DNA from: Spirochaetota bacterium
GTDB lineage: Bacteria; Spirochaetota; Leptospiria; Leptospirales; Leptospiraceae
Direction: 5' to 3'
Assembly: GCA_039028475.1 (NCBI GenBank)
Contig: JBCCIA010000013.1
Coordinates: 1-36,997 of the forward strand
Length of the DNA stretch: 36,997 nucleotides
Below, piece after piece: positions 1 through 36,997 of the stretch. Each line of letters opens with the position of its first letter. Within the stretch, counting starts at the first letter, position 1. The notes under the pieces were generated by a model. The model had not been told where the DNA came from. It searched no databases and worked only from the letters and a program-made list of their open reading frames with translations. Position numbers and translations under genes: made by a program.

Positions 1-5
1 GTAAA

Positions 6-1328
6 TTGCTAAAAAAATTAACTTTTTGGGCGAAAAAGAAAAATCGTAAACCTCTTATTCTCCGAGGTGCTCGCCAAACAGGAAAAACTACGGTTATTGC
101 TTTATTTGCAAAAGAATTCGACAATTATATCTACCTCAACCTTGAACTTACAGAAGATAAGGAAGTTTTTTCAAAGCCTTTGGCTGTACATGATTGTGTC
201 CAACTAATACTTTTAAGTAAGAATATAACTCTTAAGCCAGGTCGAACCCTCATATTTATTGATGAAATTCAAAATAGTCCGATTGCAGTTGGGCTAATGC
301 GTTACTTTTATGAATCTCTTCCCGAATACCATGTAATTGCAGCAGGTTCTTTATTAGAGATTCTTATGGAAAAAGAAAATATTAGTTTTCCTGTTGGTAG
401 AGTAGAATTTGAATTTCTTTATCCAATGAGTTTTGAAGAATTCCTACTTGCTAGTGGTAATGATACTGCAATTGGATATTACAATACAGTTCCCTGTCCA
501 GACTTTGCTATCCCTAGTCTACTCAAACTTTTCCACAACTATACGATGTTAGGCGGTATGCCAGAAATTCTCTCCCGTTACTTTGCGGGAGAAAGTATCT
601 CACAACTACAATCAGTTTATCAAAGTTTGATGTATTCTTATAGCGATGATATTAGTAAATACGCAAGTTCTCGCTCACAAGAACAAATTCTAAGATTTGC
701 AATAGAAGTTCTATCCTTTGAAGCAGGCAAGCGAATTAAATTCCAAGGTTTTGGAAATTCAAATTATCGTAGTCGTGAGATAGGGGAAGCCTTACGCATC
801 CTACAAAGAGCAATGCTGATACGGCTAGTATATCCGACCACTAATTTCATTTTACCGAGTATGGCTAATTATAAAAAAGCCCCTAAGCTACAATTTCTAG
901 ATACAGGTCTGCTAAACTACAAAGTAGGTCTACAAGCTGAATTCATTAAATATGATAGCTTACATGCATTTTATCGTGGATTGATCGCAGAGCATGTTGT
1001 TGGACAAGAACTACAGACAAACTTACAACAGGATTTACTATTCTGGACCCGAGAAGAAAAACACTCCAATGCTGAATTGGACTTCGTTATGAATATAGAA
1101 GGAAATTTATTACCCATTGAAGTCAAATCTGGCAAAGTAGGTAGGTTACGTTCATTGCATCAATTTATGGATCATTCTACTATAGCACAAGCAATACGCC
1201 TATACGATGGTAATTTAGAAATACAAAATACTTCTACCATCACAGGCAACAATTTTCAATTGCTAAATTTACCCTACTGTTTTGCTGGAAAAATAGCCGA
1301 ATACTACCAGTGGATGAATGGTATCTAA
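6..1328 (+). CDS. AAA+ ATPase, DUF4143-type ATP-binding protein. Possibly 5'-truncated by the window edge (TTG start at 6, frame open to position 1).
   Basis: Walker A GARQTGKTT at residues 21-29. Length and C-terminal region are typical of the AAA_14/DUF4143 ATPase family. No stop upstream in frame inside the window. Confidence 0.7.
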   Translation: MLKKLTFWAKKKNRKPLILRGARQTGKTTVIALFAKEFDNYIYLNLELTEDKEVFSKPLAVHDCVQLILLSKNITLKPGRTLIFIDEIQNSPIAVGLMRYFYESLPEYHVIAAGSLLEILMEKENISFPVGRVEFEFLYPMSFEEFLLASGNDTAIGYYNTVPCPDFAIPSLLKLFHNYTMLGGMPEILSRYFAGESISQLQSVYQSLMYSYSDDISKYASSRSQEQILRFAIEVLSFEAGKRIKFQGFGNSNYRSREIGEALRILQRAMLIRLVYPTTNFILPSMANYKKAPKLQFLDTGLLNYKVGLQAEFIKYDSLHAFYRGLIAEHVVGQELQTNLQQDLLFWTREEKHSNAELDFVMNIEGNLLPIEVKSGKVGRLRSLHQFMDHSTIAQAIRLYDGNLEIQNTSTITGNNFQLLNLPYCFAGKIAEYYQWMNGI

Positions 1329-1334
1329 AAGTAT

Positions 1335-2654
1335 TTACCGTTGTGCATGACGGAAGTATAGATAAGTTACCAGCAATATCAAGAGGAAGATCAAACCAAG
1401 GTATAAGTTATAGTATGCCATTGCAAATAGAGAGAAGACAGCAATGCTTAACGCTATAGCTGGGAAGAAGGGATAAAAGGGGACACGAAATGGCCGTTCT
1501 AGATCAGGCTGTTTCTTGCGCAAGGCAAACAAAGCAAGCATGGAAATAATATACAGAGTCAAAGCCCCGAAGCAAGCAATAGTAATGATCTCATCAGTCT
1601 TTCCTGTAAACAATGCAACAATTCCCACAGCCATATTTACCAACAAAGCTTTTGCTGGTGTTTTGTATTTGGGGTGAATTTCTCCTAGGGCGGAAGGTGC
1701 GTATCCGGCTTTGCCAAACTCATAGGTTGCACGTCCTGCGGCAAGAATGATTCCATGAAAGGATGCCACCAAACCAAACAAACCAACCGTAACTAAAAGG
1801 TGGTAAAGAACATGCCCTTCTTTGACAATTTTTCCTAATGCTAGTAATAAGGGGGAATTAGAAGGCTTCGTACTCCCTGGAGGATAAACAATGGATTCCC
1901 AACCATCAACTCCTATCGATGAAACAAAAGTGAGAATGCACAAGATAACTAAAGTCAAAATCGCAGAACCAAAACCAAGTAGAATATTGCGCTGAGGGTT
2001 AATTGTCTCCTCTGCAACATTAGCAACTCCTTCTATAGCAAGGAAAAACCATATGGCAAAGGGGATAGCCGCGAAGATTCCTGCATACCCATGCGGAAAA
2101 GAGTTCTTTGTCACATTCTCCCATTGGAAATGTGGTAGTGTAACGCCAGCAAATAGGAGCAATTCAAATACGGCAAAAATAGTAATCACCAATTCAAAGG
2201 AAGCGGCTGCCTGCACTCCATATACATTGAGAGCTGTAAATATAAAATAGGCAATAACCGCGATATAAAGGGTCGCGTGCAGTTGCGGAGGTAGAAATGC
2301 ACTGATGTAAGCCCCAATAGCAGAAGCGATCGCAGGTGGGGCAAAGACAAACTCAACGATTTGTGCCACACCAGCAAGAAAACCAAGCTCTTTTCCTAAA
2401 CCTTCGGAAGCATAGTCAAAGGCTCCACCAGCTTTTGGAATAGAAGCTGCCAACTCAGTATAGCTAAAGGTAAACGTGACGTACATGACAATGATAAACA
2501 GAGTCGCAATTCCCAAACCAAGGGTTCCCCCTTTTGGCAATCCCAAATTCCAACCAAAGTACATCCCGGATATAACATACCCTACGCCCAGACCCCAAAG
2601 CATCCAAGGGCCTAGCTTTTTTTCTAAATGCTGCTTTGTATCTGCTTCTTGCAA
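1335..2654 (-). CDS. APC-superfamily amino acid permease, ethanolamine permease (Eat)-like.
   Basis: N-terminus has WMLWGLGVGYVISGMYFGWNLGL, matching the ethanolamine permease signature. About 12 hydrophobic spans. Start is adjacent to the stop of the upstream lipoprotein gene. Confidence 0.7.
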   Translation of the reverse strand: MQEADTKQHLEKKLGPWMLWGLGVGYVISGMYFGWNLGLPKGGTLGLGIATLFIIVMYVTFTFSYTELAASIPKAGGAFDYASEGLGKELGFLAGVAQIVEFVFAPPAIASAIGAYISAFLPPQLHATLYIAVIAYFIFTALNVYGVQAAASFELVITIFAVFELLLFAGVTLPHFQWENVTKNSFPHGYAGIFAAIPFAIWFFLAIEGVANVAEETINPQRNILLGFGSAILTLVILCILTFVSSIGVDGWESIVYPPGSTKPSNSPLLLALGKIVKEGHVLYHLLVTVGLFGLVASFHGIILAAGRATYEFGKAGYAPSALGEIHPKYKTPAKALLVNMAVGIVALFTGKTDEIITIACFGALTLYIISMLALFALRKKQPDLERPFRVPFYPFFPAIALSIAVFSLFAMAYYNLYLGLIFLLILLVTYLYFRHAQR

Positions 2655-3161
2655 TTACTCTGCTTTTTTCTGGCCGAACTTATTGGTAAAGAGATCAAAA
2701 CCCGTCGGTGTCGTAGGAGGTGGCGTATGGTTGACTCTACTGACCTTACTGCGGCGGAGAATTACATCAATTTCGATATCGGGGTCGTGCTTTCTACTGT
2801 AGCGGGCTATGGGTCTGTAGTAGATCAAATGGGTTCGCCCACTGCTATCTCGGAAACGTTTATCGGGCTTACCGATATAACTGATGACAAACGGTTCGTT
2901 GCGGTTTTGTAAGGTATCTTTTAGATCATCTCGGTTTTTGATGTTTTTCTCTACCTCTGGGTCTAGGGGAACTACTTCAACCGGATCTTCTTTGACAAAT
3001 TCCTTGGCTTGGTTGGAAACAAAAGATTTGCACTTTTGTTCATCGGAAAATGTAGCCATACAGTCTTTGTATAGCTTATCTTTATCCGCTTTTAGCTGCC
3101 TGTCAGGGTTGCTGACACATTGCTGGAATACAAAAAGGCAAAGTAGTAAAATAGTTCTCAT
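2655..3161 (-). CDS. Putative lipoprotein (hypothetical). Start chosen at MRTILLLCLFVFQQC.
   Basis: Signal-peptide-like N-terminus with Cys after a hydrophobic core. The start codon sits 2 nt downstream of the secA stop (3166-3168). Confidence 0.5.
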   Translation of the reverse strand: MRTILLLCLFVFQQCVSNPDRQLKADKDKLYKDCMATFSDEQKCKSFVSNQAKEFVKEDPVEVVPLDPEVEKNIKNRDDLKDTLQNRNEPFVISYIGKPDKRFRDSSGRTHLIYYRPIARYSRKHDPDIEIDVILRRSKVSRVNHTPPPTTPTGFDLFTNKFGQKKAE

Positions 3162-3165
3162 GATG

Positions 3166-5976
3166 TCACCTACGCTTTTTGCGTTTTTTCTTTCTTTTGG
3201 AAGCTCCACCAGCACTAGTGGTCACTTCCCTATCTTTCTTTTGGCTTACTCGGGTATATGGTTGTGCACCTGTTGCAACGGCCTCATTGAAGATATCTAC
3301 GTTGTGCACTTCTTCCCCAATAGGTATGTATTCCGTATCTTCTTCGAGAATCTTTTCTTGCCCTTCTTCCGTTAACTCAACCTTGAACAAAAAGGCTATG
3401 ATCTCTTGTTTGAAACTATCCACCATCTGATCAAAGATTTGAAAACCTTGGATTTTATACTCAATCAAAGGGTTTTTCTCGCTATAGCCAACTGTCCAAA
3501 TACCCTCTCTTAAGGTATCCATTATGTGTAAATGATCTTTCCAACGGTGGTCCAAGATATCCAGCAAAATTTGTTTCTCTAGCTGCTTCCATACATCTAA
3601 ACCAATAGCGTTTGACTTTTTCTCATAGACTGCTTTGAAGTTTTCTAGAATCAAATGGAACAGTTCGGATTGGGCATCTTTGCCTTTTTTCAATTGTTCT
3701 ACTTCGACAAACGTTGTGATATTCATGGAACCAATCCACTCATTCAAGAGTTCGGTATTCCAAGCATTCGGGTTATTCCCTTCACAGTTCGCCAATACCT
3801 GGGTTTCGATAACCTCTTCCATCCAGACATTCATGATCTCACTAATATCTTTTGTTCCCTCTAAAACATAGTTGCGTAGCTCATAGATGAACATACGTTG
3901 GCGATTCATCACATCATCGTATTCTAAAAGGTGCTTACGAATATCAAAGTTATGTGCCTCTACCCTTTTTTGGGAACGGGCAATGGCATTGGATACCATT
4001 TTGTGCTCTATTTCCTGGCCTTCTTCCATACCCAAACGCTGCATAATAGCAGAGATACGATCACTACCAAAGATCCGCATCAAATCATCTTCCAGGGAGA
4101 GGTAGAAGCGACTAGAACCAGGATCCCCTTGCCTACCAGAGCGTCCTCGCAACTGGTTGTCAATACGCCGAGATTCGTGTCTTTCCGTCCCCAAAATATG
4201 CAAACCGCCAGCTTCTAAAACGATATCATGGTTTTCTTTCCAACGCTTGGCATCGTCTAGTATCGATTTCCCTATCTTTTGCTTGGACTTAGAGGGAAAA
4301 GCAATAAGCAGCCCATCAGCAACGCTAAACTCCAAACGCTTAACTGCCAGTTTAAACTTCTGGATGCTTTCGTCGGGTTCTTCCCATTCATCCAACTCTT
4401 CTTTGTAGGTAGGAGCACCTCCCAGTACAATGTCAGTTCCCCTTCCCGCCATATTTGTTGCAATTGTAATAGACCCTGGCTTGCCGGCGTTGGCAACGAT
4501 TTCAGCCTCTTTCTCATGAAATTTGGCGTTCAACACATTATGTGGTAATCCTTCACGCCGTAACAGCATAGAAAGAACTTCCGACTTCTCGATGGAGATA
4601 GTTCCTACGAGGGCGGGTTGCTTTCTTTCCTGGCAATCTCGAATCTCTTTCACTATGGCATCAAATTTTTCTCGCTCTGTACGGTATACACGATCTGGAT
4701 GATCGAGTCTTTTCAGTTTGAGGTTAGGAGGAATGACAATTACATCGAGCTTGTATATCTTAGCAAACTCCTCTGCCTCTGTATCTGCAGTACCTGTCAT
4801 CCCCGAAAGCTTGTCGTAAATGCGGAAAAAATTTTGGAAGGTAATAGAGGCAAGCGTCTGTGATTCCCTGGCAATTGGCACACGCTCTTTGGCCTCGATA
4901 GCTTGGTGCAATCCATCCGAGTAGCGTCTCCCTTCCATCAAACGACCGGTAAACTCGTCCACAATAACGACTTCGTCCTGCTGTACTACATAATCGACGT
5001 CTTTTTTATAGAGCTTATGTGCCTTTAAGGCTTGGCTGACATGGTGGACGATCTCTGTATTTTCTGGTGAATACAAGTTTTCAATACCTAGGGCATTCTC
5101 CACACTTGCCACGCCTTTCTCGGTTAAGAGGGCATTCTTAGCCTTCTCATCGATTTCATAATCCCACTCTTTTTCCGACTCAGGCATGGGTTCTTCTCCC
5201 TTTTTCGGTTCTGGGACATCAAACTCTTCTTTGCCGTGTAAGTAGGGAATCACCTTATCTACTTTCTCATAGATGTCTGTCGTATTGTCTGTAGAACCAG
5301 AGATGATAAGCGGAGTTCTAGCTTCGTCAATCAAAATCGAATCTACCTCATCAATGATACAGTAGTAGTGTTTTCTCTGTACTTTGTGCGAGATGTGAGC
5401 CACCATATTATCACGCAGATAATCAAAACCAAACTCATTATTTGTCCCATAGGTTATATCAGACCCATAGGCAGCCTGGCGTTCTTCGTGGTCCATATCG
5501 TGTTGGATGGCTCCTATAGTAATACCCAAAAACTCATAAACAGGCCGCATCCAGTTTGCATCCCGTTTTGCCAAATAGTCATTTACTGTTACAACATGCA
5601 CACCTTTGCCTGTGAGTGCGTTGAGATAGATAGGTAGTGTCGAAGTAAGAGTCTTACCCTCTCCGGTTTTCATTTCTGCAATATTTCCCCAGTGTAGAGA
5701 GATACCACCCATAAGTTGGACATCAAAATGTCGCATTCCTAGAGTACGAATCGATGCTTCCCGTACTGTAGCAAAAGCCTCTGGCAGTATATCATCCAAA
5801 CTTTCCTTTGCTTCCAGGCGTTGTTTGAATTTATTTGTTTGTTCTTGGAGTTCACTATCGCTTAGTTTCTTAATGTCTGGCTCTAGAGCATTGATCTGCT
5901 CGACAATCGGTTGTAATCTCTTTAAGTCTCTCTCATATTTACTGCCAAAGAGGACATTCAATATCTTATTCAACAT
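3166..5976 (-). CDS. secA: Preprotein translocase ATPase SecA.
   Basis: 936 aa. N-terminus [21 protein letters not shown], and the [33 protein letters not shown] Walker A region. C-terminus is a polybasic tail [10 protein letters not shown] with no zinc-binding Cys motif. Confidence 0.95.
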
Positions 5977-6124
5977 ACTAGTATTCCATTGTTTTTTGTA
6001 TTTCTATGATTTCACGCAATCCGTATTGAAAATGGGTGCTCTAATTCTCAGATCTTTTACCAATATTTGTAGTCGCAAACATATACCTATCACTTTTTTT
6101 CTCGAAGTCATGTCAAGATTTTAC

Positions 6125-6706
6125 TTAAAAACCGGCAAACATACGCTTGAAGAACACAACCCTTGGTTCTTGGGTTATCTCACTAATTTCTTGTGCTTCG
6201 CTGAGTGGGCCAATAAAATTATAGAACAGGGAAAGAGGTTTGGTGTCAAACAATAGGGTTTCTGGAGTTCCCGTAACCAAACCTCCCTCTGGCTTTACTG
6301 CAAAAGGAGGTTTCATGATTAGTATGGGAATACGAATTCCGCGCTTTTCCTTCTCCAATTGCATCATAGCCTGAGCAGAACGGAGTGCAGTTGCAGCACT
6401 TTTTGTTTCTTGGCCGTCTTGTAACGAATAGGGGTCAACCACTATGTACAGCTCACCTGCCTTGTTTTTCTGCATTTCATCGTAAAGATAGTGCAGTGCT
6501 GGTAGCTCTTTGAAACAGGGTACACAAGTCGGCGAGTACACATTCAGGGCAACGCGCCTTGCATTTAGGTTCCGAATAACAACTTCTTTGCCGTCTAGGG
6601 TGACTCCGACAAATTTTTCAACATGAAAATTAGACTGCTTGTGCGTAGAACAGGAAAATAGGAAGAAAACGATCAAAAGCGTAACGAAGGCTTGTATTTG
6701 TTTCAT
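6125..6706 (-). CDS. Thioredoxin-fold thiol:disulfide oxidoreductase lipoprotein (TlpA/redoxin-like).
   Basis: Signal peptide plus lipobox (FLFSCS). CVPC active-site motif in a redoxin-like context (NVYSPTCVPCFKELP). Confidence 0.7.
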   Translation of the reverse strand: MKQIQAFVTLLIVFFLFSCSTHKQSNFHVEKFVGVTLDGKEVVIRNLNARRVALNVYSPTCVPCFKELPALHYLYDEMQKNKAGELYIVVDPYSLQDGQETKSAATALRSAQAMMQLEKEKRGIRIPILIMKPPFAVKPEGGLVTGTPETLLFDTKPLSLFYNFIGPLSEAQEISEITQEPRVVFFKRMFAGF

Positions 6707-6998
6707 GATTCTGAATAGACTGTACCAGGCTTTACTTTGTTTTCTTAGACATACAATTTTTGCAAAAGTAATTAAAGATTTGCAATTATAACCTTGACAA
6801 TCAGTCTACTTTATAAATACTGGATGACTTAGCCCAATTTTGTCAAGCTAGAAAGATCACCAGAATGCTACAAACAAACCACCTACTTTTTCCCCCTCTC
6901 TCGTCCTATCTTTGCAATTACAAGTTTGTGCTAAGTCATTCTGCTTTCTCCCAGGGCTTAGTAGAATTTTGAGTCAACCTCAGGAGTAACACAATTTC

Positions 6999-7427
6999 AT
7001 GAATAGCAACTCGCAGGAAGAATTCGATATAGTTAAGTTAATTGAGCTTTCCAGGTATAAAAAATACGAAACTACAGTAGCTGGTTTTGGTGCGTTGGAT
7101 AAAATAGATAAGCTAGACATACCCAAAAAATTAAAAAGCCGTAAAATCGCAGTACAAGCCTTACACGCCCTTTCCGAAAATCTCATTCAATACGATTATA
7201 TTAGTGCAGAAGAGAAGCAACAAGTGGAAGAAAAAACTTCAGATACAGATGAAAATAAAAAGAATCTAGACGCTCTCTTCTCGTCTCCTGCTCCTGTTGT
7301 AGAAGAAGATACCGAAGAGGATGAATTGCCACAAGATGAAGAGAAAAGCCAAGCTTCTGACGAAGACGGGGATTACTCCGATGACTTTGAGGATGATGCT
7401 AGCTTTGAAGACGATGAAGAAAAATAA
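6999..7427 (+). CDS. Hypothetical protein with a strongly acidic C-terminal tail.
   Basis: 142 aa. The last ~55 residues are ~50% Asp/Glu (EEDTEEDELPQDEE...DDFEDDASFEDDEEK). No recognisable family. Confidence 0.5.
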   Translation: MNSNSQEEFDIVKLIELSRYKKYETTVAGFGALDKIDKLDIPKKLKSRKIAVQALHALSENLIQYDYISAEEKQQVEEKTSDTDENKKNLDALFSSPAPVVEEDTEEDELPQDEEKSQASDEDGDYSDDFEDDASFEDDEEK

Positions 7428-7575
7428 ACTCTAGTACAAAGGCAGGATTCACTAGATAGATTTTGTAGTTTCCCTCGCTAAAAATGGCCAACTGAACCTA
7501 AGAAACCGCTTTTCGGGTCAATTCGTACATTCGAACTTTAATCCTGGTAAAGAAGCCGAGCGGATTTTTGAGCGC

Positions 7576-8841
7576 TTGCGTCCCGAGTTTTCTACAACGG
7601 TATCCTGCCTGGTGTGTTTTGGCTTTGGCTGTGGCCACTTCATTCGCAGACTCCTGGAATACGACCAGTCCCCTTTCCAACACATTTTTTGTATCGAACC
7701 ACAAAATGGTAGCTTAGAACTTACAGAGATCGACAAAGAGATCCAAATCCTCACAGGACTCGCAGAAAGACAAAAAATTTCCTTACATATTAGCGACAAT
7801 TTAAATTTTGTAAGACCAAGCAACTTTCTCTTCTACTCCCTACCCTATTATTCACGCAATTATCCAGAAGAATGGCGTTCTTTGGATAACTTTCTCAAAG
7901 AGGAAAGTAAGAGTATCTCTGCCGCTACAAAAGCTACTTTTTCTAAATCTTGGCTACGCAACTATTTCCGTAATTTAGATTTATCAGGAAAACATCCCAG
8001 ATGCTTCTGGCTGCAAAGGTCTGACTTTTCTGGCATCAAAAACGTACTTTTTGTAGGAGCCGCTCCTGAATTAGAGGCAGAAATAACGCGTATCCATGAA
8101 ATCCGCCAACAGGTATTTTTAATTGTAGCCGACACTTGCTGTGCGTTTTTGCAAAAACAAGGAATTGTGGCAGATCTGATTTTCTCCGTTGATTCTGGCC
8201 GAGGTACTACTTTCCACTTTCGTGACTCTTTGGCTGAGAATATTCCTATTGTCACATGGTTGGGGGGAAACCAGAAAATCTGGGATTTGGGCAATCCAGT
8301 TTTGCTCTATTCTTCCAGTTTTCCTATAGATCAAGTGCTACAAGGCTGCTTTCCCAGTTTAGAAATGTTAGAAAACCCTTCCTGGAATCTCACTGGTTTG
8401 GCTGCAAATTTTGCCAAATGGATCGGTGCAAAACGTTTTCTCTTGGCAGGGGTGAGCTTTATGGCAGAGAATAGCAAAACACATTGTCGTGGAACCGGCT
8501 ATGAAACCTTTCAATTGTATAAGGTAAATAGACGGACTTCGTTAGAAGCCTTCTCACCACATACCTACCAGCAGCAAAAGATAAGTAGCAAAAATCGTAT
8601 CGCGAGGGAATTTCTCATGTCTCGCAATAGCGAATGGATAAGCAAACTGCCAGAAAATGACTTAAAATCTCATGCAGAGTATACTATACCAGTCAAATTC
8701 TCCTTAAACTTCCAACAAACGCCCACCGACTTATTGTTACAGTCTCTTGCACTCGCCGGGGTAAAACGGGAAGTCCTAAACCAACTCAACGTATCGGAAG
8801 CAAGCTGGCTTAGGGCACTCCATTTATTTACTAGCAGATAA
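7576..8841 (+). CDS. MptE-like / DUF115-domain protein (motility-accessory-factor-like Rossmann domain). TTG start.
   Basis: NVLFVGAAPELEAEI...FLIVADTCCAFLQKQGIVADLIFSVDSGRG resembles the GnGPSL...DsA...IxPDivvsiD core of PF01973. No ATG in the first ~290 codons; the ORF starts at TTG. Confidence 0.45.
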   Translation: MRPEFSTTVSCLVCFGFGCGHFIRRLLEYDQSPFQHIFCIEPQNGSLELTEIDKEIQILTGLAERQKISLHISDNLNFVRPSNFLFYSLPYYSRNYPEEWRSLDNFLKEESKSISAATKATFSKSWLRNYFRNLDLSGKHPRCFWLQRSDFSGIKNVLFVGAAPELEAEITRIHEIRQQVFLIVADTCCAFLQKQGIVADLIFSVDSGRGTTFHFRDSLAENIPIVTWLGGNQKIWDLGNPVLLYSSSFPIDQVLQGCFPSLEMLENPSWNLTGLAANFAKWIGAKRFLLAGVSFMAENSKTHCRGTGYETFQLYKVNRRTSLEAFSPHTYQQQKISSKNRIAREFLMSRNSEWISKLPENDLKSHAEYTIPVKFSLNFQQTPTDLLLQSLALAGVKREVLNQLNVSEASWLRALHLFTSR

Positions 8842-9291
8842 GACTTTGAACTTACTGCGAAAATCTTCGATACGGCTACGGTTCTTGCCAAGATCTGACT
8901 TACCAACACGCGAAGCAGAGCGCACATCAATGACTTTTTTACCTTCATTGATATAAAACTCCACATCGTCGGTATAGCGCATGATCAGGGTAGTAAATTC
9001 GGCATAGACGTACGCATCGGTTTGCTTGATGATCTTAACCCTAGGAAACTTTTTTAGAGTTTGGAGAATCTTTGCTTTCACCATAGTCTTCTCACCCTGG
9101 TAGGCAATCGGAGCAATATGGTGTTCCTTGTCCGACTCATTTCCTTGTGAACTCACACAATTCGGACTTTTGGGGCAAGGTTCCAATTTACTCACATCCT
9201 TACGCAGGTGGATCTTAATTTCTTTGCTACAAGCAGAAAAAAGAAAAGTCAACAAAACAGTTAAGAGTATTTTAAACATTGTACCTCTCAT
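8824..9291 (-). CDS. DUF1499-family lipoprotein.
   Basis: PKSPNCVSSQ signature of DUF1499. Signal peptide MFKILLTVLLTFLFSAC. Candidate start 9291 overlaps the acyl-CoA dehydrogenase stop as ATGA; an alternative start is at 9279. Confidence 0.6.
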   Translation of the reverse strand: MRGTMFKILLTVLLTFLFSACSKEIKIHLRKDVSKLEPCPKSPNCVSSQGNESDKEHHIAPIAYQGEKTMVKAKILQTLKKFPRVKIIKQTDAYVYAEFTTLIMRYTDDVEFYINEGKKVIDVRSASRVGKSDLGKNRSRIEDFRSKFKVLSASK

Positions 9292-10991
9292 GGATTCATA
9301 CTGTACTGGTCTTTTAGAGCATATACATGTTTTTCCCAAACTTGCATGAACCTATCCTCATCCACCGATGGCTTGCGGATCATTTTTTTGCAAACTTCCA
9401 TTTGCTTCTCTGTACTGCTTGGCTTGGAGAAAACCTGTACCGCAAACTTCGAGAAATCCCGCACCATAAAGTCAAAGATTTGGTCCATTAGAGCGTCGTC
9501 TTCTAAACCATCTAATTGAGCGTTTTCTATGATCAACTGGCCATAGGGAATCAATGCAAACATTTCACCTAAAGATAGCATATAATCAATGTCTCTGGTT
9601 TGTGCCTTACTCGGTGGGCACTCTTGCAAGAACTCTTTCAATAGGGCGATTTGTTCGCGGAAGATCTTTACATTTGGAACATCGATACTCGAATAAGCTA
9701 CATTGTAATCTTGGAAAGGAACAGTTTTCATTCCTTTGGTAGTAGCACCTTGGTTGAATAGGAAAGTGTCGTCTTCTTTACCGGCTCTTCTTGGTACATC
9801 GGGAACTTCTGCGGAGTTTAGCATATAGCTCATCATAAAGTTGGTAATCAGCATCATATTCACATGTGCAGTTCCCTCAAGCTTAGGCAGTCCACGGATA
9901 TCACGTGCAGCTGTTTCAAAATAGTTGTCATTTTCGAAGCCTTTCGCAGCGATAACATCCCAAATTAGGTTAACCACTTCTTCCCCTTGCATCGTTACTT
10001 TGGTCTTGACCATTGGATTAAAAAGTAAATACCTACGGTCAGTTTCCGAAGCAGAACGCATATAGTCGATAGAGCGAGCAGAGAAATACTTCATAGAAAC
10101 CAAACGAGTATAGGCATCTACGAAGAGTTGTTTTATATGTGGGAAGTCGGTAACATATTGGTTGTACAAACGACGTGCTGAGGCATGATTAATGGCTTCA
10201 TAGAAGGCGTGGGTAGCGATTCCAACAGAAGCCCAACCCAAATTGAACTTACAAAAGGCAATCGTAGCCAAAGAAGTATCCCAAGCCTCTCGATCAATCG
10301 AGAGAATGTCTTCTTTCTGAATCGGATAATCGTGCAATGCATAGTGAGCTACATAATTTTGGCTGTTAGTGACATTGCGGATACATTCGTATTTTTCGTG
10401 TTGCGAATCCACGGCAAAGAAAACATATTTTTTGGAGTCAGAGACACGGCCAAAAGTAGAGACCATTCCAGCTTTGTTGGCATTGCCAATATAATACTTT
10501 TCTCCCTTCGCGACATAACTTCCATCCCCTTGTGGAATAAGACGCATGCCACTTGAAATCAAATCAGCGCCATGTTCCTTTTCAGAAAGGCCAAAAGCAA
10601 AAATTTCGCCCTCTTCCAAAAGTTTTGCTGCTTTTTGTTTTAATTTCTCATTTTTACTCAACCAAATCGGCCCTAAACCCAACATAGAAACCTGCCAGGT
10701 GTACCAATAGCAAAGTCCATAAAATCCTAGAATTTCATTAAATTCACAAATACGATAGCTATCCCAGCGCGAGTCTTCTGGTCCATAACCTTCGGGAGTC
10801 ATCAAAGTAGCAAATGCTTTCACGCTCTTTTGGAACTCTAGAAAATCAGCATACCAAACACGTTCATGGTCATCGTGCTTTAGCTTTTTCAAGCCTCTAT
10901 TTTCAAAAAACTCTATGGTTTTTAACATGATCTCTCGTGACTTTTCATCTAAGTTCTCAAACTTTTTCTTTTTAGGATTCAAAAGAATCAT
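9288..10991 (-). CDS. Acyl-CoA dehydrogenase family protein (long form, 567 aa).
   Basis: Length and motifs of long-chain ACAD-like proteins. GGAG RBS 8-11 nt upstream. Divergent from the MVP-like gene. Confidence 0.7.
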   Translation of the reverse strand: MILLNPKKKKFENLDEKSREIMLKTIEFFENRGLKKLKHDDHERVWYADFLEFQKSVKAFATLMTPEGYGPEDSRWDSYRICEFNEILGFYGLCYWYTWQVSMLGLGPIWLSKNEKLKQKAAKLLEEGEIFAFGLSEKEHGADLISSGMRLIPQGDGSYVAKGEKYYIGNANKAGMVSTFGRVSDSKKYVFFAVDSQHEKYECIRNVTNSQNYVAHYALHDYPIQKEDILSIDREAWDTSLATIAFCKFNLGWASVGIATHAFYEAINHASARRLYNQYVTDFPHIKQLFVDAYTRLVSMKYFSARSIDYMRSASETDRRYLLFNPMVKTKVTMQGEEVVNLIWDVIAAKGFENDNYFETAARDIRGLPKLEGTAHVNMMLITNFMMSYMLNSAEVPDVPRRAGKEDDTFLFNQGATTKGMKTVPFQDYNVAYSSIDVPNVKIFREQIALLKEFLQECPPSKAQTRDIDYMLSLGEMFALIPYGQLIIENAQLDGLEDDALMDQIFDFMVRDFSKFAVQVFSKPSSTEKQMEVCKKMIRKPSVDEDRFMQVWEKHVYALKDQYSMNP

Positions 10992-19338: not shown

Positions 19339-20799
19339 TCAAAATAGCTTATCCAAACCACCAGGAATTTTCTTTTTGATTTCATCACCAAGTTTGTTCT
19401 TTAATACGTCTAAAACAACTCCCTGTAAAAGCTCGCTAAAACTAGGTATATTGGAAAGTAGTTCTAGATCAGGAGAAGCCAAATTACCTTTTGATTTGAA
19501 TTCTAAGAAAAGTCGTGCATCTTTCACAACAGTCGCAAGTAGTTTGTCACGGATTGCCTTTTTATCGATATTGGGGTCTTTGGCATTCTTTGCAATAAAG
19601 GCATCCACTGCTGTTGTAACCTTTTGTGACTCGTCTTTGGAAAAAACAATGGCGGAGTTGAAAAAATGTGCATTATTGGTGATTTGTAGCCAACTTTCTG
19701 CTTGGAAGCGAAAGTCATACGCACCGAAGGGAAGCTCTACCTTTTCTTTTAAAGTAATGGTTCCGTGGCTGTACTGCATCTTGAAATGAACATCTTTTTG
19801 TAAGGTTACTTCTTGCTCCAAAGACTTTGGTGCCATTTTTAATTCTTGGAATAAGGGGATTTGGGACTTCAGGGCATCTGCAATAGTCGAAGCTGCAATG
19901 TAGGTACCTTTCTTGAGGTATGCATTGTAATTCACTACAGGATTGACATAGCCTGTTTCAACGGTGAAAGGTACCACTTTGCCTTCTGTTCCAAAGAGAA
20001 TCTTTGCACTTTCACCACTTTTCCCTTTCACAGAGAGAGCAAAAGAAGAGGATAGATCCACCGAATTGTGATTTTTCAAGTCCTGTGGGTTGATGTCAAT
20101 AAAGCTTATCATAATTGTCCAATTGGCCAGCAGTAACTTCTGTGAGGTTTCCTCTACCAGTACACGGACTGTTCCTTTGCTAATGCCGATTCGCTCCAAT
20201 TTAGCAGACAGTGGTAATTTTTTGATACTAAATTTTTCTTCTTTGTCTTTGTCGCTTTCTTTGCCAGAAGGATCTGTTTCTTTCTCTTTGTCCGATGACG
20301 ACTTTTGTTTTTCTTCTAGAGCGGGATTGAGTTTGCCGTCAACAACTTTAGGTGTCTGTAACAGAGAGGCGAGATTGTTATCACCATTTTTATAGAGAAC
20401 CATACTTACTTCCGGTTCGTGTATCAAAAACTTTTTCAATTCAAAACGTTTTTCCAGTAAAGGAAGTAAGCTAAGCTGTAGCTCTATCTTCTTAATACCA
20501 ATTTGGTAATCTTTTATAGGTTCTCTGTCTTTGAGGGCGGTACCTTTGTCTGCAACCAGATCGCGTGGAGCTAACTTGATGTCTTCTACAACGAGAGAAG
20601 AGAAGATGGAAAAAAGACTAAGGTTGACTTTGCGTATTTCGGCTCGGCAATTGAAGGTAGATTCTATTTGCTGGACTAAAAAGTTTTCTGTTACAAGAGA
20701 ACTGAGAAAGTACAAACCCGTTCCCATAATCGCAAATAAAACCAGGAGAAATGCAACGATGATAATGCTTATTTTTTTCATAATACCCTTATAAGTCAA
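19339..20799 (-). CDS. AsmA-like membrane-anchored protein, tandem paralog 1.
   Basis: N-terminal TM then NFLVQQIESTFNCRAEIRKVNLSLFS, the AsmA N-terminal pattern. IKKIELQLSLLPLLEKRFELKKFLIHEPEVSMVLYKNGDNNL resembles the AsmA-family L..LL.G.l.i..l.l..p.l.l.r..dG..Nw motif. Confidence 0.5.
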   Translation of the reverse strand: MTYKGIMKKISIIIVAFLLVLFAIMGTGLYFLSSLVTENFLVQQIESTFNCRAEIRKVNLSLFSIFSSLVVEDIKLAPRDLVADKGTALKDREPIKDYQIGIKKIELQLSLLPLLEKRFELKKFLIHEPEVSMVLYKNGDNNLASLLQTPKVVDGKLNPALEEKQKSSSDKEKETDPSGKESDKDKEEKFSIKKLPLSAKLERIGISKGTVRVLVEETSQKLLLANWTIMISFIDINPQDLKNHNSVDLSSSFALSVKGKSGESAKILFGTEGKVVPFTVETGYVNPVVNYNAYLKKGTYIAASTIADALKSQIPLFQELKMAPKSLEQEVTLQKDVHFKMQYSHGTITLKEKVELPFGAYDFRFQAESWLQITNNAHFFNSAIVFSKDESQKVTTAVDAFIAKNAKDPNIDKKAIRDKLLATVVKDARLFLEFKSKGNLASPDLELLSNIPSFSELLQGVVLDVLKNKLGDEIKKKIPGGLDKLF

Positions 20800-20848
20800 A
20801 ACGGAGCTTTTTAGATTGCAAGAAGAATAAATATTGTCAAGCGATATC

Positions 20849-22264
20849 CTAGGGTTGCCAGTCTTTCAAACGATCCATCCCTTTATCCAATAACTTTCCA
20901 GCTCCCGCACTGCCTCCTCGGACAATTCCTTTGAACAACCCGCCTATGGAGGGTATCTTAATATCCAAGTCTACTTTCGGACTACGGATGTCACCGTAGG
21001 ATTTGAAAGGAATCTGGATCCTGTCGTTTTTCATGATAGAATCAAATACTTTTTCCCGTGTCATCTCGCTATAGGCCTCGCGTAAGGCGGAATGGACAAA
21101 GGTGTCTATATTATTGATACTCTTGCGTGACTCTTTTTTATAAAGAATGAAGGAACCAAAAAATAGGTGCTCATTATTGGTAATTTGCAGCCAACTGTTC
21201 TCATCAAACTCTAGGTCTAGACTGGTAGAGAGCAAATTCGCCTTTTTTTGTAAGGTCAACCTACCTTGGTAAAAAGTGAGTTCGAGTATAGTATTGCGTA
21301 GGAGCTGCTCGCGAGTGGTACTTTCCAAGCGAATTCCCAAAGTCTTTAACACAGAAATAACCCCTGAGAGCAAATTGACAATGATCATACTGCGAATGTA
21401 GGAGGTACGCCGCACATTGACCCGGTAGACTAAGGAAGGATCGATTGTGCCCGTATCTTGCAAAAAGGGACGTAAATCCTCCTGGCAATCCAGAAAAAAG
21501 CGAGCGTTTTCCTTCTTATCTTTGCCAATGATAACTAAATCAAAACTATAAAATAACTTTAAGGCGTTATAGAGGTGTAACTTATTGGGGTGAACATGGA
21601 TAGAATCTACTACTGCTTGCAAGCCCTTGAGTTGTAAGAGTTGTCCTGTCTTACGCACCTTTAGATTCACATGCGCATCCTTAATGCCTATTTTCTCCAA
21701 ACGAGCCGAGACGGGCATGTTGCGAATGCTAAATGGTTTTGTTTTCTTGGTACTGGCCGCATTTTCCTGCATAGCCTTGGCTACAATCGGACGGATGTAT
21801 TTAGGGTTGGCCTTTCCTGCAACTATTTCAGGTCTATAGAAAAACTCGGAAATGTTATTACTACCATCTTTGTTGATAAATAAATTGAGTAGAGGCTCGT
21901 AAAACATAAACTTCTGCACTTTGATACCTTTCTTGAAGAGAGCGAAGAGGCTCAATTTCAACTCAACCCGTTTTACTTGCAATACATTTTGAGTGATGCT
22001 CTGCCTATCTTGCAAAGGTATAGCTTGATCTGCCTCTGCATCTCGGTAGGTGATTTGTAAGTTTTCTAGGATGATATTAAAAAAGATATGCAAGAGGCTG
22101 ATCTTGACAGTTTCAATCGAAGCACGGCAGTTAAACTGCAACTCTATGTTCTTCACCAAAAAATCTGCAGTAAGCAAACGGTTCAAGAAAATAAGAATAG
22201 ACACTGTCAATAAGCAAAAGGCAGCCAAAAGGCAACCCAGAACAATCAGCAAGGTTTGGATCAT
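20849..22264 (-). CDS. AsmA-like membrane-anchored protein, tandem paralog 2. Start set at MIQTLLIVLGCLL.
   Basis: Paralogous to 19339..20799 (DFLVKNIELQFNCRASIETVKISLL, WLQITNNEHLFF vs WLQITNNAHFF). Start ATG overlaps the upstream small-ORF stop as ATGA (22261-22264). Confidence 0.5.
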   Translation of the reverse strand: MIQTLLIVLGCLLAAFCLLTVSILIFLNRLLTADFLVKNIELQFNCRASIETVKISLLHIFFNIILENLQITYRDAEADQAIPLQDRQSITQNVLQVKRVELKLSLFALFKKGIKVQKFMFYEPLLNLFINKDGSNNISEFFYRPEIVAGKANPKYIRPIVAKAMQENAASTKKTKPFSIRNMPVSARLEKIGIKDAHVNLKVRKTGQLLQLKGLQAVVDSIHVHPNKLHLYNALKLFYSFDLVIIGKDKKENARFFLDCQEDLRPFLQDTGTIDPSLVYRVNVRRTSYIRSMIIVNLLSGVISVLKTLGIRLESTTREQLLRNTILELTFYQGRLTLQKKANLLSTSLDLEFDENSWLQITNNEHLFFGSFILYKKESRKSINNIDTFVHSALREAYSEMTREKVFDSIMKNDRIQIPFKSYGDIRSPKVDLDIKIPSIGGLFKGIVRGGSAGAGKLLDKGMDRLKDWQP

Positions 22265-22470
22265 AGTTGTATTTTTTGCGAGGAGGGTTTGTTTCTGTGA
22301 TAAAATTGGCAAATCATCGCATGGCTGACTTTTCTCTTGTAGTTGATATTTGCGATGTCCGCATTGCCACATACTTCATTTTCGCAGTACCAACAACCCA
22401 AACAGCCACCAGAAAATTTTTGCCGTAAAAACTCAGATACAGGGTTTTGTTCAAAGGTTTCTTCTTGCAT
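22261..22470 (-). CDS. Small Cys-rich protein (69 aa) with a C-x2-C-x2-C-x4-C motif. Translationally coupled between the SDR and AsmA-like genes.
   Basis: Motif GGCLGCWYCENEVCG. Its ATG immediately follows the SDR TAA stop (TAAATG at 22468-22473). Its TGA stop overlaps the next gene's ATG. Confidence 0.45.
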   Translation of the reverse strand: MQEETFEQNPVSEFLRQKFSGGCLGCWYCENEVCGNADIANINYKRKVSHAMICQFYHRNKPSSQKIQL

Positions 22471-23127
22471 TTAGTATACAACTTCTCCTTGTATTTGTTG
22501 CTTGTCTTGGTACACTTGTAAGAAGAATTTTCCAACCTCTTGGACATTGTATTTGGGGTCATCCTTTGATAAGTTCTTACTGATTGTGATGGTGCAAACT
22601 CGGATACTGTCCCCTTCCAGAACCTTCTGCAATGAAAAACTCAGATTACGAATTCCCGCTTTGCCTATTGCTAAAGAACCAAATTGTGGATCCGGTGCAT
22701 TTGCGAAGCCTGCTCCTGTAAAAAAAATTGTCCCACTGCCATTCGCCTTCATTCCAGGGTACACCGATTTGACGGCGACCAAAGCCCCCGAAACATTGAC
22801 TTTAAAGTCTTCCGTCAAAGTGGTAGCTGTTTCTTGTAATATATGGATTTGTTTGATACTCGCGGCGTTGTAGATGAGAACATCCGTATCTCCGACATCC
22901 TCACGGATTTTTTCCATACAGGCTTTCAGAGCTTCTTCGTCACCAGCATCGCAAGTAAAGGGGTGTGAGGTATAGCCTTCCCTTTGCAGTTCCTTTTGGA
23001 TTTCTCGTAAAACCTCCATACGACGGGCAATCATGACAACTTGGAAACCTTCATTGGCAAAATTCTGCGCCAAACACTTACCAATCCCCCTACCCATGCC
23101 AATGATTGTGACAATTCTTTCCGCCAT
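22471..23127 (-). CDS. SDR-family (short-chain dehydrogenase/reductase) oxidoreductase.
   Basis: N-terminal Rossmann TIIGMGRGIGKCLAQNF, NAAS motif, and typical length. Confidence 0.8.
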   Translation of the reverse strand: MAERIVTIIGMGRGIGKCLAQNFANEGFQVVMIARRMEVLREIQKELQREGYTSHPFTCDAGDEEALKACMEKIREDVGDTDVLIYNAASIKQIHILQETATTLTEDFKVNVSGALVAVKSVYPGMKANGSGTIFFTGAGFANAPDPQFGSLAIGKAGIRNLSFSLQKVLEGDSIRVCTITISKNLSKDDPKYNVQEVGKFFLQVYQDKQQIQGEVVY

Positions 23128-23290
23128 TCCAGTCTCCTTACTCTTTGATTCGATTCTAAGCCTATGACAGACAACTGTTGCCTAGGCGAGATACCATTTG
23201 TAGATAAAATAATCCGGCATTCCTGAGACATCAAGACCATTTTATGCAAAAGGATGTTTTTTTAGAGGAATGTTTTGGGCTTGTATACCG

Positions 23291-25270
23291 TTAAACCAGA
23301 TCTACAGGATCAATATCGATTTCTAAATATACCTTATGCGGTAGCTTTAAACCATCTAGCATTTGTCTAAGAATCTGTTTCACTTTTAAATGCACATTGG
23401 TTTTGATAATGATATGATTGCGAAAATTAGAGTCAATGCGATAAAATGTACAGGCGGCGGGACCTAAGACGATGATCTTTTGCTCTGGATTGTCATCCTG
23501 TTCCTTTGCCTCATCGATAGCTTGCACCAGAGCGGTATGCACCGTATCAATGGCTTGCTGGGACTTTTCCTCGCTTTTAGAACGTGCCAAGAGGCGGATC
23601 AAGCGAGAATACGGTGGATAGAATGTGTGGTAGCGTGCGTGTATCTCGGTTTTATAGAAATTCTCATAATTCTGTGTAGTAGCCAATTGTATCACCGGGT
23701 GGTAGCTATTGTTGGTTTCGATGATCACCTCACCGGGTCTTTCACTCCTGCCGGCTCGTCCAGCCACCTGAGTAAGAAGCGAGTAGACACGTTCGCCAGC
23801 GCGAAAATCTGGTAAACCTAAGCCTATATTGGCGTTCACAACACCAACCAAAGTAACTTTTGCTGCATCCAAACCTTTCGAAATCATCTGCGTACCGGTC
23901 AAAATATCAATTTCACCAGCTACCAAGCGACCTATGACTTCCGCAAGAACCTCTTTGTTGCGAGCCGCGTCTTGATCGAGCCTTTCAATACGAGCTGTAG
24001 GAAACTTTTCCAGCAAAAACTCTTCCAACTTCTGCGTTCCCGCACCAAACTTATCCAGTTCCTCCCCTACTTCTTTTTCTAGCGTTTTCAGGTTGGTAGT
24101 GTAACCGCATAGATGACAGGTTGCATGGCCCTTTTTGTGGTAGCAAAGGTTTGCGGTACAATTCGGGCATTCGATAAACTTTTTTGCATTTCTGGCATAA
24201 ATGAGCGGACTATAACCTCTTCGGTTGAGCAGCAGAATACTCTGCTCCTTTTTTTCCAGGCGTTTTTTGATCTGGAAGAGAAGCTCTGAGCCCAATATCT
24301 CGCCGTTTTCCTTCTTATCGTAGATACGAATTTCTGAGAGCTTAGCTTTTTTCGCTCGTTGGGTAAGCCTATGGCAGAATACGTTGTTATGCATGGCATG
24401 GAAGAAAAGCTCTACCGAAGGAGTCGCACTTCCTAGAACTAGCGGAGCCCCGTTCTTTTTACAACGTTGCATAGCGATTTGCCGGGCGTGGTAGCGTGGT
24501 GAGGAATGTTCCTTATAAGACGAATCGTGTTCTTCGTCGATGATCACAAGACCCAGCTTAGGCACGGGAGCAAAAATGGCACTACGCGTCCCTACTACGA
24601 TCCTCTTTTCCCCACTCAAAATCTGTAAATAGGAGTTGTATTTATCAGACTTACGCAAAGCAGAGTGTTGGATAGCAAGCTGATTGCCGAAGATCAACTC
24701 CAAACGTTTGAGAGTCTGCACGGTAAGGCTGATTTCTGGAACCAAAAAGATAGCTGATTTATCGGTATTCTCTAAGAGTTGGTAGATTAGGTGGATATAG
24801 ACTTCCGTTTTTCCACTACCAGTGATTCCATACAACAAATGGGTAGCTTCCTGGTGAAAAGTGCCTAAGATTCCTTCGTAAGCAGACTGTTGCTCTTCGT
24901 TTAACTGCAATAGTTCAGAATCGGCAGAAACAGCAAAATCCTGCAAATTCCGCTTGCGTTTGCCTGAGGGTAGCATTTTAAAAATAGCCTCCCCTAGGCT
25001 GGAAAGGTAGTACTCTTTTACCCACCAAGCCAAGTCGATCTGCTCCTGGTTGATAACGGGAGATTTATCGATCTGTTTGAGAATCGTCTTGGTATGATGG
25101 CTTGGATACTGCCGGTGGATTTCGACAATGACTCCCTCTACTTTTCGATTGCGTAGAGGTACCTGCACACGCATGCCCACATCTATTTTAGTAAACTCGT
25201 GTGGTATTTCATAAGTAAGAGTATCCGATTCAAAGGGAATGTTTAAAGCGACTTCGGCAAATTGTAGCAA
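23291..25270 (-). CDS. priA: Primosomal protein N' / replication restart helicase PriA.
   Basis: N-terminal 3'-DNA-binding domain and Walker A GITGSGKTEVY. Cys4 zinc region CPNCTANLCYHKKGHATCHLCGY and C-terminal helicase motifs. Confidence 0.9.
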   Translation of the reverse strand: MLQFAEVALNIPFESDTLTYEIPHEFTKIDVGMRVQVPLRNRKVEGVIVEIHRQYPSHHTKTILKQIDKSPVINQEQIDLAWWVKEYYLSSLGEAIFKMLPSGKRKRNLQDFAVSADSELLQLNEEQQSAYEGILGTFHQEATHLLYGITGSGKTEVYIHLIYQLLENTDKSAIFLVPEISLTVQTLKRLELIFGNQLAIQHSALRKSDKYNSYLQILSGEKRIVVGTRSAIFAPVPKLGLVIIDEEHDSSYKEHSSPRYHARQIAMQRCKKNGAPLVLGSATPSVELFFHAMHNNVFCHRLTQRAKKAKLSEIRIYDKKENGEILGSELLFQIKKRLEKKEQSILLLNRRGYSPLIYARNAKKFIECPNCTANLCYHKKGHATCHLCGYTTNLKTLEKEVGEELDKFGAGTQKLEEFLLEKFPTARIERLDQDAARNKEVLAEVIGRLVAGEIDILTGTQMISKGLDAAKVTLVGVVNANIGLGLPDFRAGERVYSLLTQVAGRAGRSERPGEVIIETNNSYHPVIQLATTQNYENFYKTEIHARYHTFYPPYSRLIRLLARSKSEEKSQQAIDTVHTALVQAIDEAKEQDDNPEQKIIVLGPAACTFYRIDSNFRNHIIIKTNVHLKVKQILRQMLDGLKLPHKVYLEIDIDPVDLV

Positions 25271-25273
25271 GGA

Positions 25274-26098
25274 CTATAACCCAATCTCATCTTGGAAACG
25301 AGACAATTGCGCAACAATATTCTTTTTCACTCGTCTTTCTTCTTCTTTGAACTTCTGGTATTCCGCAGAATCGGGCTTTTCGGCAAACTGCTTCTTTTTG
25401 TGTTCCAATTGTAGGATAGCTTCCGGTGAACGCAAAACGACTCCTGGAACTTGCAGTCCTGAGAAGTCAAAAGTAGTACTATTGTCGAGCATTTGCTGCG
25501 CGTGCTGCCTACCATAGTAAAAAACCGCACTAGCTCCCAAGAGAAATATTCCTTTGATACCATACTGTTGGATGGTATTTTGTACATGTAGGTTACATTG
25601 TAGCAACCTTTTCTGCCAATCCTCAGGAACAGAATGTTCGTGTGAGAAGGTGCAAGCCGGGTATTCTTGGAAATAAAAGCTCTTATAGTCCAAGCCAAAG
25701 ACCTTTTCCGTCATACGATTGAACAAGTCTTCGGATTCGCGTGTACGAAAAATTTGCCCACGGAATCTTTTCGCAAAAATCGGTTTATTTGGGCGGTATT
25801 CGCCAGTATAATGCAAGATGAGAATAGGAACTTTGCCATGGTGGATAAAATTACGAATGCCAGAAAGTTTTTGCGGACAACGCCTACAGGTAAAGTTGAC
25901 TTCATCTGCTTGCAAAGTTGTCTGGCGCAGTAATTGCTGTGAGACAGGTTTTTGCGTATTTGTTTTAGCAACATTCCAAGTAAAAGAAAAGTCATACGGA
26001 TTCTGTTCTTCAGGGTAGTGAAAAACAGGGACTTCTTCTTTTTCTACTACAACAGCCAATTCTTCTAAGATCGTGTGCAGTTCTTGGTAGGGATTCAT
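25274..26098 (-). CDS. Uracil-DNA glycosylase superfamily protein, divergent family-4-like.
   Basis: TCRRCPQKLSGIRNFIHHGKVPILILHYTGE resembles the family-4 N-terminal CxxC...VxGxG...imfvGEAPG region. IKGIFLLGASA matches the conserved LG..A strand. The motif-A and motif-B positions read GEYRP and RSPEAI rather than GEAPG and HPSPLL. Confidence 0.4.
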   Translation of the reverse strand: MNPYQELHTILEELAVVVEKEEVPVFHYPEEQNPYDFSFTWNVAKTNTQKPVSQQLLRQTTLQADEVNFTCRRCPQKLSGIRNFIHHGKVPILILHYTGEYRPNKPIFAKRFRGQIFRTRESEDLFNRMTEKVFGLDYKSFYFQEYPACTFSHEHSVPEDWQKRLLQCNLHVQNTIQQYGIKGIFLLGASAVFYYGRQHAQQMLDNSTTFDFSGLQVPGVVLRSPEAILQLEHKKKQFAEKPDSAEYQKFKEEERRVKKNIVAQLSRFQDEIGL

Positions 26099-26110
26099 GG
26101 CTAAAAATTG

Positions 26111-26575
26111 CTACTGTTGGTTCCTTGCATATTCTTTGTCAATATCATCAGCCCATTTTTTAATGGCTTCCAACTCCTTAGGAGAGATTTTTGCTTCTGC
26201 ATGTAAGGCAACATAATTCTCAGGTGGCATTTCCTTCAATTCCAAGGACTCGACAATTTCAAAGGACTTTTTACTCTTCTTTTTCAAACTAAATGATTCC
26301 CAAATCGAGAAGTTGAGTTCTTCACGAGCTTCTTCGACTTCGTGTTCAAAATACAGAGATAAGGGAAAAATCTTGGTATATAAGAGCCAATTGGTTTGAT
26401 TCGAGTGGCAATCGTAACAGGCACGTCGCAGACTTTTGTGTATAGTAGTGTCTACTTTGATTTCTAAATTTTGATCTACCGCTTTAGGATTGCGAATCTT
26501 AGAATTTTTAGGAACCAATTGTAAGGCGAAAAAAGAAGTCACCAGAAGTAATAAAATAAGTTTGAGCTTTTTCAT
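26111..26575 (-). CDS. Haem-binding domain protein (CxxCH), secreted.
   Basis: Signal peptide. ACYDCHSNQTNWLLY matches the haem-binding-domain (PF14376-like) signature CYDCHSN.T.W. Confidence 0.6.
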   Translation of the reverse strand: MKKLKLILLLLVTSFFALQLVPKNSKIRNPKAVDQNLEIKVDTTIHKSLRRACYDCHSNQTNWLLYTKIFPLSLYFEHEVEEAREELNFSIWESFSLKKKSKKSFEIVESLELKEMPPENYVALHAEAKISPKELEAIKKWADDIDKEYARNQQ

Positions 26576-26608
26576 AAAGTTCTACTAAATTATATTCCAA
26601 GAAATCAA

Positions 26609-27301
26609 TCAGTTGTCTTCTTGGAAATAAGAATAATAGCTGGTAGCAATTTTTAAATCTTCCGCTACGGTAACTTTGAGATTGTATGGATTGGCAGAAA
26701 CCAACTCAGCTTGCAGATCAATCACTTGCACCCAAGAACAGAGGTCTGTAGGCTCTTCCTCTAGCATTTTATCCTTTAATTCTGTTAAAACAGAAGTATG
26801 CAAGGCTTGCGGCGTTTTGATAAGACGGACGCTATCACGCTGGAGGAAGGATTCACAGGTTTCTCGTTTCGATGCCACTACTAAGGTATCCGTTGCTTTG
26901 GCTGCAGTAGAAGCGGCTCCACTACGAATAGCTGCATGGACCACGAGATCAAACTCAGTAGAAGTCACAAAAGGCCGCGCTCCATCGTGAAAAACCAAAA
27001 CATCGTTAGACCCTGCATTGGTTGCAGCAATACCATTTAGAGTAGATTCATGCCTTGTCTTCCCGCCTGCGACAATCTTATCACTGCCATCTAGGCAATC
27101 GGCAAGGATTTCCTCCGTCTGCAATAAATGATCCGGGTGGGCAACCACCACCAAGGTTTTGAGTAAGCCCCACTTTTTAAAAGCTAGGGCTGCATGCACA
27201 AGAATTGGTTTGCCGCATAGATCTGTAAACTGTTTCGGAGAATTGCTAGCAAAACGAGTCCCACTACCACCGCTTAATAGAATGCCATAGATAAAGTTCA
27301 T
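26609..27301 (-). CDS. ispD: 2-C-methyl-D-erythritol 4-phosphate cytidylyltransferase IspD.
   Basis: ILLSGGSGTRF P-loop-like motif and the IspD fold pattern. Start placed at MNFIYGILL (27301), which removes the overlap with the small membrane ORF that stops at 27306. Confidence 0.8.
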   Translation of the reverse strand: MNFIYGILLSGGSGTRFASNSPKQFTDLCGKPILVHAALAFKKWGLLKTLVVVAHPDHLLQTEEILADCLDGSDKIVAGGKTRHESTLNGIAATNAGSNDVLVFHDGARPFVTSTEFDLVVHAAIRSGAASTAAKATDTLVVASKRETCESFLQRDSVRLIKTPQALHTSVLTELKDKMLEEEPTDLCSWVQVIDLQAELVSANPYNLKVTVAEDLKIATSYYSYFQEDN

Positions 27302-27305
27302 GCGA

Positions 27306-27578
27306 TCATTCGTTCGAAGCAATGGAATAGCGAAAAGAAATAAAAAGTAAAAATACAGTAAAGAAGGTAAAAAACAACTGGTAATCGTTGTCTACACGGC
27401 TATATGCTAGGGCAGCAGAAACCACGGCCAAGAACGAGGTTAAGAGGGAAATAGTAAGATTATTCTCCCCTGCCAGTGAACGTTTCATTTGGTAGTGGAT
27501 AACGATCCAATAAATCCCAGAAGAGGCCCAAAGAAAAATACTCATAATCAAGAGGATTAGATGAAGATCCACACTCAT
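27306..27578 (-). CDS. Small hydrophobic membrane protein (hypothetical, 90 aa).
   Basis: Three hydrophobic segments. Placed 4 nt upstream of ispD in the same orientation. Confidence 0.35.
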   Translation of the reverse strand: MSVDLHLILLIMSIFLWASSGIYWIVIHYQMKRSLAGENNLTISLLTSFLAVVSAALAYSRVDNDYQLFFTFFTVFLLFISFRYSIASNE

Positions 27579-27687
27579 ATTTCCTTATATTTCCCAGGAA
27601 TCACCGACTTGTCAATCTCTTTCAAAAAAATATACATATACCGACCGCCTTTTTAAGGGACAGACACATACCACAAATCATAAAATT

Positions 27688-27707
27688 ACTTAAAATTTTT
27701 GTAGTAT
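27688..27707. promoter_or_regulatory. Imperfect 20-bp palindrome TACTTAAAATTTTTGTAGTA about 45 nt upstream of the S24-peptidase gene. Candidate operator.
   Basis: 14 of 20 positions are self-complementary (TACT...AGTA arms around an A4T5 core). Located in the divergent promoter region. Confidence 0.2.
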
Positions 27708-27749
27708 TTTTCTTGCTTTTCAGCTTCTCTTTTACAAAATGGTCTCATT

Positions 27750-28142
27750 ATGGAATTGCCAATTTTCTCTGTCAGTGTTTTAGCTAATAATCCTTCTCCT
27801 ATACAATTTGGTTCCAGCAATTGCCTAAATATAGACAACTACCTGGTACAGAATAAGGAGCATACGTTTTTAATGCGAGTCCGTGGTGACTCCATGTCGC
27901 AAGTAAGCGTGTTTCACGATGATTTGCTTGTCGTTGATTGCTCTTTAAAACCGAGAAGCAAAGACTTGATTGTCGCTGTAGCAAATCGAGAATTCATTCT
28001 TAGAAGATTTATCCGAAAAAAAAATAAATCCTATTTGGAAAACGGAAAAACCGAAAATCCACCTATCGAATATGATAGCAAACAAGGAATCAACATTTGG
28101 GGTGTTGTTACTCATGTTGTCCACAAATCGCGTACGGGCTAA
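27750..28142 (+). CDS. S24 peptidase, LexA C-terminal / UmuD-like autoprotease-domain protein. No HTH domain.
   Basis: LMRVRGDSMS has the Ser of the Ser-Lys dyad in a GDSM context. DDLLVVD and LIVAVANREFILRRF match the LexA/UmuD motifs. Only 130 aa, with no N-terminal DNA-binding domain. Confidence 0.7.
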   Translation: MELPIFSVSVLANNPSPIQFGSSNCLNIDNYLVQNKEHTFLMRVRGDSMSQVSVFHDDLLVVDCSLKPRSKDLIVAVANREFILRRFIRKKNKSYLENGKTENPPIEYDSKQGINIWGVVTHVVHKSRTG

Positions 28143-28175
28143 GCTTTCCTTGCGATGTTGATGACTCTCTCTTTG

Positions 28176-28204
28176 CCGGGGGCTTGCGCCCCCGGTTTTT
28201 TTTT
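28176..28204 (+). terminator. Rho-independent terminator: CCGGGGGC-ttgc-GCCCCCGG followed by T9.
   Basis: 8-bp GC-rich stem, 4-nt loop, and nine consecutive T. Lies 34 nt after the S24 gene stop. Confidence 0.8.
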
Positions 28205-28292
28205 GTCTTTGGACTCAAATTAAAATAGCAAAAAACGCTACATTTTGAAGAAATTAATATAGCATTTTTTACTATAATTATTCATATAATTC

Positions 28293-28320
28293 TTGACTAG
28301 TCTAAACGGTATTTTATTAT
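28293..28320 (+). promoter_or_regulatory. Putative promoter TTGACT, 16-nt spacer, TATTAT for the 28352 gene.
   Basis: -35 at 28293-28298 and -10 at 28315-28320. GAGGGA RBS before the ATG at 28352. Confidence 0.3.
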
Positions 28321-28351
28321 TCCCCAATACACTTAAAAGCTAATAGAGGGA

Positions 28352-28978
28352 ATGATGAGAACAATACTAGGTTTATCAGTTATTTTTTTCACGATAGATG
28401 TCTTTGCAGGGGCACTTCAATTCTATCGTATGCTAAAAATTGGCCAAAAACAAAGTGACATGAGCTACTTTGCAGAAAAGCACCTACGGTACAATGGAAA
28501 ATACGGAGATATGCAACAGTACCTATACGATGCAGACCACGCAATGATCCGCCTATTGTCAAAAAACAAAAAACTCCATACCTATCAAGTTATCCACTAC
28601 TACCCACTAGAAAAAAACTGGGAGGGTTTCTTCTTCGATAAAATGGAAAACTTGCATATGCGCTATGGAACTCCTGATCGGGTAGGTTTTCGCCAAGCCT
28701 TATGGAAAAAGCAGCAAGGAAAACAAAACATCTACGTGCAATTTAGTACTATCAAAGCAAGTGATTTTTTTCCAGTGGAAGCGAAGTCTTCTGGAGTCGT
28801 ATCTATTGTAACAGTTTCTGCAGAGGTACATCCGAGTTATTTTCGTTTGGGGGCTGAAGACTTTTGTAAAACCAAGCAAGAAAAATACGAAAAGTGCTCT
28901 CCAGAAGGAACTGGAGAAATCATTGCACGACGATCTGGTAACACGAGCGACTTAGAATTTCTTACTCATTATAGATAA
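28352..28978 (+). CDS. Secreted hypothetical protein (208 aa).
   Basis: N-terminal signal peptide MMRTILGLSVIFFTIDVFAGA. No family recognised. Confidence 0.45.
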   Translation: MMRTILGLSVIFFTIDVFAGALQFYRMLKIGQKQSDMSYFAEKHLRYNGKYGDMQQYLYDADHAMIRLLSKNKKLHTYQVIHYYPLEKNWEGFFFDKMENLHMRYGTPDRVGFRQALWKKQQGKQNIYVQFSTIKASDFFPVEAKSSGVVSIVTVSAEVHPSYFRLGAEDFCKTKQEKYEKCSPEGTGEIIARRSGNTSDLEFLTHYR

Positions 28979-29046
28979 GTCATTTTTATGGCAATCACCA
29001 TTAGAATCCCAGATCAAATAAACAAAGAAGCCATCTGGGTTTGTTG

Positions 29047-29946
29047 CTAGGGCAAAGGAATAAACTCTGTTTCGTTGATTACTTTGGCAAAGCGTTGATG
29101 TTTCCAATCCTCTTTGGCCTTCTCGATACGCTGTAAATCATGCGAAACAAAATTCCACCACATGTGTTTTGGTTGAGAAAAAGGTTCTCCTCCCAATAGC
29201 ATAAACTCTAGGTCTTCCGTTGCCTGAAAGTTGACCTCCCCTCCCTGGGAAAAACATGCCATTTGAAATTGTTGTAGTTGCTGCCCTTCTACTTCCACCT
29301 TACCTCTTACAATATAAATCGCACCCTCTTGGTTTTCAGGAAGCCTATGGGAAAAACTCTGACCAGCTTTTGCTTGGCCATTCAGGTAAAACAAAGGGGA
29401 ATATACCGGTAAGGGGGACATTTCACCAAAGGCAGAGCCAGCTATTAAGCGTAAATGGATTCCGTCTTTTTCAACGATGGGTAGTTCTGTTTCTTTTTTG
29501 TGGACAAAGCTAGGTTCCACCTCTTCGGCATTTGTTGGTAGGCCAACCCACAACTGGATACCTTCCAAAACTTCTGGTGTAGCCGGTTCAGCTCTTTCGC
29601 TATGAACAATGCCACTACCGGCCGTCATCCAATTGACCTCTCCCGGACGGATCCATTGTTCATTGTTTAGACTATCCCGATGTAAAATCGCCCCGCTAAA
29701 GAGATAGGTGATCGTCGCAAGCCCAATATGCGGATGAGCACGCACCAGCATAGGCTTGTCCTCGCTGAGAGTCACTGGCCCCATATGGTCCCAAAACACA
29801 AAAGGCCCTACGGCACGCTTTTTGGCAAATGGCAGTACACGTCGAACGATAAAGCTATCTCCAAGGTTTTTCTCTTTTGGATTTAATACTATTTCAATGT
29901 TGCTGGCGATGACAATCTCCTCTACTGAATAAACATTTTTTGCCAA
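29047..29946 (-). CDS. Pirin-family protein (bicupin).
   Basis: VLPFAKKRAVGPFVFWDHMGP...HPHIGLATITYLFSGAILHRDSLNNEQWIRPGEVNWMTAGSGIVHSE is a classic pirin N-terminal cupin with the metal-binding His residues. Confidence 0.9.
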   Translation of the reverse strand: MAKNVYSVEEIVIASNIEIVLNPKEKNLGDSFIVRRVLPFAKKRAVGPFVFWDHMGPVTLSEDKPMLVRAHPHIGLATITYLFSGAILHRDSLNNEQWIRPGEVNWMTAGSGIVHSERAEPATPEVLEGIQLWVGLPTNAEEVEPSFVHKKETELPIVEKDGIHLRLIAGSAFGEMSPLPVYSPLFYLNGQAKAGQSFSHRLPENQEGAIYIVRGKVEVEGQQLQQFQMACFSQGGEVNFQATEDLEFMLLGGEPFSQPKHMWWNFVSHDLQRIEKAKEDWKHQRFAKVINETEFIPLP

Positions 29947-30062
29947 TATTTCTGGATAGAGCGAAAATGAATAATAGATTTTTTCTAAGGTCTAATGGAT
30001 ATTTCTCCATATATCCTGATAGGATAGACTTTTTCAACCTGTTTATTAAAATCTTTATTGCC

Positions 30063-31853
30063 ATGTATAACAAGAACAGTTATTCTAAAATGATGTCTTA
30101 TCTAAAAAAATTGCCCTCTCTAACTACTATATTCTCTGAAGCACAAGACAGTTTCTTACGTTTTCCATTCGTCCTTCTGACTAGTTTTTTGGGAACTAGC
30201 ATAATGATATATGTAGTAGGACATAAAAATGCAGATAAAGAGATTACAAAACTTACCCTACCTTGTGCAATGGGATTGGTTTCATTCCTCTCGATTCGTC
30301 TCTGGGCAGAAAGAAAACAGGTATCCAAATCATTTCTCTATGCATTGAGGGTATTGGTCCTTTTCACATTATGCCTTTATTATTTTTTCTTACCAAAGGA
30401 TTGGAATATAACGACTACAATCTTTTTTTTATTGATCAATTTCGCTCTACACCTCTCAGTTGCGTTTGCTGCCTATATTGGTAGTGAGCAAGCAATCGGC
30501 TTCTGGCAATTTAATAAAGAAATTTTTATTCGAATCTTGGCATCAATGCTCTACTCAGGCGTACTTTTCTTAGGTATCATTATAGCTTTCTTTGCCATTG
30601 ATTTTCTATTTGATTTTAAGATTAAAGATACTCGGTATTTCCAGCTTTTCTTATTTCTGGCGGGGGTTTTTAACACATGGTTTTTTGTATCTGGCATTCC
30701 AAAGGACTTCGAATTATTGAACCAGCAACAAGAATACCCGAAAGGATTAAAAGTTTTTACCCAGTACATTCTCTTACCACTAGTTGCAATGTATCTATTG
30801 ATCCTCTATGCCTATGGTATTAAGATCTTATGGCAACAGTCTTGGCCAAGGGGAGGTGTTGTTTACCTGATTACCTTTCTGTCTATTCCAGGGATACTTT
30901 GTCATCTATTATTGCATCCACTTCGTTTTAGAGAAGGTTTTCGTTGGGTGAACCGAGTCATTCAATTCTTTTATCTTTTGCTTATTCCGATCTTATTGCT
31001 GCTTTTGCTTTCTATCAGCAAACGGATTAGTGAGTATGGTTTTACAGAAAAACGCTATATTATCCTTGCAGGTAGCTTATGGCTTATGGGGCTAAGTTTT
31101 TTCCAGATATGGAACAAGAGTAAAAGCATTAAAATCATTCCTATGTCCCTATGTCTAATTCTAATCTGTATTTCTTTCGGTCCTTGGGGCGTTTTCTATG
31201 TTTCCCAAAAAAGTCAGTTGCAACAGCTCAAGCAGATTTTGCTAAACAACAAACTTCTCCAAAATGACAAGTTGGTGCAAAATCTTTCCATAACACCTCA
31301 GATCAAAAAAAATATCAATTCAAAGTTAAGATATTTAGAAAAACGAAATGCTTTGGAACAATTGCGTAACTGGTTGCCAAACCCTGTTTCAGAGTCAAAA
31401 ATACTTGTTGCCAATGATTTTCGCCAAGTACTTGGGTTGGAAAAAACCTTTCATGACGCAAGTCTCTTTTACTATGAAGCTGCAGATCAAAAAGGTGTTC
31501 CAGTCGCAGGGTACAATTATCTTTATTTTCTTCATACCAATTATTCCAAATCCAATTCATTGGATCTAGCCTACAACCTTTCTCTTTCCTGGGACTTGAA
31601 AAAATCCAACGAACTCGTTGTCAAAGAAAGGAGCCGGGTACGTATTGTTTTAAACCTCACAGATGTAGTTAAAAAATTGTCTCAAAAAGGAATTCAGAAT
31701 GATAATTATATTCTTAGAGAGGAGATGGTACTAGTGGGAAAAGACTCTAAGTTTAAATTTAAAGTATTATTAACAACAATTTCGGGATATAATAATAAAA
31801 AAGAATATAAAATTAATAACTTCTCGGGTAAATTACTAATTGGAAAAAATTAG
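30063..31853 (+). CDS. Polytopic membrane protein with a C-terminal soluble domain (family uncertain, possibly DUF4153-like). Start placed at MYNKNSYSK; the listed ORF begins at 29940.
   Basis: At least 10 hydrophobic spans over ~400 aa, followed by a ~200-aa hydrophilic tail. The 5' extension 29940-30062 overlaps the pirin gene start. Confidence 0.45.
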   Translation: MYNKNSYSKMMSYLKKLPSLTTIFSEAQDSFLRFPFVLLTSFLGTSIMIYVVGHKNADKEITKLTLPCAMGLVSFLSIRLWAERKQVSKSFLYALRVLVLFTLCLYYFFLPKDWNITTTIFFLLINFALHLSVAFAAYIGSEQAIGFWQFNKEIFIRILASMLYSGVLFLGIIIAFFAIDFLFDFKIKDTRYFQLFLFLAGVFNTWFFVSGIPKDFELLNQQQEYPKGLKVFTQYILLPLVAMYLLILYAYGIKILWQQSWPRGGVVYLITFLSIPGILCHLLLHPLRFREGFRWVNRVIQFFYLLLIPILLLLLLSISKRISEYGFTEKRYIILAGSLWLMGLSFFQIWNKSKSIKIIPMSLCLILICISFGPWGVFYVSQKSQLQQLKQILLNNKLLQNDKLVQNLSITPQIKKNINSKLRYLEKRNALEQLRNWLPNPVSESKILVANDFRQVLGLEKTFHDASLFYYEAADQKGVPVAGYNYLYFLHTNYSKSNSLDLAYNLSLSWDLKKSNELVVKERSRVRIVLNLTDVVKKLSQKGIQNDNYILREEMVLVGKDSKFKFKVLLTTISGYNNKKEYKINNFSGKLLIGKN

Positions 31854-31903
31854 CTATCCATAAATAACCATTAGACGGATTTGATTTTCCCCATTTTTTA
31901 TAG

Positions 31904-32188
31904 CTAATTGGTATACATGAATTGTTTCCTATACTCCGTAGGGCTAATCCCAACTTTCTTCTTAAAAAGCCTGGAGAAGTAGTGTGAGTAATCAAAGCCG
32001 AGATTTAAGGCAATTTTTTCTACCGTCAAGTTGTCTTGCAGCAATAAATTCTTAGCCTCATTGATTAAAAACAGATGTATATATTGCAAAGCTGATTTTC
32101 CTGTTTCTGTTTTGAGCGAATCACTTAAGTACCTTGGAGAAAACTCAAGTTTATCTGCAATGTATTCGATAGATGCTGTAAATATACA
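31904..32188 (-). pseudogene. Remnant of an AraC-family transcriptional regulator. Only the C-terminal double-HTH DNA-binding domain remains, with no N-terminal domain and no ATG.
   Basis: Minus-strand frame from the stop at 32189-32191 reads CIFTASIEYIADKLEFSPRYLSDSLKTETGKSALQYIHLFLINEAKNLLLQDNLTVEKIALNLGFDYSHYFSRLFKKKVGISPTEYRKQF. This is the two canonical AraC HTHs. The listed 61-aa ORF is its 3' part, starting at an internal TTG. Confidence 0.6.
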
Positions 32189-32270
32189 TTAGCAAAGTAA
32201 AATGGTCGATACACAGAATTACGCAAGTATAACACATTTTTACAGCAATGGCAATGGCTTTGGCATTTCT

Positions 32271-33806
32271 CTATTCTTTGACCTCTTCTTGCAAATAAGC
32301 AGAGATATTCCTATTTGCAAACTCAACACCCACAAGATAGATCTGCTTACCGCTTCCTAGATATTTCTCATAATATTTTTTTTCTTTGATCTGCTGCAAG
32401 GCTTCTTCTTTGCTACCGTTGATTTTGAATTCAAAAATATAGATGTGTTTGTCAACGATAACCGCATCGATTCTACCAAGATTGGTTTTCACTTCCGCTT
32501 GGATTCTCATCCCGATTAGAGTGAATAGCAAATAAAATATGGTTTGGTAGTATTTTTCATGTGCTAGGTGTAAATCATAGTCAATGTTTAGAAAAACCTT
32601 ACGTATATGTTCCATGCAACTTTCTATATCTCCATCGTTTAAAGAATCAATAATATCAAATAGAATAGAGTCTGAGTATTCTCGTTTGTAGAGTTTTTTC
32701 GTGAGATAGGTCAGAAATGCCATTTTCACTTCATAATTGGGATAGTCCAATTCGTAGAGCATTCGTTCATGATTGTAAGCTTTGATGGTCAAATATCCAG
32801 TTTGTTGCAACAGAGCGATGAGACTAAGATCTTCTACCTCATAAGAAGAAAACGATAACTCACTCACCTTTAGAGGGATATCCATTACATCATATTGTTT
32901 TTGCAGCAATAGATTTACTAAAAAACTTGGAGTTCCTGTTTCAAACCAATGGTGTTGGAACTTTTGCGAATCAAAAAGCAATAGTGTAGAGAATGGGTTA
33001 TAAACCATTGTTCCATCTGAAGAAAAACGATAGCCGTTGTACCAATGACGGATTTTAGCAATGATTGTATCACCAAATAGCTTTTCTTTTGTTTGTAGCT
33101 TTTGGATGTAATCAGCAAATGAGTCGATCAGTTCTTCTTCGGTAATTCCCAGCAAAGAAGAATATTCGTCTCGAAGGGTAATGTCTGCAAGATGGTTCAG
33201 GTTGCTAAACACCCCGGCTTTTGAAAATTTACTCACTCCGGTGAGAAGCAAAAAGCGAATATGCTCATCATTGCCCTTTAAAACAGTAAAGAACCCCTTC
33301 ATCACCTCTCGCATCTCAATCGCCAACTCTGTATTGCCAAGATGATCGATGATAGGTTTGTCATATTCATCGATGAGGATTGCAACTTGTTCTGCTTCAC
33401 TCAGTTTCAGGATAAGTTCTTGGAATTTAGAGTAATAGTCTGTTTCTTTTAATTCGACATTGTAGTTTTCAGCAATTATATCAATTTCTTTTGCAAGAAA
33501 TCGTACCAAAGCCTCTGGAGTTTTTGCCTTTTGTTTACTAAAATCAAGACGAATGACTGGGTGCTGTTTCCAAGCAAACTCAGCATTGTATACCCATAGA
33601 CCCTTAAATAGCTCTTTATTGCCCCGAAATAGCTCCTCTAAAGTGGATATCAGTAAGCTCTTTCCAAATCGACGTGGACGAGATAGGAAATAGGCTCCTT
33701 TGGGGTATTTGATCAGGTCATAGATATTTTGAGTTTTATCTACATAGAGGTAATTGCCTTCTATCATCTGTCGAAATGTTTGGATGCCTATCGATAGTGG
33801 TTGCAT
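32271..33806 (-). CDS. Predicted AAA-ATPase (PF09820-like) fused to a C-terminal PD-(D/E)XK nuclease-like domain (PF08011-like).
   Basis: 511 aa. N-terminal ...YVDKTQNIYDLIKYPKGAYFLSRPRRFGKSLLISTLEELF is the hallmark opening of the predicted AAA-ATPase family. The C-terminal ...GRIDAVIVDKHIYIFEFK... is PD-(D/E)XK-like. Confidence 0.65.
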   Translation of the reverse strand: MQPLSIGIQTFRQMIEGNYLYVDKTQNIYDLIKYPKGAYFLSRPRRFGKSLLISTLEELFRGNKELFKGLWVYNAEFAWKQHPVIRLDFSKQKAKTPEALVRFLAKEIDIIAENYNVELKETDYYSKFQELILKLSEAEQVAILIDEYDKPIIDHLGNTELAIEMREVMKGFFTVLKGNDEHIRFLLLTGVSKFSKAGVFSNLNHLADITLRDEYSSLLGITEEELIDSFADYIQKLQTKEKLFGDTIIAKIRHWYNGYRFSSDGTMVYNPFSTLLLFDSQKFQHHWFETGTPSFLVNLLLQKQYDVMDIPLKVSELSFSSYEVEDLSLIALLQQTGYLTIKAYNHERMLYELDYPNYEVKMAFLTYLTKKLYKREYSDSILFDIIDSLNDGDIESCMEHIRKVFLNIDYDLHLAHEKYYQTIFYLLFTLIGMRIQAEVKTNLGRIDAVIVDKHIYIFEFKINGSKEEALQQIKEKKYYEKYLGSGKQIYLVGVEFANRNISAYLQEEVKE

Positions 33807-33878
33807 GTTGGGGTTAGCCTGGCGAATTCTTACAGTTCTGTCAAGTTCAAAGCCCCCAATATTCCCGTTTTCATTTCT

Positions 33879-33909
33879 TTGCCTGCAATAAAAAATACTT
33901 GACTATAAT
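33879..33909 (+). promoter_or_regulatory. Putative tetR promoter: TTGCCT, 19-nt spacer, TATAAT (consensus -10 at 33904-33909).
   Basis: Perfect TATAAT. A TCGTTTAT half-site identical to the arm of the downstream palindrome lies at 33917-33924. Confidence 0.3.
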
Positions 33910-33933
33910 CGAATGGTCGTTTATTTTAGAAAT

Positions 33934-34509
33934 ATGAGGGTGAAGGACGATAAAAAGCATATCGCAATCTGTGAAGCAGCCATCAAATTGATCTATACAA
34001 ATGGTTTTGCCGATACCTCTATGTCAAAGATCGCAAAAGAAGCAAATGTATCTTCTTCGACGATTTATGTATACTTTGACAACAAAGAGGATATGCTCAA
34101 TAAGGTCTTCATCTATGCAAAAGGCAAGCTATACAAAGTTTTGATTTCTGGCATTGATTTTCACGCTCCAACCAAGGGTATATTTAAAGCAATGTTCTAT
34201 AACTATTATGAGCTTACTCTAAAGGACCCCATTCTTTATTCATTTTGTGAACAATTTGTCAACTCTCCCTTAATTAAAAAAATCAGTCAGAATGATTTGG
34301 ATGACATCACTGCTGAGTTAAACCAGGTAATAGAAAAGGGTACTAAGGAGAAAATTCTGATTAAAGAAAAACCCCATTTAATCTCTATTCTATTCTTCTC
34401 ACCGCTAGTTGTATACTTTAAGCAAATGGTAGAATACAACCAAAAAGTGAATAAAGCAGATGTGGATAGATTGTATGAACTATCATGGAGATCTATTTCA
34501 AGAGTATAG
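33934..34509 (+). CDS. TetR/AcrR-family transcriptional regulator. Start placed at MRVKDDKKH; the listed ORF starts at 33913.
   Basis: N-terminal HTH IAICEAAIKLIYTNGFADTSMSKIAKEANVSSSTIYVYFDNKEDML, typical of the TetR family. About 190 aa. Confidence 0.8.
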   Translation: MRVKDDKKHIAICEAAIKLIYTNGFADTSMSKIAKEANVSSSTIYVYFDNKEDMLNKVFIYAKGKLYKVLISGIDFHAPTKGIFKAMFYNYYELTLKDPILYSFCEQFVNSPLIKKISQNDLDDITAELNQVIEKGTKEKILIKEKPHLISILFFSPLVVYFKQMVEYNQKVNKADVDRLYELSWRSISRV

Positions 34510-34536
34510 AGATAAGTATATTTTTTTGCAATATAA

Positions 34537-34556
34537 ATAAACGATTGTTCGTTTAT
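34537..34556. promoter_or_regulatory. Inverted repeat ATAAACGA-ttgt-TCGTTTAT between tetR and the SDR gene. Candidate TetR operator.
   Basis: Perfect 8-bp arms separated by 4 nt, about 50 nt upstream of the SDR start codon. One arm recurs near the tetR promoter. Confidence 0.35.
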
Positions 34557-34607
34557 AAAAGAAAATGATAAAAACTAAAATTATTTGGCAGACAAGGAGT
34601 TAGAACA

Positions 34608-35561
34608 ATGACTATACAAAATACATTTGGAGCAAAAGGCTGGACACCGGAACGCATTGGCTCCCTCAACGGAAAAACATATCTCATCACTGGTGCTAAC
34701 AGTGGTACAGGATTTGAGGCTTCGAAAATACTGTTGTCAAAGGGGGCAAAAGTAGTAATGCTAAACCGTAACCCGAAAAAATCCTCCGAAGCCATCGCCG
34801 CATTGAAAGAAGAGCTTGGTAACAATGCAGACATATCACTTGTACGTATGGATCTTGGGGAACAGGCTTCTGTCCGAAAAGCAGCGAAAGAGATACTTGA
34901 GACTGTTCCCCGTATCGATGCACTTATTTGCAATGGTGCTATCGCTCAGGTGCCTAAGCAGCAGTTCACCGTAGACGGTTTTGAAAGCCAATTAGGTGTA
35001 AACCACTATGGGCATTTCTTACTCCAAGGTCTGCTCTACCCACGAATCGAAGAATCTAAAGGACGTATCGTGGTTGTAGGTAGTATGGGATATAACATGG
35101 GTATAAAAACCATCCAATTTGATGATATGAACTGGGATAAAAACTACCATGCCAATAATGTTTATAGCCAAAGTAAATTGGCACAAATCATGTCTGTCTA
35201 TGAATTGCAAGACAGATTAGAAAAGGCTGGCAAGAACGATGTAAAAATTTATGCCTGCCACCCAGGTGCTTCATCCACATCACTGATCAAAACCAGTGCT
35301 AGTTTTATGATGCGATTTGTATGGTATCTGATGACGTTGTCTCCCTTTGTACAATCCGCAGAAAAAGGTTCTTATCCTGAGTTGCTATGTGCCATAGAAG
35401 AAGATCTGGATCAAAAGGGTTTTTATGGACCTACAGGAAGAGGTTATTGGACTGGTCCGGTTGGTAAATGCGAATTAGAGCCACATGCTTTGGATAAACC
35501 GCTAGCAGAAAAGCTCTGGAGCATTTCTGAAGAGAAAACAGGCTTTACCTGGTCTCTATGA
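34608..35561 (+). CDS. SDR-family oxidoreductase (classical short-chain dehydrogenase, retinol-dehydrogenase-like).
   Basis: TGANSGTGFE Rossmann motif, NGAIA, and the YSQSK catalytic Tyr-x3-Lys. Noticeably higher GC (~45%) than its surroundings. Confidence 0.85.
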   Translation: MTIQNTFGAKGWTPERIGSLNGKTYLITGANSGTGFEASKILLSKGAKVVMLNRNPKKSSEAIAALKEELGNNADISLVRMDLGEQASVRKAAKEILETVPRIDALICNGAIAQVPKQQFTVDGFESQLGVNHYGHFLLQGLLYPRIEESKGRIVVVGSMGYNMGIKTIQFDDMNWDKNYHANNVYSQSKLAQIMSVYELQDRLEKAGKNDVKIYACHPGASSTSLIKTSASFMMRFVWYLMTLSPFVQSAEKGSYPELLCAIEEDLDQKGFYGPTGRGYWTGPVGKCELEPHALDKPLAEKLWSISEEKTGFTWSL

Positions 35562-35577
35562 AAATAAAGAAAATCTA

Positions 35578-36273
35578 ATGAAAAGAATTATTTTAAGTAT
35601 AGGAGTCTTTATGTTAATTTCTACTGTTGCATTGGCTGAAAATAAGAAGTTACATACATTGAAAGATACTGTTGAAGATGTGGAAGGAAACACATACCAT
35701 ACAGTAAAAATTGGCAATCAGGTCTGGCTTGCAGAAAATCTTAGAAGTACTAAGTTTCAAGATGGATCAAAGATCAAAACAGCTTTTATTGCCAATGATG
35801 ACGAAAAAAACCTCTTACAGTACGGTAGGTTATATGACTGGCATGATGTGTCAGATACAAGAAATATTTGCCCTATCGGTTGGAGAGTAGCGTCAGATGA
35901 TGATTGGAAACAATTAGAAAAAACTATCGGTATGTCTGAGGAGGAGTTAGATAAGACAGGGTGGCGAGGTCAGAATGATATTGGGATTACTCTAAAAGAG
36001 AGCCAACCCGATACAATGTTCAAGAAGTTTGAGCAAACAGAAGTCAATAAGTATAATTTTTCTGTCAGACCTGCTGGAATCAAATGGAAATATTGGTATT
36101 TCGTGCAAGGAATGTATGCTGAGTTTTGGACAAGTAGCGGGGCAACAGAAGAGGATGCTTATAATAGAACATTTGCACACTCCTCTTGGAATTGGCATAA
36201 GGGTGAGATATACCGTAGTTCTTTAGCAAAAACTTATATGTTTTCCGTTCGATGTGTAAAGAATGAATTGTAG
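35578..36273 (+). CDS. FISUMP (Fibrobacter succinogenes major paralogous) domain protein, secreted.
   Basis: Signal peptide. TVKIGNQVWLAENL...YGRLYDW...CPIGWRVASDDDW...FSVRPAG...AEFWTSS...FSVRCVKN matches the TIGR02145 domain hallmark motifs almost position for position. Confidence 0.8.
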   Translation: MKRIILSIGVFMLISTVALAENKKLHTLKDTVEDVEGNTYHTVKIGNQVWLAENLRSTKFQDGSKIKTAFIANDDEKNLLQYGRLYDWHDVSDTRNICPIGWRVASDDDWKQLEKTIGMSEEELDKTGWRGQNDIGITLKESQPDTMFKKFEQTEVNKYNFSVRPAGIKWKYWYFVQGMYAEFWTSSGATEEDAYNRTFAHSSWNWHKGEIYRSSLAKTYMFSVRCVKNEL

Positions 36274-36440
36274 TCATCCATAAATTAGATATTAAAAGGA
36301 GGACTCAAAGGATATATTCTGGCCTCTTCACGTATAGGAAGGGCAGAGGAAACCAATCAAAATGCCTTTATGAGTAGACATATTATTCCGAAATTCTTTG
36401 AATAGTAAGATAGCAAACATAGCAAGAGTTAGGAAGAATC

Positions 36441-36997
36441 ATGAAGTCTGCTGCAAATTCTAAATTATTAGATCTTTGGCATAAAATAAAATATTATAAA
36501 GTTACGAACGACACTCCTTATGAGCAAAAGAAATTTTTAATCATTGGTAATGGAATACTGTTCTCAGGAGCTTTCGTATTATTTCTTACCGGTTTTTTAT
36601 TACTGATAGACTGGGTCATTCTTTTAAACATTAATTTTGAGTATTATTTTAATTTCTACATCGTTGGAATACCACATATAATATTCCAAATACTGGCTAT
36701 TGTATGCTTTTTTCAATTTCATAAATTTAAAAATTTTGAACTAAATTTTTTTATCGCTGGTCTTTTTTTTGATTCTTATTTTTTGACATGCTTTATTTTC
36801 TTTGGAGAATTTTTCTATATAGAAACGATAATAATTTTTTTACATTCACTAGGAGCTTTTTTATTCGTTCGCAATCTAAAGTATTTTTATCTATCAACTA
36901 GTACTTTATTCTTATATTTGCTATTTATGCAAATATGGCCTCATTACTACCCTCCCCTATTTCAAATTTTTTATAAGCCAGTTATTTTAATAACCAA
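36441..36997 (+). CDS. Partial CDS (3' end beyond the window): very hydrophobic multi-TM membrane protein in an extremely AT-rich region. Not in the supplied ORF track.
   Basis: AGGAAG RBS at 36431-36436. ATG at 36441. 185 codons read by hand with no stop to the window end. Translation MKSAANSKLLDLWHKIKYYKVTNDTPYEQKKFLIIGNGILFSGAFVLFLTGFLLLIDWVILLNINFEYYFNFYIVGIPHIIFQILAIVCFFQFHKF... GC is about 22%. Confidence 0.5.
   Translation, partial: MKSAANSKLLDLWHKIKYYKVTNDTPYEQKKFLIIGNGILFSGAFVLFLTGFLLLIDWVILLNINFEYYFNFYIVGIPHIIFQILAIVCFFQFHKFKNFELNFFIAGLFFDSYFLTCFIFFGEFFYIETIIIFLHSLGAFLFVRNLKYFYLSTSTLFLYLLFMQIWPHYYPPLFQIFYKPVILIT

Follow-up and report, generated by a model that had tools for sequence, protein, structure and literature searches.

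A UmuD-lineage S24 protein with a predicted loss of self-cleavage, encoded without an adjacent umuC gene and behind a conserved promoter palindrome

The window analysed here, that is, the whole stretch of 36,997 bp, corresponds to an entire contig. Open reading frame analysis revealed a forward-strand gene for a UmuD-derived S24-domain protein of 130 amino acids, located between an oppositely oriented gene and a co-oriented one (Table 1). The hydrophobic segments of the 90-aa neighbour and the signal-peptide-like N-terminus of the 208-aa neighbour agree with the preliminary description of the locus, in which the flanks had been called a small membrane protein and a secreted protein. The wider surroundings are of housekeeping type and include PriA, IspD, SecA and MltG/YceG.

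Table 1. Position of the S24-domain gene, its neighbours and its sequence features in the window.
Feature	Position	Strand	Basis and remarks
90-aa protein with hydrophobic segments	27306-27578	-	ORF; no Pfam or NCBIfam match
Weak sigma-70-like promoter candidate, GGGACA-18-TAAAAT	27657..27686	+	consensus scan 9/12, pattern match only
20-bp imperfect palindrome TACTTAAAATTTTTGTAGTA, candidate operator	27687..27706	.	sole exact TACT-N12-AGTA in the window
Alternative -35-like element TTGCTT	27713-27718		by eye; aligns with TTGACT (L005) and TTGACA (L001)
CDS of the 130-aa UmuD-derived S24-domain protein, stop codon included	27750..28142	+	ORF list, Pfam, NCBIfam, AlphaFold2
Ala12-Asn13 codons, place of the UmuD Cys24-Gly25 / LexA Ala-Gly scissile bond	27783..27788	+	alignments to E. 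coli UmuD
Ser48 codon (TCC), equivalent of the UmuD Ser60 nucleophile	27891..27893	+	phmmer and clade/family alignments
Arg85 codon (AGA), UmuD Lys97 general-base position	28002..28004	+	phmmer and two family alignments
Conserved 3'-UTR 15-mer GTTGATGACTCTCTC	28157..28171	+	identical in L005; just 5' of the terminator
Intrinsic terminator	28175..28205	+	9-bp stem (28175-28196), 8 GC pairs, 4-nt loop, T-run; -21.5 kcal/mol
208-aa protein with signal-peptide-like N-terminus	28352-28978	+	ORF; no Pfam or NCBIfam match

Profile searches assigned residues 12-120 of the protein to Peptidase_S24 (PF00717; E 2.8e-16, 59.7 bits against a cutoff of 23.3), and Pfam detected no second domain beyond it. 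The top NCBIfam model was that of the Pol V autoproteolytic subunit UmuD (NF007621), with a sub-threshold score of 100.8 bits (cutoff 110), and the HumD model (NF051876) scored 50.4 bits, below its cutoff of 120. The LexA model (TIGR00498) gave 48.9 bits (cutoff 110.95) and was matched at model positions 100-201 alone; the S24 C-terminal domain is thus held in common with LexA, whereas the N-terminal winged-helix DNA-binding domain is absent and nothing lies upstream of the S24 domain. The open reading frame is real, and the Pfam, NCBIfam and LexA scores agree with the earlier reading of a product that contains an S24 domain and no DNA-binding domain. The AlphaFold2 model had a mean pLDDT of 84.7, with a core above 90 and a flexible N-terminal arm of low confidence, and its best match among solved structures was E. 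coli UmuD' (1ay9; TM 0.84 on the target, rmsd 1.9 A). The leading structural matches were UmuD', LexA and lambda CI, and they also included RecA complexes of UmuD and LexA (8gmt, 8gms). Profile score, predicted fold and structural matches together place the protein in the S24 fold, and by ancestry and fold it belongs to the UmuD lineage, its first residue corresponding approximately to residue 13-14 of UmuD from E. coli.

UmuD is a textbook protein switched by RecA-stimulated self-cleavage, and its cleavage residues were located in the 130-aa protein by alignment. In phmmer comparisons with E. coli UmuD structures, Ser48 of the GDSM motif paired with Ser60 of UmuD, so that the Ser noticed earlier is indeed the retained nucleophile position, and the first Arg of FILRRF (Arg85) paired with Lys97, the Lys of 1umu; the Ala of the non-cleavable K97A chain 8gmt_B falls in the same column. 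Lys occupies this column in 118 of 135 homologues in one family alignment and throughout a second set of 117, and Arg occurs there in 14 of the 135 representative homologues. The apparent Lys-to-Arg change of the preliminary description was upheld, as none of the alignments put a Lys at the Arg85 site. The closest orthologue (L005) also carries Arg at this position, encoded by AGG instead of AGA, and Arg85 is therefore not a sequencing error. At the place of the scissile bond the pair is Ala12-Asn13, the P1' Gly, which is present in 123 of 135 and 116 of 117 relatives in the two alignments, being replaced by Asn13. This loss of the scissile pair had gone unmentioned in the preliminary description. 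Of the features of an active S24 autopeptidase, the Ser-Lys dyad is incomplete in the 130-aa protein (Ser48 kept, Arg85 for Lys), with its orthologues lacking the Ser, and the Ala/Cys-Gly scissile bond is missing.

Searches of a 5.8-billion-protein collection (queried both by the sequence itself and by a clade profile), of 1.84 billion cluster representatives (exhaustively), of reference genomes and of metagenomes placed the protein in a clade of four known members, all metagenomic, all 128-130 aa long and all beginning MELPIFS; no member from a cultured organism was found in the protein collection, the cluster representatives, or the reference-genome and metagenome scans. The clade profile scored its members at 222-245 bits and the next protein at 123 bits. 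Scissile pair, Ser motif and Lys site of the four members read AN/GDSM/R, DN/GDLL/R, EG/GNAM/K and SG/GDAT/K, so that no member has kept more than one of the three cleavage features, the losses having followed differing routes, and the Ser48 position is Leu or Ala in the other three. All 116 next-best relatives with a full-length cleavage site retain AG or CG, GxSM and K, as do 38 of 38 reference-genome relatives. Judged from these residues, the cleavage apparatus has been lost throughout the four-member clade, and the contrast with the 116 intact relatives fits the cleavage-deficient UmuD-like protein that the preliminary description had offered as one possible role; the regulatory decoy also listed there is conceivable. 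UmuD homologues with a dead dyad are found repeatedly in metagenomes: the Ser or the Lys is missing from 22 of 135 representative homologues, and automatic annotation nevertheless names such proteins 'S24 family peptidase' or 'DNA polymerase V'.

The four proteins share 46 invariant columns, including M1-S7 and IWGVVTH. Comparison of the clade coding sequences gave pN of 0.20-0.36 against pS of 0.79-0.96; because synonymous sites were saturated in every pair, dN/dS proper is unusable and only pN versus pS is reported. These values indicate purifying selection on the clade at the coding level, which argues that the 130-aa gene is not a pseudogene. The arm region is less uniform: it reads NNPSPIQF, NFPSPIQF, GMNSPVDV and GIGSPNAV in the four members, with Ser16-Pro17 as the only invariant residues, against the family consensus AGFPSPAxD, and none of the members carries the (A/C)GFPSPAxD arm that marks UmuD as a Pol V subunit. 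The clade is also basic, with a predicted pI of 8.8-9.2 (9.2 for the 130-aa protein) compared to a family median of 5.9.

Genomic context was analysed by tblastn with UmuC and DinB queries from the control locus L006, searched against the window and the loci L001-L005. Neither these queries nor Pfam on all large open reading frames revealed a Y-family polymerase anywhere in the 36,997-bp contig, in accordance with the earlier remark that the gene has no adjacent UmuC partner. The tblastn queries likewise gave no match in any of L001-L005, so that no UmuC or DinB was detected within up to 8 kb on each side of three orthologues (L001, L004 and L005); contig ends shorten these flanks to about 6.7 kb on the upstream side in L004 and to about 0.1 kb on the downstream side in L005. 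In the nearest canonical relative, the gene overlaps umuC, and umuC lies close downstream in about 30 of the 38 reference-genome relatives, at gaps of roughly 10-860 bp. The neighbours of the gene are wholly different between window/L005, L001 and L004. In L001, a single genome, the orthologue is located directly upstream of recN (TIGR00634, 482 bits).

The 20-bp imperfect palindrome that had been reported in the promoter region was recovered at 27687-27706 and is complementary at 7 of 10 positions. A single exact TACT-N12-AGTA match in the window is about what chance would give, and one-mismatch matches numbered 16 against 14.5 expected; the palindrome alone is therefore not significant within the window. 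In each of the four orthologues the same 20-mer frame is found within 6-43 nt 5' of the start codon, with zero or one mismatch in the outer tetranucleotides, so that the conservation on which the preliminary reading depended was found in four of four promoters. The joint chance of its presence at the other three orthologues was about 5e-5 in shuffles, and its recurrence in orthologous promoters is significant. A second exact TACT-N12-AGTA copy occurs in L004, one genome, upstream of a gene for a HIRAN-domain protein. Upstream of recN in L001 only two-mismatch matches to the palindrome were found, which give no support to co-regulation of recN.

The weak sigma-70-like candidate ends immediately 5' of the palindrome. 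The right arm of the palindrome resembles a -10 hexamer (TGTAGT here, TATAGT in the orthologues) and could simply be one. In Leptospira, the LexA boxes TTTGN5CAAA and TTGTAN10TACAA have been established experimentally (PMC3789691); neither was seen by eye in the promoter of the gene, which contains TTTTGTA and TACAAAA at a distance of 28 nt, unlike the published spacing. The palindrome is probably the operator of a repressor of the DNA-damage type. Downstream of the gene, the terminator scan and folding both recovered the strong terminator previously described, a stem at 28175-28196 followed by a T-run, and a hairpin with a T-run is visible by eye 3' of the orthologues in L005, L001 and L004, the stem sequences differing between the window and L005. 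The gene is a single-gene unit with its own terminator.

Compared to E. coli UmuD and UmuD', the 130-aa protein has in common the fold, the GDSM motif, the C-terminal strand and a flexible N-terminal arm. It differs from E. coli UmuD in the change of Lys97 to Arg and of Cys24-Gly25 to Ala-Asn, in an N-terminus that is 12 residues shorter, in the lack of an adjacent umuC, in its pI (E. coli UmuD has 4.5) and in a score below the NCBIfam cutoff. Another member of the UmuD lineage with a role beyond that of a classical Pol V subunit is UmuDAb of Acinetobacter (PMC4807011, PMC11332147). UmuDAb is, however, a repressor that self-cleaves and needs a longer N-terminal domain for DNA binding, whereas in the 130-aa protein the N-terminus is shorter, a DNA-binding domain is lacking and the cleavage apparatus is disabled. 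Further parallels are engineered: the UmuD variants S60A, K97A, UmuD 18 and UmuD 3A are, like the 130-aa protein, uncleavable or have arms shortened or released, and the UmuD 18 truncation fails to cleave, yet it maintains UV resistance and partially mimics UmuD' (PMC5342242). These are laboratory constructs tested with UmuC, whereas the 130-aa protein represents a natural, selected lineage without a linked UmuC. In the literature searched, no natural catalytically dead or orphan UmuD homologue was described.

Taken together, we incline, with little better than even confidence, to the view that the 130-aa protein is a non-cleaving, UmuD-derived binding protein that has no adjacent UmuC and is expressed from a palindrome-bearing promoter. 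Since the self-cleavage machinery has been lost and no polymerase gene lies alongside, it most likely acts non-enzymatically, through partner binding and not through self-cutting. The UmuD-lineage S24 domain would no longer cleave itself, its general-base Lys and P1' Gly being gone, and would be synthesised short from the outset, as a natural counterpart of the engineered truncated, non-cleavable variants. It may form a UmuD-type dimer and bind at least one protein of the replication or DNA-damage-tolerance machinery. E. coli UmuD binds DinB, the Pol III alpha subunit and the beta clamp (PMC5342242), and by analogy the partner could be Pol IV/DinB, Pol III alpha or the beta clamp, or the RecA filament; the basic pI of the clade within an acidic family fits a changed partner. 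The 130-aa protein would act with neither a proteolytic switch triggered by RecA nor a dedicated UmuC from an adjacent gene. Transcription would take place as a single gene from its own promoter with the conserved TACT-N12-AGTA palindrome, and expression may be damage-inducible, with a repressor of the DNA-damage type probably acting at the palindrome. The recN adjacency in L001, the palindrome in four promoters and the HIRAN-associated copy in L004 suggest that the protein is probably linked to DNA damage. A more specific proposal can be made only tentatively and with considerable doubt: that this UmuD descendant, kept by a lineage of spirochaetes related to Leptospira and having given up proteolysis and Pol V, works as a 'polymerase manager' or RecA-filament modulator that stands alone and is induced by damage, under an undescribed SOS-type operator, TACTAW-N8-WTAGTA, shared with the HIRAN gene and possibly with recN. 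In E. coli, uncleaved UmuD takes part in a checkpoint, restrains DinB and displaces Pol III alpha from the clamp, functions that are difficult to tell apart from its role in Pol V. If the proposal were true, it would be natural proof that the non-catalytic checkpoint or manager functions of uncleaved UmuD are selectable alone; a natural, selected, uncleavable and UmuC-less lineage would offer a clean system for binding-only functions, and would also show an autoprotease turning into a pseudo-enzyme. The impact is limited by the small size of the clade and its occurrence in metagenomes only.

A different arrangement, which we consider unlikely, is that of a split Pol V, in which the protein would serve a UmuC from another part of the genome as a pre-activated UmuD'-like accessory subunit; cleavage would then be unneeded because the protein is already short. 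Two metagenomic homologues, P0115 (123 aa) and P0055 (128 aa), resemble the 130-aa protein in length, in the Lys-to-Arg change and in the kept Ser and are encoded immediately upstream of umuC, which indicates that dead-dyad UmuD-like proteins can be Pol V subunits; they differ in this linkage, are 35-38% identical and lie outside the four-member clade, and in P0055 both the AG site and the arm motif are intact. The HumD protein of phages P1 and P7 offers a second parallel, being encoded by a stand-alone gene of UmuD' length (129 aa, 33% identical) with no polymerase alongside and with a 20-bp TACT...AGTA palindrome upstream, annotated as its own LexA site; HumD reportedly uses the host UmuC. 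HumD is, however, phage-borne, its start (MGFPSPA...) coincides with that of UmuD', and its arm motif, Ser and Lys are all preserved; the 130-aa protein lacks this family N-terminus, carrying 12 extra N-terminal residues where UmuD' has a free Gly25. Further against a split Pol V, no Y-family polymerase was present in the surrounding DNA examined at any of four independent loci, the clade is basic in an acidic family, and the AGFPSPAxD motif of canonical relatives is degraded to S16-P17 in the arm, which in UmuD' inserts into UmuC (PMC12926913). Regarding RecA, the core fold that docks on its filaments is kept, the complexes 8gmt and 8gms are among the best structural matches and all clade members are non-cleavable by sequence, so a mimic that fills the LexA/UmuD groove of RecA* and thereby weakens or postpones SOS induction or RecA-dependent recombination is conceivable; the recN adjacency in one genome and the damage-type operator candidate would suit such a feedback regulator. 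No feature separates this decoy from other binding roles, and RecA binding alone leaves the strict MELPIFS conservation and the basic face unexplained; we regard the decoy as rather improbable.

The remaining possibilities fare worse than partner binding by a non-cleaving protein. Retention of Ser48 within an intact GDSM, and the conservative nature of an Arg that 14 of 135 homologues also possess, might suggest that a Ser48-Arg85 pair still cuts the protein itself or another substrate. A LexA Lys156-to-Arg mutant is said to keep some cleavage at very high pH, so that with Ser48 present a residual cleavage is formally conceivable. However, the pKa of Arg is much higher than that of a Lys general base, the P1' Gly is Asn, and the Leu or Ala in place of Ser in three orthologues argues that selection in the clade preserves something other than catalysis; an active protease is accordingly a very unlikely reading. 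LexA structures with Gly85 or Gly91 changed to Asp, which we take to be non-cleavable mutants, were also among the matches to the 130-aa protein. S24 domains occur in some defence-linked regulators, and the preliminary description had listed a defence or stress module as a possible role. A caspase-like Peptidase_C14 protein is encoded upstream of the orthologue in L001, a Cas6-like protein upstream in L004, and PADLOC reported the candidate defence ATPase PDC-S01 on the same contig, 26 kb from the gene. The defence role was nevertheless not sustained and an anti-phage or stress module formed with the neighbours is highly improbable: PADLOC gave no match for the protein or its two neighbours, the neighbours differ completely between loci, each locus has its own promoter and terminator, and the window surroundings are housekeeping. 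Equally remote is a decaying, functionless umuD remnant, to which the scattered loss of catalytic residues and the missing UmuC might point, since the four open reading frames are intact and equal in length and start, 46 residues are invariant, pN/pS is well below 1 with saturated synonymous sites, which contradicts a pseudogene, and promoter element and terminators are conserved.

The 3' UTR was found to contain a further conserved element. Rfam gave no match at gathering thresholds in the window, the 3' UTR included. The 15-mer GTTGATGACTCTCTC between the stop codon and the terminator is identical in L005 despite the saturation of synonymous sites, and minimum-free-energy folding predicts it to be unpaired in the window and in L005 alike.

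The preliminary description had read the 130-aa product as a stand-alone S24 domain lacking a DNA-binding domain, and this reading held. Within the complete 36,997-bp contig of the Spirochaetota metagenome-assembled genome, Pfam found Peptidase_S24 as the sole domain of the protein, and the top NCBI curated model was the Pol V autoproteolytic subunit UmuD (100.8 bits against a cutoff of 110), with HumD (50.4 bits) and LexA (48.9 bits) far behind. The AlphaFold2 model, for which 89 homologues were supplied, had a core with pLDDT >90 from about residue 30 and an uncertain stretch over the first 20 residues. Its closest solved structure was E. coli UmuD' (1ay9; TM 0.84 on the target, RMSD 1.9 Å), followed by LexA and lambda CI C-terminal domains. 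The domain content, the model scores and the structural matches therefore assign the protein to the UmuD lineage, as an S24 domain without a DNA-binding domain. It descends from UmuD and would work like it, and is neither HumD nor LexA.

Coordinates of the features in the window and at related loci
Feature	Location	Strand	Remarks
UmuD-like S24 ORF (P0001), 130 aa	27750-28142	+	Peptidase_S24, E 2.8e-16, residues 12-120
Arg85 codon AGA	28002-28004	+	phmmer alignment to E. coli UmuD
Palindrome TACTTAAAATTTTTGTAGTA	27687-27706		sole exact TACT-N12-AGTA in window
3'-UTR 15-mer GTTGATGACTCTCTC	28157-28171; orthologue locus L005, 5074-5088		identical in both
274-aa ORF	25274-26098	-	between priA and haem-binding gene; no Pfam or NCBIfam match; conserved 290-aa gene at same position in L005
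MVP-like protein, 827 aa	11240-13723	+	MVP_shoulder (84 bits), Vault_3, SPFH/Band 7 domain
AAA_14 + DUF4143 ATPase	6-1328	+	PADLOC candidate defence family PDC-S01, E 5e-165
Predicted AAA-ATPase_like protein	32271-33806	-	C-terminal PD-(D/E)XK nuclease domain (PDDEXK_9); no PADLOC match
Orthologue and recN	orthologue locus L001 (Leptospiraceae MAG), 8541-10247		orthologue directly upstream, same strand, own terminator between
TACTATTTTTTTATTTAGTA, exact TACT-N12-AGTA	orthologue locus L004, 2771-2805		overlaps a one-mismatch copy; about 30-50 nt upstream of extended -10 TGGTATAAT
HIRAN-domain gene	L004, 2858-3268		downstream of TACTATTTTTTTATTTAGTA
P0064 (dyad-altered homologue) and the two genes after it	L046, 3553-5501		TK/GDLL/R; followed by 173-aa S24 protein (UmuD model, 108.7 bits) and 206-aa 3'-5' exonuclease (DNA_pol_A_exo1)

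Alignment with phmmer placed Ser48 of the GDSM motif opposite E. coli UmuD Ser60, and Arg85, the first Arg of FILRRF, opposite Lys97, confirming both the serine and the Lys-to-Arg change first read from the motifs. The alanine of the non-cleavable K97A chain 8gmt_B falls in exactly the Arg85 column. As aligned with MAFFT, 118 of 135 representative homologues have Lys in this general-base column and 14 have Arg; in a second set, all 117 sequences outside the protein's own clade have Lys. The nearest orthologue also has Arg here, encoded by AGG instead of the AGA of the window, and the substitution is therefore real. The scissile-bond site, absent from the preliminary description, is Ala12-Asn13, as against Cys24-Gly25 in UmuD and Ala-Gly in LexA. 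Substitution of the scissile-bond Gly makes LexA non-cleavable, and the LexA mutant structures Gly85Asp and Gly91Asp were among the matches to the window protein.

Single-sequence, profile, exhaustive (over cluster representatives), reference-genome and metagenome searches together recovered only four proteins of this type, which are 128-130 aa long, all start with MELPIFS, and score 222-245 bits with the clade profile (next protein, 123 bits). Written as scissile site/nucleophile/base, the cleavage features read AN/GDSM/R in the window protein, DN/GDLL/R in P0002 (69% identical to it), EG/GNAM/K in P0003 (56%, from a Leptospiraceae MAG) and SG/GDAT/K in P0004 (50%); at least two of the three are gone in every member, with substitutions differing among members. 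The 116 next-best relatives covering the site all kept AG (CG in one), GxSM and K, and the features were likewise intact in 38 of 38 reference-genome relatives. The clade has also lost the arm motif AGFPSPAxD and is basic (pI 8.8-9.2, compared to a family median of 5.9). Among the four genes, pN was 0.20-0.36 and pS 0.79-0.96 (synonymous differences saturated), and 46 columns were invariant across the proteins; selection therefore maintains the protein but not its proteolysis. Such scattered losses would be expected once cleavage had become dispensable in the clade ancestor. The clade is tiny and metagenome-only, real and coherent; no description of such a UmuD lineage was found in the searchable literature.

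Ser or Lys was missing in 22 of the 135 representative homologues from the exhaustive search, and contig context was looked up for four of these dyad-altered proteins. The genes for P0055 and P0115 (123-128 aa, Ser and Arg in both) are immediately followed by umuC, P0064 is solitary, with another S24 gene and one for a 3'-5' exonuclease adjoining it, and P0019 is on a short contig with no polymerase on it. Lys-to-Arg alone is therefore neither unique to the clade nor incompatible with Pol V; particular to the clade is the combined decay of all cleavage features, together with arm-motif loss, basic pI and orphan status in four contexts. No Y-family polymerase turned up in the flanks of P0064, which covered roughly 3.5 kb on the upstream side and 6 kb on the downstream side. 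Five canonical UmuD homologues (AG/GDSM or GWSM/K; L011, L012, L013, L036 and L045) from reference genomes of Alpha- and Gammaproteobacteria, Legionellales and Xenophilus had no UmuC within 5-10 kb on each side; UmuD proteins that are apparently cleavable can thus be orphans too. A number of the top-scoring representatives (P0009-P0013, P0015, P0017, P0021 and others) are 220-300 aa long and align with the query over two distinct segments; the UmuD-like S24 domain appears to be tandemly duplicated within each polypeptide.

Consistent with the UmuC partner first reported as missing, tblastn with UmuC and DinB from the control locus revealed no Y-family polymerase either in the window or in the flanks of the three orthologues (up to 8 kb each side, limited by contig ends to about 0.1 kb downstream at L005 and about 6.7 kb upstream at L004), and Pfam found none among all large window ORFs. 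At the control locus, as expected, umuC is overlapped by the gene of the nearest canonical relative (Fibrobacterales, 43% identical); it also lies close downstream in about 30 of 38 reference-genome relatives. The window neighbourhood is housekeeping in character, with synteny to L005 (PriA, 274-aa unknown, haem-binding protein, IspD, small membrane protein, then the UmuD-like gene). At L001 the gene is flanked by a caspase-like protein (Peptidase_C14, 803 aa, upstream) and recN (TIGR00634, 482 bits), and at L004 its neighbours are a Cas6-like protein on one side and the end of a ribosomal-protein cluster on the other. At every locus it appears to form a unit of one gene, with a hairpin and T-run at its end.

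The palindrome reported in the promoter region proved conserved. One exact TACT-N12-AGTA per window is the chance expectation; every one of the four orthologues nevertheless has the 20-bp frame, 6-43 nt ahead of its start codon (exact at L004, one mismatch each at L005 and L001), and the joint chance of its occurrence at the three other loci, two of which are non-syntenic with the window, was about 5e-5 in shuffled upstream regions. The consensus half-site, TACTAW, differs by one symmetric base from the LexA box of Gammaproteobacteria (compare TACTGTATAAATGAACAGTA, annotated as the LexA site of phage P7 humD), and the palindrome is unlike both experimentally defined Leptospira LexA boxes (PMC3789691). 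Its right arm (TATAGT or TGTAGT) could also serve as a -10 hexamer. We regard the palindrome as a candidate operator, probably of the damage type. L004 has just one other exact copy within 15 kb; it lies in the promoter region of a gene for a stand-alone protein with HIRAN, a DNA-damage-associated domain, which suggests a small regulon common to the two genes. Upstream of recN at L001, only two-mismatch matches were found.

The N-terminus of the window protein corresponds to approximately residue 13-14 of E. coli UmuD, and its start falls between the engineered truncations UmuD 8 and UmuD 18, the latter of which is not cleaved, still confers UV resistance and partially mimics UmuD' (PMC5342242). 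Partners of E. coli UmuD are DinB, Pol III alpha, the beta clamp and RecA filaments (PMC5342242, PMC3384344, PMC6511836). We hold with moderate confidence that the window protein is a non-enzymatic, binding-only and probably damage-linked UmuD descendant; by this analogy, from which we also infer the identity of the binding partner, it would modulate the replication/translesion machinery. It would be expressed from a damage-type promoter and act on replication, translesion synthesis or RecA* by binding, with no proteolytic switch.

A split Pol V, in which the protein serves an unlinked umuC, is an unlikely though still reasonable alternative; compared with a Pol V subunit, the protein lacks the arm motif, scores below the curated UmuD cutoff and has no umuC linked to it in the contig. 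That it acts as a RecA* decoy is more doubtful. The dyad and the scissile bond both set it apart from an active S24 autopeptidase, and residual Ser-Arg proteolysis is very improbable, since there are orthologues without Ser and Asn13 occupies the scissile bond. Hardly credible are a defence module, which finds no support (no PADLOC model matched the protein or its neighbours), and a pseudogene, which is contradicted by the selection on the clade.

The 3'-UTR 15-mer is shared with L005 at a distance where the orthologues are 69% identical and synonymous sites have reached saturation. Predicted to be unpaired, it lies just 5' of the terminator, the stem of which has another sequence at L005, and it had no Rfam match; the arrangement is reminiscent of the seed and terminator of a small RNA derived from a 3' UTR. 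Elsewhere in the window, the 827-aa protein is a bacterial MVP-like protein.
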